Shown: one piece after another, positions 1-64,000 of the stretch | How the letters are laid out: every line of letters begins with the position of its first letter | How positions within the stretch are numbered: the first letter of the stretch is position 1 | Virus record (IMG/VR): IMGVR_UViG_3300037321_000115 | Source of the DNA: a virus | Taxonomy: Duplodnaviria > Heunggongvirae > Uroviricota > Caudoviricetes | DNA length: 64,000 bases | Reading direction: 5' to 3' (one strand) | Notes under the pieces: generated by a model | Told to the model about the DNA's origin: nothing | Seen by the model: only the letters and a program-made list of their open reading frames with translations | The model's database searches: none | Program-made: the position numbers and the translations under genes

Positions 1-168
1 GAAGGTTACCCTACTGCCCACCTAGAGTGGGACGACCGCAAATCGGCGCTTGAAGGCCTAAGAGCATACCGTGGCCGTAGTGAATTGGCTGCTGAGGCCC
101 GCGGCTGTTTTATCGCGCTCCTCTGCATTATGGACGAGATAAGGGACCGTACCGATGGACGTACTTAA
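1..168 (+). CDS. 3' end of a hypothetical protein truncated by the window edge
   Basis: Frame 1 is open from base 1 (EGYPTAHLEWDDRKSALE...RTDGRT) to TAA at 166-168, overlapping the next ATG at 155. Translated by hand. Confidence 0.45.
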   Translation, partial: EGYPTAHLEWDDRKSALEGLRAYRGRSELAAEARGCFIALLCIMDEIRDRTDGRT

Positions 169-379
169 CACCATCCTGCAGTGGATTGTAGCTCCCGTAG
201 CGGGTGCCGTCTGGATGCTGCACAACAAAACGCAGGCCAACACGACAGACATTGCTGTCATCAAGGCGCAAACTGCTGCAACCAAGGAAGCCTCTGACCG
301 TGAGTTTAAAGAGGTCAAGGAGAGCTTCAAGGCGGTCTTGGAAAAACTTGACAACATCGAGCAGCACTTGAGGACGTGA
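155..379 (+). CDS. Small membrane-anchored coiled-coil protein (lysis-cassette associated)
   Basis: N-terminal hydrophobic segment (ILQWIVAPVAGAVWML) followed by a heptad-like helix; located just upstream of the holin and endolysin. Confidence 0.6.
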   Translation: MDVLNTILQWIVAPVAGAVWMLHNKTQANTTDIAVIKAQTAATKEASDREFKEVKESFKAVLEKLDNIEQHLRT

Positions 380-380
380 T

Positions 381-866
381 GTGGACCCAGCTTCCGTAAC
401 CCTCGCGATAGGCGCAGCCAGTAAAGCGTTCTCGATGCTCAAGCATGGGTTTGAGGTTGGGCGCGATATTGAGTCTATGCACGGTGACATCCAAAAGTGG
501 ATGGGAGCGTCTACGCAAATCTCAGCGATTGAGAAGGCTACAAAAAACCCAAGCCTTATTTCTCGCCTGCGCACTGGGGCTGACAACATTGAGGCGATGG
601 CTACACAGGCGGTACTGGCGCGCAAGCAGATTGAGGCGCAACGCTACGAGCTGAAAGTGTGGGTGTCGATGACCTACGGCATAGGGGCGTGGGAGGAAAT
701 TCTGCGCACTGAAGGCCAGCTGCGCAAGCAGCGACAGGCAGCGATAGCAGCACAACATGCCTTCCTCGTAAAAGTGTTCCTTGGCGTGAGCCTTTTTGTT
801 ATACTCATCACAGGCGGTGGGCTGCTATACTTCTTCACCCTATTTTTGAAGGGCTTACAACAATGA
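381..866 (+). CDS. Conserved phage hypothetical protein with C-terminal transmembrane helix
   Basis: MDPASVTLAIGAASKAF start, C-terminal hydrophobic stretch, ATGA overlap with the next gene. Confidence 0.7.
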   Translation: MDPASVTLAIGAASKAFSMLKHGFEVGRDIESMHGDIQKWMGASTQISAIEKATKNPSLISRLRTGADNIEAMATQAVLARKQIEAQRYELKVWVSMTYGIGAWEEILRTEGQLRKQRQAAIAAQHAFLVKVFLGVSLFVILITGGGLLYFFTLFLKGLQQ

Positions 867-1345
867 AAAACCTGACAGCAATACTCGGAGCAGTAGCCCC
901 GACCCTCGCAACCGCGATAGGCGGCCCTCTAGGCGGCATGGCGCTTAGGCTGGTGGCTGACAAACTAGGACTTCCTGAATCGACCTTGGAAGCGGTGGAT
1001 GCAGCGGTGGCAAACGCTACCCCGGCTCAGCTGGCTGAGATCAAAAAAGTCGAGGCGGACTTCAAGGTCAGCATGAAACAGCTGGACGTGGACTTGGTGA
1101 AGATTGCCGCGGCAGACCGTGATAGCGCGCGCCGCCGACATGCTAGTGTCAAAGATATGACACCCACCGTCCTCGCCGTTGGAACGCTAATCGCGTTCTT
1201 TGGGTACGTCGGGGCGGTGACGTTCATCGACCACGGTGCCGATCTTGGCCTTATCAACGTCGCCGTAGGCTGGCTGGGTGGTAGCGCATCCGCTGTCATC
1301 TCGTTCTACTTCGGCGCTAGCAATACCCCGGAGAAAAACACATGA
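863..1345 (+). CDS. Holin (3TM, GTA-holin-like family)
   Basis: LGAVAPTLATAIGGPLGG N-terminus, ADRDSARRR motif, two C-terminal TM helices ending in SFYFGAS; adjacent to the endolysin. Confidence 0.75.
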   Translation: MKNLTAILGAVAPTLATAIGGPLGGMALRLVADKLGLPESTLEAVDAAVANATPAQLAEIKKVEADFKVSMKQLDVDLVKIAAADRDSARRRHASVKDMTPTVLAVGTLIAFFGYVGAVTFIDHGADLGLINVAVGWLGGSASAVISFYFGASNTPEKNT

Positions 1346-1794
1346 ACTTCAGACTTTCAGCGCGCAGCGTGAGCAACCTACAGGGCGTAGACGAGCAGCT
1401 CGTGGCAACTGTGGAGCTGGCGATCCTGACCACAAAGATTGATTTTGGCGTGATCTGCGGTGTCCGCACAATAGAAGAGCAGCGCGTGTTGGTCGACAAA
1501 GGCGCGAGCCAGACCATGCGCTCCAAGCACCTAGATGGCAAGGCTGTTGACCTGATGGCCTATATTGGCAGCCGGGGGTCGTGGGAACTGAACCTCTATG
1601 ACGACATCGCTGACGCCATGAAGGAGGCCGCTGTAGAGACGGGCGCTGTCCTGCGCTGGGGTGCCGCGTGGCATATACCAGACATCCGCAAATGGAGCGG
1701 CACAATGGAGCAAGCCATGAACGCCTATGTGGATTTGCGCCGCAGTCAGGGGAGGCGCCCATTCATAGACGGCCCTCACTTCGAGATACTGTAA
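1342..1794 (+). CDS. Endolysin, peptidase M15 family (L-Ala-D-Glu peptidase-like)
   Basis: GVRTIEEQ, SKHLDGKAVDL and DGPHFE Zn-binding motifs. Confidence 0.9.
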   Translation: MNFRLSARSVSNLQGVDEQLVATVELAILTTKIDFGVICGVRTIEEQRVLVDKGASQTMRSKHLDGKAVDLMAYIGSRGSWELNLYDDIADAMKEAAVETGAVLRWGAAWHIPDIRKWSGTMEQAMNAYVDLRRSQGRRPFIDGPHFEIL

Positions 1795-1819
1795 CCCAAA
1801 CCCACAAGGGGACACACCA

Positions 1820-1954
1820 ATGATGGCCAAAAATAAAAAGCCAATGAGCTACAAAAAGGGTGGTATGGTATTCAAACCGTGCCCCGGATGCCCGAACCCA
1901 ACCAAGTGCAAGGCTATGGGTAAGTGCATGAAGAAGGTGGGTGCGAAGAAGTGA
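1820..1954 (+). CDS. 44-aa basic Cys-rich protein (absent from the ORF track)
   Basis: Hand translation MMAKNKKPMSYKKGGMVFKPCPGCPNPTKCKAMGKCMKKVGAKK; the stop overlaps the GTG start of the next gene (GTGA at 1951-1954). Confidence 0.7.
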   Translation: MMAKNKKPMSYKKGGMVFKPCPGCPNPTKCKAMGKCMKKVGAKK

Positions 1955-4365
1955 CCGCCCTAAAGATCATCAACTTTCTTGGCGTCGTACCAAAGAACTC
2001 CGCGGAGTTATTGCCAGATACTGCTGCGCAAGTAGCTGAGAACTGCAAGCTCTACTCTGGTGATCTTATACCCTACCCGCTACCAGTCATCACCGCGAAC
2101 ACAGGGCGTACGGGAGAAACCCGTACGCTTTACGCGTTGCGCGACCCAGACACAGACGAACCCGTGTGGTTGTCGTGGCCCAACGACGTGGACATTGTCA
2201 CGCCTGCGGCAGACGAGATCAACGAGCAGCGGTTCTACTACGCAGGTGACGGCGTGCCGAAGGTTAGCACCTACGACCTTGCCACTACGGGCATAGCGCC
2301 GTACCCCACGGGGTTTTACGAGTTAGGGCTGCCGCTCCCAACAGCGACACCTACTGCAACTTCGACGCCGTTTACACCAGCGACATCGGCGAGCTTCGCG
2401 CGCGACGCTAGTAACAACGTGACGCTGGTCACAGCATCACCGCACAATCTCAAGACTGGTGCGTTCGCCACGATCTCTGGGTTTGCGTTCCGCACCGGTA
2501 CCTACAGCCAAGCAGGTAGCACGGTCACAGTAACAATCACCGGGCATGGCCTGACAACGGGCGCGCAAGTGTTTGTAGAGTTTACCAGTGGCGGCGCGCT
2601 GCCCGGCTCGTACAACGTCACGGTTGTTAGCGCGAACACCTTCACCACTGCTGCACCTGACTCCGCTACCCGGTCGGGCGACGCGCGGTGGGACATCCGC
2701 GACCTAAACATTACGGCTGACATCACAGTCGCAGACGCGACAACGATTACATACCGCGCAGCTGGCCCCGCTGTCACAACGACAGCCGACACAGCTGGCA
2801 AAGTCGATCTCGGCGGCGCGGTGCTTGCGCGCAACTACGCCTACACATGGTTCACCCCATGGCAGGAGGAGTCCGTGGGTTCCATCCCGTCCGAGCCGCT
2901 GTTCGTAAAAGAAGGGCAGATCACCACTGTTGCGGGGCTGCCGACTGCGCCCCCAGCGGGCACGTTCGTCCGTGGTATTAGACTGTACCGGTCCCTCGCA
3001 GGGGCGAATGGTACAAGCGAGTTCTTCCGGCTAGCTACCCTGTGGTTCCCTAACCCGCTGGCACGCGCGTCGCGCGCAGCAAATGTGTCTCGCGTACGGC
3101 TGGAGTCTCCACACAACTTGTTGGAAGGTGACCGGGTCAAGATCAGCGGCGCGGCCCCAGCGAGCTTTAACATAACTGGCGGTGTCGTCACGGCGCTCGT
3201 CGACCAGTACACGTTCGAGTACGCGCAGACAGCGGCTGATGTCGCAGATAATGCAGCCACTGGCACGCTTTATTATGACAGCGCGGAGCGCGCGGCGGAC
3301 CCGGCTCGGTACTGGGGCGACGGCGGCGTATACACCTTTACCGACAACTTCAGCTTCCGCAGCCTGCTGAACATCCTGTCAACAGATAACTACAACGCAC
3401 CGCCCGAAGACCTGCAAGGTCTGGCCGTCCTCAAGAACAACATTCTTGTGGGGTTTGCGGGTAACGACCTGTACTTCTCCGAGCCTGACAAGTTCCACGC
3501 GTGGCCGGTGGAATACAAGCGCTCGCTGGAACATAACATCGTCAAGATCGTCCCAATCGCTGGGGACCTACTCGTACTGACAGACAGCTACCCCTATTAC
3601 GTATCTGGTAGCGACCCACGGACGTTGTCGATTGACAAGGTGGACGCCCGATACCCATGCGTAAGCCGGCGCAGCGTCGCGTTGACCGCCGGTGGCGTTG
3701 TGTTCTCATCGCACGACGGGCTGATTACCATGGGGCCTATGGCTGGCCCGCAAGTCTTCTCTGCAAAAGTACACAGTAGCGATACATGGAACGCAGCACT
3801 CGACCCAGAAACCGTGGTGGGTGCTAACTACAAAGAGGTGTACTTCGCAGCGCACAGCGCGGGCTCTTTCGTTTACGAAGTGCTGGAGCGTGGCGCGTCT
3901 TTTGTAAACAGCGACTACACGTTCTCTGCTACGTGGTACGATCCACTGACAAATATCCTATACTACACCAGCGGTGAGAACGGCGATGTGTACCGTTGGG
4001 ATGATCCGACGCAGCCCACAGCTACATTGGAGTGGAAGTCCAAGGCTTTTATCACTCCGCTGTACACCAACGTAGGCGCGGCGCGCGTTGTAGCCGACTA
4101 CACCGGTGCGGTCTTCTCGTCTGTTTGGGACACTGCAGGTATCAACTGGGAAGCGGCAGAGGAGAACTGGGACCAAGACGACCCGCTGACGTTTAGCCTC
4201 TACGTTGACAAGCAGCTGGAGTTCACAACGACATTGGACAGCAGTGATACATTCCGCCTCCCTACTGGCTATAAGTCTGATACGTTTGAGTTTGGCGTGT
4301 CGGGTACGATCCGCGTGCGGTCGATCCACGTAGCTGAGACACCTTCAGCGTTGGTGCGTGTCTGA
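1951..4365 (+). CDS. Tail nozzle / DNA stabilization protein (P22 gp10 / tail tubular B-like) with inserted beta-domains
   Basis: Likely GTG start at 1951 (MTALKIINFLGVVPK...AENCKLYSGDL); beta-propeller-like C-terminal half (LYFSEP..FHAWP, CVSRRSV); located before the ejection proteins. Confidence 0.75.
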   Translation: MTALKIINFLGVVPKNSAELLPDTAAQVAENCKLYSGDLIPYPLPVITANTGRTGETRTLYALRDPDTDEPVWLSWPNDVDIVTPAADEINEQRFYYAGDGVPKVSTYDLATTGIAPYPTGFYELGLPLPTATPTATSTPFTPATSASFARDASNNVTLVTASPHNLKTGAFATISGFAFRTGTYSQAGSTVTVTITGHGLTTGAQVFVEFTSGGALPGSYNVTVVSANTFTTAAPDSATRSGDARWDIRDLNITADITVADATTITYRAAGPAVTTTADTAGKVDLGGAVLARNYAYTWFTPWQEESVGSIPSEPLFVKEGQITTVAGLPTAPPAGTFVRGIRLYRSLAGANGTSEFFRLATLWFPNPLARASRAANVSRVRLESPHNLLEGDRVKISGAAPASFNITGGVVTALVDQYTFEYAQTAADVADNAATGTLYYDSAERAADPARYWGDGGVYTFTDNFSFRSLLNILSTDNYNAPPEDLQGLAVLKNNILVGFAGNDLYFSEPDKFHAWPVEYKRSLEHNIVKIVPIAGDLLVLTDSYPYYVSGSDPRTLSIDKVDARYPCVSRRSVALTAGGVVFSSHDGLITMGPMAGPQVFSAKVHSSDTWNAALDPETVVGANYKEVYFAAHSAGSFVYEVLERGASFVNSDYTFSATWYDPLTNILYYTSGENGDVYRWDDPTQPTATLEWKSKAFITPLYTNVGAARVVADYTGAVFSSVWDTAGINWEAAEENWDQDDPLTFSLYVDKQLEFTTTLDSSDTFRLPTGYKSDTFEFGVSGTIRVRSIHVAETPSALVRV

Positions 4366-4709
4366 TGCCCCGGTTCACAGCAGTACCAGCGCTACCCCCG
4401 GCTGGGCTTGAGCCAGCTCAGTACCGGCTGCTGGCGGCCATGAAAGAAAACGTTGAACTTTTAACCGGTACGCGCGGCGAACTTGACGGTGCCAGCCAAG
4501 CTATTACACGCGACGCGGTGTCAATACCCGCGGCGGCCGCCCAGTTTACTAGCTTGTCAGCACGGGGTAGCGGATATACTATAAATGGTGTACAGTTAGT
4601 AAGCCTTTCCGACTACCAGAACTTGTTGCGCGACGTGCAGAACTTGGCTGCGGATGTAAACACCTTGCGAACCGCGCTGAACGCGCTGCTACAGCAACTC
4701 GGGAGATAG
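4365..4709 (+). CDS. Hypothetical virion-associated protein
   Basis: TGATG coupling to the upstream gene; C-terminal coiled coil. Confidence 0.65.
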   Translation: MPRFTAVPALPPAGLEPAQYRLLAAMKENVELLTGTRGELDGASQAITRDAVSIPAAAAQFTSLSARGSGYTINGVQLVSLSDYQNLLRDVQNLAADVNTLRTALNALLQQLGR

Positions 4710-4711
4710 CG

Positions 4712-5524
4712 ATGCAGAATATGAACCGCCCAACGGTGCCCGCCCCACAGTCCACAACTTCGCTGGACCTGCCGCCTGCGCTGGCGCGACTACTTGCAGC
4801 ACCAATGTTGCAGGCAATGCCTATGCCACAGCAGGCTCCGCAGCAAATACCAATGAACAACATGGCCCCACCACCTATGCCCAGCTACCAGCTGGGTGGT
4901 ATGGTCGGCCCCGGCGGTATGCCAGTCCGCCCCCAGACAGCAATGCCTCCCGGTGCGGGTATGCCCCAGCCCGGTATGCCCGGGCAGCAACCCGGCCTAC
5001 AACAGCCCGGCGGCATGAGCACCACAGAGGACCCACAGATTTTAGAGGCGCAAGTCCAAGACCTCATCCGTCGTGACCCGCAGCAGGTGCAGGAAATCCA
5101 AGTGGAGATTCAACAGGGGCTACAGTCTGGTGAATTAACGCCAGAAAGTATTCAGATGATTGGCCAGCTCGCAGTCGTCGGGCTGCAGAACCCCAAGATG
5201 TACCCCCAGATCAGGCAGTCGCTGCTGCAAGGTGGGTTCTTGGACGAGGAAGACCTACCGCTTGATTACAACCAAGGCGTAATGCTCCTGCTGTACCTGA
5301 TTGGTAAGGTCGGTGAGCAAGTCATCTCGGGTGGCGGCCAGTCGATGATGTCAATGGAGAAAGGCGGCCCACTGCCAACTAACAGCCCTAAGCCAGATGG
5401 GTCCATTCCAATTAACGCCCACGAGGGCGAGTACGTTATCCCAGCGGATGTGGTGCGCGCGAAGGGTACTGAGTTCTTCGACAAGCTGCTCCAGCAGTAC
5501 AAGCAAGAAGGGGCAGCGAAATGA
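4712..5524 (+). CDS. Pro/Gln/Met-rich putative internal virion protein
   Basis: Low-complexity N-terminus; C-terminal DGSIPINAHEGEYVIPADVVRAKGTEFFDKL motif of a kind common in podophage structural modules. Confidence 0.65.
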   Translation: MQNMNRPTVPAPQSTTSLDLPPALARLLAAPMLQAMPMPQQAPQQIPMNNMAPPPMPSYQLGGMVGPGGMPVRPQTAMPPGAGMPQPGMPGQQPGLQQPGGMSTTEDPQILEAQVQDLIRRDPQQVQEIQVEIQQGLQSGELTPESIQMIGQLAVVGLQNPKMYPQIRQSLLQGGFLDEEDLPLDYNQGVMLLLYLIGKVGEQVISGGGQSMMSMEKGGPLPTNSPKPDGSIPINAHEGEYVIPADVVRAKGTEFFDKLLQQYKQEGAAK

Positions 5525-6546
5525 AAAAGTTATTTAAGAAGATGCTACGCATCGCCGCGGCCGTAGCTGTAGTCGTGTTCGCACCTGCTATAGCCGCAAG
5601 CATTGCCGCGGCGGTCCCAGCTCTTGCACCAATTATGACCGGTGCGTTTGGCACGCCACTTGTTGGCGCTGCGATTGGAGGGGCGACGTCCGCTGCCACT
5701 GGTGGGACATTCACGGAAGGCGCGCTCATCGGCGGTGCCCTCGGCTACGCTAGCCCCATGTTAGGTGCCGGCACTCCCGGTGGATTCCTCGGGAGTGGGT
5801 ACGGTGCGTCAGCGGCTACCGCTGCAGCACCCGGCGTAGCGACAGCAGCACCCGGCCTAGCGACAGCAGCACCCGGCGTAGCAGCACCCGGCGTAGCAGC
5901 ACCCAGCACTTTTCTCGGTACAGTAGGTAAGGCTGCTTCTACTGGGGCGACTGTATTAACTGCGCTGTCTGCTGTGCAGCAGGCGCGCCTCGCAGCCTCG
6001 GTCGCTGATGGGTCAACTGAGGGCCTAACCACCGAGGAGGTTGCACTACGTACGCGGTTCCAAGGGGAACTCGAAGAACTGTCAACGACCAACCGCGCGC
6101 AGTATAACCAACTCGTTTCGCAGGGCCGCGACCTCATCGCCCGTGGTACAGCCAACCCTGAACTGGCTTACGGCCAAGCCTCTGCTGCGACGCAGCGTGC
6201 AGGGCTCGACCTGAGCCGAGCGGCTGCGCCGGGTATGGCCTCTGAACTGCAACGCCGTACTGCTATTGACGCCGCGCGCTCCGGCGGCGGTGCTGCTGTG
6301 CAGGAACAGATGCGCGCTGACGGCGCGCAGGCATCAGGCATCTCCGCCCTGAACGGGTTAGGGACAGCACCGCAGGGTGCTGCTGCAGGGCTCATGCTGC
6401 AGGCAGACGCCGACCGCCAGCGTCGTGATGAGGACGAAGCCGAGCGGCTGCGCCGTATGGGGCAGAGCGGAGCCGCGCTCACGTCAGCCGCGGACTCATT
6501 GAAAGACCTATTCCCAGTTGCCACGCCTGCGGCCGGCATTAGCTAA
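5521..6546 (+). CDS. Putative DNA pilot / ejection protein
   Basis: Ala/Gly-rich hydrophobic N-terminus then a helical Q/R/A-rich region; ATGA coupling; position in the ejectosome cluster. Confidence 0.6.
   Translation: MKKLFKKMLRIAAAVAVVVFAPAIAASIAAAVPALAPIMTGAFGTPLVGAAIGGATSAATGGTFTEGALIGGALGYASPMLGAGTPGGFLGSGYGASAATAAAPGVATAAPGLATAAPGVAAPGVAAPSTFLGTVGKAASTGATVLTALSAVQQARLAASVADGSTEGLTTEEVALRTRFQGELEELSTTNRAQYNQLVSQGRDLIARGTANPELAYGQASAATQRAGLDLSRAAAPGMASELQRRTAIDAARSGGGAAVQEQMRADGAQASGISALNGLGTAPQGAAAGLMLQADADRQRRDEDEAERLRRMGQSGAALTSAADSLKDLFPVATPAAGIS
5822..5905 (+). repeat. Coding tandem repeat (GCAGCACCCGGCGTAGC core; AAPGVAT/AAPGV)
   Basis: Four to five near-identical 15-21 nt units are visible. 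Confidence 0.8.
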
Positions 6547-6558
6547 GGAGACCATGCT

Positions 6559-9054
6559 GTGGTAGCGACGACAAGAGAAGGGTACCTGATACCCACGTAC
6601 GGCCCCACTAATATATCACCGTCGGCTGGTGCAGAAGCAGGTATGGCTGCTGTCCGCGCAGTACAAACTCAGCGCGAGCAAACGCTTAACTCGCGCCAAA
6701 GTCGTGCGTCTGTCGACCAGCAGATGCGCCGACTAGACGAAGCCGATGGTGTGGCTGCAGCCGAACGGGACAGAGTTAAAACCACGCGAGATAAAGAGGA
6801 AGCCGAGTTCCTAAAGTTCTTTAAGGGCACCGCACCCCCACCATTTAAAGCCGGGGTGCAACCCGAGCAATTTGGAGCCGTGGGCGCAGGCCTGACATAT
6901 GGACCCGCCGTGCCTGCCATGCAACCCGGGCAGTTTGGAGCCAGCGCAGGACTGTCATTTGGGCCCGCCGTTCCCGCCGTGCAGCCCGGGGCCGTGGGCG
7001 CAGGCCTGTCATTTGGGTCCACCGTGCCCGCACTGGATGCCACACCGCGCGTGGGCCTGTCACTTGGGTCCGACGTACCACCGGGGGCCCCCGGCGGACA
7101 ACCACTACCGTTTGGTGCAGATGTTTCAGCACGCCTTCCGGATACCCCCTTGGCCGTACGGCTTGCCCCAGTTTGGGCGCGGCTGGAGCAGCAAAATAAC
7201 CTGCCACAGGGTTATCTGCGCCGACTTGCCGAGGTCGAGAGCAGCTTGGACCCCGCAGCTCGCAACAAGGACAGTACTGCTGAAGGTCTGTTTCAGTTTC
7301 TGCGCGACACTGCCCGAGAGTACAACGTACAGAACCCAAGCGACCCGATGGACGCTACGCAAGGGGCGGTGCGGTACACCGTGAACTCCCTGCGGGTGCT
7401 TCCGAAGGGTTTAGGGCGGCAGCCTACGCCCGGCGAATTGTATCTGGCCCACCAGCAGGGGGCCGCTGGCGCAGTCGATCTGCTTCGTAACCCCAATCAA
7501 TTAGCGTCCGCGGTTGTGGGCGAGGCTGCAATCCGACTCAATGGCGGCGACCCGGCGACTATGACTGCGGGCGATTTCGCCGCGATCTGGATCAATAAGT
7601 TCGAAGGAGGGTCTAGCTCGCGGCGGAACGTGCCGCCGGGATCAAACGCTGCACCTCCGCCCCCCGCGGGGCTGACTGAGCCTGCTGCGCCCTCGATTAC
7701 CGAGGTAGACCCCGAAGCCACGGCGTTCCAACAAGACATACAAGGCTTGCTTCGGCAAGGCGACATTGCTGGCGCGCTCAACCGCATAGAGACGGGTTTG
7801 GCGATAGGCGAGTACGGCCTCATGGGTAGCCCCGTCGGCCGCATGGTGGGGTACTTTAAGGACGCTCCAGACGAAGCGGCCCGCAGAACCCAAGTACAGC
7901 AGGCGTTGCAGTGGTTCCAAGATAGCAAGAACGCGTCCTATATGCGCGACAACCCTGCGCTAATAGCTCAAGCCGCGGCCGACCCACTTGCGTTTGTCGC
8001 TGCCCAGCCGCGTGGGGCACCCGATGCGGCCGCAGCAGAAACACCTACTGCCCCTATACAAGTGCGCACACCCGGCGGCACTACGATTGCCGTATCCGAA
8101 CCCGATGCTCTCGCTGCCCCCGATGCTCCCGCTGCGCCCGCTGCTCCCGCCGCTGGGCTTACTGTTCCTCCCGATGCTGGGCTTACTGTTTCTCCTGCTG
8201 TTCCTCCTGCTGCTGCTCCCGATGCTGCTCCCGCTGCTGCTCCCGATGCTGCTCCCGCTGCTGCTCCCGATGCTGCTCCCGCCATTGCGGGCCTTCCAGC
8301 CACCCGTGGTGATGTCGCAGGCGAGATATTAAGCGCACCAGCGGGGGCACAGCTACCTAACCTCCGCCGAGTTACTAATGCGGGCCCTGCGCGTATGACC
8401 CAAGAGATGCAGGCGCTTGAGCAACAAGACGCCCTGCTCGCGCAGCTGGGGGAGTATTACGCAGCGACCGGTAATAGGGCAGAAGCGGTGGCGACGCGGT
8501 TCAAGCGTCTTGAGCTGCGCACGGTACATCAGGCGTTGCAAGGGGCGCAGGCAGTCGCGCGTATGGAAATGGGCGATTTCTCCATGGCCGCCAGTGCGGT
8601 GTCCAATGCAACTGGTGCGTCCGTACAAATCCAACCGCGCGCTGACGGTAAATTCAACCTGCTGGTAAATGGGCAGGTATTCGATGAAGGACTCACATAT
8701 GCTGAACTCAAAGACTACGTGCGAAGCACTACGGACAGCGCGTACCGGACCCAGCAGGCAGCGATTGCCGAAGCGATGTTTAAGGCTGATATTGAACAGA
8801 GCGGCAAGAACGCGGACTCAGAACGAAAGATAGTGGAAAAAGCTGCCGAGCTGTTCCAAACAGGCCAGAACGCCGAAGCGCTAGAAAAACTGAAGCAAGC
8901 AGGACTCTCAGTACAGTTGACAGACTTTGGGATTTTTCTATTTAGTCAGGACGGCAACAATGTATTTACGATAGACCCCGCGGGAAAGCTTTCGCCCGTG
9001 GGTGTCCCCCAACCAGTCGTGGGCCCGACTTCTACGCCCGTACCACTACGATAA
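6559..9054 (+). CDS. Internal virion protein with lytic transglycosylase (SLT) domain
   Basis: LAEVESSLDPAARN (catalytic Glu), AEGLFQFLRDTA and LYLAHQQG motifs, flanked by repeat linkers. Confidence 0.85.
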   Translation: MVATTREGYLIPTYGPTNISPSAGAEAGMAAVRAVQTQREQTLNSRQSRASVDQQMRRLDEADGVAAAERDRVKTTRDKEEAEFLKFFKGTAPPPFKAGVQPEQFGAVGAGLTYGPAVPAMQPGQFGASAGLSFGPAVPAVQPGAVGAGLSFGSTVPALDATPRVGLSLGSDVPPGAPGGQPLPFGADVSARLPDTPLAVRLAPVWARLEQQNNLPQGYLRRLAEVESSLDPAARNKDSTAEGLFQFLRDTAREYNVQNPSDPMDATQGAVRYTVNSLRVLPKGLGRQPTPGELYLAHQQGAAGAVDLLRNPNQLASAVVGEAAIRLNGGDPATMTAGDFAAIWINKFEGGSSSRRNVPPGSNAAPPPPAGLTEPAAPSITEVDPEATAFQQDIQGLLRQGDIAGALNRIETGLAIGEYGLMGSPVGRMVGYFKDAPDEAARRTQVQQALQWFQDSKNASYMRDNPALIAQAAADPLAFVAAQPRGAPDAAAAETPTAPIQVRTPGGTTIAVSEPDALAAPDAPAAPAAPAAGLTVPPDAGLTVSPAVPPAAAPDAAPAAAPDAAPAAAPDAAPAIAGLPATRGDVAGEILSAPAGAQLPNLRRVTNAGPARMTQEMQALEQQDALLAQLGEYYAATGNRAEAVATRFKRLELRTVHQALQGAQAVARMEMGDFSMAASAVSNATGASVQIQPRADGKFNLLVNGQVFDEGLTYAELKDYVRSTTDSAYRTQQAAIAEAMFKADIEQSGKNADSERKIVEKAAELFQTGQNAEALEKLKQAGLSVQLTDFGIFLFSQDGNNVFTIDPAGKLSPVGVPQPVVGPTSTPVPLR
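8100..8282 (+). repeat. Low-complexity coding repeat (24-nt PDAAPAAA units plus duplicated GLTV)
   Basis: GCTGCTCCCGATGCTGCTCCCGCT repeated about three times; GCTGGGCTTACTGTT twice. Confidence 0.8.
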
Positions 9055-9063
9055 GGTGAACCC

Positions 9064-12000
9064 ATGGTAGACCGTGCCGGATTGATGTTGCCAGAGTCGC
9101 GCGCAGCGGCTATGGAGCTTGGCCCTCAAGATGCCTTTGGTGTCGCGCTACGAGACCCGTCCCGAGCCAGTGGGCTAGGCGCGCTGGGCGCGACCATGGC
9201 GGATGTGCAAGTTGCTTTTGAGCAGGTCGTAAACCAGCCTGCGCCTGACTACACTACGATGCGCGCCCCGCAGGCGCCGGCCGGGCCCGCGGTCTACTTT
9301 GACCAAGCTCGCAACCTGTTCTCTGTAAACGGGTACGCTTTCGACGCGGAGGATTACAATTCTGCCGTACAGTCCCGGCCATATTTGGACGCAGAGCCTG
9401 CGCAGCCACCCGCGGGGGGGACGTGGACCCGGATAGGCACCGGTATGTACGAGCAGTACATGACGCAGATCGAAGACCCCACGCTAGGTACGCGTTTTGC
9501 GCGCAGTTTTGACATTGGGGTACAGAACCTAAAGACATTGGGCGGCGCAGGCCTGCAGTTCCTTGGGGCTGAGGAGACCGGCGCAGGTGTTGTCAATCGT
9601 GCCAGCACAGAGCTCGAGCGGCTGTCGCCCTTCCAAGCCTCAGTCGCTGACGTTCGCTCCGGTGAACTCGGCGCGATTGAATATGCTGTGTCTTTGCTGG
9701 GTCAGCAGGGCCCCAACATTCTTGAGAGCGTTGGTACCGCGCTCGTCGGTGCAGCCGCTGGTGGTGCTGCGTCTGCCAACCCTGTCGGTGCGGCCCTCGG
9801 CGGTTTCGGTGCTATGCTGTCGAAAGGCGCGATCAAGACTGCGGCCAAAGAGGCAGCGGAAGCCTACGCCCGTGGCGCAGCCTCGGCCGGACAGAAGAAA
9901 TTACTGGCCCGTATCGGTGGCGCAGCTGCTGCGACAGCGGTCAACAACTACGCCATGGGCGTTTCAGACATATACAGTGAGACTCGCCAGCAGGGCGCAG
10001 GCCCAGAGAACACGGATGCGCGCGCAATATCTGCGGCCCTCGGTATCCCGTACGCCGTACTGTCCACGATCCCAGAAGCTATTGCCGCCGGGCGGTTGTT
10101 TGGGCTTTCGAACGCTGCGGGCGGAGTCTTCCGCCGCGTAGCCACTGGTGCCACAACCGGTGCGGCACTGGAAGGTGCTACCGAAGCTGGGCAAGAAGCC
10201 CTTACCATGGCTGGGGGTGAGCAGTTCGGCGGGGACTATTCAGACGACTATCTTGCCCGCCTTATCGAAGCTGGTGTAGCCGGCGCAGTCGTCGGCGGCG
10301 GTATCGGTGGCGTGGTAAACCTACGCGCCGGTAAACCAACTGATATCTTACAGGGGCGGCAAGAGCCGCCTGCAGATACCGACCCCGCCTTGCGTGCGTT
10401 ACCGGCACCTGAGGCCGCGCTTGGCCTACCGATCTACCCCACTGACGCCGCTGACGCCGCTGCCGCAGCGCAGCCTACGGGTTTGCTGGCCCCTCCAGCG
10501 CCTATGCTACCTGCGCCTGACCGTAGTGCAGCCGCCGCCCCGGATATTATTACGCCCCCCGCGCCGCCCGTGGCTCCTGCGCCCGTGGCTCCTGCGCCCG
10601 TGGCTCCTGCGCCCGTGGCTCCTGCGCCCGCAACCCCGCAAAGTCTAGGCCTTGAAGGTCCTGTAGCTGAGGGTTTCAATATTGCTGCTACGCGGCAAGG
10701 CCCACCGACCCCGCCGACCCCGCCGACCTCGGCGGCAGCGCCTACAATCACTGCGCCCAACCAGTTGCAGCAACAACTTATGCAGCTGCAGCAAAGACAG
10801 CAGGCAGCGCAGCAGGCCGCACAGCAGCCAGCCCCTGTGGTAGCACCGCCAGTCGAAGCACCTATCGAGACTGCAGTGGAGTCTGCGCCAACTGGCGAGA
10901 TTACCCCTCGGGAATACGACGCAGCCTACGGCGGCTGGGAGGAGACACGCGCTGGTCAGCCCAACCCGGACGTACTTCCGGCGCTGCCACGTCTGAACAA
11001 GAAGGCCCAGCGTGAATGGGCTATGGCAGTGCGCGCGGGTACCGCAGACGCTGCCCTGTTCGGGCGGCTTGCGAAGCGTAAAGTCAGCAAGGCAGAGCCA
11101 CTGGTAGCCACTGGTGTAACCGCCACGCGTGAAGCCGACATCAATGCTATGCAGCAGCAGGTAGCTACCGCCCGTGCGACTGAGGCCACACAGCAAGACC
11201 TTCAAGGGCAGTCCGCTACCCTTCGCGCGCTCGGGCAGCGGATGGAGCGGGCACGCCCACCGCTACCGGCTAACACATACGGCGCAGAGGGCGGTGCGCC
11301 ATTCCGAAACAAAGCACAGGCCAACGCACCGGCCAACCGCAAGCGCGTTGCTGAGCAGATCACTCAAGAGACTGACCAGCAGGTCACCCCTAAAGACCTC
11401 GAGGCTGTGGAAGTTGCAGGCGGCTGGGCGCTGCGCGTGAAAACTCCGCCTGCATCACCGGCTCCTAAGCCCACCCTTAAGAGAGGAAAACCTGATGCCA
11501 TTCGTAAGCAAGGCACAAAAGAGAGCGCTCTACGCAAAGGACCCAAAGCTAGCGGAGAAGCTCGAAGCGGAGACACTAAAGGACAAACCACTGCCGGAGA
11601 GGCTACCCAAGAAGCCGCCCAAGAGGATACCACCCAAGAACAACCGCCTGTTCGGGAAGCTGAAGTAACACCAACTCCGGCGAAGCCTGCGAAGCCTGCG
11701 AAGCCAAAGAAAGTAAAGCTACCGGCGGAGCAGACAGACGCAGAGCTCGACCGGTCTATAGCAATGGGCGCTGTGGAGACCGCCGAGGATGTAATCCTCA
11801 ACGACGCGCGCAAGAAGCGTACCCTGCTTACGCAGGCAGAGCTCGACGCGGGTGTAGAACTGACCGTGCTTAGTCAGAACTCTGACCCAGAGGTGGCAGC
11901 GGCCGCGCTGGATGCGCTCGAGCTTAATCTGTCCGGCACTCAGTACAAAGAACTTGCCTCGTATGTAGAGCGCGCGAACAACCACGGGAGCCTCGGAGGT

Positions 12001-15000
12001 AACCGGACCGACGCAGACTTCGCGGCCAAAGAACTACAGGCCATGGTCACCATGTTCAACTCCGGTGCCGTACCCGACAACAGCGTGTCGGCGTTCGAGG
12101 CGCGGTTTAGAGAGCTGGCCGCGCGCGTGCGTAACAGCGACCCTAAGGCAGACGTCCTCGGGTACGCTACGGTAAGCAATTCGCCAAACAAAAAGATGGG
12201 GAAGATCGCCCACACCACCCCCAACACAAAGCCCAGTGGTGCGTTCTCACTTGCGTCGCTGGCCGATGCTGTCCTTGGCAATGGTAAGCGCGCAACGCCT
12301 CTGCCTGCTGGTAAGCAGCGGATGCTCGCCCGGAATATACTCAACAAGTTTACGGTAAAGCCCGAGCTGTCTGTGTTTGCAGACCAAGCTGACCTGAAGG
12401 CGCGCAACCCTGCGCTCTACAAACGCGCTGCTGCAGCGCGCACGCAGGGTGACTTCAATACTGCACCGGCTGTGGGGTACTTCTTCGACAACCACGTTAT
12501 TATCTTCAGCGACCGTGTCGCCACGCGCCAGCAGCTGGAGTTTGTCGTCGCCCACGAAGTGCTAGGCCACTTCGGACTGCGGTCCGTGCTCGGTGCGTCC
12601 GAGTTTAACGCACTCATGGACTCCTTCTACACCGACAGCGCGCCCTACATGAAGATCGCCGTCGACGATATGGTCGCGGCACGTGGTATGCCACGTGCGG
12701 AAGCTGTTGAGGAATACCTCTCGGACTTCGCCGCGCGCGTGGAGATCAGTATCCTGCGCCAGTGGTGGGCCAAAGCCAAAGACGCTCTGAACAAGATTGG
12801 CTTCAAGTTCGACGATGATGTCGCGCGCTACCTTATGAACCAGAGCCGTAGGTACCTGCGCACTGGGGAGAGAGGCTCTGTGTTCGACACTGACCGCGTC
12901 GCTATTACTATGCACCAGCTCGACGCCGGTACGGACCCCGCTGGGGTGGGGCGCTTTAGTACTGCTGCAGAGCAGGCACCGATCCGCGCGCTGGGCCACA
13001 TGGTGGATGACCCGGGCCGCGTCATGCCATCGTCTATCCAAGACGCACAGGACAAGTTCACGCGCGCGGCAGAGGTACTGGGTTTCGCACCTAAGGACCT
13101 CGCCAACAAATGGGATTCGCTTAAGCGCAACATTGCCACCCCGACTATCTTTCGCGCCATGCGCAACGAAGGGTTCCAGAGGGTATTCGATATCCTACGG
13201 GATCGGCACAACTTCGCGCGCGCAATGATGACACAGATGCAAGAGCGTCGTGGTATCGCGCTTAACCCACGAATCGAAGCACTGGCTGGACTTGGCATGG
13301 GTGGTAGCGGGATCAGCGTGGAGGGTAGGGCTAAGGCAGGGTACGTGCTAAAAGCCAACCGCATGTTCAAGTCGTACAACTCTAAGCCACTGACCGCGCG
13401 CAACACGCCCAAGCTGTTCTTGCGGGAGCCCGCGACTGGTAAGCTCCGCCCGGTGGAAGCCACGTTCGACAAGCTCCTCAAAGAGAACAGACTGCCCCGC
13501 GAGGAGTGGGCCAAGGGCGTGCGGGTGCCTTATGACACACCCCTGCAGATGACCGCCGCAAAGCGCGCTGAGCTTGCGGCTGAGCGCGACGCCGCTGTCG
13601 CAGCAGCCACGACGGACAAAGCGAAGAACCGTATCACGCGAGACTACAAGGCGCAGATTGAGAGCAATACCTACACAGGTGTAGCGTACCTCGACGTGAA
13701 GCAAGAGTTCACCGACCTTGAATGGGGTGCGTTCAACCAAGAGCTGGACGCAGTAGCGTACACCGCGCGCGACGTACTGGAGAGTATCCTCACCAAGTAC
13801 GACCAAGAGGTATCCTACTCATACCGCCGACTAGAGAAGCAGATGACTGCCGCTATGACAGATGACGACCGCGCCCTGATGGACCGCGCAGTTCGTCGGT
13901 ACGTGGAAATACAAGACGCGGGCTTAACCACCTTTGAGGATGGGCAGATCGACCCGTCGACTCGGGACACAGCCGGAGCAGAAAAGTTCCTGATCCAGTT
14001 CAACGCTGCCCTGCTGGGCACAGGCCGTGACCGTATCTATGGGCTGTTTACTCCGAACGCGGACAACAACGGCGTCGTAGCGTTCCCCGAGAGCGAGCGG
14101 CAAGAGCTCGTAGACATGATTGACGGGCTTCGTGCCCGGTATAATCCGCCATCAAAAGACGGAGGCTCACCGGCCGCCGAAGCTCGGCGCGTGGTGCAAC
14201 GTGAAGTCCAGCTCATTGCACAGCAGCTCACTGTGACTCAAGACGCTGAGAAGGCTGCTGTCCGTACGATTCAGACAGCATATGTGCCTATCGTGCGTGC
14301 GGGTGAGTACCAGACGAGCGTGGTGTTCACCGCGGCGGGCGGTACTAAGTTCGCACTTGGTGAGAGCTACCGTGAGCAAGCCCCGTACATGCAGTTCGCA
14401 AAGCAGTCAGACGCTGACCGCGCAGCCACAGAGATCATAGACCTGTTCGGTGACATTGAGCATACCGTAGAGGTGTGGGACCCAGAGGCTGACAACGGCC
14501 GCGGCAAGCTCGTGATGAAGAAGGGTAAGCTGTCGGCAAGCAGTGGCACTGTCCTCGACGCACCTACCACGGACCCAGAAATCAGCCACGACGCCGCGCT
14601 GCGGTTCATTCGCCGGTTTGGTATTTCACTGACACCTCAGAAGCTGGAGCAGATTATTACTGCGTCAACTACCAGTGGTAACCGCGCGATCCTGCGCCAA
14701 CTAAGAGCGGGCTTCACACCCGGTGCACCCAACGACTTGACCAGTGCGATCTCAGCGCACATTGAGTCGCGCGCATCCACCGTCGCACGGAACAAGACCG
14801 GAGTGGAACTGGAGAACGTGCTCGATATCAAGGGCGACGCTAAGGACCTATGGCTCGGTAGCAAGCAGAAGTACGACACACTCAAGTCGGAGTACGAGCG
14901 GCTCAAGGCCGCGGCTAACCCGAACGACGACGCGATCAGCGTGGCGCGCCAGAAGTTTGAGCAGTACCACCGGTGGTATGTCACCGAGGACTCACCTGCA

Positions 15001-16665
15001 AACGCAAACAAGTTCTACAACGAAGCCCGCACGGCAGTGGCGTTCCTAGACCAGCAGAAGGGCGTGCTGGAAACCGACCTCGCAAATAACAAACACATCG
15101 CGGCTTTGCAGATGATGACATCTGTCAGTTACCTTGGTTTTATGGCGGCGTCTGGTGCGCTAAACGTAGCCAGTGTGTTCACCAACGTACCGGCCGCACT
15201 AGGGACAGTGAATCATAAGACGGGTTTCGGGGGCGGCTTCGGGATCATACGCGCAACCACAGAGCTCGCCCGCATGACAAAGGTGGCCGCCGGATTGGGC
15301 GGGCAGAAAGACACCGCCGAGTATTGGAAGGGGCTTACTGCCGCGCAGCTAAAAGACATGGGTATCGCGTCCGAGACGCGGGATTTCATAGCCCTTGGTA
15401 TTGAAAGCGGTATCTTCCAAGCAGCACAGACCAACTCGCTCATCGGCTCGGCCCGTGGGCGCGCCACATCCGGCGGTGCGCAAAAGTTCCTGACGACGTA
15501 CATGGCCCCGTTCAACTGGACAGAGCAGGTGGGCCGTAGGGCCGCGGGCTTGGCGAGCTTTGAACTTATGTTCCAGCGGCATCTGGCTGCCGGCAAGTCA
15601 CGGGAAGAAGCCGCTGAGGCAGCGGCAAAGTTCTCTGTAGAGCTCGTCTCCACTACGCTGGGGGACTACACCTCTATAAACCGACCCACGTTGTTCCGGG
15701 GCGGGGTGCTGCAGTTCGCGTTCATGTTCAAGATGTTCACGGTGAATACTGCGGCACTCGTGGCCAACCTGCCACCGGCGGGGCAGGTCGCACTGTTGGG
15801 GTCGCTGCTACTACTCAGCGGCTTGCGCGGTGTGCCCTACGCCGAAGACATCGAGGACCTCGTCAACACCCTCGCGCAGAAGTTTGGTATACCTATGCCC
15901 AGCATCCGGGACTCTATTCGCCGCAGCGGTGACGAGCTTGTGCCCGGCTTAGGGGAGATACTCGTAAGCGGCGCGCTCAACCGCGTCATACCATTCGACG
16001 TCGGTGTCCGCTTCTCCGCTGGGGACATCATACCGGGCACCGGTATCGGCCTCGCTGGGGCCGATGTGTCGCGCGAGCTCATAGAAATTGGCGGGCCAAT
16101 GGCGTCGTGGATACAGCAGATGGTGGGCACCGTAGGTAATGCGGCCGACATTCTGCCCGGAGGAAAAGCCTTCTCCCTTGAGGCAACACTGCGAGAGTCG
16201 CCGGTATCGTTCCTGCGCGCCGCGGCGGACGCATACGCCTTCGAAAAGCATGGGGCCGTCGTGGATAAACGCGGGTATGTAGTATCAGAAGACTATACCG
16301 CCCTCGTAGGTCTCGGGCGTATCCTCGGCCTCCAGCCGAACGCAGCGTCTGCAGCGTACGGGGCTGTGCGCGAAGCCAAGCTCATCGTGGAGTACCAGAA
16401 GTCTATGTCCGTGTACTACCGTGACCGCATCGTGGCTGCCACAGTGGCTGGTGACAACGCCAAGGTACAGGCGCTGTACGCCGAGGTCCGCGACTGGAAC
16501 GCGTCTGCTGAGGGTACAGGGCTGGAGGTTGTCGGTCTCAACAAACGCGTCAGTAGTGCCTTACGGTCACAACGTATAGGTGCCAGCGAGCGGTTTCTGA
16601 AGACCACGCCGCTGGCCTCAAGGAGTACAGCACAGCGGATCGTGGACGCTTACATTGCAGAGTGA
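9064..16665 (+). CDS. Giant internal virion / large polyvalent protein with zincin-like metallopeptidase motif
   Basis: 2,533 aa; Gly/Ala hydrophobic N-terminal region; Pro-rich linker; VVAHEVLGHFGL (HExxGH); helical C-terminal region typical of large ejection/polyvalent proteins. Confidence 0.75.
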   Translation: MVDRAGLMLPESRAAAMELGPQDAFGVALRDPSRASGLGALGATMADVQVAFEQVVNQPAPDYTTMRAPQAPAGPAVYFDQARNLFSVNGYAFDAEDYNSAVQSRPYLDAEPAQPPAGGTWTRIGTGMYEQYMTQIEDPTLGTRFARSFDIGVQNLKTLGGAGLQFLGAEETGAGVVNRASTELERLSPFQASVADVRSGELGAIEYAVSLLGQQGPNILESVGTALVGAAAGGAASANPVGAALGGFGAMLSKGAIKTAAKEAAEAYARGAASAGQKKLLARIGGAAAATAVNNYAMGVSDIYSETRQQGAGPENTDARAISAALGIPYAVLSTIPEAIAAGRLFGLSNAAGGVFRRVATGATTGAALEGATEAGQEALTMAGGEQFGGDYSDDYLARLIEAGVAGAVVGGGIGGVVNLRAGKPTDILQGRQEPPADTDPALRALPAPEAALGLPIYPTDAADAAAAAQPTGLLAPPAPMLPAPDRSAAAAPDIITPPAPPVAPAPVAPAPVAPAPVAPAPATPQSLGLEGPVAEGFNIAATRQGPPTPPTPPTSAAAPTITAPNQLQQQLMQLQQRQQAAQQAAQQPAPVVAPPVEAPIETAVESAPTGEITPREYDAAYGGWEETRAGQPNPDVLPALPRLNKKAQREWAMAVRAGTADAALFGRLAKRKVSKAEPLVATGVTATREADINAMQQQVATARATEATQQDLQGQSATLRALGQRMERARPPLPANTYGAEGGAPFRNKAQANAPANRKRVAEQITQETDQQVTPKDLEAVEVAGGWALRVKTPPASPAPKPTLKRGKPDAIRKQGTKESALRKGPKASGEARSGDTKGQTTAGEATQEAAQEDTTQEQPPVREAEVTPTPAKPAKPAKPKKVKLPAEQTDAELDRSIAMGAVETAEDVILNDARKKRTLLTQAELDAGVELTVLSQNSDPEVAAAALDALELNLSGTQYKELASYVERANNHGSLGGNRTDADFAAKELQAMVTMFNSGAVPDNSVSAFEARFRELAARVRNSDPKADVLGYATVSNSPNKKMGKIAHTTPNTKPSGAFSLASLADAVLGNGKRATPLPAGKQRMLARNILNKFTVKPELSVFADQADLKARNPALYKRAAAARTQGDFNTAPAVGYFFDNHVIIFSDRVATRQQLEFVVAHEVLGHFGLRSVLGASEFNALMDSFYTDSAPYMKIAVDDMVAARGMPRAEAVEEYLSDFAARVEISILRQWWAKAKDALNKIGFKFDDDVARYLMNQSRRYLRTGERGSVFDTDRVAITMHQLDAGTDPAGVGRFSTAAEQAPIRALGHMVDDPGRVMPSSIQDAQDKFTRAAEVLGFAPKDLANKWDSLKRNIATPTIFRAMRNEGFQRVFDILRDRHNFARAMMTQMQERRGIALNPRIEALAGLGMGGSGISVEGRAKAGYVLKANRMFKSYNSKPLTARNTPKLFLREPATGKLRPVEATFDKLLKENRLPREEWAKGVRVPYDTPLQMTAAKRAELAAERDAAVAAATTDKAKNRITRDYKAQIESNTYTGVAYLDVKQEFTDLEWGAFNQELDAVAYTARDVLESILTKYDQEVSYSYRRLEKQMTAAMTDDDRALMDRAVRRYVEIQDAGLTTFEDGQIDPSTRDTAGAEKFLIQFNAALLGTGRDRIYGLFTPNADNNGVVAFPESERQELVDMIDGLRARYNPPSKDGGSPAAEARRVVQREVQLIAQQLTVTQDAEKAAVRTIQTAYVPIVRAGEYQTSVVFTAAGGTKFALGESYREQAPYMQFAKQSDADRAATEIIDLFGDIEHTVEVWDPEADNGRGKLVMKKGKLSASSGTVLDAPTTDPEISHDAALRFIRRFGISLTPQKLEQIITASTTSGNRAILRQLRAGFTPGAPNDLTSAISAHIESRASTVARNKTGVELENVLDIKGDAKDLWLGSKQKYDTLKSEYERLKAAANPNDDAISVARQKFEQYHRWYVTEDSPANANKFYNEARTAVAFLDQQKGVLETDLANNKHIAALQMMTSVSYLGFMAASGALNVASVFTNVPAALGTVNHKTGFGGGFGIIRATTELARMTKVAAGLGGQKDTAEYWKGLTAAQLKDMGIASETRDFIALGIESGIFQAAQTNSLIGSARGRATSGGAQKFLTTYMAPFNWTEQVGRRAAGLASFELMFQRHLAAGKSREEAAEAAAKFSVELVSTTLGDYTSINRPTLFRGGVLQFAFMFKMFTVNTAALVANLPPAGQVALLGSLLLLSGLRGVPYAEDIEDLVNTLAQKFGIPMPSIRDSIRRSGDELVPGLGEILVSGALNRVIPFDVGVRFSAGDIIPGTGIGLAGADVSRELIEIGGPMASWIQQMVGTVGNAADILPGGKAFSLEATLRESPVSFLRAAADAYAFEKHGAVVDKRGYVVSEDYTALVGLGRILGLQPNAASAAYGAVREAKLIVEYQKSMSVYYRDRIVAATVAGDNAKVQALYAEVRDWNASAEGTGLEVVGLNKRVSSALRSQRIGASERFLKTTPLASRSTAQRIVDAYIAE
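10561..10630 (+). repeat. 15-nt coding tandem repeat (GCGCCCGTGGCTCCT; APVAP)
   Basis: About four near-perfect copies. Confidence 0.85.
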
Positions 16666-19506
16666 CTAGGTGTCACTCTGCATTAACTTAGTAAACACGG
16701 CGTCCTCGTGTGCGTGCTGTAACCCTTCGAGGATTGAGCTCATACGCGGGTGACTCAGGTTGATACCGATGACGTAGCACTGCGGCACGGAGAGCGACGT
16801 GTTCTTAGCGAGCGACGCCTTCTTTGACCTTGGTGTTGCGTCGGCCCCATCCGTAACCAGCTGCTCAGTAAACTCCCGTGGGTTCCCGCCCTTCTCTGCA
16901 AACCACTTGCGGAAGTTCGAACGCTCCAACAGCATAACGCCACCGATAAAGTCAGTTGAGCCGTGCGCCCGTTGGCCGTCAACGCGTACCCGAATCGCGC
17001 CCTTCGGCAGCGTGTCGTATATAGGCTGCGGCCCCTTACCCGGCTCGTGACACACGACAACCGTCTCACGTAGGTGCTCGTTGACATACTCCGAAAGCAG
17101 GTCGAAGTGGTCCAGTGCGTTGTCCTGCACAGCTTCGCGCATGGAGTCCAGCTGCATGATTACCCAGTTGGTGCACTCGACGGAATCGAAGTCGATGATG
17201 CCCCACTCATAGGCCAGCCGCAGGCACAGCTCTGTCAGGACGACAGCAATTTCCCAGTACCGCTCGACGCCGTCGAACTTCACACCATACCGCGACTCGA
17301 ACTCGTCCAGTGCGTTCGCGATCATAGCCCGCAGGCCCTGATCGCCAATCTCCATGATCTTGTGTAGGAACATGCGCCCCGCCCACCCGTAGTTCTCAGT
17401 GAACAGGCGGTGTATCTTACGACCGAAGTCTGTGCCGTCGCCAAACAACGGTGACTTGTTGACCCGGAGCTCCAGTAGACGCGCGAGCTGCGCGTCTGTC
17501 TCATGCCCTGTGGATATCAGCTTACTGGTAATCGGTCTGTTGGTGGACAGCGTTGAGAACAGGGCCCACTCCCGTGGGGCCCTCTCTTCTGCGGTGCGTG
17601 ACAGTCGTGCCTTGTCGCGCCCTTGGCTCACCCAATACAGGTAGTCACCAACGTCCTTGTCCGACATCTGCGTGGCTTCGTCCACCGTCATGGGTAGGTG
17701 GGCATATGTACCAAACCTATTGAATAGAGAGTTCGCAGTGAACTTGGATTGGAAGTGCAGCTTCTCTGGGTCGCCCCATACTGACTGCTGCATCAGCTGC
17801 GCCAGTGACTTACCGCTACCGGATGGGCCATAGAACGAGACGGTCGTACCCTTGAGCCCTGTAAACTGCATGAGGATCGAGGCGAACCCGATGCCTATGG
17901 AGAACTGGTGAGCGTTAAGTTTGCCCTTGCGCAGTAGACCTGTTCCGGCCTTCCACGTCTCGAAGCTGCCCTTCGTGGTATACATGTCGCTACCCGCGCG
18001 CGTGCTGTGGGCAGACAGGCGGATCGTCTCTGCGGTCACGACGCCACTGGTGCTGCGGCGGAACAGGTCGTCGCCAAGGACGAACACTTCATTGTCTTCC
18101 TTCCAGCCCATGGTCGAGTACAGGTTGGTGACTGTCCGTACCTTGCGTAGTTCATTGATGTAAGCGCGTAGCATGATCTGGAAGTACTCCGTTTGCCGCT
18201 TGGTCTCGAGCATGATGCCTTGGTCAGCAACAGCGCCAACGAACTCGCGGTAAGAACCATCGGCTAAGTAGGCAAGCCGCAGCGTAAGGACGAGCCAGCC
18301 AACATGCGGGCGCTCCCACATGAACTGTGCCACCTCGTAGCCCAGCGCCTCGTCATACCCGTAGCTCAAAGGGTACAGGTCAAAGTCGCATATAGATATT
18401 TCTGCCCCGTCTATGACCGCCATCATCCCCTTGGATGTCCGCTTGAACGGTTTAGGTACCGTGATGTCAGTGATGACTTCGGCAGGCGCGGTCGCGCTGG
18501 TGTCCACCTCTTTATGCCGCACACCCAGTCGCGCTGGGCTGCCTATCCTACCAGCATGGACACAACCCTTACACCCAGCAGGGCGCTCGGACTCCAGCTT
18601 GGCACAAGTAGTGGGTCCTGTAGCCTGTGCCTGCCACTGCTGCGTCTTGCGTAACGTGTCTGACTCAGAGTAACTCGGGTGGTGCTCGCTCCACAGCTTA
18701 GCTGTGCCCTCAGGGTCCTCGCAGAACGCAGCCACACCCAGCACGGCGTACCACATGGGCTCGGAAACCTTGCCTTGGTTCTCCGTGGCCCACTTCATCT
18801 GCGCGCAGTTGGATACCACTAGGCTACCAATAGCCGGCGGCATGTCTGTCTTGACTGCTAGGCTGTCCAACAGGCCGCTGTTCTTAGGTTTCACAGGGCC
18901 GGACGTAGCGTTGTAGTAGTACGCCAGCGCCTTGCGCAGTGCATCCACCGTGGTGTCACCACCGTCGAGGATAACACGCACGCGCTTAGGCGCAGTCGGG
19001 TCCTTGTAGTTGTGAGTGCCAACGGGGCGCAGCACCAGCGCGGCGTCTGCCGTCTTGGTCACGTCGATGTCGAAGCCCCGAGCCTTGGCCGCGTCCTTGA
19101 GAGCACGCGCAAGTGGTGTCCACTCATCACGGTCGAGGTCACGATCAAGCACCCAGTAGGTGTGAAGCCCATAACCCGAGCGCACGACCAGCGGCTTGGG
19201 CAAACCTATTTCTTCTATGAACTTGCCGAGGGCTTGTAGCCCCTCTTTCCACGTGGGGAACGGCTTGTCTGGACCGCAGTCTACGTCAATGGTGAGCACG
19301 CGGATCGCGTGTACGTTCACCTGCTTACGACTGCTGGCGTCCTTGAAACTAGAAATAGCAAAGTAAGTGTCCTGCCCACGCTGGTCTCTGTCTAGTACTG
19401 CTTCGGTCAAGTCGGTGATCGAATCATAGAACCGCTGTGCGCGACCCCATGAGCAGTACTTCCCCCCTGTTGGCAGAACACGCTGGAGAAAGTCCAACGT
19501 ATCCAT
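16666..19506 (-). CDS. DNA primase-helicase (RepB/AEP-like primase, PriCT-like region, DUF927-type helicase)
   Basis: LTIDVD, VVRSGYGLHTYW and LRPVGTHNYK primase motifs; Walker A YGPSGSGKS; MTVDEAT; QGRDKARL. Confidence 0.85.
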   Translation of the reverse strand: MDTLDFLQRVLPTGGKYCSWGRAQRFYDSITDLTEAVLDRDQRGQDTYFAISSFKDASSRKQVNVHAIRVLTIDVDCGPDKPFPTWKEGLQALGKFIEEIGLPKPLVVRSGYGLHTYWVLDRDLDRDEWTPLARALKDAAKARGFDIDVTKTADAALVLRPVGTHNYKDPTAPKRVRVILDGGDTTVDALRKALAYYYNATSGPVKPKNSGLLDSLAVKTDMPPAIGSLVVSNCAQMKWATENQGKVSEPMWYAVLGVAAFCEDPEGTAKLWSEHHPSYSESDTLRKTQQWQAQATGPTTCAKLESERPAGCKGCVHAGRIGSPARLGVRHKEVDTSATAPAEVITDITVPKPFKRTSKGMMAVIDGAEISICDFDLYPLSYGYDEALGYEVAQFMWERPHVGWLVLTLRLAYLADGSYREFVGAVADQGIMLETKRQTEYFQIMLRAYINELRKVRTVTNLYSTMGWKEDNEVFVLGDDLFRRSTSGVVTAETIRLSAHSTRAGSDMYTTKGSFETWKAGTGLLRKGKLNAHQFSIGIGFASILMQFTGLKGTTVSFYGPSGSGKSLAQLMQQSVWGDPEKLHFQSKFTANSLFNRFGTYAHLPMTVDEATQMSDKDVGDYLYWVSQGRDKARLSRTAEERAPREWALFSTLSTNRPITSKLISTGHETDAQLARLLELRVNKSPLFGDGTDFGRKIHRLFTENYGWAGRMFLHKIMEIGDQGLRAMIANALDEFESRYGVKFDGVERYWEIAVVLTELCLRLAYEWGIIDFDSVECTNWVIMQLDSMREAVQDNALDHFDLLSEYVNEHLRETVVVCHEPGKGPQPIYDTLPKGAIRVRVDGQRAHGSTDFIGGVMLLERSNFRKWFAEKGGNPREFTEQLVTDGADATPRSKKASLAKNTSLSVPQCYVIGINLSHPRMSSILEGLQHAHEDAVFTKLMQSDT

Positions 19507-19533
19507 GTGTCACGCCTTACTCTGATGTAATAG

Positions 19534-19560
19534 GGGAGGGTTTATCCCTCCCCGTTTTGT
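19534..19560 (+). terminator. GC-rich hairpin with a T-rich tail on the plus strand, between the HTH gene and primase
   Basis: GGGAGGG-TTTAT-CCCTCCC followed by GTTTTGT. Confidence 0.45.
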
Positions 19561-19564
19561 TACT

Positions 19565-19849
19565 CTACTCGACGGTCCCTAAAATCTCAAGCAGAGAGCG
19601 CAGCCTGTCGTTGCTGTGTTGGAACTTGGCCCCGTCGGGGGGCCAAGCGCCGTCTTTCAGAAGGGGCAGGAGCTGCCGCAGCAGGTCCCGAACGCGCTTA
19701 TCGTTGCGCTCCCGTAGCGGCCCGCCGTCCACCCACTTATAGTAGGTGGCGCGGGACACTTCGAGCAGCCGGCACATGTCCTTGATCGTAAGGCCCATGC
19801 GCTCGCGGACTAGCTCCACCTTCTCAAAATCGAGAGGTGTATTAGTCAT
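19565..19849 (-). CDS. XRE-family HTH transcriptional regulator
   Basis: VRERMGLTIKDMCRLLEVSRATYYKW helix-turn-helix. Confidence 0.85.
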   Translation of the reverse strand: MTNTPLDFEKVELVRERMGLTIKDMCRLLEVSRATYYKWVDGGPLRERNDKRVRDLLRQLLPLLKDGAWPPDGAKFQHSNDRLRSLLEILGTVE

Positions 19850-20837
19850 CGTCGTCTCCTACCAGAGCGGCGATCTCGTCTGCCAAGCTGGACACTTCGT
19901 CGTCCACCACGGTGGCTGCCTTGGGTTCAGGCCTAGGCTTAGGCTTAGCGGCTACCTTGGGAGCAGGCTCTACCGCCTTGGCAGCACCGAAGCCGCGCTT
20001 AGGCGCGCCCGCTACTGGCTCAGGGGCTTCTTCCTCCTCGGGCTCAGGCTCGGGCTCGGGCTCGGGCTCAGGCTCAGGCTTTGCTACCTTGACCGCGGCC
20101 TTGCGTGGTGTCGACGGTGCGGCGGCCGCCGCAGGCTGCTTCTCGCCTGTGATATCCAGCACGCTTTCGGCACCGAACAGCGGCTCGACCGCAGCGTAGG
20201 TATCCTCGTCCAAGAAACCACCGAAGCCGAACTTCAGCTTGGGGAACGACGCGTCGGTGTCGAAACCGATCTTGGTCTTGACCACCTCGGCGGGGATGCC
20301 ACGTACTGACAACTCCTTGTGGTAAGAGTTCAGGCCCTTGAGCGCGGCAGGTGTTACCTGCAGCAGATAGACTGGACCCTCTGGATCGTCAGCCGCGACA
20401 ACAGCCAACCGCTTCTGGTCAGTGCATGCCTTGAGCTGCTGCCCTTGCGGTCCTGTCTTGGAGCCCCACGCATTGTGTGGGCACGATGCACACACGTCGT
20501 TCTGTGGACCCTCGCTCTCAGGGTGCGGGCGCACACCGTCTAGCGAGAAGCAGTCGGGTGCACTGGGCTCAGCGTCCTTGTCCCACGCCTTGGCGTAGAA
20601 GGTCTTGGATAGCTTGGGGTTGGCACCCACGATTACCACGTCCAGTGAGGTTGTATCCAGCACAGTCTCAGTGCCGTCCTCGATGATGCGGAAGCGCGAT
20701 CCCTTGATCGAGATGCGCGGGAACGACTGGCCACTGGAGATACCAGAGGCAATGCTCTGCGACAGGGCAGAGGGTTGGCCCACCTTGGCGGCAAGGTGCG
20801 CGGGGATTTGTACATTTACGGGGATGATATTGCTCAT
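19842..20837 (-). CDS. Putative single-stranded DNA-binding / recombination protein
   Basis: Start refined to MSNIIPVNV, preceded by an AAGGAGG RBS; FPRISIKGSRF, CFSLDG, CASCPHNAWGS and KACTDQKRLAV motifs; PEPEPE linker and acidic tail (GDDDD) typical of SSBs; located in the replication module. Confidence 0.6.
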   Translation of the reverse strand: MSNIIPVNVQIPAHLAAKVGQPSALSQSIASGISSGQSFPRISIKGSRFRIIEDGTETVLDTTSLDVVIVGANPKLSKTFYAKAWDKDAEPSAPDCFSLDGVRPHPESEGPQNDVCASCPHNAWGSKTGPQGQQLKACTDQKRLAVVAADDPEGPVYLLQVTPAALKGLNSYHKELSVRGIPAEVVKTKIGFDTDASFPKLKFGFGGFLDEDTYAAVEPLFGAESVLDITGEKQPAAAAAPSTPRKAAVKVAKPEPEPEPEPEPEPEEEEAPEPVAGAPKRGFGAAKAVEPAPKVAAKPKPRPEPKAATVVDDEVSSLADEIAALVGDDDD

Positions 20838-20847
20838 AGGGTCCTCC

Positions 20848-21243
20848 TTAACGAGCTGTCGGTTTACGAACGTTGATGTCCAGCTTGGTGCCATAAGTCA
20901 CACCCGGCGGGACTTCGTTGGTAGCCTCGAGGTGCGCACGAACAGCGGTCTTGCTGATGCGCTTCTCTAGCATTTCATAGGCTTCTTCCCTGCGGATGAA
21001 GTCCAGTACTGCGTCCCAGTTGGCGACGTTGGCATAGTCGGTGGTCGTCAGGAAGGCCGTGCCATGGTCTGTCTTGAAAGACGTGACGCCATCGGCGTCA
21101 GCCTTGGCCTTGAGCCATGCTTCGATCTTGAGCATACTCTCCTTGACGGTCGCCACCTTATCCTTGGCTTCTGCCTCAATCGCTTCTTTCTGAGTACGTA
21201 ATTTCATGTACGTCTTGATGACGCTATCGACTGTCACGGTCAT
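20848..21243 (-). CDS. Conserved phage replication-module protein (coiled coil plus small beta domain)
   Basis: SFKTDHGTAF, NWDAVLDFI and LEKRISKTAV motifs; recurrent gene between SSB and helicase. Confidence 0.7.
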   Translation of the reverse strand: MTVTVDSVIKTYMKLRTQKEAIEAEAKDKVATVKESMLKIEAWLKAKADADGVTSFKTDHGTAFLTTTDYANVANWDAVLDFIRREEAYEMLEKRISKTAVRAHLEATNEVPPGVTYGTKLDINVRKPTAR

Positions 21244-21247
21244 GTTG

Positions 21248-22801
21248 TCACTCCGTTGCTTGTTGGATCAGGTCCAGAAGCAGGCCCTGTAGTTTCTGTT
21301 TGCTCGACAGCCTTTGGTACATTTTGTACTCAAGGTCGGTGGCCTCTATGTGGACCACGTTGCTGACGTGCCGCTTCCCGATGCGTTCTACCCGCCCGTT
21401 AGCCTGAACATACTGCTCGTTGCTAGTGATGGGGCCGTACCATACCACGGTTGAAGCCGAGGTCAGGGTCAGGCCGTGAGCCATCGTAGCAGGGTGAGCG
21501 ATCAGGACACGCGGGTCCTTACTGTTTTGGAAGTCGTTAAATATCTGGTTGCGCTTGTTGGGTGACACAGCGCCGTTGACAACGGCCGTGGTCCAGCGCT
21601 TGGATAACTCCCGCTCCAGCATGTTGAGAGTTCCCGTGAGGGGAACAAAAATAATTACTTTCTCTCCGGCTTCTTCAATCACCTCCTTCACTGCGTTCAC
21701 CCGTGGTGAACAATCAATCTCAAAGTCCTGCCCGTCGTCGGTGTATGCCACACCGCAGGCAATTTGAACTAGCTTCTGTACCTTCACAGCCTCGTTCACT
21801 GCGCTGATGGTGCCGTTACCCTTCTCAATATCAATGACAAGGCGGCGCATCATGGTCTGGTAATGCTTCTTCTGCTCGGCTGTCAGCTCCACCTTACGTG
21901 TCTGGATGATCGTGTCAGGTAGGTCAAAGCACTCGTCACGTGTGTAACGTATAGCCGGTTGCAGGATGTTCTTTACAATATCTACGCTCTCTGGCCGCGG
22001 CACGAACTTCCACTGCCCAATCTTCATCATCACCTGCTCACGGAACGCCGTGAAAGTACGCGGCGCATATGGGCTACCAATTAACTGGGACAGGGTCCAC
22101 GCATCAGTGGGATCGTTTGGCGTAGGCGTGCCGGTCATCAGCCACAGGCGCACGTCTGGGTTCTTACCCACCCACTTCTTAAAGTGCTTGTACCGACTGG
22201 TCGACGGGTTGCGCAGGACTGCAGCCTCGTCAACTATGACTAGGTCGAACTTGCCAACGGTATCTTCCGAGATGATGCTGAACCCATCATGGTTAATGAC
22301 GTAGAAGTCAGCCTCGGTGTTGAGCAGCTTCTTGCGGCGCGCCGCAGTGCCATGAAGCACCACGTGCCTGCGGTGGTAGAAACCCTTGAAGATCGCGTCA
22401 CCCCACACCCGCTCCAGTGTTGAGAGCGGAGACAGGACCAACACCTTCTTTATGACGCCGGTCTTAATGAGGTAGTCAGCTGCCCATAGTGCGCTTTGGG
22501 TTTTACCTGTACCAATCTCGTTGAGTACAAGGCAGCGGTCCTGCATTGTAAGGAAGGACGCTGTCATTTGCTGGTGCTCGTATGGTGTGAACTGGCCCGG
22601 CCAGTCGTAGTAGTGCAGGATCGGGGACGGCGCTGCGATACCTAATGCGCGCAGCTGCTTTACAGTAGCCAGCTTGTGAGGGACGACGACGACGTCATTC
22701 CCGCGCACCGCCAGCACCTTGGCCGACGGTACTACCGCCAGCACTTGGGCTGTGTTCTTTAGCTTCAGCACAAGCGCTTTTGCTTTGGGGATTACGAGCA
22801 C
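21248..22801 (-). CDS. SNF2-like (SF2) helicase
   Basis: LNEIGTGKT (motif I), VIVDEA (II), MTGTP (III), AHGLTLT (V), QANGRVERIG (VI). Confidence 0.92.
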   Translation of the reverse strand: MLVIPKAKALVLKLKNTAQVLAVVPSAKVLAVRGNDVVVVPHKLATVKQLRALGIAAPSPILHYYDWPGQFTPYEHQQMTASFLTMQDRCLVLNEIGTGKTQSALWAADYLIKTGVIKKVLVLSPLSTLERVWGDAIFKGFYHRRHVVLHGTAARRKKLLNTEADFYVINHDGFSIISEDTVGKFDLVIVDEAAVLRNPSTSRYKHFKKWVGKNPDVRLWLMTGTPTPNDPTDAWTLSQLIGSPYAPRTFTAFREQVMMKIGQWKFVPRPESVDIVKNILQPAIRYTRDECFDLPDTIIQTRKVELTAEQKKHYQTMMRRLVIDIEKGNGTISAVNEAVKVQKLVQIACGVAYTDDGQDFEIDCSPRVNAVKEVIEEAGEKVIIFVPLTGTLNMLERELSKRWTTAVVNGAVSPNKRNQIFNDFQNSKDPRVLIAHPATMAHGLTLTSASTVVWYGPITSNEQYVQANGRVERIGKRHVSNVVHIEATDLEYKMYQRLSSKQKLQGLLLDLIQQATE

Positions 22802-23087
22802 GGATATACTCCCTTACCGTCTCAATGGTTTCGTCATCATAGGCGACAAAGCATTTGCCACCCGCTTTCTCTATGTCCCGCATACACTTCAGCTGAAGTG
22901 CTGTGGGCTTCTTGATCTTGTTGGCCTTGCACTCGATACCAACGAAGTGCCCATACACGCACGCTACCCTGTCTGGTATGCCTGCCACACCGAACGGACC
23001 AGCCTGTGGGCTATAGAACCAGACCCCTTCGGCCTTGAGAACTTTGTCAAGTTTGTGTTTGACCCGACCCTCAGGTGTCATAGCCAT
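22695..23087 (-). CDS. VRR-NUC family nuclease
   Basis: PEGRVK, GIPDRVAC, GIECKA, PTALQ; C-terminal tail overlaps the helicase start by 107 nt. Confidence 0.85.
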   Translation of the reverse strand: MAMTPEGRVKHKLDKVLKAEGVWFYSPQAGPFGVAGIPDRVACVYGHFVGIECKANKIKKPTALQLKCMRDIEKAGGKCFVAYDDETIETVREYIRARNPQSKSACAEAKEHSPSAGGSTVGQGAGGARE

Positions 23088-23118
23088 AGCTAACTCCTTG
23101 TGTATAGTATGTCAACTT

Positions 23119-23778
23119 TTATTTTGCAAACTCGCAGAAGTTTTTACACGGGCACCAGCCGCACAGCCCGCTCGGCTTGGCTGGCCAGTTGTCATGCTCG
23201 GCCGAACCCTCGATCCGTTTGACCTTGCTCAGGATGCGATGCCAGATAGCGGGCATATCCTCGTGCGTGTACGTCTCGCTGTCCATCTTCATCTCTTTGA
23301 GCCAGACGAACGTGGTCTTGACGCGCTGGACTTCGGGGTAATGCTTGAACACCTGCACTGCGAACAGCTCCAGCTGGTCGAAGTCCGGCCGACGCTTGCC
23401 TGTCTTCCAGTCAAACATGATAGCCTCTGGCCCGCGCCGCACAAGTACGTCGATCTTGGAGCGCAGCCACGCGTCGTCGTCCCACCAGCCTGTGGGCTTG
23501 AGGCTGTCGTTGAGGGTCATCTCCTCCTCGACTGTGAGCACACCGCCCTTGGCCGTGTGCTTGATGGCCTCGCAGAGCACGTCGTAGCGGGCAGTCTCGC
23601 TGGTCAGCGGAGCGTCCTCGCCCAGCCTTAACTCCAACGCCTTGTGCACACGCTCACCGTAGGCGGTGACGGCGTTGCCGCTATCTCGCACAGACTTCTC
23701 GATTCGTTGGTGAAAGTAGTTCTTCGGACAGTTCTCATACATCTTGAGAGCTGAATATGAATGGCTGAGCTTGGTCAT
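23119..23778 (-). CDS. PD-(D/E)XK exonuclease (Cas4/RecB-like, probable Fe-S cluster)
   Basis: SYSALKMYENCP, KIDVL, DWKTGK, QLELFA and C-terminal LCGWCPCKNFC. Confidence 0.88.
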   Translation of the reverse strand: MTKLSHSYSALKMYENCPKNYFHQRIEKSVRDSGNAVTAYGERVHKALELRLGEDAPLTSETARYDVLCEAIKHTAKGGVLTVEEEMTLNDSLKPTGWWDDDAWLRSKIDVLVRRGPEAIMFDWKTGKRRPDFDQLELFAVQVFKHYPEVQRVKTTFVWLKEMKMDSETYTHEDMPAIWHRILSKVKRIEGSAEHDNWPAKPSGLCGWCPCKNFCEFAK

Positions 23779-25631
23779 TTGGCTTCTCCATAGTTGGGGC
23801 CGATGTCTGCTTCACAGGCCACGGGCAGGTCGAGCGCCCACTTGGGCGGGGTGGACATAACGTCCACCATAAACGCTTTGCAGTCCTCTGCATCTTCTTC
23901 GTCCACCACGCAGACGATCTCGTCGTGCACTTGCAGGGCGACGGGGTAGCGCCGTCCGATCTTGGTCATCTGCTCGGACACAACGATGCGGGCCACAGCC
24001 TGCGTGATGTTCTCTACCACCTTACCACCATAGAGTTTCGTCCATGTGATATCGGGGGTGGTGTCACCGCTAACCCGCGCCACGATAAACTTTCGGTACA
24101 CCCTCGCGTCGTTGATGTACTCGAACCCGTGAGCAGCGCCGCGTAAGGCAGGGTATCTAAGGCGCAACCCATTAGGTAGAACGATACCCTCGCTGTCATA
24201 AGATACTAGATCGCACAGCTCACCGCTCGCGCCAGCCACCATCCCATTAAGTTCGTGGTTGCACCGATTCCAGAACGCTTGGATACGGTTGTACTTATTC
24301 CTGTACAACGAAACGATAGTCTTTGCCTCGTTGTCGCCCACCTTCACCGAGATTAACCCAGTGGCCAGTGAGTGCTGAAACTTGGGTGCACCCATACCAT
24401 AGCCCAGCCCAAGGATGCAGGTCTTGCCCACATGCCGCTCGACCTTGTCGCCCTTGGTGACAGGGCGCTGATATACATCGGTGGCGAACTTGGAGTACAC
24501 ATCCTCGCCGTCACGGAAGGACTGTACGAGGTCATCCTGCCCGGCGAGGTAGGCCACCATCCGCGCCTCGATTTGACTGGAGTCACATGCTACCACGCAC
24601 TTACCCGCAGGTGCTACCAACGCACGGCGCAGCGCGCCGCCCCGCGGTAGGTTCTGTAGGTTCAGCTTGTCGCCACCGCTGAACCGCCCAGTGTGGGCAC
24701 CGTAGTAGTTGAGCATGATGGGGATACGCCCGCGCTCCGCCACTGCAAGGAAACGTTGGGTGCGGGTCTCCTCGATGGTGCTCTTGGTGCCCAACCGCGC
24801 CTCAACGACGGTGCGCACCGCCGCCTTGGGGTGCTGCAGCAAGTCAGTAAACTCTGTGTCGGTCTTGGCAAAGGCGAACGTCTGCTTGCCTGTGGCAGGG
24901 CTTAGCTTCATCGGCGGCTCTGCACCTAACGCCTTGAGCAGCGCAGCGAACTTGGGGTTGGACATGAGGGTCTTGCGTGCCTTCGCCTCACCGCCCAGCT
25001 TCTCCAGCAGCAGCCGCTTGCGCTCAAGGATAGTAGCAAGGTGGTGGTCTAGTACGTCCGTATCCAGTTCCAGCTGCGGTTCGGTGTACATCCGGATAGT
25101 CTGGTCGATGACCAGTAGCTCTGGCACAGGGAACTTATGAGACAGCTTCTTGAACAGCTGGTAGGTAAGGTTCACATCCTGTATGCAATAGTCCGCATAG
25201 CTGGCCAGCTGCTCTGGCGTGAAGTCCTCGCGGCGCATACCTTGGGTGCGCATCACCTCGTCGCCCTTTGCACCTAGCCCGTAGTAGGTAGCCAACGCCT
25301 TGAGGCTGCCGCCCACTGTCATGTTGTGCAGCGGTCGCGCCATGCTCAGCGTGTCGAACCATAGCTTGGGCTTGATCCCATATAGCCATGATAGGATGGC
25401 CCCGTCGAACACGGTGTTGTGGCAAAGGATCGCCTTGTCACTGTAGTCGATGGCGTTGAGGAACCCACCCACGTCCTTACCGGAGTACCAGTCAGGCTCT
25501 TGGTTGTTGACCTTGATAGCTACACCGACCACCTCGAAGCGCTCATCGCGTACGTATTCCTCAGTCGTCATCTTGGATAGCGTGAAGTCCTGCGACCAGT
25601 AAGTCTCAAAGTCTATTGTCACAATGTCCAT
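23775..25631 (-). CDS. polA: DNA polymerase family A with 3'-5' exonuclease
   Basis: TIDFET (Exo I), HNTVFD (Exo II), DSSQIEAR (motif A), KTCILGLGYG (motif B), QVHDEI (motif C). Confidence 0.95.
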   Translation of the reverse strand: MDIVTIDFETYWSQDFTLSKMTTEEYVRDERFEVVGVAIKVNNQEPDWYSGKDVGGFLNAIDYSDKAILCHNTVFDGAILSWLYGIKPKLWFDTLSMARPLHNMTVGGSLKALATYYGLGAKGDEVMRTQGMRREDFTPEQLASYADYCIQDVNLTYQLFKKLSHKFPVPELLVIDQTIRMYTEPQLELDTDVLDHHLATILERKRLLLEKLGGEAKARKTLMSNPKFAALLKALGAEPPMKLSPATGKQTFAFAKTDTEFTDLLQHPKAAVRTVVEARLGTKSTIEETRTQRFLAVAERGRIPIMLNYYGAHTGRFSGGDKLNLQNLPRGGALRRALVAPAGKCVVACDSSQIEARMVAYLAGQDDLVQSFRDGEDVYSKFATDVYQRPVTKGDKVERHVGKTCILGLGYGMGAPKFQHSLATGLISVKVGDNEAKTIVSLYRNKYNRIQAFWNRCNHELNGMVAGASGELCDLVSYDSEGIVLPNGLRLRYPALRGAAHGFEYINDARVYRKFIVARVSGDTTPDITWTKLYGGKVVENITQAVARIVVSEQMTKIGRRYPVALQVHDEIVCVVDEEDAEDCKAFMVDVMSTPPKWALDLPVACEADIGPNYGEAK

Positions 25632-25634
25632 GAC

Positions 25635-26087
25635 TTACTCCTCGGCCTCTATGAAGTTTCTAGCGCTTGCCGACCAGAGGCAGAACGACGGTCGCGACTG
25701 ACCGTGTACGTCAAACACATCGGCCTTAGAAATACGCCCTGCTTTGAACAACCGGTTGAGTGTAGCGTTCGCCGCGCGAGAGGTTATACCCACCGCGTCT
25801 GCAACCTCTGCTGTTGTAATGTACACTGGTACGTCAATGACAACTTTGTGTACCTTACTATCTAAGTCAGCGTCCGCTGACCGTACGATGTGCACAGCAA
25901 ACCAAGGGGTTCGTTCCGGATGGTGCACATTTGGGATCAGGTCTGCAATCACAGCGTCCCCGACCTTGAGGTCGGCGGAACGTGCCACAGTAGGGGGGAT
26001 GTAAACTTGGGTGCCGTCGTCAGCACAAGCCCCGAATGCAGAGCCAGACTCTACAGTAAATACGCAAAATATTTTCACAGTTTTCAT
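25635..26087 (-). CDS. Hypothetical protein, OB-fold-like plus winged-HTH
   Basis: VYIPPTVARSADLKVGD beta-barrel-like N-half; TTAEVADAVGITSRAANATLNRLFKAGRI wHTH-like C-half. Confidence 0.6.
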   Translation of the reverse strand: MKTVKIFCVFTVESGSAFGACADDGTQVYIPPTVARSADLKVGDAVIADLIPNVHHPERTPWFAVHIVRSADADLDSKVHKVVIDVPVYITTAEVADAVGITSRAANATLNRLFKAGRISKADVFDVHGQSRPSFCLWSASARNFIEAEE

Positions 26088-26117
26088 TTGTATATACCCT
26101 TATTTTTATGGTGTTAA

Positions 26118-26462
26118 TTAAGCGGAGGCACGAATCTTGACCTTAGGTGCCATAACTGTCGCAACAGCGGCCTCTAGCGAGTACCCACCCATGTGCCGGA
26201 GCGTGGTTATGTCCGCCCGTTGCTGGTCCGTGAAGTCACCCAACAGCGCCCATTCATCATCAATTTTCTTTGTGGCAGCGGCGCGGGCTTTTTGCAGTGC
26301 CTCGGCTAAATACTCACTGCGGGGCCGAGCCTTAAACCGCTGCCCCGTTTCCCGTTCCCACCGTTGCGCAGTCTTGCGATTGATACCAAGATATAGCGCC
26401 GTCTCGTTTTGCCCCATGCCCCGGTCAAAGCACGCTTGGAGACCTTGCGCGTGGCGGCTCAT
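26118..26462 (-). CDS. HTH-domain protein
   Basis: GMGQNETALYLGINRKTAQRW; ATGA coupling with the upstream gene. Confidence 0.65.
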   Translation of the reverse strand: MSRHAQGLQACFDRGMGQNETALYLGINRKTAQRWERETGQRFKARPRSEYLAEALQKARAAATKKIDDEWALLGDFTDQQRADITTLRHMGGYSLEAAVATVMAPKVKIRASA

Positions 26463-27163
26463 TCCACCACCCCCCCAGACATGGCGCGGTGGTATCGTTG
26501 TTGCGCTTGTATGTGCGTCCAGCCCTGCACCTTGGCGATCTCTAAAAGCATTTCGTAGTTGCCCTTGGTATCAATCAAGCGCCCACTAAGGCTTAGGTCT
26601 TTTGGCTTCGGTATGGGGGGCGGCGCGGTTCTGTAGTGGGTCGCTTGGTTGCGTGGCTTAGACAGCCCGGCGCTCCTCACGATTTCGCCAATCGAACTGA
26701 TAGCCCGACCTGTCGCGCAGGCTATCTCGGCGTAGGTGTATCCATCGTGGCGCATTGCCACGGCCTTGGCCCGCTCCTCGTCCGTCCAGAACGTGCCGCC
26801 TCTGGCACCCCCTGCCATACTGCGCTTAGGGTAGCCACAACGCTTTGCCAGTGCCGCGATTGCGTAGTCAGATACGCCAGCATGTGCAGCAATGGTGCGC
26901 TGTGCCTTTCCTGCGTCCCACATTGCACGGATTTCTGGCGTGTCATGCAGCTTTAAGCGCCGGCCTATGAGGTGCGTTCGCTTAGGGAGCGACATTTCGC
27001 GGACAACTTTGCGCATTGTACGTTCGGAGACTTGCATCGCCCGTGCGATTACTAGAAGCGTCTGGTCTGTCGCCCACCACTTGCGCACTTCGTCTTGGTC
27101 AATATCGGCTGATATTGCGAATGGGCGTGCTGATTTTATTTTCATCTGGTTACCCTGCGTCAT
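26459..27163 (-). CDS. Protein with three tandem HTH repeats, the third GcrA-like
   Basis: Start refined to MTQGNQ (ATGA overlap); three W/M-x-D-G-x-T/Q-x3-IA units; FWTDEERAKAVAMRHDGYTYAEIA resembles the GcrA N-terminal domain. Confidence 0.65.
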   Translation of the reverse strand: MTQGNQMKIKSARPFAISADIDQDEVRKWWATDQTLLVIARAMQVSERTMRKVVREMSLPKRTHLIGRRLKLHDTPEIRAMWDAGKAQRTIAAHAGVSDYAIAALAKRCGYPKRSMAGGARGGTFWTDEERAKAVAMRHDGYTYAEIACATGRAISSIGEIVRSAGLSKPRNQATHYRTAPPPIPKPKDLSLSGRLIDTKGNYEMLLEIAKVQGWTHIQAQQRYHRAMSGGVVE

Positions 27164-27279
27164 AGCAGCACCACGGCGGCGGCTATGGCAAGCGCAAACA
27201 CAACGATGCAAGCGATCAGGCATAAAGCGCCACCTATGACAGAGACGTAAACTGCGGCTTTGTATTCATTGGGGGTCAT
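27160..27279 (-). CDS. 39-aa membrane peptide
   Basis: MTPNEYKAAVYVSVIGGALCLIACIVVFALAIAAAVVLL; ATGA-coupled at both ends. Confidence 0.55.
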   Translation of the reverse strand: MTPNEYKAAVYVSVIGGALCLIACIVVFALAIAAAVVLL

Positions 27280-27347
27280 GCTGCCACCCCCACGACTGGC
27301 GCGTCGGCAACAAGGGTGTCGTAGTTTCGTGTTAGAATAATAGTCAT
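27276..27347 (-). CDS. 23-aa micro-ORF
   Basis: GGAGAG RBS, then MTIILTRNYDTLVADAPVVGVAA, whose stop overlaps the next ATG (ATGA). Confidence 0.4.
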   Translation of the reverse strand: MTIILTRNYDTLVADAPVVGVAA

Positions 27348-27395
27348 TGGTTCTCTCCGGTTGCTTAATAATAACTGTTTTACTTGGGTGAAAGA

Positions 27396-27839
27396 TTAAC
27401 ACGTCGGCTCTTCTACCATCTCCACAAGGCGTTGCAGGTGGTGAACAGCTTTCTTGATATCCTCGATACCACCCTTCTGCCGCTCACGTGCGAGGTACGC
27501 AATCGCTACCCCCTTGTGGTAGCCCCGGTACTCCTCTGGTGTGAGCCACGCTTCCATCGCTTGCCATGGCTGCACGCCCATGTCCTTGTAGTGGCTGCCA
27601 CCGACCTGTGTGTTTAACGTGTTCTCAATCATGGCTTTCTCCTCTGCCTCTCGTATGAATACTTCTCGTGGCGTACCGATCCTGTTGAGCAGGCCCTGTG
27701 CTAAGGACTCAGGTACATCGCAGAGGTCACGTAGCTCCGCTGCTGTAGCTAAGTTGTTACGTACAAGGCACTGCCATACTCTGTCTTCGTCGCTATCACC
27801 CCACGGCACAGGCGTGACCGTAACTTTTTTACTACCCAT
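27396..27839 (-). CDS. DUF3310 (SaV-like / nucleotide-kinase-like) domain protein
   Basis: QVGGSHYKDMGVQPW...YHKGVAIAYLARERQKGGIEDIKKAVHHL. Confidence 0.8.
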   Translation of the reverse strand: MGSKKVTVTPVPWGDSDEDRVWQCLVRNNLATAAELRDLCDVPESLAQGLLNRIGTPREVFIREAEEKAMIENTLNTQVGGSHYKDMGVQPWQAMEAWLTPEEYRGYHKGVAIAYLARERQKGGIEDIKKAVHHLQRLVEMVEEPTC

Positions 27840-27852
27840 TATGTTCTCCTGT

Positions 27853-27881
27853 GTTGTAGTATAGTATGTATATTATGTCAA
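27853..27881 (-). promoter_or_regulatory. Sigma70-like promoter
   Basis: TTGACA-17 nt-TACAAC upstream of a CAGGAG RBS and the ATG at 27839. Confidence 0.5.
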
Positions 27882-28135
27882 GTTGAAAGGCGGCGGCGCG
27901 TAGCAGCAGAGATCATTCTACTGAACTGCTCGTCTGTGTCTAGCATCAGGTCGCTAGCGTACAACAAGGGTGAGCCAGCATCGCCGTCTATATCCTCCAG
28001 CCCCTCCCAGCAGTCTTCGCACAACCACTTGTTGTTGCGCGCGGCCCACGCTACACACTCAGGCAGGTGTCCAGCCATTTCAGGTGCGTTCTCATAGCAC
28101 GCGTCACACCTAGCCCACATCTCAGGCATCTTCAT
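27878..28135 (-). CDS. Small putative Zn-finger protein
   Basis: CDAC ... CEDC pairs. Confidence 0.6.
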   Translation of the reverse strand: MKMPEMWARCDACYENAPEMAGHLPECVAWAARNNKWLCEDCWEGLEDIDGDAGSPLLYASDLMLDTDEQFSRMISAATRRRLST

Positions 28136-28736
28136 ATAAGTCCTCCACATCCTCGTCTAACTCATTGGCCTCGATGGTATCCCACACCGCATCGTCACTG
28201 GTCAGGTGGTCGTGCTCAGCCGCCAGCTTACGATAGAGGTCTCGCATGTAGGATCGCCACTGCTCGATCACGTTACTCTCGAGCTCCTCGACCTCATCCT
28301 CAAGCGGCCCGTCCCATGTATCCACGATCTGCTCATGGAACTCCGTCGGACACTCGACCATTTGGTAGAGCGTATCGTGGTCAGTGCTGAAGCTGGTGCA
28401 GCGCTCGTGGTAGTAATTACCGCTCTGCTCACACGTGACCCAGACACTGCCGCCGTGCTTCATCAGCTTGCGGATCATGGGGTACTGGTCCTTGTGGTGG
28501 TGGTCGAGGTAAACATCCAGCGAGTTGAACCCACCCGCGAAACAGGCCCCGTCGCCCTGCGACAAGAACCCCGTGAAGTAAATACGTTCTAACAAGATAC
28601 CGACCTCTCGCATGTCCTTCTTGAAGTCTGCTTCCACGAGGTCCCACCAATCGTCGTACTCGACGTTAATGTATCTGTATTTCTCCAGCAGGCTTGCGCG
28701 TTGCTCTGACGAGACCATCTTCTCCGATCCAGACAT
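28122..28736 (-). CDS. Highly acidic early protein with IYFTGFLSQGDGACF motif
   Basis: GGGAG RBS; about 47 of 204 residues are D/E by hand count; conserved-looking FxGFxSQGDGACF motif. Confidence 0.7.
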   Translation of the reverse strand: MSGSEKMVSSEQRASLLEKYRYINVEYDDWWDLVEADFKKDMREVGILLERIYFTGFLSQGDGACFAGGFNSLDVYLDHHHKDQYPMIRKLMKHGGSVWVTCEQSGNYYHERCTSFSTDHDTLYQMVECPTEFHEQIVDTWDGPLEDEVEELESNVIEQWRSYMRDLYRKLAAEHDHLTSDDAVWDTIEANELDEDVEDLYEDA

Positions 28737-28962
28737 GTGCTTCTCCCTTTGCTACGTCTACCAATATTTCTTTGAGCAGGTCGTTCTCCTCAAAGCAGTC
28801 GTTTGACTTCACCCTTGCTCCGGTCAGTGTGAGGTGGGCAGAGGCCAGCCTCCTGTCCACATTGGCAAGTCTCTTTATGAGCCTAGTCACAACGCGTTGC
28901 TGGTATATGGTCCAGCAAATGGCGACCACGAGGGCCGCCATCAGTATAAGTGTGCCTATCAT
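28666..28962 (-). CDS. Small membrane-anchored hypothetical protein
   Basis: Likely start MIGTLILMAALVVAICW (TM), ATGA-coupled to the vWA gene stop. Confidence 0.55.
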   Translation of the reverse strand: MIGTLILMAALVVAICWTIYQQRVVTRLIKRLANVDRRLASAHLTLTGARVKSNDCFEENDLLKEILVDVAKGEAHVWIGEDGLVRATRKPAGEIQIH

Positions 28963-30068
28963 TCCATCTCCACGATCTCGCCGAACGGCGCGCTTGTTGC
29001 TCCAGTCGTCACCCACAGCACAGGGCAGGCAGGTGCGTCACCGAAGTCGCAGCAGTACAGGTCGGTGAGGAACACGATACCAGCAGGGTCGATACCTTGC
29101 TCCTCGATGTGCTTGAACACAGGGCTGAACGCCGTACCGCCACCGCCACGTGGGTTGAACTCGAAGTCACCGTCACGCTCGATGGTGTCATGGGCACAGA
29201 CATCGTGGCTAAAGAAGATGAAGTGTATCTTAGACGGCTTACCATCCTCGAATACCTGCCGACACTCCGCTGCGTACTGGTTCTTCTCGGCGTCACTGAT
29301 CGAACCAGACATGTCCACGGCGAACACCAACTCACCGAGCACCTCACCACTGGTTGAGGGCATGTATAGTCCTTGGCTCAGGAACCTGCGGTTGGGTCTG
29401 GCGAAGGTACGCTGGTCGTTCTTGGCCTTCTGCACGAACCGTTGCAGCACGTCGCGCCAGTCCACCTTGGGCTTGAGTACCTCGTCGACGAGTCGGGCCA
29501 TGTTGGCGCTCAGTTTACCCATCATCTTGGCAGCCTGCGCCGCTTGGGCCACCTTGATCTTCCACTCGGCAGCCTCTTGAGCCTGCTCAGCTTGGCCACC
29601 CTCGCCGTCCTCAAGGTCGTTACCAGTACCGCCGGCACCATCACCATCACCATCACCATCGGTGTCTGGCAACAGGTTGTATATACCATCGCTCGTGCCA
29701 CCGCCGTTGGTGTAGATGGTCGGGTCAAGGCAGCCACCCTCGATGAACTTACCAATACCCTCGTCAACAAGCAGCTGGTTGATGACGTAGTCCGCTGCCT
29801 TGTTCCACTTCTTGGGGTCACGAGCACCACGTCGGTAGTTGTGCTCCAGCATGGGGTGCAGGCACTCATGGGCCACAAGGAACTTGAGTTCCTCGTCAGT
29901 CAGCGGCTCGATAAAGTCGGGGTTGTACAGCACACGCTTGCCATTGGTAGCTGCCGTAGGCACCTCGTCGCTCAGTGACATGGGCATGTTGAGTGCCACG
30001 CTGCCAATGAAGGGGTGCTCTAGGATCAGGCTGGTCTTAGCCTTGCTCAGTCGTTTCATAAGGTCCAT
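28959..30068 (-). CDS. Putative metallopeptidase (DUF2201-like) fused to a vWA domain
   Basis: PTAATNG, VAHECLHPMLEH (HExxH), WNKAADYVIN; vWA MIDAS AVDMSGS, GGGGTAF, FLTDLY. Confidence 0.88.
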   Translation of the reverse strand: MDLMKRLSKAKTSLILEHPFIGSVALNMPMSLSDEVPTAATNGKRVLYNPDFIEPLTDEELKFLVAHECLHPMLEHNYRRGARDPKKWNKAADYVINQLLVDEGIGKFIEGGCLDPTIYTNGGGTSDGIYNLLPDTDGDGDGDGAGGTGNDLEDGEGGQAEQAQEAAEWKIKVAQAAQAAKMMGKLSANMARLVDEVLKPKVDWRDVLQRFVQKAKNDQRTFARPNRRFLSQGLYMPSTSGEVLGELVFAVDMSGSISDAEKNQYAAECRQVFEDGKPSKIHFIFFSHDVCAHDTIERDGDFEFNPRGGGGTAFSPVFKHIEEQGIDPAGIVFLTDLYCCDFGDAPACPVLWVTTGATSAPFGEIVEME

Positions 30069-30226
30069 TAGTTTTTCTCCAGTTCTTCAATTAGTCCACA
30101 CACTACGTCTATGGCCGTGTGTAAGTTGTCGATCTTGGTGACCTTGCAGCCGTAGTGTGGCTGCTTGGCAGCGGACACTGCCTGCCTCAGTCTGGCCTTG
30201 ACATACTCCTTATCAAAGGGGGTCAT
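30068..30226 (-). CDS. 52-aa hypothetical protein (absent from the ORF track)
   Basis: Hand translation MTPFDKEYVKARLRQAVS...IEELEKN; AAGGAG RBS; TAATG coupling to the vWA gene. Confidence 0.6.
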   Translation of the reverse strand: MTPFDKEYVKARLRQAVSAAKQPHYGCKVTKIDNLHTAIDVVCGLIEELEKN

Positions 30227-30239
30227 CGGGCTCTCTCCT

Positions 30240-31103
30240 TCACTTCAGTCCTCCCATGAAGACTGCCATTCTGGCAGCAATTTCGTTGGCCTCGTCGATC
30301 TTGGTCTGTCGGAACGTGGTGTTCATCACAACGCTGTCCTTACTCAGTCCGGCCAGCTTACCTTCGACCTCTTGGCGCATAGACTCGAGGTTGGGGTCGT
30401 CCATGACGTTGAGCCGTGGTAGCAACTCACACAAGTCAGTCACATGCTCCAGAGTGCTCTCATGGAAGCGAGCCTTGGGGTCGTCCAGCTTAGACAGTCG
30501 GTCTGCCATGTGGGTGACCTTGTCGTAGAGCCGCTGCCATACGTCCTGCATAGCCTGCTGTCCGGCCTGTTTGACACGGGCTGTGACCTCTTGCTGGATA
30601 CGATCCAGTTCCTCATCGGCGATGTTGACACGGAAGTCGCCGTTGGGGACAGGCATGACCTGCATATCCATCTTGAACTTGTCGGTAATCTCGCTGACGT
30701 CGGGGTAGTCCTCGGCCTTGTAGCTGGACCCAAGGAACCGCTGGGCATCGAGCACCAGCTGTGGGTAGGCAGGCACAAACTGCTTGACGAGGTACTCATA
30801 CTCGCTGCGTTCCTTGCGGAACTCAGTCATAAAGGTGAGGTAGTTGGCGGTCGGTAGAATCTGGATACCCTTGACGCCCCAAGGCAAGGTGTTCTCATAG
30901 AACTTGCCACGGATCAGGCTGGCCTTAGACTTGATGCTGTCCAGCAGGTCACACATAGGCAGCAGGCTCTTATGGCTGCGGATCGACCCAGACAGTGCCC
31001 CCTTGGCACGGGTTGTCTCGGTGCTGATCTCCTTATCCAGCTTGTTGGCTGACCATGTGGAGATGCTGAGTTGTACGAGGATCGCTCGGTCGTTGAGTTT
31101 CAT
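30240..31103 (-). CDS. Conserved helical protein typically found with AAA/vWA pairs (DUF3150-like)
   Basis: LVQLSISTWSANKLDK, TLPWG..G.QILP motifs; located between the AAA and vWA genes. Confidence 0.6.
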   Translation of the reverse strand: MKLNDRAILVQLSISTWSANKLDKEISTETTRAKGALSGSIRSHKSLLPMCDLLDSIKSKASLIRGKFYENTLPWGVKGIQILPTANYLTFMTEFRKERSEYEYLVKQFVPAYPQLVLDAQRFLGSSYKAEDYPDVSEITDKFKMDMQVMPVPNGDFRVNIADEELDRIQQEVTARVKQAGQQAMQDVWQRLYDKVTHMADRLSKLDDPKARFHESTLEHVTDLCELLPRLNVMDDPNLESMRQEVEGKLAGLSKDSVVMNTTFRQTKIDEANEIAARMAVFMGGLK

Positions 31104-31107
31104 TATA

Positions 31108-31362
31108 TCAGTCCTTCTTTAAGGTTGGTGCGGCTCCGGTCAGTCGGAGATACGCTTGATAGGCCAGCACTTTGCGTGCGTATCTGCTGGCGACGAACTG
31201 GTCCCACGTGGTGGGCTCAGTGGTGTACACCTTGTGGTCGGTGCGTTTCATACGGGCCTCGACCCACTCAGCGGAGAGGAGCCTGAGTTCCTCGTCACTG
31301 GCCTGTCCACTGGCACGAAGCCAGTGGACAAACGTCGGCCTCTTGGGCTCAAAAGAGGACAT
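31108..31362 (-). CDS. Hypothetical protein
   Basis: Likely start MSSFEPKRP, overlapping the AAA stop by 14 nt. Confidence 0.5.
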   Translation of the reverse strand: MSSFEPKRPTFVHWLRASGQASDEELRLLSAEWVEARMKRTDHKVYTTEPTTWDQFVASRYARKVLAYQAYLRLTGAAPTLKKD

Positions 31363-32344
31363 CTTGGTGTGCCAATGCCCAGCGAGTAAAGGCCTGTGTG
31401 TTGGCCAGACTGGGTGTCTTGCGGACAGCATGGGAGATGCTAAGGACCGAGAACTCGGCAGGCATACGGCCGGTGTAGGTCACAAGACGTTCCAAGTTAG
31501 CCTCGGTGGCACGGTCAGCCAAGGCACCGGACAAGGCGTAGAGTGTGGCCGGGTCAGTCGGTACCTCTGCCGTATCGGGGTTGACGAGGATAGCATCGGG
31601 GTTGGGCAGCTTACGGTAGATACGCACAAACCCAACAAACTCAGCCGCTGCACCCTCACCAACAGCACCCTTGAAGCACTCATACTCAGCCTCGGCTGGC
31701 ACGTTGCCAAGCACTGCACTGACACCCTCGACCCATGACCGTGGTGTCGGGTTGACGTCACGCTGTGGGTCGAAGTCATGCAGCAAGTGAGGCCGGAACC
31801 GTGTGAAGGCGATGACCATGGGGTGTACGTCGTTGTCGATCATCCACTGGGTGCTGTCGTCGAGGTGTGTCTCGAACTCCAGCACTGTCTCACGGTTACG
31901 CAAGTGGCTCAACACACGGTTGGCACCAGCCCTGTCGGACTGCCTGTTACCCGTTGACACCACCGTCCACCCATTGGCCAAGGGCTTGCCGTGTAGGGTC
32001 CGAGCCTGCTGGATGTTGGCCAGTACCTTTTGTAGGTCGGCGTTGGCTTGGTTCCGATCATCGAACAGTAGGATACCACCGCGCTCGGTGCCGGCCTTGC
32101 CCTTGAGTGGGAACCATTCGGGCAGCTTGTAGCTGAAGCTGTCGCCGGCAGCGTCGGGGTAGGGTATCCCGAAGTCCTCGACCAGCATGGTCGGCATGTG
32201 CCGCTCCACGACAGGTAACCCCATAGCCTCGGCCACCTCGTGGACAATGGTGGTCTTACCACCGCCCGGAGGCCCCTCGATAGCTACGGAGCGACCGAGT
32301 GGGATGAGCGACTGGAGTGTGTCTTTTAGTAATGTAGCACGCAT
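31349..32344 (-). CDS. AAA+ ATPase (MoxR-like)
   Basis: Walker A EGPPGGGKT, Walker B variant LLFDDRNQA, sensor STGNR, PTPRSW; AGGAG RBS. Confidence 0.9.
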   Translation of the reverse strand: MRATLLKDTLQSLIPLGRSVAIEGPPGGGKTTIVHEVAEAMGLPVVERHMPTMLVEDFGIPYPDAAGDSFSYKLPEWFPLKGKAGTERGGILLFDDRNQANADLQKVLANIQQARTLHGKPLANGWTVVSTGNRQSDRAGANRVLSHLRNRETVLEFETHLDDSTQWMIDNDVHPMVIAFTRFRPHLLHDFDPQRDVNPTPRSWVEGVSAVLGNVPAEAEYECFKGAVGEGAAAEFVGFVRIYRKLPNPDAILVNPDTAEVPTDPATLYALSGALADRATEANLERLVTYTGRMPAEFSVLSISHAVRKTPSLANTQAFTRWALAHQDVLF

Positions 32345-32361
32345 TTGCGGCTCCTATTATA

Positions 32362-32424
32362 TGGCTTGTCTCATCAGTAGCATGGGAGCCACCCATGCTA
32401 GACGCCCCGTAGGGCGTTTCGATA
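32362..32424 (-). ncRNA. Type II hammerhead ribozyme with loop I / 3' tail pseudoknot
   Basis: The minus strand reads UAUC-GAAA-CGCCC-UACG-GGGCG-UC|UAGCAUGGG-UGGCU-CCCAUGCUA-CUGAUGA-GACA-AGCCA. This gives the full core (GAAA, GUC triplet, CUGAUGA), a 6-bp stem III, a 9-bp stem I, a short stem II (G-C, A-U) and loop UGGCU complementary to the downstream AGCCA. Confidence 0.88.
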
Positions 32425-33231
32425 TTACCCAACCCGCATGATCTGGTTCAAGGCGTTCCGCATCTGGGTGTGGTCCTCGAAATACTCATACGTCTCGATG
32501 TCGTAGCACGTCTCGTACTTGTAGACGGCCTCCCGCAGTGACCGCAGCTCAGCCTCCAGTGGTGCATGACTGCCCATACGACCAGCGATCTCGGCCCAAC
32601 CAGTCTCACCTTGGCGGAGGTACTTGACAGCCTCACTAGGTGTCCACGAGAACGAACTGCCAGACCAACGGGGGCTACGTGGACACAAGTGGAGACGAAT
32701 ACGTGTCTCCAGCCATAGCTTGAACGTGTAGTAGTTGGTGTCCTTGAGAGCCTGCTTTCCTTCCTTGCGGTTGAAGTACGGCACCTCGACGGGCTTGGAA
32801 CCATCGACAAGCGTCCAACCGGTCTCTGCTGGCTGGACCACGGCGAAGGACGGGGTGCTATAGTACCGACCACCCACTTCGGTGATGTAGCCCTTATCTG
32901 ACCAGTGAGTGTTCACATGGGGTCCGAGGACTGACCACATGACGCGGTTGGTCAGGGCAGAGGGGTAAGGGGTGAGGACAACAGGGGACAAGTCGTTGTC
33001 ACCATCAGCTTGGTAGGTGTAGCGGATAATATCCGTGTGGTATAACCGGACCAGTATATCACTGGTCGTTGGTTCCATCCGGATGGTCAGGTTTTCGTTA
33101 CTACGGCGAGCCAGTGGCCTTGTGTTCTGGTCAGATCGACCACGGATAGGCTTGGTGGAGTGGTACCGGAGCAGTGCTGTGTTGTAGCTGAACATACGGC
33201 AGGCTGGTAATTGGATGTTTGATCCGAACAT
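32425..33231 (-). CDS. Hypothetical early protein
   Basis: 268-aa ORF with AAGGAG RBS, coupled to the upstream gene. Confidence 0.75.
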   Translation of the reverse strand: MFGSNIQLPACRMFSYNTALLRYHSTKPIRGRSDQNTRPLARRSNENLTIRMEPTTSDILVRLYHTDIIRYTYQADGDNDLSPVVLTPYPSALTNRVMWSVLGPHVNTHWSDKGYITEVGGRYYSTPSFAVVQPAETGWTLVDGSKPVEVPYFNRKEGKQALKDTNYYTFKLWLETRIRLHLCPRSPRWSGSSFSWTPSEAVKYLRQGETGWAEIAGRMGSHAPLEAELRSLREAVYKYETCYDIETYEYFEDHTQMRNALNQIMRVG

Positions 33232-33503
33232 CAGTTGGTCTCCTTATGGGTGGTGTGGTCCAGCCAGCACTGTACTGTGTAGGCAGCGACAGCAAAGCGG
33301 ACTACCATTACACCGGGCTTATGGTAAGGGAAGAAACCAGTGGCTTCCCAGCCAGCAGTACTAAGGGACGTGGAACCAGCCCGCATTTTGGCCATAACCA
33401 TGGCCCTGATGTAGTCGGCGGATGATCGACCGGGGTTGATAATACGCAGCACGTCGGCGGTTGCCTCAAGGCTGTACTCGTCGATCTCGATTGTATAGTT
33501 CAT
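33231..33503 (-). CDS. Hypothetical early protein
   Basis: AAGGAG RBS; TGATG coupling to the next gene. Confidence 0.7.
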   Translation of the reverse strand: MNYTIEIDEYSLEATADVLRIINPGRSSADYIRAMVMAKMRAGSTSLSTAGWEATGFFPYHKPGVMVVRFAVAAYTVQCWLDHTTHKETN

Positions 33504-33524
33504 AGCTTATTCTCCTTAGGGTGT

Positions 33525-33848
33525 TTAGTTGAGAGCAAGTGTCAGCGGTGCTGCCACGACGTTGTAGTGAATCTGTACATGAGTGTATCCGTAATCCATG
33601 AGGTTACGACGTTCGTCCACTGCTACTACAGAGCCGTAGTAAGGACTGGACTTGCTAGTGATGATGAACTCACGGCCAGCAGCCCAGTCATAACCAGCCT
33701 CAGACTGGTGCAGATAGGTCCGGCGACGAGGACGGATGGTAAGTATACGATGTGGTGTCTGTTCACTTAGGTCGGCAAGATTGACCCAAGTCACTGGTGC
33801 AGTGTCAACTTCACTGTCATCGTCGTCCATGAAGATATTATCAAACAT
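33525..33848 (-). CDS. Hypothetical early protein
   Basis: Start refined to MFDNIFMDDDD after a CAGGAG RBS and a sigma70-like promoter. Confidence 0.65.
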   Translation of the reverse strand: MFDNIFMDDDDSEVDTAPVTWVNLADLSEQTPHRILTIRPRRRTYLHQSEAGYDWAAGREFIITSKSSPYYGSVVAVDERRNLMDYGYTHVQIHYNVVAAPLTLALN

Positions 33849-33912
33849 AGTAGTTAGCTCCTGTAAAAGAGAGATTTTATACCACCGAGCCGGGTTGGGC
33901 TTGGCGATTTTC

Positions 33913-33941
33913 AAACTAGCAGGTCGGCCGAGCCGTGTCAA
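33913..33941 (-). promoter_or_regulatory. Sigma70-like early promoter
   Basis: TTGACA-17 nt-TAGTTT on the minus strand. Confidence 0.65.
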
Positions 33942-33989
33942 GTTTCGAGCTAAACCTTTGATTTTGCAGGGTTTTTCCGGCTCGCGGCC

Positions 33990-34495
33990 CAAGTATACAC
34001 TAGTAGGCGTAGATAAACTATCTATGCAACTATCTACGAAAAAGCGCTGTAAGTGTATGAAAACAAACAACTATCTAACTATCTACGTGAATTTCAGTAG
34101 AGGCCCCATCTTTTAGTGCAGGTGCGTGTATACTTGTGAATATATTCGCGCATGAAAGGGCTAATATATGAGTAGATAGATAGATAGTTAGATAGTTGAC
34201 CAAATGTATATATATACTAAACACGCTCTATCCCACTGGTTTTACACGCTTTTCTCCCCCATGGTACTACAACGTTACACAAATCCCGGTATACACGCAC
34301 CCTTAAAATGTAACGTTTCAGGCCCTAAAAACGTAGATAGTTTTTAGCAGAAATAGATAGTTGTTTGTTTTCAACTACTTAAAAATGTAACGTGTATACT
34401 ACCAGCTAAGTATACACGTATACTTTAACTATACACGTATACTAACGCACCCTAAGTTTACATGTATACTACGGGGGCGCGCGCGTGTATAGTTT
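33990..34495. repeat. AT-rich iteron-like region (candidate replication origin)
   Basis: Eight or more ACTATCTA/TAGATAG copies; perfect 18-bp inverted repeat (34060-34077 / 34354-34371); eight GTATAC palindromes; no credible ORF. Confidence 0.6.
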
Positions 34496-34545
34496 TGAGC
34501 TAAAGACCCCCGACGTATGCCGAGAGGAACGAGGTACAAGCAGAC

Positions 34546-34578
34546 AAAAGAAAACCCGCCTAGCTTTCGCCAGACGGG
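34546..34578 (-). terminator. Rho-independent terminator
   Basis: Minus strand CCCGTCTGGC-GAAA-GCTAGGCGGG-TTTTCTTTT. Confidence 0.85.
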
Positions 34579-34585
34579 TCGGTGG

Positions 34586-34774
34586 TTAGAGTGCCATGCC
34601 GATGAAGATCACGGCCACAGCAAAGAGCATGAAGGCGAGGGCAGCGCGGATGTTACCGCGTGTTGGTGGTTGTTCACGAGCTGCGAGGTACCGCTCCGCT
34701 TCCACCTGACCGATGCGGCTAACATAGCCGTCGTACTGCAGCTGCTGCAGCTTAATATCAATGCGTTTTGACAT
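34586..34774 (-). CDS. Small early protein with C-terminal TM helix
   Basis: CAGGAG RBS; hydrophobic C-terminus. Confidence 0.65.
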   Translation of the reverse strand: MSKRIDIKLQQLQYDGYVSRIGQVEAERYLAAREQPPTRGNIRAALAFMLFAVAVIFIGMAL

Positions 34775-34789
34775 AGTATTTTCTCCTGA

Positions 34790-34820
34790 TTAAAAGGTGG
34801 CCAGCCCTTGCGGGCTGGCC
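34790..34820 (-). terminator. Rho-independent terminator
   Basis: GGCCAGCCC-GCAA-GGGCTGGCC then ACCTTTT on the minus strand. Confidence 0.7.
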
Positions 34821-34827
34821 GTTGTGA

Positions 34828-35121
34828 TTAGAGCTTGAAGACAGGCTTGGTGCTTGCCTTGGTCACGCGCTGTTCCTGCTCCGGAACCTTAGCGACCGAG
34901 AGCTTGCCAAAGCGGTAACCGAAGGCGAGAGTGAAGCCTTCATCGAGCGCGCCTTTCTTGCGAGCGGCGGCAACGAATTGCATCTCGAACGCTGATTTAG
35001 TATCCTTATAATCCTTTTCCGCGAGCCTCACGGCATCAAGCCGCTTAGCGAGCGCTGCGTTGGATTCCAAGGAAACTTCGATCCATGTCAATTCAGAGGC
35101 GATACGCTTAGTCATAGTCAT
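34828..35121 (-). CDS. First early gene, small basic hypothetical protein
   Basis: Start refined to MTMTKRIASE after AAAGGGA. Confidence 0.65.
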   Translation of the reverse strand: MTMTKRIASELTWIEVSLESNAALAKRLDAVRLAEKDYKDTKSAFEMQFVAAARKKGALDEGFTLAFGYRFGKLSVAKVPEQEQRVTKASTKPVFKL

Positions 35122-35255
35122 TCCCTTTCGAGGATTAAGATTGAAAGAGCATGATCCCATCATCGGGATCACGTCCCTAGGTGCGTTTAACGATTTCAAA
35201 CAGCGTGGGCTGGTGGCCCGTATCGTCCGGCGTCTTATCTGCCATCCGATGAAAC

Positions 35256-35285
35256 ATTTATGCCGTACAATACACAGCTTGTCAA
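35256..35285 (-). promoter_or_regulatory. Candidate major early promoter
   Basis: TTGACA followed after 16-17 nt by GCATAAAT on the minus strand, upstream of a roughly 130-nt leader. Confidence 0.5.
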
Positions 35286-35534
35286 ATCGCCTTGTTTTAT
35301 AGGGGCCTAACGGCTTGCCTTGTATAGTATCTGTCACGCCGCGCCACACATGGTAAGCCGGGGGAGGGGGGGGCAGTTGGACACAGGAATCTTTGGCCCC
35401 CCCATAGTGTAGTAAACCTCATAAAGCACAGGCCAGAAAAAGGAACGTGTATACTTTCGAGCCTCCCAGAAACCAAACTGTATACTTTGCATACCCACTT
35501 GCCAGACCCCCCCACTGCGCGCTATCTTAGCGCC

Positions 35535-36014
35535 ATGGACACATACCCGCTGCATCACACCAAATGGTCGGACCGGCTCACGTTCGATATCGCCCTTGCC
35601 CTTGAGGGTAGCGGTGAGGACTTGGATGAGATTAAGGGTCGACACAACATAACCGCCTCAGAGCTGCTGGTGTTCAACAAGGACCCGGTGTTTCTTAAGC
35701 GCGTGGAATCCTACCGTGACGACATCCGAGAGAAGGGCGTGACATTCAAGCTAAAGGCCCGGGCGCAGGCTGAAGAACTCCTCACAACATCTTGGGGGTT
35801 GATACACAGCCCTGATGTATCTCCGGCGGTCAAGGCTGACCTCATCAAGTCCACGGTCAAGTGGGCAGGACTGGAGGCCAAGACCGAGGAGGCCACGGCT
35901 GGCGGGGGCGGTGTGAAGATCAACATAAACTTCGGGAACAACACGCCTCCCATGACCCTGACAGCGGACGTAGAAGGGGAAGCCTATGAACTTGATTCGG
36001 ACGATTTTCAGTAG
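35535..36014 (+). CDS. terS: Terminase small subunit (putative)
   Basis: Start refined to MDTYPLHH; helical; ends in GGGGVKININFG; directly upstream of the large terminase. Confidence 0.65.
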   Translation: MDTYPLHHTKWSDRLTFDIALALEGSGEDLDEIKGRHNITASELLVFNKDPVFLKRVESYRDDIREKGVTFKLKARAQAEELLTTSWGLIHSPDVSPAVKADLIKSTVKWAGLEAKTEEATAGGGGVKININFGNNTPPMTLTADVEGEAYELDSDDFQ

Positions 36015-36207
36015 CACGTATGAGGGCGCCCCTGCAGCACGTTTGCAAACGTTTCAAGAACATGAAGACCTACGCCTTACGCTTGAGAGCGCGGGCTATT
36101 CGTACCGGACGAAGATCGTCCCCCCACGTAACAGAACGAAGCGCCGCCCAGAAGGGTGCCCGAGAGAAATCGTGGTGATACTGGTACAGGAGTACGTCCA
36201 TGAGTGA
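35986..36207 (+). CDS. Hypothetical protein
   Basis: GGGGA RBS; between terS and terL. Confidence 0.6.
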   Translation: MNLIRTIFSSTYEGAPAARLQTFQEHEDLRLTLESAGYSYRTKIVPPRNRTKRRPEGCPREIVVILVQEYVHE

Positions 36208-36231
36208 TGGACGGGAGCGGGAGGCGCACTA

Positions 36232-37617
36232 ATGAGTTTGTCTATAGATTACACCCCGCCGCCGACAGGTGAGCGATTTATGAAGTCTGACGCTAAGATG
36301 CGCGCGCTAATGGGCCCCGTCGGGTCCGGTAAGTCTGTGACCTGCAGCTTTGAGGTTATCCGCCGGGCGGCGGCGCAGACGCCAGACCCCAACACAGGTA
36401 AGCGCCGGACGCGGGCGGCTGTGGTGCGGGAGACGGCGCGGCAGCTACAAGATACCACGATCAAGACGTTCCTCGACTGGTTCCCACCGGGGGTGTGCGG
36501 GCGGTACATGCGCACCACCAAGACCTATTTCTTCGAGGTCGGCGACATAGAGTGTGAGATTATGTTTCGGGCGCTGGACGACGCGGACGACGTGGCCAAC
36601 CTCAACTCGCTGGAGCTCACCTTCGCGTGGTTCAACGAGTGCAGGGACATCGCGCCGGAGATCGTGGACGCCATGTCCAAACGCGTCGGGCGATTCCCGT
36701 CCAACAAAGACGGCGGGCCGACGTGGCACGGGATGTGGGGGGATACCAACCCGCCAACCATGGACACGTGGTGGTACTACCAGATGGAGGGGGTCGACCC
36801 TAAGGACGGCGTCAGTACGAACGACAACGGCTGGGATGTGTTTAAACAACCGTCAGGTCGGAGCGTATACGCCGAGAACATCGAGAACCTGCCGAATGGG
36901 TACTACGACACCCAAGGCCGCAGCGAGGACTACGTCCGGGTGTTCATCGACGGTGAGTATGGGTTGAGCAGTAACGGCAAGCCGGTCTACCAGTACTTTC
37001 GGCCGGACTACCACATGGCAAGTCAGACCCTACGACCTATCAGTAACGGGACCCGACCCGTTGTGGTGGGGATGGATTTGGGTTTGACACCGGCCGCGGT
37101 TATAGGGCAACAAGACCCTCGCGGGCGAGCCCTTATCTTCGATGAGCTAGTTAGCTTTGATATGGGGATTCAACGGTTCGTCCGCACGATGCTCAAACCG
37201 CTGTTATATGAGCGGTTTCCCGGGGCCCCCGTCCTGATTGTCGTTGACCCTGCGGGTACGCAGCGGGCACAGACAGACGAGCGGACCGCAGTGGACATCA
37301 TCAAGGCCGAAGGGCTCAGGGTCATCCCCGCCAAGACCAACAAGGTCAGCGCGCGCCTCAACTCCGTGGACGACTTTCTCATGCGGCAGGTGGACGGTGA
37401 CCCGGCCTTCCTGCTCGACCCGAGGTGTATGCGCCTCAAGGCTGCCATGATGGGAGGCTACCGGTTTGACAAGAACGGGGGCATCGACAAGAACAAACAC
37501 AGCCACGTGGCCGAAGCGCTCCAGTATCTAATGCTACATATTGCGTCCGCGGGAGACGGGCAGCACATGATAGAGCGGCGAGAAGTAAAACGTGTTGCAT
37601 CCGCTGGCTGGACATAG
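36232..37617 (+). CDS. terL: Terminase large subunit
   Basis: Walker A GPVGSGKS, VVRETARQLQDTT, WFNEC, GDTNPP; nuclease GMDLG, DPAG, SHVAEALQY. Confidence 0.92.
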   Translation: MSLSIDYTPPPTGERFMKSDAKMRALMGPVGSGKSVTCSFEVIRRAAAQTPDPNTGKRRTRAAVVRETARQLQDTTIKTFLDWFPPGVCGRYMRTTKTYFFEVGDIECEIMFRALDDADDVANLNSLELTFAWFNECRDIAPEIVDAMSKRVGRFPSNKDGGPTWHGMWGDTNPPTMDTWWYYQMEGVDPKDGVSTNDNGWDVFKQPSGRSVYAENIENLPNGYYDTQGRSEDYVRVFIDGEYGLSSNGKPVYQYFRPDYHMASQTLRPISNGTRPVVVGMDLGLTPAAVIGQQDPRGRALIFDELVSFDMGIQRFVRTMLKPLLYERFPGAPVLIVVDPAGTQRAQTDERTAVDIIKAEGLRVIPAKTNKVSARLNSVDDFLMRQVDGDPAFLLDPRCMRLKAAMMGGYRFDKNGGIDKNKHSHVAEALQYLMLHIASAGDGQHMIERREVKRVASAGWT

Positions 37618-37623
37618 TATTGG

Positions 37624-37713
37624 GGTGGTGTCACTACCGTCTTACTCCTCCCAGTGGACAATGCTCGACACCACCTAGACCCCCCATCGGCCTCCCCCGG
37701 TGGGGGTTTTTTT
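37624..37713 (+). ncRNA. Two tandem hairpins with CUCCUCCC / CCUCCC loops, the second a terminator (cuckoo-like sRNA candidate)
   Basis: 9-bp stem GGTGGTGTC/GACACCACC enclosing CTCCTCCC; then CCCCCATCGG-CCTCCC-CCGGTGGGGG-T7. Confidence 0.45.
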
Positions 37714-37781
37714 CTCGGCTTGCTGGAAAAACAAAGCGCGTGTATAGTGACAACGAATTGGTCAGTGATTGACGGAGTACC

Positions 37782-39827
37782 ATGGCTGGGCTGTCCCTAC
37801 TACGCGTCCTAAACAACGACGATCTTGCTCGTGACGAGCAGGAGCGCATCGACCGTGAGGTGCAGGCGCGGCAGAATGATCCGTTCATTCTTGGTCTGGG
37901 CGCGCACGTGCGAACGTGTTGGGACGCCGCACAGCTATCTAAAAAGCCTATTGAAAACATCATGCTGCGCGCCATGCGTCAGCGTAACGGTGAGTATGAG
38001 CCAGACAAACTAGCGCAGATCAGAGACCAAGGCGGCTCTGAAGTGTACATGATGATTACCGAGGTGAAGTGTCGGGCGGCCGAGAGTTGGCTGCGGGACA
38101 TCCTGCTCGACAACGGCACGCCCCCGTGGGACATGATGACGACGCCAATCCCTGACCTGTCGCCAGATCAGACAGCGGAGCTGGAGTCCAGCTTTGCACA
38201 GAAGGTTGTGGGCATGGTGCAGTCCACTGGTATGGCTCCGGACGCAGCGCAGATGTCAGAGCTCAAAGAGCTGGCGGCGCAAGAGTACCGGTTCAAAATT
38301 ATGCAGGCGGCGCAGAACTCCGTCGACCGCATGAAGATCAAGATCGACGACCAGTTCGCGCAAGGCGGTTGGTCCGAAGCCTTCAACGAGTTTATTACTG
38401 ACCTCGTCACGTTCCCGTGTGCGTTCATCAAAGGCCCGATTGTACGGCGGCAGCGGCATCTAGGCTGGAGCAAAGGCCCGGACGGCACCACGCAGGTTGA
38501 GGCCAGTGAGCGGCTGGCACCGGAGTACGAGCGGGTTAGCCCGTTCAATATCTACCCTGAGCCGGGTGTCACGCACATTGACGAAGGGTATCTGTTCGAG
38601 CTGCACAAGCTGAGCAGGACACAGCTGGCGGACCTTATAGGCGTACCGGGCTACGACGATGAGGCGATCCGCGCGACGCTGGACCAAGGCCCATCACAAT
38701 CAAGGATTCAAGATCACATTGAGGCGCAGCGCGAGGAGGAGGAACGCAAGTTCTACACTGAGATGCGCCCGACCGATATGTACGATGCCCTAGAGTTTTG
38801 GGGTAAAGTGAGCGGGAAAATGCTGCGCGAGTGGGGACTCAGCAACGAAGAAGTCCCAGACGAGGCTCGCGAGTACGACGCCAATGTGTGGGTTATAGGG
38901 CGGTACGTCATCAAGGCGGTCCTGAATTATGACCCCTTGGGTGAGAAGCCATACGCCAAGACATCGTTCATTAAGACGCCCGGCGCGTTCTGGGGCCGTG
39001 GTATCCCTGATATCATCGAGGACATTCAGGGCGTGTGCAACGCAGCTGTCCGCGCGTTGGTCAACAACATGGCGATTGCTTCGGGCCCACAGGTCGAGGT
39101 CAACCTCGAGCGTATCCCGCCGAACGAAGACATTACCCAAATCCACCCGTGGAAAATCTGGCAGGTTATGAACGACCCGCTGGGGTCGAGCGCACCAGCT
39201 GTGCGGTTCAACCAGCCAGACTCTCGGGCCAATGAGTTGCTCGGGGTATACGAGCGGTTCTCCAAAATGGCTGACGACCACAGCGGTATCCCGTCCTACA
39301 TCTACGGTGACACCAACGTGCAGGGTGCGGGGCGTACAGCCTCGGGCCTGTCGATGCTGATGGGCTCCGCGGGTAAGGGTATCCGACAGGTCGTGATGCA
39401 CATTGACAACGATGTGATCTACGCCATCGTGCACCGACAGTTCGTGTACAACATGCGGTACGACGAGGACGAAAGCATCAAGGGCGACGCAGAAGTTATT
39501 GCGCGTGGCGCTGTCAACCTCGCCGTTAAAGAGACTGTAAACGTGCGGCGGCTTGAGTTCCTCAACGCCACTGCGAACGAGATCGACATGCAGATCATCG
39601 GTATCGAAGGGCGCGCGGCTATCCTGCGGGAGGTGGCCAAGGGGCTGCAGATGCCAACCGATGAGATCATCCCCTCACGAGACAAGCTAAAGTTTACCGC
39701 GCGCGCCGCGGCCGCAGCGCCGCCGCAGGGGCAGCCTTCGCCAGAGACGCTACAGCCCGGCGGTGCCGAGGCTGGTGGTAACGCAGCGAACACTGTGAGT
39801 AATCGAGATACAGGGGGTGCAGGATGA
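37782..39827 (+). CDS. Portal protein
   Basis: 681 aa after terL; YERVSPFNIYP, FWGRGIPD, GAGRTASGLSML; size and position typical. Confidence 0.88.
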   Translation: MAGLSLLRVLNNDDLARDEQERIDREVQARQNDPFILGLGAHVRTCWDAAQLSKKPIENIMLRAMRQRNGEYEPDKLAQIRDQGGSEVYMMITEVKCRAAESWLRDILLDNGTPPWDMMTTPIPDLSPDQTAELESSFAQKVVGMVQSTGMAPDAAQMSELKELAAQEYRFKIMQAAQNSVDRMKIKIDDQFAQGGWSEAFNEFITDLVTFPCAFIKGPIVRRQRHLGWSKGPDGTTQVEASERLAPEYERVSPFNIYPEPGVTHIDEGYLFELHKLSRTQLADLIGVPGYDDEAIRATLDQGPSQSRIQDHIEAQREEEERKFYTEMRPTDMYDALEFWGKVSGKMLREWGLSNEEVPDEAREYDANVWVIGRYVIKAVLNYDPLGEKPYAKTSFIKTPGAFWGRGIPDIIEDIQGVCNAAVRALVNNMAIASGPQVEVNLERIPPNEDITQIHPWKIWQVMNDPLGSSAPAVRFNQPDSRANELLGVYERFSKMADDHSGIPSYIYGDTNVQGAGRTASGLSMLMGSAGKGIRQVVMHIDNDVIYAIVHRQFVYNMRYDEDESIKGDAEVIARGAVNLAVKETVNVRRLEFLNATANEIDMQIIGIEGRAAILREVAKGLQMPTDEIIPSRDKLKFTARAAAAAPPQGQPSPETLQPGGAEAGGNAANTVSNRDTGGAG

Positions 39828-40051
39828 TCCGACCATCCCCTGACGTTGTGAAGGCCCTTGCAATCACGATGCGCCAATACCCAGAAGTTTTAGACTGGTT
39901 GGGAGAATGGCAGCGTCACGAATTGGATAGGCTGCCCAACGTAACGCAGAACGTGGCATTTGCGCAGGGGCGATGTCAGGTTCTAGGCGAGCTGTATAAG
40001 CTCGTACAACATGCCCCTGATTTGGTAGCAGAGCCCACGAGGGGTAGCTGA
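39824..40051 (+). CDS. Small conserved protein between portal and scaffold
   Basis: AFAQGRCQVLGEL motif; ATGA coupling. Confidence 0.7.
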   Translation: MIRPSPDVVKALAITMRQYPEVLDWLGEWQRHELDRLPNVTQNVAFAQGRCQVLGELYKLVQHAPDLVAEPTRGS

Positions 40052-40086
40052 CCGTTTAACCGCGCACACCGAGAGGAGCGTTCAAC

Positions 40087-41073
40087 ATGGCTATGCCAGC
40101 ACAAGTCCGTAAACAGTCTGAGGCCGTCGCCAAGCTGTATGAAGAACTCAACACCGATTCCGTTACTGAGGTAGCGGAAGGTGAGGAAGTCGTACAGCCT
40201 GTAGAAGCCTACAGTGAGACGGAGGAGGCACCCGAGTCCCAGCCTACCGAGCACGGGCAAAAGGACAACCAGACCCAAGAGACTGCTGAGCAGCGTTACC
40301 GCACCCTTCAAGGGATGTACAACGCTGATACAGCCCGGTTACGGGCCGAGAACCAGCATTTGAGCACCCGACTGACCCAAATAGAACAGCTAATGTCCAC
40401 GCTCTCCGCGCAGCCGACGGCCCAAATTGACACGGGTAAGAAGTTCGTTACAGAGCAGGATGTGGAGGATTACGGCGATTCTGTCGACCTGATGCGGCGA
40501 GTTACCCGTGAGGAAACTCTATCACAGGCCAGAGAGATTGAGGAGCTACGTGGTACACTCCGCCAGCTCCAGACAAGCGTACTCCCCCGCGTAGAGCAGG
40601 TTGTGCAGAACCAAGCACATTCTGCTGAGCAGAGTTTTTGGGCGGAACTAGGACGGCTTGCGCCAGATTGGCGCGATATCAATGCCGACCAAGGGTTCCA
40701 TAGTTGGCTTTTGGAGGTAGACCCTCTGTCGGGATTGACCCGCCAGACCTTCCTCGACAATGCACAGCGCAGCCAAGACGCGCGCCGCGTTGCTCAATTC
40801 TTCGAGTCGTGGCAGGGCCAAGCAGGCCAATCTGTTGCTCAGACCACTCGGCACGCCGCCGCAAGTCAGCTTGAGAAGCAAGTCTCTCCCGGTAAAGGGC
40901 GTTCGGGTAGTACCCCGAGCGGGTCACCCAGTAAGACTTACAACCCCGAGGCCATCGCGCAGTTCTACGCGGATGTTCGGCAGGGGCGCTTCAAGGGCAA
41001 GGACGAGGAGCGTGCTCGCATTGAACGCGATATCTTCGCCGCACAGCGCGAAGGTCGCATAACCAACGGTTAG
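40087..41073 (+). CDS. Capsid scaffolding protein
   Basis: Acidic/coiled coil; EQRYRTLQGMYN; C-terminal ARIERDIFAAQREGR; precedes the capsid gene. Confidence 0.8.
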   Translation: MAMPAQVRKQSEAVAKLYEELNTDSVTEVAEGEEVVQPVEAYSETEEAPESQPTEHGQKDNQTQETAEQRYRTLQGMYNADTARLRAENQHLSTRLTQIEQLMSTLSAQPTAQIDTGKKFVTEQDVEDYGDSVDLMRRVTREETLSQAREIEELRGTLRQLQTSVLPRVEQVVQNQAHSAEQSFWAELGRLAPDWRDINADQGFHSWLLEVDPLSGLTRQTFLDNAQRSQDARRVAQFFESWQGQAGQSVAQTTRHAAASQLEKQVSPGKGRSGSTPSGSPSKTYNPEAIAQFYADVRQGRFKGKDEERARIERDIFAAQREGRITNG

Positions 41074-41087
41074 ATAGGATCACAACC

Positions 41088-42014
41088 ATGGTATACCCCG
41101 TTGCCCCCGGTCGGCCCAACTACTCTGGGAACTTCATCCCTGAGATTTGGTCTGGCAAACTGATCGAGAACTTCTACGACGCCACTGTGCTCGCAGCGAT
41201 CTCGAACACCGACTACGAAGGCGAGATCAAGAGCATGGGTGATACGGTCAATATCCGTACCCAGCCCAACATCACGATTCGTGAGTACGTCAAGGGTCAG
41301 AACCTTGTCGTAGAAACCCCTGACAAGCCGAAACTTCAGCTGGTCATTGACAAGGGCGAGTACTTCTCCTGCATCGAAGACGATGTGGACAAGGTGCAGA
41401 CCGACGTGAACCTGATGGACATGTGGTCGAAAGACGCATCCGAGCAGATGAAGATCAAGATCGACCAACGCGTCTTGACCGACATGCTGCCAAACATTGG
41501 CTCGCTCAACCGCGGCGCTACTGCCGGTGCTAAGTCTACCTCGTTCAACCTCGGTACGGCTGGCGCTCCGCTGACCATCACCAAGGACGGCGCGTCTTCG
41601 ACTGTGTCCATCGTCGACCTTATCGTCGATATGGGTACTGTTCTGGACGAGGCGAACTGCCCTGAGAGCGACCGCTTCTTGGTTATTCCAGCTCGTGCAG
41701 CTGGTCTCATTAAGAAGTCCGAGCTGAAGGATGCCTCGCTTACCGGTGACAGCACTACTCCGCTGCGCAACGGCCGTCTCGGCATGATCGACCGCTTCAC
41801 CATCTACGTGTCGCACAACCTGAATGTCACCGCCGGTAACACGTCGTTGATCTCGGGGCACAAGATGGGCTTCACCTTTGCCACACAGATGACCGAGATG
41901 GAAACTCTCCGTGCTCAGTCTACGTTTGGTAATATCATCCGCGGTATGCAGGTGTATGGTTATCAGGTTGTAAAGCCTGAGGCGCTGTCCACTGCAGTCG
42001 TCAACTTCGCGTAA
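41088..42014 (+). CDS. Major capsid protein (P22-coat / podovirus-like)
   Basis: FIPEIWSGKLIENFY, NTDYEGEIKSMGDTVNI, LRNGRLGMIDRF, RGMQVYGYQVVKPEAL. Confidence 0.9.
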   Translation: MVYPVAPGRPNYSGNFIPEIWSGKLIENFYDATVLAAISNTDYEGEIKSMGDTVNIRTQPNITIREYVKGQNLVVETPDKPKLQLVIDKGEYFSCIEDDVDKVQTDVNLMDMWSKDASEQMKIKIDQRVLTDMLPNIGSLNRGATAGAKSTSFNLGTAGAPLTITKDGASSTVSIVDLIVDMGTVLDEANCPESDRFLVIPARAAGLIKKSELKDASLTGDSTTPLRNGRLGMIDRFTIYVSHNLNVTAGNTSLISGHKMGFTFATQMTEMETLRAQSTFGNIIRGMQVYGYQVVKPEALSTAVVNFA

Positions 42015-42027
42015 GGAGGGCTAACCA

Positions 42028-42501
42028 ATGGTTGCTTACACCGACTCGTTGGGGTTCTATAAGAACTCCGCAGGCTTTACAGCCAACTACACCGACCGCG
42101 TGAGCGTCATCGAGATTGATCTCGACTTCGCCAAGATTGCAGCAGCTCGTTCTGCTGCAAGCGCCGCTGCTCTGGGAGCCGCGGACACGCTGGTCATTGG
42201 CACTCTGCCCGCAGGTGCGTACGTGGTGGCGACTGCCGTCACTGTTGTACGTGCTGAAGGCGCAGTAGCTACCATCGACCTTGGTGTGACGGGTACTCCC
42301 GCGCTCTGGGGCAACGATGTTGACGTAAACGCGGCAGTTGGCACCACCGCCGCTCTGGCGACCGGGGCGTACTACGCTGCAGTCGACACAGGCGTACTGC
42401 TGACTGTCAACACAGCCGCTACCGATGCAGCTCGCATCAAAGTGTCGCTGGCCGTGGTCAACATGGGTGCCGATCTCGGCACGATTCCAAACGTAACATA
42501 A
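42028..42501 (+). CDS. Capsid decoration / cement protein
   Basis: AAGGAGG RBS; beta-rich, Ala-rich; immediately after the MCP. Confidence 0.65.
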   Translation: MVAYTDSLGFYKNSAGFTANYTDRVSVIEIDLDFAKIAAARSAASAAALGAADTLVIGTLPAGAYVVATAVTVVRAEGAVATIDLGVTGTPALWGNDVDVNAAVGTTAALATGAYYAAVDTGVLLTVNTAATDAARIKVSLAVVNMGADLGTIPNVT

Positions 42502-42506
42502 CGGTC

Positions 42507-42524
42507 GGGGCCCTTCGGGGCCCC
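42507..42524 (+). terminator. UUCG hairpin after the capsid operon
   Basis: GGGGCCC-TTCG-GGGCCCC; no immediate U-tract. Confidence 0.55.
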
Positions 42525-42547
42525 AACTACCATTTGGGGTGTGCGCG

Positions 42548-43468
42548 ATGACTACCAACCTGACAGCGAACAAAATCAAAGACACGTACAGCCAGCTGCT
42601 GCACGTCGACGGCGGGCCGGCGGCTACCGAGAAGGTCGTCTACAGCGGCACGGGCGTTGCCACAGCCCTGAAGGTCGGTACAGTGTCCGCCTCGGCTGGC
42701 AACGTACGCATCGCGGGCAACACGATCAGCAGCATTGACGAGAACGGTGACATCACCTTGAGCCCCAATGGGACTGGCTCGGTGGTTATCCCCAAGATAG
42801 ATTTTACTGACCCCGCGCAGGCGCGGGCTGAGCTTGGTCTCGGGACTGCCGCGCTGGATGACACAGGCGACTTCGCCACAGCCGCGCAGGGTGCGCTGGC
42901 TGATAGCGCGCTGCAGCCCGGAGACTTCGCCACAGCCGCGCAGGGTGCGCTGGCTGATAGCGCGCTGCAGCCCGGAGACCCAATCAGCGTGGCCTTTGGC
43001 GACGTGACCGGGCGGGCGCACGGAATCTTCTACGACCTCAGCGACCAGACATTTACTGCAGATACAGCTACAGTTGTAGAGTTCGACACAACCGGGCTTG
43101 CAGCTGGGGTGTCGGTCACGAGCAGTACGCGGATCACGTTTGCGGCTGCAGGGGTGTACGAGATTGCATCCCGCCTTCAGTTTCAGAACACCGATAACAA
43201 TGACCACGACGCGGAGGTGTGGTTCCGACTGAACGGTACGGACATCCCGAACTCAGCGTCTGAGCTGGTGATACCCAAGTCTTCTGACGGCGGCGTTACT
43301 TGTCAGGCTGTTACCGGACTCCTACAAGTCACAGCGGGGCAGTACCTTGAAGTCGTCGTTGCTGTGGAAAACGCCGGGGTGACTTTGCACCATGTAGATG
43401 CACAGACTGTGCCCTACAACCGCCCAGTGATACCTGCGGTTATCCTCGTAGTGAATAGGATTGCGTAA
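42548..43468 (+). CDS. Head/tail fibre-like protein with C-terminal C1q/TNF-like beta-sandwich
   Basis: GNVRIAGNTISSIDENGDITLSPNGTG fibre motif; ATAAQGALADSALQ repeat; STRITFAAAGVYEI. Confidence 0.65.
   Translation: MTTNLTANKIKDTYSQLLHVDGGPAATEKVVYSGTGVATALKVGTVSASAGNVRIAGNTISSIDENGDITLSPNGTGSVVIPKIDFTDPAQARAELGLGTAALDDTGDFATAAQGALADSALQPGDFATAAQGALADSALQPGDPISVAFGDVTGRAHGIFYDLSDQTFTADTATVVEFDTTGLAAGVSVTSSTRITFAAAGVYEIASRLQFQNTDNNDHDAEVWFRLNGTDIPNSASELVIPKSSDGGVTCQAVTGLLQVTAGQYLEVVVAVENAGVTLHHVDAQTVPYNRPVIPAVILVVNRIA
42869..42979 (+). repeat. Exact 54-nt tandem duplication (DFATAAQGALADSALQPG x2)
   Basis: GACTTCGCC...CCCGGA occurs at 42869 and 42923. Confidence 0.9.
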
Positions 43469-43722
43469 TGGCTAAGAGCCCTGCTTGGACCCGCAAGGAA
43501 GGCAAGGACCCGAAGGGGGGCCTGAACGCCAAGGGGCGCGCGTCCTACAACAAGGCCAACCCGGGTAAGCCGGGACTCAAGGCCCCGCAGCCTGAGGGCG
43601 GCTCGCGTAAGAAGTCGTTCTGCGCGCGGATGGAGGGCATGAAGAAAAAGCTCACCTCTGCCAAGACCGCCAACGACCCGAACAGCCGGATCAATAAATC
43701 CCTCAGAGCGTGGAAGTGCTGA
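43468..43722 (+). CDS. Small Lys-rich conserved phage protein (DUF6321-like)
   Basis: KDPKGGLNAKGRASYN, RKKSFCARM, SRINKSLRAWKC. Confidence 0.75.
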   Translation: MAKSPAWTRKEGKDPKGGLNAKGRASYNKANPGKPGLKAPQPEGGSRKKSFCARMEGMKKKLTSAKTANDPNSRINKSLRAWKC

Positions 43723-43898
43723 TGGCAGACAAAGGTTCCCCCAAGCCGACCAACCCATCGCTTTGGTCGAGCGTCAAGGCGCAGGCCAAGAAGAAGTTCG
43801 ATGTGTACCCGAGCGCGTACGCTAATGCGTGGGCCTCCAAGGAGTACAAGAAGCGCGGCGGCGGTTGGAAAGGCCCAGACAACCGGGTGAAGAAATGA
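43722..43898 (+). CDS. Small Lys-rich conserved phage protein (DUF5872-like)
   Basis: KFDVYPSAYANAWASKEYKKRGG; TGATG coupling. Confidence 0.75.
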   Translation: MADKGSPKPTNPSLWSSVKAQAKKKFDVYPSAYANAWASKEYKKRGGGWKGPDNRVKK

Positions 43899-44131
43899 GC
43901 AAGGGCGGCCTCGGCAAATGGTTCGGGGAGAAGTGGGTCGACGTGAAGACCGGCAAACCCTGCGGCCGCTCCGGGGCTGAGAAGTCCAGCCGTTCATACC
44001 CAGCCTGCAGACCGCAGAAAGCAGCAAGTAAGATGACTACCGCGGAAAAGCGCAGTATGGCTGCAAAGAAGACCGGACCAGAGCGAAAGAGCTGGCCAGT
44101 AAAACCCTCAGGGAAAAGGACCAAAAAATGA
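43895..44131 (+). CDS. Small Lys-rich conserved phage protein
   Basis: MSKGGLGKWFGEKWVDVKTGKPCGRS...YPACRP; ATGA coupling. Confidence 0.75.
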   Translation: MSKGGLGKWFGEKWVDVKTGKPCGRSGAEKSSRSYPACRPQKAASKMTTAEKRSMAAKKTGPERKSWPVKPSGKRTKK

Positions 44132-44385
44132 CACAACGTTGGCTCAAGCACGTAGACGACGGGTACATCTTTGGGTGGACTCCAGACCTATCGAAGAACC
44201 ACAAGCTCTTTGAAGTCACCGAAGAAGAAGCGTTCCCGGAAAAGTTTGTTCCTAAGAAGCTGGTAACCAAAGCCACGACAAGTAAGAAGAAACCACTTAA
44301 CGTTTCTACAGATGACATCCCAGCAGAACCGCAGTATACTTCGCCCGAGATAGACGCTGACGCCTCAAGGGACTTGCCTGAATGA
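44128..44385 (+). CDS. Hypothetical protein
   Basis: ATGA-coupled at both ends. Confidence 0.7.
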   Translation: MTQRWLKHVDDGYIFGWTPDLSKNHKLFEVTEEEAFPEKFVPKKLVTKATTSKKKPLNVSTDDIPAEPQYTSPEIDADASRDLPE

Positions 44386-45026
44386 CAGCTGCTGAGGTCA
44401 TAACCGAAGTCCGCACGCTGGTGCAGGATACTCGCGCGCCGTATCGGTACTCCGATGCGGTGCTGCTGCGCTTCCTAAATCAGACTGTGCGTCGGATGGC
44501 CGCGATCAGACCGGACCTGTTCACTGTGATCGGAGAGATTCCGACCATTGCCGGTACTGTAGTACAGCGCATACCCACCTCTGGCATCCGGCTTGTAGAA
44601 ATCTACAACGTGCAGGGCGGTGGGGTACTCACTGAGGTAAACAAGGACGCGCTCGACCAGACAGCCCCGATGTGGCGCTCGTCAGCTGCTGGGGTACCCG
44701 TGAACTACGTCCGGCACGTACGGAACCCCGGGATGTTTTTCCTCTACCCAGCACCACAGAGCGGCACTGTTCTAGTAGCCGAGTATTCTGAGACGCCTGC
44801 GCTGTATGCGCTGGGGGACACGATCACTGTGCCGGGCGACGCGTACACTCCGACGCTTGTAAACGGAATCGTGTACCTGACTCAGTCGATTGACGACGAG
44901 CACGTGAACTCTGGCCGGGCGAAACTGTTTAACGATGCGTTCGTCCAAGACCTTATCGCTGACATGAAGACGCAGCAGCTGACCGACACAGACGCTGGCA
45001 GCCTAGACCCGAAACAGGTAGTGTAA
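44382..45026 (+). CDS. Head-tail adaptor-like protein (DUF6682-like)
   Basis: VRTLVQD...RYSDAVLLRFLN, FFLYPAP motifs. Confidence 0.7.
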   Translation: MTAAEVITEVRTLVQDTRAPYRYSDAVLLRFLNQTVRRMAAIRPDLFTVIGEIPTIAGTVVQRIPTSGIRLVEIYNVQGGGVLTEVNKDALDQTAPMWRSSAAGVPVNYVRHVRNPGMFFLYPAPQSGTVLVAEYSETPALYALGDTITVPGDAYTPTLVNGIVYLTQSIDDEHVNSGRAKLFNDAFVQDLIADMKTQQLTDTDAGSLDPKQVV

Positions 45027-45790
45027 TGGCAGATCGCGCGTTTAGCTCACTCATTCCGCGGATTAACTCCAGCGTACCGGGGTGTCCGCAACCGCTCATG
45101 GAGCAGGCGATCCGCAATACCGCGATTCGGTCCTGCGAACGTACCCTGTTTTGGCGGCACGTCGAGCCCGTGGTGACGGTGAGCCCGGGGGTGCACCAGT
45201 ACTTCTACCGCAAGCCTCAGAACACCGATGTCCATGCTGTGTTCGAAGCGACTATCAATGACAGCGCACTGGAGCGGCTGACACTGGAGCAAGCCTTGCA
45301 TAAGTACCCACAGTGGGCCGACCTGTACGCAGGCGTGTCGTATGAGGAGCTGTGGGCTGGCTCAGGGGCGCTTAATGGAGCGGCGTACAATGAGCAGGGG
45401 CTAAACGCCGGGGCGGCGTTCCAAATGCCTGAGGCGGCACTGGATGGTGCGTCAGAGCCGCGTGCAATGACGCAGCTAACCCCGGACCAATACGTGCTGC
45501 TGCCCCTTCCGGACGATGACGATCCGTATCGGCTGCGGCTGGTGTACGCACTTAAACCGAAGCGAACCGCCGAGGGTATGCCGCAGTATTTGTTCGATGA
45601 GATCGAGGACGTATTGTTCCATGGCGCTCTGCAGGAACTTCTGGTATTACCAAACGGAGCGTGGGGCGACCGAGAGCTGGCCGCCTACCACGCCAAGCAG
45701 TACCTTTCACACGTGACAGAGCGTAGAGCACGTGCTAATTTGGGCAACATGCGCGGGACTATGGCAGTGCAAATGCGGCCCTTCGTATGA
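45026..45790 (+). CDS. Second head-tail adaptor / connector-like protein
   Basis: VPGCPQPLMEQAIRNTAIRSCERT, ALKPKRTAEGMP motifs; TAATG coupling. Confidence 0.65.
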   Translation: MADRAFSSLIPRINSSVPGCPQPLMEQAIRNTAIRSCERTLFWRHVEPVVTVSPGVHQYFYRKPQNTDVHAVFEATINDSALERLTLEQALHKYPQWADLYAGVSYEELWAGSGALNGAAYNEQGLNAGAAFQMPEAALDGASEPRAMTQLTPDQYVLLPLPDDDDPYRLRLVYALKPKRTAEGMPQYLFDEIEDVLFHGALQELLVLPNGAWGDRELAAYHAKQYLSHVTERRARANLGNMRGTMAVQMRPFV

Positions 45791-45805
45791 TGACGGAGTC
45801 TGTTA

Positions 45806-48259
45806 ATGGTAGTTAAACTGAAGAACAACGCGCGCGGGTTTCTCGCTGCTGCTATTACCGATGTGGACACGCAAGTCGTACTGGCTGCGGGCACTGGTAC
45901 TGCGTTCCCTGCGCTAAGCGCGGGTGAAAGTTTCTTTGCTACAGTCGTGTCAACAGATAACACCTTCGAGATCGTGGATGTCACAGCGCGAGTCGGCGAT
46001 GTACTGACTGTTGTGCGCGCCGCCGAGGAGACAATCCCGCGGGCGTTTGGTCCGGGTAGCCTTGTCGAGTTGCGCGTGACCGTGGGGAACCTGACTAGCA
46101 CAACCGCGTTGTTCCGTGAGCATCGCCCCGGTGATGCCCCTGATTATTTTACCCTGACGGGCGGCGCGCTCGCCACCGGCCTGAACGGAAAAGTCTACCG
46201 GTTTACTGGACTCGGCATGGCGGCGATGAAGTACTCTGTCCCGCTTGAGCTCGGCCAGACGTACACACTACGCCTCGGGTATCAACGGTTCACGGACAGC
46301 GGCGATCCTGCTAACGACGGCCTTACCGCGGGTATCGACTGGTACAACGGCTTCAACAACAAGATCGGCGAGACGGTTGTCCATTCAGACAACACGTTGC
46401 TGGTAAGCTCGCTACGGCGAGAGTTCTCGTATTCGCTCGGGTTTCCGGGCGGCGAAGTTTACGACGTTTACATTCCGCAGTCCGCGCGCTACGGCATCGC
46501 GTGGTATAGGTCCTACGGGGCCGGCCACGAGACAGACCTAGATACGCTGAGCTTGGCGCCGACGGCGCTACCTACGCCGCTGGTTGTCTCAGCGGATGAA
46601 ATCGTAATCCCTTCCGATTTCCAGTGGCCTGCAGGTATGATCCCTGCTGGGGCTGGCGTTGCTGATTCATACACTGTAGAGCGCACTTTCTACGTGACGA
46701 TGGGCGGCAGCGATGCAAACACGGGGACTAGCCTCGGCGCCTCATTGGCGACTATTGGCGCGGCGCTTGCAAAAGCCGCGGCGCTCGAAGTCCCGTGTGG
46801 TGTGATTGTTTACCCCGGTGAGTATACGGTTCAGCCGGACACAGAAGTCCCTATGAACTGCCTGCTGTACGGGTACGACCTACGTGCAACGAAGCTGTCG
46901 CTGCCCAATGGTTTGGCACAGAACAACATGTTCCTGTTGAACAGCGGCGTCAAAGTCCGCGGGTTTACGTTTACCGGATTGCAGCATGACTCAGCGCCAG
47001 ATTACGTGAACGAAGACTCCGGCCTCGCAGCAGTTGCTGAGCTGGAGTACTTTACCGTTGGGGCAACGCTGTATCGGAAAGTAAACGGCGTGGCCACGCA
47101 GCCCGAGTACGACTACCCACCCACGAAAGGCTTTGCGTTTGTGTTTAAGCCCGGTGCGGTCATCATCCGTTCACCGTACATCTCTGACTGCTCTGTGCTG
47201 CACAACTTCACGCAGGACCAGCTGACGCTGCCTATCGACCGTGCAGCGGGTAACCCGCTCATGCCGCGCGGCGGCGGTAACCTGCTGGCCGACGGCTCTG
47301 TGCTTGCGCCTTCCTCGCCGCTACGGTCCGTGGTGGTCGACAGCTTTACAGGGATCAACCCGAACGGCTACGCCTACCTGATTAAACGCAACGCGTTTGT
47401 GCAGCTTGTGTCGGTGTTCACGAACTGGAGCCGCTACGGCCTGTGGTGTCTCGATGGCGGGCAGGTTACGGTCGCCAACTCCAACAACACCTTCGGGGAC
47501 TACGCGCTTGTGGCGACTGGGTTCCGCAACACGATTCGCATCCCTGACCCTGTCGGGCAGCCGCGCGGCGTCTACGTTGCAACAGCAGACGCAATCCTTG
47601 AGCAACAGGCTACGATCATCGAGGAGATGTACGCACAGCTCGCTGCCGAGTTTGTGGCAGTACAGAACTTCAGCGCTGAGAACGAGGCGCTGACGCGCCG
47701 CGACGCCGCCACGCTGCTCAAGCAGCTGTCGGACGACTTCCGGTCTGGGCAAGACCGCGGGGCGCAGTTCTTTGTGAAGGGCCTGTTCAACTGGAACGCT
47801 GAGTACCACTTCGACGCTGGGCTCCTCCCAATATTCCTGCGCAGCTGGGAGATCATCCAAGCACGAATCCTCGCACGCTGTGCTCTGACCTCTCCGGCTG
47901 AGGACATGCTGGACTCGCTGATTACGCTCATCAAGACCAATGTCGAGACGCCACCTACACTGGGGTTCCCGTCTGTGGTCGAAGCAACTGGGCAACAGTT
48001 CAGCTACGTCGGCTCGGGGGTGAACTACAACTCGCTGCCGTTCTCCCAGCGTGGCACGGGTGAGGCTGTCGACCCAGCCTTTGCGAACCTCAAACTCGAC
48101 GGCGGGCGCGTATACGCCACCTTCTCGACCGAGCTAGGAGATACGTACCTTGGAGACGACCTCCGGGTGGACTTCGAGCGCGGTACTGTAGAGGGACAAG
48201 CATTTTCCCGGGGCGTGCAGAACATTGCGTTGCCACTCATTCAAGCGCTAGGAAACTGA
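45806..48259 (+). CDS. Tail fibre/spike with beta-helix-like central domain
   Basis: N-terminal KLKNNA...FEIVDVTAR anchor; TFYVTMGGSDANTG, RSPYISDCS and AFVQLVSVFT motifs. Confidence 0.75.
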   Translation: MVVKLKNNARGFLAAAITDVDTQVVLAAGTGTAFPALSAGESFFATVVSTDNTFEIVDVTARVGDVLTVVRAAEETIPRAFGPGSLVELRVTVGNLTSTTALFREHRPGDAPDYFTLTGGALATGLNGKVYRFTGLGMAAMKYSVPLELGQTYTLRLGYQRFTDSGDPANDGLTAGIDWYNGFNNKIGETVVHSDNTLLVSSLRREFSYSLGFPGGEVYDVYIPQSARYGIAWYRSYGAGHETDLDTLSLAPTALPTPLVVSADEIVIPSDFQWPAGMIPAGAGVADSYTVERTFYVTMGGSDANTGTSLGASLATIGAALAKAAALEVPCGVIVYPGEYTVQPDTEVPMNCLLYGYDLRATKLSLPNGLAQNNMFLLNSGVKVRGFTFTGLQHDSAPDYVNEDSGLAAVAELEYFTVGATLYRKVNGVATQPEYDYPPTKGFAFVFKPGAVIIRSPYISDCSVLHNFTQDQLTLPIDRAAGNPLMPRGGGNLLADGSVLAPSSPLRSVVVDSFTGINPNGYAYLIKRNAFVQLVSVFTNWSRYGLWCLDGGQVTVANSNNTFGDYALVATGFRNTIRIPDPVGQPRGVYVATADAILEQQATIIEEMYAQLAAEFVAVQNFSAENEALTRRDAATLLKQLSDDFRSGQDRGAQFFVKGLFNWNAEYHFDAGLLPIFLRSWEIIQARILARCALTSPAEDMLDSLITLIKTNVETPPTLGFPSVVEATGQQFSYVGSGVNYNSLPFSQRGTGEAVDPAFANLKLDGGRVYATFSTELGDTYLGDDLRVDFERGTVEGQAFSRGVQNIALPLIQALGN

Positions 48260-48260
48260 C

Positions 48261-48674
48261 ATGCCAACAATTACTTCGCCACGCCCGCCGCTGAACCTGT
48301 TTGAGGTATCTCGTATCGACGTACCGTCGTATTATACGACGATCCTTGAGACGCCGGACTACCTTATCCCAGCCAACGGGCCAAACCCCGCGCGCGCGGT
48401 GCAGGCGGTAGCTCTGCTGACGTCGCTTATTGTGGCCAACAACAGTGACGCAACGCTGCAGTTCTCAATGCGGTTCCTTGACAGCGAAAGCCGGTCGTGG
48501 GTTATCCTGAACCAGATGGAGATTCCGCCCTACGACTTTGCAGTGGTTGAACTAGGTAAGCAGAACCTGCCGAGCGGTGACAGCCTGCAGCTCAAGTGTG
48601 AGAACTTTCAGGGCGCGGTGGCAAGCCTGTCCTACGTCCTCAACCAACGCGAAGAATACACGGTGATAGCATGA
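48261..48674 (+). CDS. Putative virion structural protein
   Basis: PLNLFEV...LTSLIVAN...LPSGDSL beta-sandwich-like; follows the tail spike. Confidence 0.65.
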   Translation: MPTITSPRPPLNLFEVSRIDVPSYYTTILETPDYLIPANGPNPARAVQAVALLTSLIVANNSDATLQFSMRFLDSESRSWVILNQMEIPPYDFAVVELGKQNLPSGDSLQLKCENFQGAVASLSYVLNQREEYTVIA

Positions 48675-48925
48675 GCAGTGTGAAGTTTGCATCCGGACGG
48701 GAGCGGACGGTCGGCCACTCGTTGGTCTACACAACACCCGTTGAGCTTGACCCCTTGGCGTACAAAGGTGCCGTCGTGGCAGGCGAGGACAACCTCCTGC
48801 ACTACTCGGTGGGCGACCGCTGGGTGGGCGTAGCGCCGGTTCTCTCGACCCTCATCGACGCAGGCAACGCTGAGACTGATTACACCGGTGGTGCAAAGAT
48901 TGACCTTGGGAGCGCCCAGACATGA
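48671..48925 (+). CDS. Hypothetical structural protein
   Basis: ATGA coupling; ends in IDAG...IDLGSA. Confidence 0.6.
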   Translation: MSSVKFASGRERTVGHSLVYTTPVELDPLAYKGAVVAGEDNLLHYSVGDRWVGVAPVLSTLIDAGNAETDYTGGAKIDLGSAQT

Positions 48926-49248
48926 GCAACACGATCAGTGCTTCGATATTTCAGCTGGCGCTGCGTGGTGACACGCTTGCGCGGTGGACGTCGTTCAACC
49001 CAGTTCTTGCCGACCGCGAGATCGTGCTGGAGAAAGACACAGGGCAGTTTAAGATCGGGGACGGCACAACAGCCTACCTGAGCCTGCCCTATGGCGGCAT
49101 TGTTGGGCCTACAGGTCCGCAAGGCACGTCGATTGTTTTCAAAGGGTCAGTCACTACTGTCGAGGACTTGCCAACCGAGGGTAACGAGATCAACGACTCG
49201 TACCTCGTCGAGGCTGACGGAAATATTTATATCTGGGATGGTGTCTAA
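48922..49248 (+). CDS. Mtd_N / hyaluronidase-N-like fibre N-terminal domain protein
   Basis: [43 protein letters not shown], then GPTGPQG. Confidence 0.8.
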
Positions 49249-51644
49249 TGGCGTGGATCAATGCAGGTAGCGTAAGCGTCGGCCCGACTGGTCCAACAGG
49301 GGCACAGGGTATCCAAGGTATTGACGGTATCGACGGTATTGCTGGGCCAACGGGCCCTACCGGCGCTGACGGAACTCCCGGAGGTCCGACCGGACCCATT
49401 GGTGATTTAGGCCCTACCGGCCCAACGGGCCCTGCAGGCGCTGACGGCTCCGAAGGTACTGTAGGACCTACCGGCCCTCAGGGTGCTGACTCTACATTCG
49501 TTGGCCCGACCGGTCCGACCGGTCCGCAAGGTATTGACGGCCCTCAGGGTGCTGACTCTACAGTCGTTGGCCCAACAGGTCCTACCGGCGAAACGGGTCC
49601 GACTGGTGCTGACTCTACAGTCGCCGGTCCAACAGGTCCAAGTGGCACAGGCCCGACCGGCCCAACAGGACCTACCGGTGCTGACTCTACAGTCGTTGGT
49701 CCAACAGGACCTACTGGCGAAACGGGCCTCACCGGCCCTCAGGGTGCTGACTCTACAGTCGTTGGCCCGACAGGACCTACAGGCGAAACGGGCCTCACCG
49801 GCCCTACAGGCGCGGACTCTACAGTCGCTGGCCCAACAGGTCCTACCGGCGAAACGGGTCTCACTGGCCCTCAGGGTGCTGACTCTACAGTCGTTGGCCC
49901 AACAGGTCCTACAGGCGAAACGGGCCTCACCGGCCCTCAGGGTGCTGACTCTACAGTCGTTGGCCCAACAGGTCCGACCGGTCCGCAAGGTATTGACGGC
50001 ACCGCGGGCACGACTGGCCCCACAGGCCCGCAGGGTATTGGAGGTATTGACGGCACCGAGGGCCTGACCGGACCGACCGGCCCGCAGGGTGAGGACTCCA
50101 CAGTCGCTGGACCTACAGGCCCCACTGGTGGAGTGGCCGATATTGACACACACTTGAATACTTCCACGGCTGTAACCGGAGAGGTTTTGTCGTGGGACGG
50201 GGCGGACTACGATTGGATTGCCCCCGCTGGAGGCCCAACATTACAAGCAATCGCCTCTGGTACACTGCCAAATGGAGTGCCTGTAGTTATCAATCCAGAT
50301 GGTACTGTGAGTGCGGTTGGTCTTAGTTCTTCTGAAGCTGTCGTGTTCGAGAGTGCAAGTACCGACAACATCTCGGCCACCTTTGACAGCAACTCAAACA
50401 AAGTTGTCATTGCTTATAGAGACAATGGCAACTCCAGCTTCGGCACTGCCATTGTAGGAACTGTCAGTGGGACTTCAATCAGCTTCGGCACTCCTGTCGT
50501 GTTTGAAAGTGCATATACCGACAACATCTCGGCCACTTTTGATAGCAACTCAAACAAGGTCGTCATTGCTTATAGAGACTACCCCAACTCTCAATTCGGT
50601 ACTGCCGTTGTAGGGACTGTCAGTGGGACTTCAATCAGCTTCGGCACTCCTGTCGTGTTCGAGAGTGCAGCTACCACCAACATCACAATCACTTTTGACA
50701 GCAACTCAAACAAAGTCGTCATTGCTTATTCTGACGGTGGTAATTCCTACTTCGGCACTGCCATTGTAGGAACTGTCAGTGGGACTTCAATCAGCTTCGG
50801 CACTCCTGTCGTGTTCGAGAGTGCAAGTACCAACTACAGCTCAGCCACTTTTGACAGTTTCAACAACAAGGTCGTCATTGCTTATTCTTACGGTGGTAAT
50901 CCCTACTTCGGCACTGCCATTGTAGGAACTGTCAGTGGGACTTCAATCAGCTTCGGCACTACTGTCGTGTTCGAGAGTGCAAATACCAGCTACATCTCAG
51001 CCACTTTTGACAGCAACTCAAGCAAGGTCGTCATTGCTTATAGAGACTACCCCAATTCCAACTTCGGCACTGCCATTGTAGGTACTGTCAGTGGGACTTC
51101 AATCAGCTTCGGCACTCCTGTCGTGTTCGAGAGTGCAAATACCACCAACATCACAATCACTTTTGACAGCAACTCAAACAAAGTCGTCATTGCTTATAGA
51201 GACGCTGGCAATTCCAGCTTCGGCACTGCCGTTGTAGGGACTGTCAGCGGAACCTCAATCAGCTTTGGTACTGCTGTCGTGTTTGAAAGTGCAAGTACTG
51301 ACTTTATCTCGGCCACTTTTGATAGCAACTCAAACAAAGTTGTCATTGCTTATAGAGACGTGGGCAATTCCAGCTTCGGCACTGCTATTTCAATTGATAG
51401 CCTAGACGCTGTAGGAACAAATCTGACCACTGAGAACTACATTGGCTTTTCTGCTGGAGCCTACGCTGATGCTGCCACAGCTACTGTGCAAATTGGCGGT
51501 TCGGTAAATGAGTCACAGTCAGGCTTGGTAACGGCGCGGCGATACTTCGTGACCGGTACCGGCGCCTTAGCTACAACTCCGAGCATCCCAAATGTCTACG
51601 CAGGTCTAGCTGTAGCCACCACTAAAATCATTATAAAAGGATAA
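49248..51644 (+). CDS. Collagen-like fibre with C-terminal 52-aa repeat (beta-propeller-like) head
   Basis: About 290 aa of [10 protein letters not shown] collagen repeats, then seven 52-aa repeats. Confidence 0.85.
49280..50130 (+). repeat. Collagen G-X-Y coding repeats with recurrent GGTGCTGACTCTACAGTC units
   Basis: Eight ADST plus one EDST interruptions with near-identical DNA. Confidence 0.9.
50340..51390 (+). repeat. 156-nt coding tandem repeat, about 6.7 copies
   Basis: Units start at 50340, 50496, 50652, 50808, 50964, 51120 and 51276 (VVFESA...FGTP). Confidence 0.95.
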
Positions 51645-51650
51645 ACACAA

Positions 51651-51908
51651 ATGAAAACGCTCACCAAAGACAACCTGTCCCTCTACCTATTTGAAGATGA
51701 CAAACCACTGCTGATCGAAGCTGACAAAATTACTGTCAGTGATCCTGCCGAGTTTATCATCGGTGACTGCAGCAGCGAGAACACAGTCTTACATGAAGGT
51801 GTCACTGGCCCGGAAGATTGGACAGGTGGCAAGTACTTTTATGACGGTACAGACTTTACGCTGAATCCCAACTGGACTGATCCAGACACAGTAAATTATC
51901 TTTTGTAA
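51651..51908 (+). CDS. Small acidic protein following the fibre (possible fibre chaperone)
   Basis: PAEFIIGDCSSENTVLHEGVTGPEDWTGGKYFYDGTDFTLNPNW; its last codons may cross the compositional junction. Confidence 0.7.
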   Translation: MKTLTKDNLSLYLFEDDKPLLIEADKITVSDPAEFIIGDCSSENTVLHEGVTGPEDWTGGKYFYDGTDFTLNPNWTDPDTVNYLL

Positions 51909-52183
51909 TCTTGCCACTGAAGTAGATTTTACACATTACTACAAACCTATTTAATAAACAGTATTGTATTTGCCACAACACAAATGTTGTTTTTAAATTA
52001 TGTACATGAGAATGGCGTAGCATCAGAAAGCACGCCATTCAATAAATCACGTATCTTTAATATGCGAACAGGCAATACAAGAAGTTTCATGGATGTTGCA
52101 CTTCTGCAAAACTTAACATTATTACTTTTCCTGAATATCTATATAAACATACATATGTGCTGGATAACAGATATCCTATTTGT

Positions 52184-52191
52184 TATAAATA
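52184..52191 (+). promoter_or_regulatory. T4-type late promoter
   Basis: TATAAATA, about 30 nt upstream of the ATG at 52223. Confidence 0.8.
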
Positions 52192-52222
52192 GGACTAACA
52201 ACAAGAGTAGAAGGTTTCCACA

Positions 52223-52561
52223 ATGACAACAAGAGCAAATCTCTATGTAGATCAGGGAATTGATTTTCTACTTCGTCTTCAGATTACACTAGATGAAAAC
52301 ACCACAGAAGGTTTGACTTTCTACTCTAGTGCAAGAAAAGTTTATTCATCTGCTAAGTTGTTTGATGCCTCAGTTACAATAGAAGAAAATGGCGGTGGTG
52401 AAACAGTAGATTTGGACATTTTCATTGGAGCTGAAAAGACCGCCGATCTAGAACCTGGTAAATACCAGTACGATGTAATTTATACTAATCAAAATGGAAA
52501 TGTGAAAAAGTTACTGGAAGGCACTGTCCACATAATCCCAACTATCACAAGACCGGAGTAG
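52223..52561 (+). CDS. T4-like phage small virion structural protein
   Basis: ANLYVDQGIDF...GKYQYDV...KLLEGTVHIIPTITR pattern typical of T4-like myoviruses. Confidence 0.7.
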   Translation: MTTRANLYVDQGIDFLLRLQITLDENTTEGLTFYSSARKVYSSAKLFDASVTIEENGGGETVDLDIFIGAEKTADLEPGKYQYDVIYTNQNGNVKKLLEGTVHIIPTITRPE

Positions 52562-52565
52562 GAGA

Positions 52566-54326
52566 TTGAGTGATTTAATCGTAATACCTGGCAGCACCGT
52601 AGGTTCTATAGTAGCAGTAAATACTGTAGGAAATAGAGGGTACACAGGTTCACAGGGCACCAGTGGCTTTGACGGATCTAAAGGCAACAGTGGCTTTTCT
52701 GGTAGTAGAGGTTTTACTGGATCTCAAGGTGTAGCGGGCGCATATGCTGCTGTTGGCTATACAGGCTCAAAAGGCGAGATAGGCTTCACAGGTTCTCTCG
52801 GCTTTACTGGATCACTCGGCTTTGCAGGATCCCAAGGCGAACTAGGTTACACTGGTTCGTTAGGCTTTTCTGGGTCCCAAGGTATTCAAGGTGTAGCAGG
52901 AGAGGCCGCCTCTGTTGGCTTTACAGGCTCAAAAGGCGAGACTGGCTTCACAGGTCCTCTCGGCTTCACAGGTTCGAAAGGCGATATAGGTTCTCGGGGA
53001 TACGCGGGTTCGCAGGGCAGTATAGGTTTCGCAGGATCACAGGGCAGTATAGGTTTCGCAGGATCACAGGGCTTGATAGGCTTTTCTGGGTCGCGCGGCC
53101 AACTAGGGTTTACTGGGTCGATTGGTTACACTGGGTCGCTAGGATTTACTGGTAGCCAAGGTACAACTGGTTTTGACGGATCCAAAGGCGATTTGGGTTA
53201 TGCTGGTTCCCAAGGGGCAGGATTTACTGGTAGCCAAGGTACAACTGGTTTTGATGGATCCAAAGGCGATTTGGGTTATGTCGGTTCGATTGGTTACACT
53301 GGGTCGCTAGGATTTACTGGTAGCCAAGGTACAACTGGTTTTGATGGATCCAAAGGCGATTTGGGTTATGTCGGTTCGATTGGTTATGTCGGTAGCCAAG
53401 GTACAACTGGTTTTGATGGATCCAAAGGCGATTTGGGTTATGCTGGTTCAATTGGTTATGTCGGAAGTCAAGGTACAACTGGTTATTCTGGATCCAAAGG
53501 CGATGTAGGATACACTGGATCTTTTGGATTTACTGGCAGTAAAGGTGTTTTGGGTTATTCTGGATCGCAAGGTGATGTAGGATATGCTGGGTCCAAAGGC
53601 GATTTGGGTTATGCTGGTTCAATTGGTTACACCGGGTCACTAGGATTTACTGGTTTTGTTGGATCCAAAGGTGACCTAGGCTATGCAGGTTCTATTGGTT
53701 ACACTGGCAGTCGAGGTGATACTGGCTTTGTTGGTTCCAAGGGAGACTTTGGTTTTACTGGAAGTCAAGGCACAGCTGGGTTTACCGGATCCAAAGGTGA
53801 CGTAGGATTTACCGGATCTAAAGGTGACACTGGCTATGTCGGCTCACAAGGAGCAGGATTTACCGGATCCAAAGGTGACTTAGGATTTACCGGAAGTCAA
53901 GGTCCTGCTGCAGAAGGTTCAAGTATTACTATAACCAACGAAACTACTGATGCAACCAGATTTTTAGGTTTCGTTGGATCTAGTAGCGGAGTTGCGCAGG
54001 TAATATACGTTGCTTCAGATAAATTGTATTTTAATCCTTCAACTGGCACATTAAATGCTACTGAATTTAACTCTCTATCTGATGCAAATTATAAAGAGAA
54101 TTTCAATTCTGATATAGACAGTCTTGGTATTATTAATCAAATTGGCACATACTCCTTTAATTGGAAAGACAACAAGAAGAAAAGCTACGGTGTTATTGCA
54201 CAAGAACTAGAGCAGATTGTGCCAGATTTAGTAACAACAAACGAAAATGGTGTCAAGTCGGTCTCTTACATACCTCTGATTGCAATATTGGTTGACGCGG
54301 TAAGGAAATTGAGCAAGGATAAATAA
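52566..54326 (+). CDS. Collagen-like fibre (GFTGS repeats) with C-terminal S74-type intramolecular chaperone
   Basis: About 420 aa of G-X-Y repeats; SDANYKEN, YSFNWK and YGVIAQELEQIVPDLV motifs. Confidence 0.85.
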   Translation: MSDLIVIPGSTVGSIVAVNTVGNRGYTGSQGTSGFDGSKGNSGFSGSRGFTGSQGVAGAYAAVGYTGSKGEIGFTGSLGFTGSLGFAGSQGELGYTGSLGFSGSQGIQGVAGEAASVGFTGSKGETGFTGPLGFTGSKGDIGSRGYAGSQGSIGFAGSQGSIGFAGSQGLIGFSGSRGQLGFTGSIGYTGSLGFTGSQGTTGFDGSKGDLGYAGSQGAGFTGSQGTTGFDGSKGDLGYVGSIGYTGSLGFTGSQGTTGFDGSKGDLGYVGSIGYVGSQGTTGFDGSKGDLGYAGSIGYVGSQGTTGYSGSKGDVGYTGSFGFTGSKGVLGYSGSQGDVGYAGSKGDLGYAGSIGYTGSLGFTGFVGSKGDLGYAGSIGYTGSRGDTGFVGSKGDFGFTGSQGTAGFTGSKGDVGFTGSKGDTGYVGSQGAGFTGSKGDLGFTGSQGPAAEGSSITITNETTDATRFLGFVGSSSGVAQVIYVASDKLYFNPSTGTLNATEFNSLSDANYKENFNSDIDSLGIINQIGTYSFNWKDNKKKSYGVIAQELEQIVPDLVTTNENGVKSVSYIPLIAILVDAVRKLSKDK

Positions 54327-54360
54327 ACCAATACCTTAAATTCTACATGATGGATATAAA

Positions 54361-57078
54361 ATGAAAATAGCACTTATTGATAAGATCGGCTTATGTTATG
54401 ATGGCACTACACTATCAAAACAAGGTCTTGGGGGCTCAGAGTCTGCTGTAACACTGATTTCTAAAGAACTAGCAGAACTAGGGTTTCACGTCACGGTTTT
54501 TAACAACTGTGATGACTCTTCCCGTTCTCAAGCTGGTACGTATGATAACGTTCGATACATTGACAACAAAGATGCAAAGTCGCACAACGAAACCTACGAT
54601 TCGGTCATAGTTTCGAGAACTGTCGAGCCATTTGTAAATAACGACTACCCATTCATACATACTGCTAACAAGAGGTTACTCTGGCTTCATGATACCTTTA
54701 TAGAAGGCGATCAGCTGGTAGAAGACCTTGTAATTTCTGGTAAAATCGACCACATATTTACTCTTTCTGATTGGCACACCTCGTATATTCTTACTTGCGC
54801 ACACGGTAAAAAGAGAAATTATGAAGTTCTCAAGAAGTCAATCTTTCAAACTCGCAACGGCGCTGTCTGTCACATTCCTGAAGTTGACATATCAAAAAAA
54901 GACAAGAACCATTTTGTTTACAATGCATCTGCAACTAAGGGAATGTTGCCTCTAGTACAACATATTTGGCCAGAGATTAAGAAACATATCCCAGAAGCAA
55001 GGTTGACCATTATCGGTGGGTATTACCGTTTCAGAGAAGGTGCCGAGCCTGATGCTCAGGAAAATACAGTTTCTGAACTAACAAACAGTCAAGATCTAAA
55101 AGATTTAGGTGTCACATTTACTGGGGTAATCCCTCAGCACGAAATTGCAGGAATACTTGCAAACGCATATATGATGCTGTACCCAGGTGCTTTCCCAGAA
55201 ACATTCGGCATATCGTCGCTTGAATCTCTACTGTATAGAACTCCTATCGTAACAACACGATTTGGCGCACTTGAAGAAACAGCAATTGATCTTGCGTGCT
55301 ATCAAATTGATTATGCAATTGAGCCTAACAATCTTTTTCCTCACATCAACAAAGAAGAACAGGTTAAAAAGTTTCTTGCTACATTCTTTAATGCCTATAA
55401 TAACCCATATGCTCATCAACAGAAGCAAAATTACTGCGATGTCATCAAGGATGTTTACGGATGGGATACAGTTGCTCTTCAATGGAAGCAATTCTTATAT
55501 AAGATCAATGACGAGTTTCTCTCCGTTGAAGACTATCAAAATGTCACTCGCATCAACGACAAGGTTTCTCGCGTGTTCGGAAGAACTAGCGAAATGCCAG
55601 TCAGAAAAGAGTATAGATCGTTCAACAACCAGAAAAGAATTTCAGTAATATCTCCGTTTTGGAACGCTGAAAAGTACATTCAGAAGAATATTCTTTCAAT
55701 TGCCCAGCAGGATTATGACAACTATACACACATTTTAATTGACGATTGCTCGGACGACAACTCGTTCGAAATAGCACAACAGACAATCAACTCTCTTTCA
55801 CACAATCTAAAATCAAAATTTCAGTTGATTAGAAATGAAGAAAATGAAGGTGCCATCGCAAATCAGATCAAAGCGGTGAGTGGTTGCAAACCAGACGACA
55901 TTGTGATGTTGTTAGACGGTGACGATTGGCTTATAAATAACAATACAATCTTCCATTACTACAACGACCTTTATGGTCAGGGCTATGAATTTACTTACGG
56001 GTCAATGTGGTCCGTTGCAGATAACATACCTCTGATAGCTCAAGATTATCCCATTGAAGTAAAGAAAACGAGATCTTATAGAGATCATCACTTCAACTGG
56101 AAAATTCCGTATACGCATCTCAGGACATGCTTGGGAGAATATTTTCCCACTCTTGATGTCGAAAAATTCAAAGTGAATGGAGAGTGGATGAAATCAGGGC
56201 ACGACAACCCTCTTTTCTATGAACTGATAGAAAGAATAGAACCAGAAAAGATCTATTGTAATAAGGAAATAGTCTGCAATTATAACGATGCAAACCCACT
56301 CAATGATTATAAGGTAAGTGGAGACGAGCAGAATAAAAATGCCAATCTTTCATACGAAAAAGATAAAAAGGATGCAACAGTGAAAACAATACTATTAGCA
56401 ATACCAACTAATAGATACATAGAGCCTGAAACTATGAAGTCAATATATAATATGACCGTCCCAGAAGGATACAAAGTAGACTTTCAGTATGCTTATGGAT
56501 ATCAAATCGACCAGATTCGAAATTTAATTGCTGAATGGACAAAGAGATATGATTATCTCTTTTCGGTAGACAGTGATATAGTACTACCTGAAGATGCACT
56601 CGTAAGAATGTTGTCTGCTGATGTGGATGTAATCTCTGGATTGTACATACAACGAATCACAAATACCCATACAGTTGAATTGTATATGGACACGCCGTCT
56701 GGCGGTATGACTAACATTCCTTACGAGATGCTCAAAGACAGAGGTGTTGTTGAAATTGCTGGATGTGGTTTCGGTGCATGTCTAGTAAAAGCAAATGTAA
56801 TACGCACAATGGAATACCCACATTTTTATTACACGTCAGCTCTTGAACATATCAACACCGTTTCTGAGGACGTTTACTTTTGCAAAAAAGCAAGAGACCT
56901 AGGATTTAAGATTTGGGCAGACACTTCGATTAAGTGCGAACACATAGGAAATCACACCTTCAAATTGAATGAGCAAATTGCTGTGGTCGAAAAGACAGAG
57001 CAGCCAGTCGAGTCACAAACAGTTGAAAAAGAAAATACAGTATCCGTAACACATAATGATACAAGGGTTTTTAGATAA
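54361..57078 (+). CDS. Three-domain glycosyltransferase (GT-B/GT4 plus two GT-A/GT2-like domains)
   Basis: GLGGSE and ETFGISSLESL (GT-B); ISVISPFWNAEKYI, IDDCSDD, LLDGDDW (GT2); VDSDIV, GCGFGACL, SEDVYFC (GT-A). Confidence 0.9.
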   Translation: MKIALIDKIGLCYDGTTLSKQGLGGSESAVTLISKELAELGFHVTVFNNCDDSSRSQAGTYDNVRYIDNKDAKSHNETYDSVIVSRTVEPFVNNDYPFIHTANKRLLWLHDTFIEGDQLVEDLVISGKIDHIFTLSDWHTSYILTCAHGKKRNYEVLKKSIFQTRNGAVCHIPEVDISKKDKNHFVYNASATKGMLPLVQHIWPEIKKHIPEARLTIIGGYYRFREGAEPDAQENTVSELTNSQDLKDLGVTFTGVIPQHEIAGILANAYMMLYPGAFPETFGISSLESLLYRTPIVTTRFGALEETAIDLACYQIDYAIEPNNLFPHINKEEQVKKFLATFFNAYNNPYAHQQKQNYCDVIKDVYGWDTVALQWKQFLYKINDEFLSVEDYQNVTRINDKVSRVFGRTSEMPVRKEYRSFNNQKRISVISPFWNAEKYIQKNILSIAQQDYDNYTHILIDDCSDDNSFEIAQQTINSLSHNLKSKFQLIRNEENEGAIANQIKAVSGCKPDDIVMLLDGDDWLINNNTIFHYYNDLYGQGYEFTYGSMWSVADNIPLIAQDYPIEVKKTRSYRDHHFNWKIPYTHLRTCLGEYFPTLDVEKFKVNGEWMKSGHDNPLFYELIERIEPEKIYCNKEIVCNYNDANPLNDYKVSGDEQNKNANLSYEKDKKDATVKTILLAIPTNRYIEPETMKSIYNMTVPEGYKVDFQYAYGYQIDQIRNLIAEWTKRYDYLFSVDSDIVLPEDALVRMLSADVDVISGLYIQRITNTHTVELYMDTPSGGMTNIPYEMLKDRGVVEIAGCGFGACLVKANVIRTMEYPHFYYTSALEHINTVSEDVYFCKKARDLGFKIWADTSIKCEHIGNHTFKLNEQIAVVEKTEQPVESQTVEKENTVSVTHNDTRVFR

Positions 57079-57785
57079 TGACACACGTATACGATAGATC
57101 CTACGCAACGAGAGAATTTCAAGAGCACGGCGAGACTTGGATCCAAGAAAGATTTAAAAATCAGTTTAAAACTATTTTTGACGTTGGTTCAAATATCGGC
57201 GAGTGGACTAACATGACGAGACAATATCAAGCGGACGCTGATATTCACATGTTCGAGGTAATACCAGATACATACCGAAGAATGCTTTCCAACATTGAAC
57301 TCGACGACAAGATGATCCCAAACAGTTTCGGTTTGTCTGATTCCGCTGGCTCAATCCCCATGAGATATAAAGCTTCTTATGACGCACTCAGCACTTCAAT
57401 TCTTGACTTGCAACTTGATGATAGCGAGATCAGAACAGGCCTCACAATGACAGGCGATCAGTATGTTGAAAGTAGACAAATTCAGCAAATTGATTATCTG
57501 AAAATTGACACTGAAGGTGCTGAAGGTAAAGTGTTTAAAGGGTTTGAAAATACACTCAAAGAAGGAAAAGTAAAAGTAATACAGTTTGAATATAGTTTTA
57601 TATGTGTGTTGACTAAATGGATGTTGATTGATAGTTATAAGTTCCTACAACCACTTGGTTTTACATTAGGAAAGCTGAAACCAGACAACGTTGAGTTCCA
57701 CGAGTATAGTCTGACCGACGAAGATTTTATTGGTCCAGATTACATCGCAGTTCACGATTCAGCAAAGGCTAACTTCGGGTTATGA
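57078..57785 (+). CDS. FkbM-family methyltransferase
   Basis: IFDVGSNIGEW, MFEVIP, IDYLKIDTEGAE. Confidence 0.9.
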   Translation: MTHVYDRSYATREFQEHGETWIQERFKNQFKTIFDVGSNIGEWTNMTRQYQADADIHMFEVIPDTYRRMLSNIELDDKMIPNSFGLSDSAGSIPMRYKASYDALSTSILDLQLDDSEIRTGLTMTGDQYVESRQIQQIDYLKIDTEGAEGKVFKGFENTLKEGKVKVIQFEYSFICVLTKWMLIDSYKFLQPLGFTLGKLKPDNVEFHEYSLTDEDFIGPDYIAVHDSAKANFGL

Positions 57786-58351
57786 ACTTTCCAGGCAATT
57801 GCTATTTTAACCACACTGAAAGGAAGATGTGGTTAGATATACCTAAGAATGCATCCAAAAGCGTTTCGCACGATCTAATGAGAATGGGTTGGAAAAATGG
57901 CAATTATATAAGAGATTCAATATACGATTATGAAGCAATAATTGTTGTTCGAGATGTGGTGGAAAGGTGGAAAGGTTCTACTATTGAAGTCTGCTACCAC
58001 CATTTACAATATAACAACTTTAAATTTGACAATTTTGCTGCTTGGTTCGAAAGGAAAAATTGGAAGAACTTCAAATCAATAGGCGACCTTCATCACCGGC
58101 CACTTTCATATTTCTGTAGAGACCTTACCAACCCAACATACATTGCGATGGATAAAAACTTCAAACTCAATATATCTAAAGCATTGGGCATCAATGACGT
58201 GAAAAAATACAACTCTACAATAAAAAATGAACATAAGCTCAAAGTCGAGCCTTATGTTAATGAGTTGCTTTCAGATCCCGCTTTTATTGAAGTGTTACTT
58301 GAATACTATAAGGAAGATCAAGTGCTGTTTCTAGATGCTTCAGCGACATAA
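57782..58351 (+). CDS. Sulfotransferase family 2-like protein
   Basis: DIPKNASKSV (5'-PSB-like), VVRDVVERWKG (3'-PB-like), HHRPLSYF, YYKED. Confidence 0.7.
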   Translation: MNFPGNCYFNHTERKMWLDIPKNASKSVSHDLMRMGWKNGNYIRDSIYDYEAIIVVRDVVERWKGSTIEVCYHHLQYNNFKFDNFAAWFERKNWKNFKSIGDLHHRPLSYFCRDLTNPTYIAMDKNFKLNISKALGINDVKKYNSTIKNEHKLKVEPYVNELLSDPAFIEVLLEYYKEDQVLFLDASAT

Positions 58352-58360
58352 CACCTTTTG

Positions 58361-58368
58361 TATAAATA
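58361..58368 (+). promoter_or_regulatory. T4-type late promoter
   Basis: TATAAATA upstream of gp13. Confidence 0.85.
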
Positions 58369-58389
58369 CAATAAAAAGGGGTGTGGACA

Positions 58390-59133
58390 ATGGCTCAGCC
58401 AAGCAACAGAGAAGAATTTAAAGAATATTTGCTTCGCAAAATCGGTGCTCCTGTTATTCAGGTGAACGTCTCTGATGAGCAGGTCGACGATCGTGTTGAT
58501 GAAGCAATTAGTTTTTTTAGAGATTACCACTACGACGGCTCGCAACTTATATATCTCAAGCATGCAATGACACAAGAAGACATTGATAATGGTTATATCT
58601 CTGTATCTCCTAGACTACTTGGGGTTACAAGAATCTTTAATCTGTCAAGTTCAATATCTACTGGGGCTGGCATGTTTAATGTGTCGTATCAGTTCGTGTT
58701 GAATAATTTGTCGGACGTCACAGGATATAACTTGACAAATTACGTCATGTCAATGCAACATTTAGAGTTTATTCAGGAAATGCTCGTAGGCACGCCTCTA
58801 ATCAGATATAACAGACACGTAGATAAACTTTTTATTGATATTGATGCTAAGAAATTTTACCCTGGAATGGTTATTATCATGGAAGCATATGACATTATAG
58901 ATGACACGCTATACTCGGACTTCTGGAGAGACAGATGGTTACAGAATTATGCAACCACTCTTGTAAAAGAACAGTGGGGCTTTAACCTTACAAAGTTTGA
59001 AAATATGCAGCTTGTCGGCGGTGTGACATTCAACGGAGCACAAATCCTAAGTGATGCACGTGAAGAGAGACTTCGCCTTGAAGAACAAGCAATTAATACA
59101 CTGCAACCACTTGTGTTCAACTTCATCGGATGA
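58390..59133 (+). CDS. gp13: T4-like neck protein
   Basis: MAQPSNREEFKEYLLRKIGAPVIQVNVSDEQVDDRVDEA; WLQNYATTLVKEQWGFNLTKF. Confidence 0.92.
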   Translation: MAQPSNREEFKEYLLRKIGAPVIQVNVSDEQVDDRVDEAISFFRDYHYDGSQLIYLKHAMTQEDIDNGYISVSPRLLGVTRIFNLSSSISTGAGMFNVSYQFVLNNLSDVTGYNLTNYVMSMQHLEFIQEMLVGTPLIRYNRHVDKLFIDIDAKKFYPGMVIIMEAYDIIDDTLYSDFWRDRWLQNYATTLVKEQWGFNLTKFENMQLVGGVTFNGAQILSDAREERLRLEEQAINTLQPLVFNFIG

Positions 59134-59223
59134 CCCTCAACCGCCCCCCTACTCTTTATTCTATAGAGGATAAATCCATTATACCACACATAGAAAACAT
59201 GTCAACAAAAAAGTGCACAAGAT

Positions 59224-59967
59224 ATGGCGACTAATGTATTTTTTCGGAACTATGACAACTTCAATGAGCAAAGTCTCATTGATGATCTAGTCATCGAATC
59301 CATCCAGATTCACGGACTGGATATGGTGTATATTGCCAGGTCTCTTCAAGCTGTAGATCAGATTTTAAACGAAGATGACTTGTCGATCTTCACAGCTGCA
59401 TATTCTGCTGAAATGTATGTTAAATCTGTAGATGGCTTCCAAGGCGAAGGCGACTTCCTAAGTAAATTTGGTTTGCAGATACGAGATCAGGCAACATTTA
59501 CAATTGCCCGTAGAACTTTTGAGCGATATATTACAAGATCAAATCCTCTCATTGAGAGGCCTAAAGAAGGCGATCTTATATATTTGCCACTTAATAGCAA
59601 GTTCTTTGAAATTGCATTTGTTGAACACGAATCGGTGTTCTACCAGACTGGCGCATTACAAGTTTTTGATATGAAATGTGAGCTGTTTGAATTTTCTGGA
59701 GAGCGGTTTGAAACCGGCTCACCTTCTATTGACGGTTTCTTTGATAGCATTAGAACAGATACTATCACTACACTTACTGGCCTCAATGACAGTGACCCAA
59801 TTGCAAAGAATATCTTCTTCGAAGAAGAAGCAGATGATATTATAGACTTCTCGGAAATAGATCCGTTCAGCGAAGTGATTCGTAGACCAGCAAACAACAA
59901 TGCAGTTACCGCAGACTCTACCAGTTTAACAGCAGACTCTACCAGTTTAACAGCAGATATAAATTAA
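59224..59967 (+). CDS. gp14: T4-like neck / head-closure protein
   Basis: EQSLIDDLVIESIQIHG, GFQGEGDFLSKFGLQIRD, RPKEGDLIYLP. Confidence 0.92.
   Translation: MATNVFFRNYDNFNEQSLIDDLVIESIQIHGLDMVYIARSLQAVDQILNEDDLSIFTAAYSAEMYVKSVDGFQGEGDFLSKFGLQIRDQATFTIARRTFERYITRSNPLIERPKEGDLIYLPLNSKFFEIAFVEHESVFYQTGALQVFDMKCELFEFSGERFETGSPSIDGFFDSIRTDTITTLTGLNDSDPIAKNIFFEEEADDIIDFSEIDPFSEVIRRPANNNAVTADSTSLTADSTSLTADIN
59910..59957 (+). repeat. 21-nt tandem repeat at the gp14 3' end (ADSTSLT x2)
   Basis: GCAGACTCTACCAGTTTAACA twice, then GCAGA. Confidence 0.85.
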
Positions 59968-59976
59968 GAGGATATC

Positions 59977-61233
59977 ATGACTAAACAAACAATAAATCTA
60001 GGAGCTGTTGCCAACGATGGCTCTGGTGATACTCTAAGAAATGCATTCGGAAAAATAAATCAAAACTTTACCGAAACATATGGAGGCCTCGTTACTGCTG
60101 TTAGCCAACTAGATAACGACACGGGATATCTGACATCAAACGCAGACCACATTATATTGACTGGAAGATATGGCTTGGGGACCACTACATCCTTTTCCAA
60201 TGTAGTGGATGTTTCTCTTGGTGATGCAATCGGCACTGGCATCACCATCAAGCGAAACTCTGCCACCGGCGCTATTTACAATTCAGAATTAGAAGCTGGT
60301 TATGATCAGGTGGTTAGAAATAGCCCACTGGGCACCGAGTGGAACGCAGATGGCTATGACAACTTGGACACTGTTAAAAATAGATACTATACCGATTTTA
60401 CAGAAGCGTTAAAGCACGCTGTTGATGCTAATGTTCTTAAAGCCGACCTGGTAATGCACGACACTATAAATGATAAGTATTATAAAGTAAAATTTACGCA
60501 GTGGGCAGTTGAAGTCGGCACATTTGGTTACAATAGAGCAGAAATTTTAGTTAATGCTTCAATGGGTGTAACCTTCCCGGACGGGACATACCAACCTACT
60601 GCATGGACAGGGGCATTTGGAAATTATAATACATCTTACATAGGTCAATATAGCGGACACGAGTTAAATGCGGAAGAAGGTGGTAATATCATTTATTTCT
60701 ACAACACGCATGTTATACTTACAGACAACACAGAAAACGATTGCCCAGTAGGAACATTCTACACGTTGATTGTAGGAGATGCAGCCCCTTCATCTCTCAG
60801 ATTGAAACAATATAGTAATTCAAGTACAGTTCTAACTTTAGAAACACAAATCGTTCCAGTCACAGATGAATATGGCAACGTTGATTACCCGTTAGACTCA
60901 CAGTCGATTGCTTTTCTGATTAAGACTGACGAAAACACGTGGACACTGTCTCCTTCAGGCATCCAGTCAACGTTAAACGGGTCTGTATATTCGACAAGTA
61001 ATGATTTGATGGTTGATGGTTCAAAAGGAAAAATAGTTGCAAGTGTTGACACTGCAATTGATTGGACCGTAGACGTCGCTGATGCTGTTTGGAAATTTGG
61101 AGTTGATGGCAATTTGACGTTCCCCGACACTTCAATACAATCGGGCGCTTCTATCAGCGTAACTGATTTAAAGACTCTGGTTGCAGATAGTGCTGATTTT
61201 GTAGACTTTCAGGCAAGAATAGCAAGTCTTTAA
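59977..61233 (+). CDS. Structural protein with T4 gp9/gp10-like N-terminal anchor motif
   Basis: MTKQTINLGAVANDGSGDTLRNAFGKINQNF. Confidence 0.7.
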   Translation: MTKQTINLGAVANDGSGDTLRNAFGKINQNFTETYGGLVTAVSQLDNDTGYLTSNADHIILTGRYGLGTTTSFSNVVDVSLGDAIGTGITIKRNSATGAIYNSELEAGYDQVVRNSPLGTEWNADGYDNLDTVKNRYYTDFTEALKHAVDANVLKADLVMHDTINDKYYKVKFTQWAVEVGTFGYNRAEILVNASMGVTFPDGTYQPTAWTGAFGNYNTSYIGQYSGHELNAEEGGNIIYFYNTHVILTDNTENDCPVGTFYTLIVGDAAPSSLRLKQYSNSSTVLTLETQIVPVTDEYGNVDYPLDSQSIAFLIKTDENTWTLSPSGIQSTLNGSVYSTSNDLMVDGSKGKIVASVDTAIDWTVDVADAVWKFGVDGNLTFPDTSIQSGASISVTDLKTLVADSADFVDFQARIASL

Positions 61234-61252
61234 TAAGATATAGGATAATAAC

Positions 61253-62053
61253 ATGTCAATTGTAAATCACTTCTATAACGGTTCTACTCGCCGTTACATT
61301 GCATTATTTGGATCTCTTTTTAATAAAATCTCTGTTACAAGAGATAATAATGGCAATGAAGAAGAGCAATTTATGGTAGTGCCTATTGCCTATGGCCCGT
61401 TCCAGAAATTTCTTGCTAGAGTAACACAAGATCCAGGACTGAATCGGCCACAAGCAATATCACTTCCTCGCATGGCGTTTGAAATTAATTCCATGTCTTT
61501 TGATGGTCAGCGTAAAACCAACTCGTTGAATAAACTGAGATCAACTTCAACCGACACTACGTTCATGTATTCTCCTGCTCCGTACAATTTAGAATTTACT
61601 CTTTACATTATGACCAAGCACGCAGAGGATGGCACAAAAATCTTGGAACAATTGCTTCCGTTCTTCAAGCCAGAATACACGTTTAGCGCAAGAATTATTG
61701 ACGATCTCCCAGCAATTGATATTCCTTTGATATTAAATTCTGTTTCCCTAGAAGACCTATATGAAGCAGACTTCGAAACGAGACGTTCGCTCATGTGGAC
61801 ACTTTCATTTACAATGAAGGGTTGGTTTTTTGGTCCGGAGAGATCTCGTGGTGTTGTAAAATTTGTCGATGTTAGAACACACAACGACGTAACACCAGAA
61901 GTTGCAACTTCTGGTCAGGTAACAGTCCAACCAGGACTGACAGTTGCAGGCGCACCTACTACCGACATCAACGAAACAATTGCATACGATGAAATAAATA
62001 TCGATGACGACTGGGGTGTGGTGCCATTGGTGAAGGACTATGAAGATGAATGA
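61253..62053 (+). CDS. gp15: T4-like tail sheath stabilizer / tail terminator
   Basis: HFYNGSTRRYIALFGSLFN, VPIAYGPFQKF, LPRMAFE, QLLPFFKP. Confidence 0.92.
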   Translation: MSIVNHFYNGSTRRYIALFGSLFNKISVTRDNNGNEEEQFMVVPIAYGPFQKFLARVTQDPGLNRPQAISLPRMAFEINSMSFDGQRKTNSLNKLRSTSTDTTFMYSPAPYNLEFTLYIMTKHAEDGTKILEQLLPFFKPEYTFSARIIDDLPAIDIPLILNSVSLEDLYEADFETRRSLMWTLSFTMKGWFFGPERSRGVVKFVDVRTHNDVTPEVATSGQVTVQPGLTVAGAPTTDINETIAYDEINIDDDWGVVPLVKDYEDE

Positions 62054-62510
62054 GAACCCAATAGATGCTGCACTTGGACTAAGGCCAATGGGTGATGCTC
62101 TAGCTGACGAGCGCTCCGCACCTACTGACGACTCAGACGTACTGCCTATATTGATTGATGACACCTCCAACATAGTGGTTCCTGTCAATGTAGAAGCGGA
62201 CGAGACATATAGAGACATCGAACAGGCAAGATCAAACATCAAAAATATTATAGAGAAGGGCGACGAATCTCTTAAAGAAATGATTGAGCTTGCTAAGCAA
62301 TCAGAGTCTCCAAGAGCGTTTGAAGTTGCATCCGGCCTGATGAAAACGCTTCTTGATGCAAACAAAGACTTTGTAGATATGTCTATGAAGAAAAAGTATC
62401 AAAGAGAAGAACTAACTGGATCTAAAGAACAAGCTCAGACGAATGTTACAAATAACAATTTGATAATATCTACTGCTGACCTGTTGAGGATGATGAAAGG
62501 TGAAACCTAA
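62040..62510 (+). CDS. gp16: T4-like terminase small subunit
   Basis: QSESPRAFEVASGLMK, TNVTNNNLIISTADL. Confidence 0.9.
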   Translation: MKMNENPIDAALGLRPMGDALADERSAPTDDSDVLPILIDDTSNIVVPVNVEADETYRDIEQARSNIKNIIEKGDESLKEMIELAKQSESPRAFEVASGLMKTLLDANKDFVDMSMKKKYQREELTGSKEQAQTNVTNNNLIISTADLLRMMKGET

Positions 62511-62559
62511 TGAAATGCTGTAACTCAGAACATATTATAAGATCGCTGCAGGCATTATA

Positions 62560-63447
62560 ATGACAGAAGGTTATCTTGGAAACCAACACCTCAAGAAGTC
62601 TGGTACCGCAATTGAATGGACGCCGGAATTACTACAAGAGTACATGAAATGTGCCAACGATCCGGTATATTTTGCCAAGACATATATAAAAATTGTGCAC
62701 GTAGACAAAGGGCTTATACCGTTTGAAATGTACGGTTACCAAGAGGAAATTGTCCGTAAAATTACAGATAATAGAAGAGTTGCGGTGTTGACAGCAAGGC
62801 AAAGTGGCAAAACCACAACTGCCGCAGCCGTGATTCTACACTATATTCTATTTAACGAATATAAGACAGCAGCAATCCTTGCAAATAAAGGTGACTCTGC
62901 AAGAGAAGTTCTCAATAGAATTCAGCTTGCGTACGAGGCGCTTCCTAGGTGGCTACAGCAAGGTGTAGAGGAGTGGAACAAAGGCTCTATAGAATTAGAA
63001 AACGGTTGTAAGATATATGCGGGCACTACGTCATCAAGTGCAATTCGAGGCAAGTCAATCTCGTTTCTGTATCTCGACGAGGTCGCGTTTATCGAAGGGT
63101 ACGATGAATTCTTCGCCTCCGTTTATCCTACAATTTCGTCCGGTGAGACAACAAAATTATTAATGACTTCAACTCCAAATGGCATTAACCACTATTGGAA
63201 AACCTGTAAAGGTGCAGAGGAAGGCACCAACGGATATGAGTTTGTACGTGTTATGTGGAATGATGTCCCAGGCAGAGGCGAAGCTTGGAAACAGGAAACT
63301 CTCGAAGCTCTTGATCACGACCAAGACAAGTTTGCGCAAGAATATTGCTGCGTGAAGGGCAACACTCAAATCACCATAAGAGACAAAGAAACAGGCGAGA
63401 TAAAAACGATCTTCATAGAAGAACTTTATGAAAATTTGCACTTGTGA
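62560..63447 (+). CDS. gp17: T4-like terminase large subunit, N-terminal (ATPase) fragment ending in a 32-aa N-intein
   Basis: YLGNQHLK, ARQSGKTT, YLDEVAF, STPNG; then FAQEYC|CVKGNTQITI...ELYENLHL-stop. Confidence 0.92.
   Translation: MTEGYLGNQHLKKSGTAIEWTPELLQEYMKCANDPVYFAKTYIKIVHVDKGLIPFEMYGYQEEIVRKITDNRRVAVLTARQSGKTTTAAAVILHYILFNEYKTAAILANKGDSAREVLNRIQLAYEALPRWLQQGVEEWNKGSIELENGCKIYAGTTSSSAIRGKSISFLYLDEVAFIEGYDEFFASVYPTISSGETTKLLMTSTPNGINHYWKTCKGAEEGTNGYEFVRVMWNDVPGRGEAWKQETLEALDHDQDKFAQEYCCVKGNTQITIRDKETGEIKTIFIEELYENLHL
63349..63444 (+). mobile_element. Split intein N-fragment (IntN, 32 aa)
   Basis: Starts with Cys1 in a block-A-like CVKGNTQI and ends with IFIEELYE; stop codon follows. 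Confidence 0.88.
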
Positions 63448-63458
63448 ATTCCTCGATT

Positions 63459-63466
63459 TATAAATA
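63459..63466 (+). promoter_or_regulatory. T4-type late promoter inside the fractured gp17 locus
   Basis: TATAAATA 11 nt after the gp17-N stop codon. Confidence 0.8.
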
Positions 63467-63542
63467 AAATAGGATGGAGATGAGAAAACACACGTGTACA
63501 AATCGCGGCGAACGACTCCAGAAGAAAGAATAGAGGAGATTT

Positions 63543-63564
63543 AACGAGAAGTCCGCTTCTCGTT
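63543..63564 (+). other. Perfect 9-bp hairpin in the spacer between the intein halves
   Basis: AACGAGAAG-TCCG-CTTCTCGTT. Confidence 0.75.
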
Positions 63565-63650
63565 CTGTGGCGCGCTGAAACATGTGATGTGGTGCCGGCT
63601 GCTATAAGAACAACACCATAGAGAAAAGGCATTCCCACAAAGGACCTACC

Positions 63651-64000
63651 ATGACGAAAAAGAACAACACCCAGTATGAAATACTAACGGACAGTGGATG
63701 GGCGGATTTTCACGGTGTGTATAAAAAAACCACTACCGGTATAGTAACCATTGTAGATGAAATCGGCAATCTATTAGAATGTACGCTGGATCATAAAATA
63801 GAGACTGAAGCAGGGTTTATACAAGCGCAGAATTTATATATAGGATCGAGATTGAAAACGAAGAGCGGCTATTCGAGAGTAGCAAATCTTTCTATAGATA
63901 AGAATGAAACTGCGGATGTATACGATGCGCTTGAAGTGAGCAACGGCCACAAATATTATACTAATAATATGATATCTCATAACTGCGAATTCCTTGGCAG
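63651..64000 (+). CDS. gp17: Split intein C-fragment (IntC, 111 aa) fused to the gp17 C-terminal part (truncated by the window edge; absent from the ORF track)
   Basis: AAGGA RBS; hand translation MTKKNNTQYEILTDSGWADFHGV...CTLDHKI (block B)...VYDALEV (block F)...MISHN|CEFLG, ending in His-Asn with a +1 Cys. Confidence 0.9.
   Translation, partial: MTKKNNTQYEILTDSGWADFHGVYKKTTTGIVTIVDEIGNLLECTLDHKIETEAGFIQAQNLYIGSRLKTKSGYSRVANLSIDKNETADVYDALEVSNGHKYYTNNMISHNCEFLG

Follow-up and report, generated by a model that had tools for sequence, protein, structure and literature searches.

A complete type II hammerhead ribozyme at a gene junction in the replication block of an uncultured tailed phage

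A gene junction in a leftward replication block

The 64-kb stretch of DNA considered here (hereafter the window, taken at its full length) comes from an uncultured tailed phage with a GC content of ~58%. On its minus strand, the gene of a 268-aa protein (32425..33231 in the list of open reading frames) is followed by that of an AAA+ ATPase of 331 aa (31349..32344), which matches Pfam AAA_5 (3.7e-6) and the PHROG 1297 ATPase (1.4e-68). Between the stop codon of the former (TAA, 32427-32425) and the start codon of the latter (ATG, 32344-32342) there is a gap of 80 nt, 32424-32345 on the minus strand. It contains a complete type II hammerhead ribozyme (Rfam RF02276; 32359..32424, minus strand), which abuts the stop codon of the upstream gene. 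The 268-aa protein matched no Pfam or PHROG family; homologues of it, with 32-78% identity, sit 5' of the ribozyme in related contigs.

On the 3' side of the ATPase gene come the genes of a DUF3150-like protein and then of a metallopeptidase-vWA protein, while DNA polymerase, helicase and primase are encoded further along the same (minus) strand. The opposite strand carries, from ~36.2 kb, the genes of terminase, portal/adaptor and tail fibres. This gene content places the ribozyme inside a leftward replication-gene block diverging from a rightward structural block, and it would be reasonable to call the leftward block early. Three terminator-like hairpins with T-rich tails stand in series at 34390-34820 (minus strand), upstream of the gene block of the ribozyme, and border an ORF-poor stretch of lower GC content. 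These hairpins suggest that the transcription unit of the ribozyme begins downstream of ~34.4 kb; no promoter could be assigned to it.

The ATPase is ~30% identical to gp24 of phage N4 and to its relatives in cultured phages. The phage was at first labelled N4-like on account of this match, and the label was dropped because the identity is so low and because the structural genes carry no N4-specific signal. A megablast search with 6 kb around the site gave no match among cultured phages, and a related record (G001), an uninformative 12-kb fragment, is devoid of a hammerhead. Towards the other end of the window, the GC content drops from ~0.60 to ~0.38 over ~4 kb (50000-54000) and stays low until the window ends; its final 12 kb have the appearance of AT-rich sequence from another phage, fused to the GC-rich one that bears the ribozyme.

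When the whole 64-kb window was searched with cmscan against 4227 Rfam families, a single match was obtained, to RF02276 (Hammerhead_II), with 41.1 bits against a cut-off (gathering score) of 37, an E-value of 6e-5 and all model positions (1-66 of 66) covered; a permissive search, with E up to 1, left this result unchanged. An earlier note, made from the letters of the sequence, had proposed a pseudoknotted type II hammerhead at 32362-32424 and had suggested a search with the Infernal and Rfam type II models as a check. The match, which lies above the gathering score and takes in 32359-32424 in full, bears the proposal out. Furthermore, a custom model run with filters off gives 78.7 bits to the ribozyme at 32359-32424 and at most 10.5 bits to any position in the rest of the window, so that neither Rfam at E up to 1 nor this model finds a second hammerhead in the 64 kb.

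Read 5' to 3', the gap is made up of UAUC, GAAA, CGCCC-UACG-GGGCG (stem III), UC with C17 at 32401, stem I, CUGAUGA, GAC, a linker A, AGCCA, 6 nt, AGGAG, another 6 nt and AUG. On the minus strand, as all the features that follow, the 5' strand of stem II is AUC (32421..32423) and its 3' strand is GAC (32368..32370). C32421-G32370 and U32422-A32369 pair, while A32423.C32368 is mismatched. The core GAAA, that is G12, A13, A14 and A15.1 (32417..32420), is the same in 10 of 10 orthologues. Stem III comprises 6 bp (A15.1-U16.1 and CGCCC/GGGCG; 32417-32412 with 32407-32402) closed by a UACG tetraloop (32411-32408). Stem I comprises 9 bp (32400-32392 with 32386-32378) around loop I, UGGCU (32391-32387), its letters being UAGCAUGGG-UGGCU-CCCAUGCUA (32400-32378). 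These two stems are recovered by the RNAfold minimum free energy (MFE) structure in an 89-nt as well as in a 261-nt context. The second part of the core, C3-A9, is CUGAUGA (32371..32377), as read in the sequence and in the alignment of orthologues.

The 3' tail AGCCA (32362..32366) is the partner of loop I (32387-32391) in a pseudoknot of five Watson-Crick pairs. This pseudoknot constitutes the tertiary contact between stems I and II, 5 bp long where at least 4 bp were required. The predicted scissile bond lies 3' of C17 (32401) and 5' of U1.1 (32400), as placed relative to the core in the Rfam alignment. Beyond the tail, the Shine-Dalgarno sequence AGGAG (32351..32355), 6 nt 5' of the AUG, is unpaired in the centroid fold. 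The type II permutation is present, with stems I and III capped by loops and stem II open. Moreover, all core positions carry the consensus: C3 U4 G5 A6 N7 G8 A9, G12 A13 A14, A15.1-U16.1, H17 and the G10.1-C11.1 pair, the last being G32370-C32421 and U16.1 being U32402.

The anatomy described in the earlier note is found again in this reading: the GAAA, the stem III closed by UACG, the GUC triplet, the 9-bp stem I, the CUGAUGA and the short stem II all stand where it had put them, and its complementarity between loop I and the AGCCA tail corresponds to the five pairs of the pseudoknot. The cleavage that it had predicted between 32401 and 32400 agrees with the position of the core in the Rfam alignment, and the ribosome-binding site and start codon that it had seen 3' of the ribozyme are read at 32355-32351 and 32344-32342.

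The third pair of stem II is where the copy in the window departs from its class: it is A.C here and G-C in 140 of 148 class members. Because of the A32423.C32368 mismatch, stem II has 2 bp in this copy, a length that falls inside the range published for type II hammerheads (PMC3088659). By every feature of RF02276 that a sequence can be tested for, the ribozyme is a textbook member of the family.

Conservation of the fold at the junction and beyond it

A search of IMG/VR with the ATPase gave 80 loci, with identities of 71-99%, and a hammerhead lies between the 268-aa homologue and the ATPase in 11 of the 20 loci where the ATPase is at least 80% identical. Ten distinct orthologous copies, from loci with AAA proteins 80-99% identical, were aligned with MAFFT and provided with a hand-written structure that includes the pseudoknot. 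Standard pairs occupy 99.2% of the 242 pair cells of these ten orthologues, a figure that falls to 32-46% if the partners are displaced by 1-3 columns. Two-sided, i.e., compensatory, changes occur in 16 of the 25 pairs, and none of 500 shuffles matched any of the observed measures.

Stem III shows compensatory changes in 6 of 8 counted pairs, with 100% of its cells paired; among the ten orthologues its length goes from 6 to ~12 bp and its sequence is variable, with the pairing always kept. Stem I shows such changes in 8 of 9 pairs, again with 100% of the cells paired, and two fully compensated pair differences in this stem already separate the window from the locus (L003) whose ATPase is 92% identical. 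The pseudoknot changes in the same manner, since GGC/GCC has become GGU/ACC in one orthologue (L011), a compensatory replacement of C-G by U-A. The core is invariant among the orthologues except for position 7 (C in L001) and position 17 (A in L013), which are the two hammerhead positions known to tolerate such changes. The cleavage triplet is GUC in nine orthologues and GUA in one, both being permitted by the NUH rule.

So many compensatory changes over a substantial divergence indicate that selection acts on the ribozyme fold. The earlier note had turned to covariation among related phages as a check on its reading, which was to be given up if the positions of core and pseudoknot were not conserved; the ten orthologues keep both.

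These data also bear on whether the site needs to be a ribozyme at all. Two stable hairpins are present, and the mismatch in stem II might be taken as a sign of decay, as would be expected if GC-rich, non-catalytic hairpins, serving as a terminator, an attenuator, an RNase III site or a protein-binding site, were accompanied by a hammerhead core that is a mere relic. We regard this as extremely improbable. No U-run follows either of the hairpins and a terminator scan makes no call at the site, by which a terminator is ruled out. Furthermore, the single-stranded core (CUGAUGA, GAAA and C17) is conserved together with the pseudoknot, which a function of the hairpins alone would not need, and this contradicts a non-catalytic reading.

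The design extends well beyond the junction. An exact-pattern scan of IMG/VR for CTGATGAGNCAAGCCA gave at least 119 stretches, and a covariance model without pseudoknot information, derived from the ten orthologues, gave 177 matches in 84 loci. In the 148 distinct best matches 95.2% of the cells are paired and all five pseudoknot pairs change on both sides, although the model contained no pseudoknot. Every helix covaries, among the ten orthologues as in these 148 copies; in stem II, the middle pair takes all four Watson-Crick forms across this class (UA in 74 copies, CG in 41, GC in 21 and AU in 11).

Some contigs hold dense arrays: six of those in IMG/VR (L152, L173, L184, L126, L137 and L188) each have ~8-11 pseudoknotted type II hammerheads per ~10 kb, roughly one ribozyme per gene junction. 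At least seven unannotated type II copies lie among the small genes of a 5-kb block in Streptomyces phage Thestral (L201; NC_054670.1, 47238-52299), and three unannotated copies stand beside a gene of Cro/CI type in Dulem virus 39 (L200), which derives from a metagenome. The same pseudoknotted design abounds in viral metagenome contigs, and cultured Streptomyces phages have it as well.

A probable role in message processing, and the mobility of the ribozyme

We consider it likely that the element is a functional type II hammerhead which self-cleaves the leftward polycistronic RNA and uncouples the downstream from the upstream message; the long replication-gene transcript would probably be cut by it before the AAA gene. 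Members of the class that have been tested lead one to expect self-cleavage on the 3' side of C32401. In vitro, a stem II of 1 bp is enough for fast cleavage by pseudoknotted type II hammerheads, and polycistronic RNAs are cut by hammerheads of prophages both in vitro and in E. coli (Perreault et al., 2011; PMC3088659). Likewise, three type II hammerheads located near phage-like genes of Desulfovibrio vulgaris cleave in vivo, as detected by cyPhyRNA-seq (PMC8782182). The copy in the window may be slower than its relatives, due to the A.C mismatch in stem II.

According to this anatomy, the ribozyme would be part of the polycistronic transcript that runs leftward through the replication-gene block, loop I and the 3' tail would hold stems I and II together by their pseudoknot, and the folded RNA would cut its own backbone between C32401 and U32400. 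The hairpin of stem III would form the end of the upstream product, which would extend 24 nt beyond the stop codon of the 268-aa gene and carry a 2',3'-cyclic phosphate. The downstream product would bear a 5'-hydroxyl, its first nucleotide being already paired in the 9-bp stem I, and its 56-nt leader would carry the unpaired AGGAG, ahead of the AAA ATPase, DUF3150-like and peptidase-vWA genes. A hairpin would cap each of the two new ends, which would offer neither the 5'-monophosphate nor the free 3'-OH preferred by bacterial decay enzymes.

We infer that cleavage would take place in the infected cell, and what is generally known of bacterial RNA decay and of synthetic ribozyme insulators would point to an uncoupled stability and translation of the downstream message. 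A role in the processing or stabilisation of messages is the standard hypothesis for phage hammerheads and fits the anatomy found here (PMC3088659, PMC6765202); reviews still call the role of bacterial and phage ribozymes of such kind unproven (PMC6765202).

The placement of the wider class with respect to genes is remarkably uniform. An ORF of at least 50 codons on the same strand ends near the ribozyme in 138 of 147 evaluable copies. The ribozyme follows the stop codon at a median distance of 2 nt in the class and at 1 nt in the window, where the earlier note had already seen the ribozyme start right after the stop; in 111 of the 147 copies ribozyme and stop codon overlap or are at most 5 nt apart, as compared with 8% of random positions in the same loci. 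On the other side, an ORF starts 3' of the pseudoknot in 138 of 145 copies, at a median of 19 nt (17 nt in the window), whereas 23% of random positions in the same loci pass a comparable ORF-start criterion. With its 1 nt and 17 nt, the window shows the spacing usual for the class.

Such proximity to the stop codon, in the window and in those 111 copies, would also be in line with cleavage being conditional, gated by translation of the upstream gene, by Mg2+ or by another signal, which we judge quite unlikely. A ribosome terminating at the stop codon of the 268-aa gene would cover the 5' strand of stem II, the GAAA and part of stem III, and the weak 2-bp stem II, with its A.C mismatch, would make the copy in the window especially sensitive; regulated cleavage has been raised for slower phage variants by Perreault et al. 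(PMC3088659). Nevertheless, the tight spacing may be mere compaction of the phage genome, and the 66 nt are those of a minimal hammerhead, with no ligand-binding or extra domain. A candidate switch was also considered: in the 261-nt MFE fold, the core UGAUGAG (32370-32376) forms a competing helix with CUCAUC (32297-32303, minus strand; AAA codons 13-15). This helix was rejected as probably due to chance, since the hexamer is missing from 9 of 9 other ribozyme-bearing relatives and the pairing is not conserved.

A more far-reaching proposal would see in the same order of elements (stop codon, ribozyme after ~2 nt, ribosome-binding site ~10 nt after the pseudoknot) a dedicated gene-junction device and not compaction, the rate of cleavage reporting upstream translation. 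We put it forward tentatively and hold it to be rather doubtful. Terminating ribosomes could briefly mask the 5' half of the ribozyme, and the retained stem I and pseudoknot could serve as a protective, insulating 5' cap, a natural counterpart of synthetic insulators. If this were true, uncoupling would matter at the AAA junction, at which two deep clades have retained the ribozyme.

Indeed, the phylogenetic distribution at this junction extends further than the orthologues aligned above. Seven further contigs, found by the DNA pattern only, have a ribozyme directly 5' of an ATPase ~68% identical to that of the window, and four of the seven keep upstream a homologue of the 268-aa protein (32-40% identical). 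In a maximum-likelihood tree of 68 ATPases, the junctions with a ribozyme fall in two well-supported clades, comprising 10 of 16 rows in one and 7 of 7 in the other. The sub-clade of the window itself has the ribozyme in 5 of 5 rows. It is absent from the junction in 6 of the 16 closest AAA lineages and in the largest sister clade (0 of 37 rows). The tree needs five gains or losses, of which at least four are forced by well-supported branches.

Among cultured phages with a homologous ATPase, N4, Erwinia phage S6 and Vibrio phage 1.025.O have no hammerhead within 4 kb of it, by which a hammerhead conserved before this gene in cultured N4-like phages is ruled out. A degraded remnant before the AAA gene of one relative (L007) was likewise considered and set aside, as the custom model has no match there at E < 1e-4 (same contig, L149). 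The ribozyme is dispensable at the 268-aa/AAA junction.

Copies are also found elsewhere in the same gene block. One relative (L009) has three copies upstream and none directly before the AAA gene, and a second hammerhead stands just 5' of the 268-aa homologue in four contigs (L001:2014-2084, L019:2015-2088, L150:11672-11738 and L087:2854-2927). At the equivalent upstream junction of the window the two ORFs overlap at 33231, with no ribozyme between them. Identical or near-identical copies occur at two junctions in L112 (5341-5405 and 5834-5898) and in L197 (4678-4750 and 5065-5137), which suggests that the cassette was recently duplicated, or copied by gene conversion, inside one genome; such copies stand at different junctions in L178 as well. 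Over short distances the ribozyme is inherited stably, whereas gains, losses or moves occur over longer ones.

This behaviour would also be expected of an active yet selfish or neutral cassette, spreading between operon gaps by duplication, recombination or gene conversion, whose cleavage is tolerated. The patchy distribution, with at least four to five gains or losses at one junction, would agree with it, as would the copies that L009, L001 and L019 have at other junctions, those repeated within L112, L197 and L178, and the contigs with eight or more copies. On the other hand, many compensatory changes have preserved the helices of the ribozyme wherever it occurs, its placement is highly non-random (co-directional, just after a stop codon and just before a ribosome-binding site), and all five members of the sub-clade of the window keep it. 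We therefore think that a selfish or neutral cassette is unlikely, bearing in mind that a selfish element, too, would be expected to be under selection for self-cleavage, which makes it hard to tell from a processing role by sequence alone.

By itself the finding is of little weight: one more well-supported type II hammerhead joins the thousands that are already known, and the usual intergenic context in phages is confirmed. The class to which the ribozyme of the window belongs, as an ordinary case, was described in 2011 and is very common between phage genes. Its value lies rather in a clean comparative case, where the same 268-aa/AAA junction occurs with and without the ribozyme in close relatives, and with it in a second deep clade. 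Such junctions constitute natural matched pairs for the effect of a ribozyme on the expression of neighbouring genes, a question that is still open according to reviews (PMC6765202). Furthermore, cultured Streptomyces phages with many copies, such as Thestral, offer a practical experimental system.

Comparison with known systems

The type II hammerheads, their pseudoknot, their placement between phage genes and the idea that they process mRNA were published by Perreault et al. (2011; PMC3088659). The ribozyme of the window shares with the RF02276 class the core, the permuted topology and the pseudoknot, UGGCU with AGCCA being the family consensus, as well as the context between co-directional phage genes. 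The sole structural difference is the A.C at the third stem II pair of this copy. The type II hammerheads of D. vulgaris belong to the same Rfam family and are also found near phage-like genes, in a different organism and at different loci (PMC8782182).

A second comparison is with clustered hammerheads, which flank genes in prophages, e.g., in Azorhizobium and at the ardA locus of Agrobacterium (PMC3088659). For these clusters, as for the dense viral arrays, the proposed role is the same as here: the conversion of long phage transcripts into gene-length messages. The relatives of the phage of the window, with 2-3 copies in the same gene block, resemble this clustered arrangement. In the 64-kb window there is one copy, and not the two or more ribozymes that would bracket a gene; the operon would accordingly be split once, with no single-gene message excised.

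Finally, two systems outside the family work in an analogous manner. RNase III sites in early mRNAs of T7 type need the host enzyme and leave a 5'-phosphate and a 3'-OH, and RiboJ is a synthetic insulator built on an engineered type III hammerhead. With both, the ribozyme of the window would have in common an intergenic cut, hairpin-capped ends and a downstream expression that is independent of the upstream RNA, a likeness in the way of working and not in family membership.

What the first reader, a model, noticed from the sequence alone, without database searches (positions are those of the whole stretch)
62560..64000. Terminase gp17 fractured by a naturally, atypically split intein
Seen in the sequence: gp17-N ends FAQEYC|CVKGNTQITIRDKETGEIKTIFIEELYENLHL-stop (32-aa IntN starting with Cys1). 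After a 203-nt spacer, a separate ORF with its own RBS (missed by the ORF track) encodes 111 aa containing block B (TLDH), block F (VYDALEV) and a terminal SHN, followed by CEFLG. Splicing would restore QEYC-CEFLG, the conserved T4-type terminase motif near the ATPase-nuclease linker. Established knowledge: the very short IntN with long IntC is the 'atypical' split seen in the AceL-TerL/GOS-TerL family, valued for protein trans-splicing because IntN can be chemically synthesised. DNA packaging in this phage would then depend on trans-splicing of two separately translated chains. This looks like a further natural member with a usable, endonuclease-free pair.
Basis: partly seen in the sequence, partly recalled or inferred. 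Interest (0 to 1): 0.9.

Follow-up and report, generated by a model that had tools for sequence, protein, structure and literature searches.

The report
Split intein in phage terminase gene
A T4-like phage encodes its DNA-packaging motor as two genes whose products are most likely joined by a two-piece self-splicing element of a well-known, very common type; here the nuclease gene that usually sits between the halves has been lost.

Summary
TerL-N (62560-63447) ends QEYC followed by a 32-aa IntN and TGA. After a 203-nt spacer, a second ORF (ATG 63651) encodes a 111-aa IntC ending SHN, then CEFLG. It is not an assembly error: five public contigs encode the identical N-half, and all three read have the same stop, spacer and restart. 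Both fragments match the solved consensus atypical TerL intein (PDB 6DSL): CatC E 1.2e-7, CatN by profile E 2.4e-6, with the same insertion site and split point. The exteins are exactly colinear with uninterrupted TerLs, and intein-free relatives read QEYC-CEFLGSS, the predicted ligation product.

It is not new in kind. The atypically split gp17 intein was described in 2009 and shown to splice in 2014-15. Here about 55 related N-half clusters and 48 IntC-first clusters share the layout, as do cultured phages. This scan has already reported it in at least 93 other genomes.

The one local addition is that the closest relatives carry a GIY-YIG endonuclease gene between the halves. The window's spacer keeps that gene's late promoter and frameshifted start, so it is a deletion scar. 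Splicing activity is untested.

The parts
62040..62510 (+). gp16-like small terminase gene directly upstream (context)
   Evidence: Weak Pfam DNA_Packaging match, E 1.2e-4, below the cut-off. It sits between gp15 (PF16724, E 1.5e-69) and TerL, as in phiM12.
62560..63348 (+). TerL N-extein (263 aa, ATPase part), ending ...FAQEYC
   Evidence: Terminase_6N E 1.8e-24. 63% identical to phiM12 TerL residues 7-265 without gaps.
63349..63447 (+). IntN: 32 codons starting with Cys1, then TGA (63445-63447)
   Evidence: Homologous IntN tails of 30-38 aa followed by a stop occur in about 55 related clusters. A profile of these tails hits 6DSL chain A (CatN) at E 2.4e-6.
63448..63650 (+). 203-nt spacer without a gene; read as the deletion scar of a GIY-YIG homing endonuclease gene
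   Evidence: No Rfam match and fold z -0.9. The 5' end aligns with the post-IntN region and endonuclease start of L014, L015 and L017. The 3' end is weakly like the endonuclease C-terminus.
63459..63466 (+). TATAAATA, a T4-type late-promoter motif (consensus from my own knowledge) retained from the lost endonuclease gene; likely promoter for the C-half
   Evidence: 5 copies in the window against 0.63 expected, 0 of 100 shuffles reach 5. Copies at 52184 and 58361 lie 13-32 nt before gene starts. The motif is conserved at this position in L014, L015 and L017.
63471..63515 (+). Remnant of the endonuclease start: AGGA, then ATG (63480) with a 2-nt frameshift, opening only a 17-codon ORF
   Evidence: Alignment A3 against the ATG-AAA-AC.-TAT-GTA-TAT... 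starts of the relatives' GIY-YIG genes; translation.
63543..63564 (+). Perfect 9-bp hairpin with a 4-nt loop, no T-run; role unknown
   Evidence: Not picked up as a terminator.
63640..63644 (+). Shine-Dalgarno-like AAGGA, 6 nt before the IntC start codon
   Evidence: Sequence.
63651..63983 (+). IntC: 111 codons with block B T45-L-D-H48, block F VYDALEV, block G S-H110-N111
   Evidence: Best PDB hit is 6DSL chain B (CatC), E 1.2e-7, aligned end to end. 1,078 representative clusters match.
63984..64000 (+). Start of the TerL C-extein (Cys+1, EFLG...), cut by the window end
   Evidence: In L001 the ORF continues for 270 aa (P0001). It is 61% identical to phiM12 TerL residues 267-517 and is followed by the tail sheath gene.

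Best explanation
The large terminase of this T4-like phage is encoded as two polypeptides: a 263-aa ATPase part fused to a 32-aa IntN, and a 111-aa IntC fused to a 270-aa nuclease part. IntN and IntC are the two pieces of a class-1 (Cys1/Cys+1) intein of the AceL-TerL/GOS-TerL/Cat family. It is split at the atypical 'S2' position, after the first helix. The short IntN docks into the nearly complete IntC to finish the HINT fold. The intein then excises itself and ligates the exteins into a 533-aa TerL reading ...QEYC-CEFLGSS... at the end of the ATPase domain. Shown here: the anatomy, homology to the solved family, the same insertion and split sites, extein colinearity, recurrence in independent assemblies, and purifying selection. 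Inferred: fragment association (model only), trans-splicing, and that packaging depends on it. The intein-plus-endonuclease unit is a selfish element. In the closest relatives a free-standing GIY-YIG/NUMOD3 endonuclease gene lies between the halves. In this phage most of it was deleted, leaving its late promoter, its ribosome-binding site, a frameshifted start and probably a decayed 3' end. The C-half is then probably expressed from that retained promoter, or by read-through from upstream, using its own AAGGA ribosome-binding site.
For: Anatomy. Independent assemblies share the stop, 203-nt spacer and restart. CatC is the best PDB hit of IntC (E 1.2e-7, end to end). CatN is the best PDB hit of the IntN profile (E 2.4e-6), including the N-extein EFE and ending at the same ...LY..L point. 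PMC13014065 places AceL and GOS TerL at the split after helix alpha-1. The exteins abut exactly on phiM12 TerL, Y265/N266 and N267/E268. Intein-free relatives read QEYC-CEFLGSS (P0172, P0170). About 55 of the top 120 N-half clusters end in a 30-38-aa IntN plus stop. 48 of the top 150 IntC clusters are IntC-first at this site. Synonymous sites are saturated against relatives while the catalytic motifs are intact; where computable, dN/dS is 0.16-0.18 for IntN and IntC. Complex model of IntC plus N-extein/IntN: score 0.76, best of 3 controls 0.00. That mark was reached by 51 of 78 solved complexes and 2 of 108 mismatched pairs. The runs agree in at least 91% of contacts and the partner pLDDT is at least 74. 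Contacts place Cys1-Val-Lys next to T45-H48 and H110-C112. A like complex (6DSL) is solved, so this pass shows likeness and may come from memory. Endonuclease scar: relatives L014, L015/L016 and L017 carry a 229-231-aa GIY-YIG gene between the halves. The conserved TATAAATA and endonuclease start align to the window's spacer. C-terminal similarity has permutation p of 6/500 to 35/500 for four of five relatives. Cultured, plaque-forming phages carry the same family of split TerL inteins, so the design is compatible with viable phages.
Against: No biochemical or proteomic evidence of splicing for this copy. Raw reads could not be examined, so support for the stop and spacer rests on assemblies. 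These may share assembler behaviour, though they come from different samples and differ by SNPs. The IntN alone has no significant single-sequence hit in the PDB. The promoter motif lies 184 nt from the IntC start, further than at the other two genes. The 3' half of the 'scar' is supported only weakly, and one relative (L008) shows no similarity.
Confidence: 0.9

Rival explanations
1. Assembly or sequencing artefact: the intein is really contiguous, or the gene uninterrupted, and the stop plus spacer were introduced by misassembly.
For: The window comes from a metagenome-type contig with an abrupt GC change near 50-52 kb. Reads could not be inspected.
Against: Five contigs carry the identical N-half. 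The three read (IMG/VR, ENA, Logan) show the same TGA, 203-nt spacer and ATG, with SNPs elsewhere. Dozens of diverged relatives stop at the same point of the intein. The IntN-IntC boundary equals that of the solved natural-family consensus.
Confidence: 0.02
2. A dead gene: the split or the loss of the endonuclease left a non-functional terminase in a defective phage or decaying element, and the fragments no longer splice.
For: The spacer is pseudogene debris. One relative (L018) shows a fragmented endonuclease and a broken C-half ORF.
Against: Cys1, TxxH, block F, HN and Cys+1 are all intact. dN/dS is about 0.17 where measurable, and synonymous sites are saturated with motifs conserved. Both exteins are full length and 61-63% identical to a cultured phage's TerL. 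The identical protein occurs in several samples on contigs up to 264 kb. No second TerL of this type was seen next to it.
Confidence: 0.05
3. The halves work as a non-covalent two-subunit terminase held together by the intein fragments, without ligation, as with the split NrdA of phage Aeh1 that Dassa et al. cite.
For: Gene-in-pieces enzymes that assemble without splicing exist (discussion in PMC2677866). The model shows a tight IntN-IntC interface.
Against: All residues needed only for chemistry, not for binding (Cys1, His of block B, terminal Asn, Cys+1), are conserved across the whole family. Characterised family members do splice (review PMC11766414).
Confidence: 0.03

Closest known systems
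AceL-TerL, GOS-TerL and their consensus Cat (PDB 6DSL): naturally, atypically split TerL inteins (Thiel 2014; Bachmann and Mootz 2015; review PMC11766414; PMC13014065)
   Same: Same host protein and insertion site (QE[FY]x | C-E...). Same split point after the first helix. IntN and IntC lengths are in range: 32/111 here against 25/104, 37/115 and 30/104. Cys1/Cys+1 as in AceL and Cat. Both fragments have Cat as their best solved match.
   Different: Only about 30-35% identical to CatC by eye over the alignment (HMMER prints no identity figure). Cys rather than Glu at extein position -1. Activity, rate and temperature optimum are unknown. The AceL and GOS sequences themselves were not available to me, so the comparison runs through their consensus.
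'Fractured genes' of Dassa et al. 2009 (PMC2677866), including the Lake Gatun gp17 terminase locus and the endonuclease-free gp41-7 locus
   Same: A Myoviridae-type gp17 broken at an unusual point, with a long C-terminal intein part that holds all motifs except N1. Regulatory elements lie between the halves. An endonuclease-free variant was already reported for another gene.
   Different: Here the gap is a 203-nt remnant instead of an endonuclease gene. Close relatives with an intact gene (L014, L015, L017) or a fragmented one (L018) allow the loss to be traced.
Split TerL inteins of cultured phages: Vibrio phage VP-1 (Ackermannviridae), Salmonella phage SEA1 (Gelderlandvirus), Campylobacter phage CP30A (Fletchervirus)
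   Same: Same intein family, about 35% identity to the window's IntC, with a short IntN and long IntC. VP-1's second intein is at the window's site (QEYD | CSFLGS).
   Different: In VP-1 the IntN ORF continues into a GIY-YIG domain. SEA1 and CP30A are split at the Walker B site (IDE | CAF). SEA1 has a TnsA/EndoI-like nuclease ORF between the halves. CP30A's halves lie about 24 kb apart on opposite strands.

Membership tests
Atypically (S2) split TerL inteins (AceL-TerL / GOS-TerL / Cat) | Class-1 intein catalytic set: Cys/Ser1, block B TxxH, block F, terminal HN, Cys+1 | tested here: met
   Cys1 at 63349, T45-L-D-H48, VYDALEV, S-H-N111, Cys+1 at 63984. These positions align with CatC and with relatives.
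Atypically (S2) split TerL inteins (AceL-TerL / GOS-TerL / Cat) | Split after the first helix: IntN of 25-37 aa and IntC of 104-122 aa on separate ORFs | tested here: met
   IntN 32 aa ending ...EELYENLHL; IntC 111 aa. CatN ends at the aligned ...DLYQRL. The CatC alignment starts at residue 2 of the IntC ORF. Published ranges.
Atypically (S2) split TerL inteins (AceL-TerL / GOS-TerL / Cat) | Host and insertion site: T4-type TerL at QE[YF]x | C[EQS]FLGS | tested here: met
   Terminase_6N. Junction colinear with phiM12 TerL. The 6DSL chains carry N-extein EFE and C-extein CE. The AceL and GOS sequences themselves were not seen.
Atypically (S2) split TerL inteins (AceL-TerL / GOS-TerL / Cat) | Significant sequence similarity of both fragments to a characterised member | tested here: met
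   IntC against 6dsl_B, E 1.2e-7. An IntN profile (49 natural tails, the window's first) against 6dsl_A, E 2.4e-6, top hit. The single IntN sequence alone gave no hit.
Atypically (S2) split TerL inteins (AceL-TerL / GOS-TerL / Cat) | The two fragments associate into one HINT fold | tested here: inconclusive
   The model supports binding: score 0.76, best control 0.00. The mark was reached by 51 of 78 solved complexes and 2 of 108 mismatched pairs. Runs agree in at least 91% of contacts; partner pLDDT is at least 74. Because 6DSL is solved, the pass may reflect memory of a like complex.
Atypically (S2) split TerL inteins (AceL-TerL / GOS-TerL / Cat) | Protein trans-splicing activity | not testable with these tools
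   Needs expression of both halves and detection of the ligated product.
Fractured gene sensu Dassa 2009 (split intein halves with a free-standing homing endonuclease gene between them) | An endonuclease ORF between IntN and IntC | tested here: not met
   Only 203 nt. The longest sense-strand ORF there is 17 codons. Only remnants of a GIY-YIG gene are detectable. The closest relatives do meet the feature.
Contiguous mini-intein | One uninterrupted reading frame through the intein | tested here: not met
   The TGA at 63445 and the spacer are present in the three independent contigs read.

The most novel reading that the evidence does not exclude
The split may no longer be just tolerated selfish debris. 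After losing its endonuclease, the element may have been domesticated. The C-half would be made from its own late promoter, inherited from the lost endonuclease gene. The cluster of three adjacent cysteines at the junction (Cys-1, Cys1, Cys+1) could make ligation of the packaging motor depend on timing or redox state. Intein assembly would then act as a post-translational switch for the onset of DNA packaging.
Probability: 0.06. Interest if true: 0.55.

Novelty: new member of a known kind. Interest (0 to 1): 0.25.

Why it matters
It adds one more natural Cys1/Cys+1 short-IntN split intein to a family already used for protein semisynthesis, where a 25-35-aa IntN can be made chemically. That practical value is modest, because hundreds of natural homologues and an optimised consensus (Cat) exist. 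The more useful point is evolutionary. This lineage offers a graded natural series at one site: uninterrupted TerL, split intein with an intact GIY-YIG gene, split intein with a fragmented gene, and split intein with a 203-nt scar. The series documents the endonuclease-loss step in the published model for how stable split inteins arise. For annotation, such TerL halves should be called as one spliced product. The IntC-first ORF is easily missed or mis-started.

Tried and rejected
- The window's own genome is not held, and the nearest record G001 has no match to the locus.
- Rfam found nothing in or around the spacer. The spacer as a whole does not fold better than shuffles (z -0.9). No terminator-like site was called in it.
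- The single 32-aa IntN gave only spurious PDB hits. A profile was needed.
- A first tblastn of five endonucleases against the spacer was not significant on its own. Only closer relatives gave a usable alignment, and the 3' part remains weak.
- NG86 dS was saturated for most pairs, so only two dN/dS values per fragment class are usable.
- Nucleotide search of deposited phages found only TerL extein similarity of 65-68%. No deposited phage is a close relative.
- The IMG/VR contig does not span the GC junction near 51 kb, so possible chimerism of the window's left part stays open. It does not touch this locus.
- The GOS-TerL paper (PMC4661395) is not held, so the AceL and GOS sequences were compared only through their consensus.

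Full report
**Observation.** An ORF at 62560-63447 (295 aa) carries a T4-type terminase ATPase domain (Pfam Terminase_6N, E 1.8e-24). It ends ...FAQEYC, then 32 residues beginning with Cys (63349-63444) and TGA. After 203 nt, preceded by AAGGA 6 nt upstream, an ATG at 63651 opens an ORF. Its first 111 residues contain TLDH, VYDALEV and a terminal SHN. They are followed by CEFLG, where the window ends. Pfam sees a HINT domain there (PT-HINT E 5e-6, just below its cut-off). Upstream lie gp15 and a gp16-like gene, the usual T4-type order.

**Is it real?** Raw reads could not be consulted and the window's own assembly is not held. Independent assemblies answer the question instead. An IMG/VR contig (L001) is about 99% identical with scattered SNPs. 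It has the same TGA, the same 203-nt spacer and the same restart. The exact 295-aa N-half occurs on five public contigs. The two shown, from ENA and Logan samples, each have a 381-aa ORF starting 203 nt downstream. L001 supplies what the window lacks: the second ORF is 381 aa, made of the 111-aa IntC and 270 aa of TerL C-terminal half, and is followed by the tail sheath gene.

**What is it?** The best solved-structure match of the second ORF is 6DSL chain B, 'Consensus engineered intein CatC' (E 1.2e-7). The alignment runs from residue 2 to the C-extein, with block B and the terminal SH(N/A)-CE in register. The 32-aa IntN alone is too short for a significant hit. A profile of 49 natural IntN tails, with the window's sequence as first row, finds 6DSL chain A, CatN, as top hit (E 2.4e-6). 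That alignment covers the N-extein EFE and ends at the same ...LY..L point. Cat is the consensus of the AceL-TerL and GOS-TerL family (review PMC11766414). PMC13014065 places those inteins at the 'S2' split, after the first helix, which is where the window's IntN ends. The complex model of IntC with N-extein/IntN supports association: score 0.76, best of 3 controls 0.00. That mark was reached by 51 of 78 solved complexes and 2 of 108 mismatched pairs. The runs agree in at least 91% of contacts and the partner pLDDT is at least 74. The contacts put Cys1 beside T45-H48 and H110-C112. Because 6DSL is solved, this pass shows likeness and may come from memory.

**Extein check.** The N-half aligns without gaps to phiM12 TerL up to Y265 (63% identity). 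The C-half resumes at residue 267 (61% identity). So QEY-C | C-EFLGSS is colinear with phiM12's QEY-N-N-EFLGSS. Intein-free relatives of the same lineage read QEYC-CEFLGSS (P0172, 81% identical; also P0170), which is exactly the predicted ligation product. The spliced TerL would be 533 aa, against 543 aa in phiM12 and 547 aa in P-TIM68.

**How common is it?** An exhaustive HMMER search with the IntC ORF found 1,078 representative clusters at E <= 1e-3 and 240 at <= 1e-10. Of the best 150, 48 are IntC-first proteins followed by a C.FLGS-type extein (the window's site). Another 17 are followed by CAFI (Walker B site), and many contiguous TerLs carry two to four inteins. A search with the N-half gave 1,967 hits. 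About 55 of the top 120 clusters (57-86% identical) end in a 30-38-aa IntN and a stop. Cultured phages have it too. Vibrio phage VP-1 carries a split at the same site, with IntN running into a GIY-YIG domain, plus a contiguous intein in the P-loop. Salmonella phage SEA1 and Campylobacter phage CP30A are split at the Walker B site. Dassa et al. 2009 already described a Myoviridae-type gp17 'fractured at an unusual point' with a long C-terminal part, and one split locus without an endonuclease. This scan's own notes hold 113 findings on such terminase split inteins in at least 93 genomes.

**The spacer.** It has no Rfam match and no unusual overall fold. It does contain TATAAATA, which I recall as the T4 late-promoter consensus. 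The motif occurs 5 times in the window against 0.63 expected, and two other copies lie 13-32 nt upstream of gene starts. The closest relatives with context (L014, L015/L016, L017; N-halves 79-83% identical) all have a 229-231-aa GIY-YIG/NUMOD3 gene. It starts 45-52 nt after the IntN stop and overlaps the IntC start. More distant relatives carry GIY-YIG, DUF559 or faint NUMOD3 ORFs. L018 has a fragmented GIY-YIG gene. Aligning the region after the IntN stop shows clear homology. The relatives share ...GAATT..T.GG-TTATAAATA and then the endonuclease start (M-K-T-Y-V-Y-L-I-T-R). The window keeps the motif, an AGGA, and an ATG followed by a 2-nt frameshift and recognisable remains of those codons. 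The spacer frame that ends in the ATGA overlap with the IntC start resembles the last ~45 residues of the endonucleases, including ...TPAAI(K/R). The support is weak: 6/500, 10/500, 32/500 and 35/500 permutations reach the observed score for four relatives, and there is no signal for a fifth. I read the spacer as the scar of an internal deletion of about 500 nt in a GIY-YIG gene. The 5' part is well supported and the 3' part is tentative.

**Is it alive?** Against the closest relatives, synonymous sites are saturated. Where dS is computable (L015), dN/dS is 0.16 for IntN and 0.18 for IntC, and all catalytic positions are conserved. The intein is much more diverged (44-62% amino-acid identity) than the exteins in the same pairs (64-86%). 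That fits a mobile or faster-evolving element.

**Verdict.** This is a genuine, atypically split TerL intein of the AceL/GOS/Cat family, lacking its endonuclease. It is a new member of a known and very abundant kind, so interest is low to moderate.

Noticed in passing
window 49000-52500: GC falls from about 0.60 (44-50 kb) to about 0.38-0.42 (52-64 kb). The independent IMG/VR contig matches the window at 99% only from 51,413 onward and ends there, right after the 156-nt repeat array that another note places at 50340-51390. The window may be a chimeric join, or the other assembly may simply break at the repeats. This is unresolved and does not affect the intein locus.
   Followed up: partly
L002 (Vibrio phage VP-1, MH363700.1) 337-3679: TerL carries two inteins of this family. 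One is a contiguous mini-intein in the Walker A loop (RQSGK | C...SHN | TT). The other is an atypically split one at the window's site, whose IntN ORF continues into a GIY-YIG domain (Pfam E 2.9e-6). The IntC ORF really starts near 2402-2500, upstream of the annotated start at 2642.
   Followed up: partly
L003 2498-3826 and L020 1483-2199 (Campylobacter phage CP30A, JX569801.1): The TerL halves are about 24 kb apart on opposite strands. The N-half (238 aa) ends IFIDE | CVAGDT...YNRIG-stop, a 31-aa IntN at the Walker B site. The C-half begins with the IntC directly after the gp13 neck gene. This is a cultured phage whose terminase should require trans-splicing. A 2012 paper on a related phage mentions an intein in TerL but not this layout.
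   Followed up: partly
L004 1004-3862 (Salmonella phage SEA1, OQ927978.1): TerL is split at the Walker B site (IYIDE | C...SHN | CAFIPNF), with a 206-aa TnsA-like/endonuclease-I-like ORF between the halves (Pfam E 2.3e-10). That ORF is annotated only as a hypothetical protein.
   Followed up: partly
L018 985-2854: In a relative with an 84% identical N-half, the inter-half GIY-YIG gene is fragmented (52-aa and 106-aa ORFs) and the IntC-TerL-C ORF is itself broken (153 + 228 aa). This is either a decaying locus or sequencing errors.
   Followed up: no
window 63349-63983 against L014, L015, L017: The intein fragments are 44-62% identical between lineages whose flanking exteins are 64-86% identical. 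This suggests intein exchange between TerL alleles, or faster evolution of the intein.
   Followed up: partly
window 52184, 58361, 63459 (+); 55932 (+); 49224 (-): TATAAATA is eight-fold enriched in the window. Three of the five copies are intergenic and all lie in the AT-rich T4-like part or at its edge, consistent with T4-type late promoters in this phage.
   Followed up: partly
L010 667-1257; L014 1893-2501; L017 1909-2508: phiM12 and two close relatives have an extra ORF of about 200 aa (annotated gp17.2 in phiM12, with faint Terminase_6N hits) between gp16 and TerL. The window has none: gp16 ends at 62510 and TerL starts at 62560.
   Followed up: no
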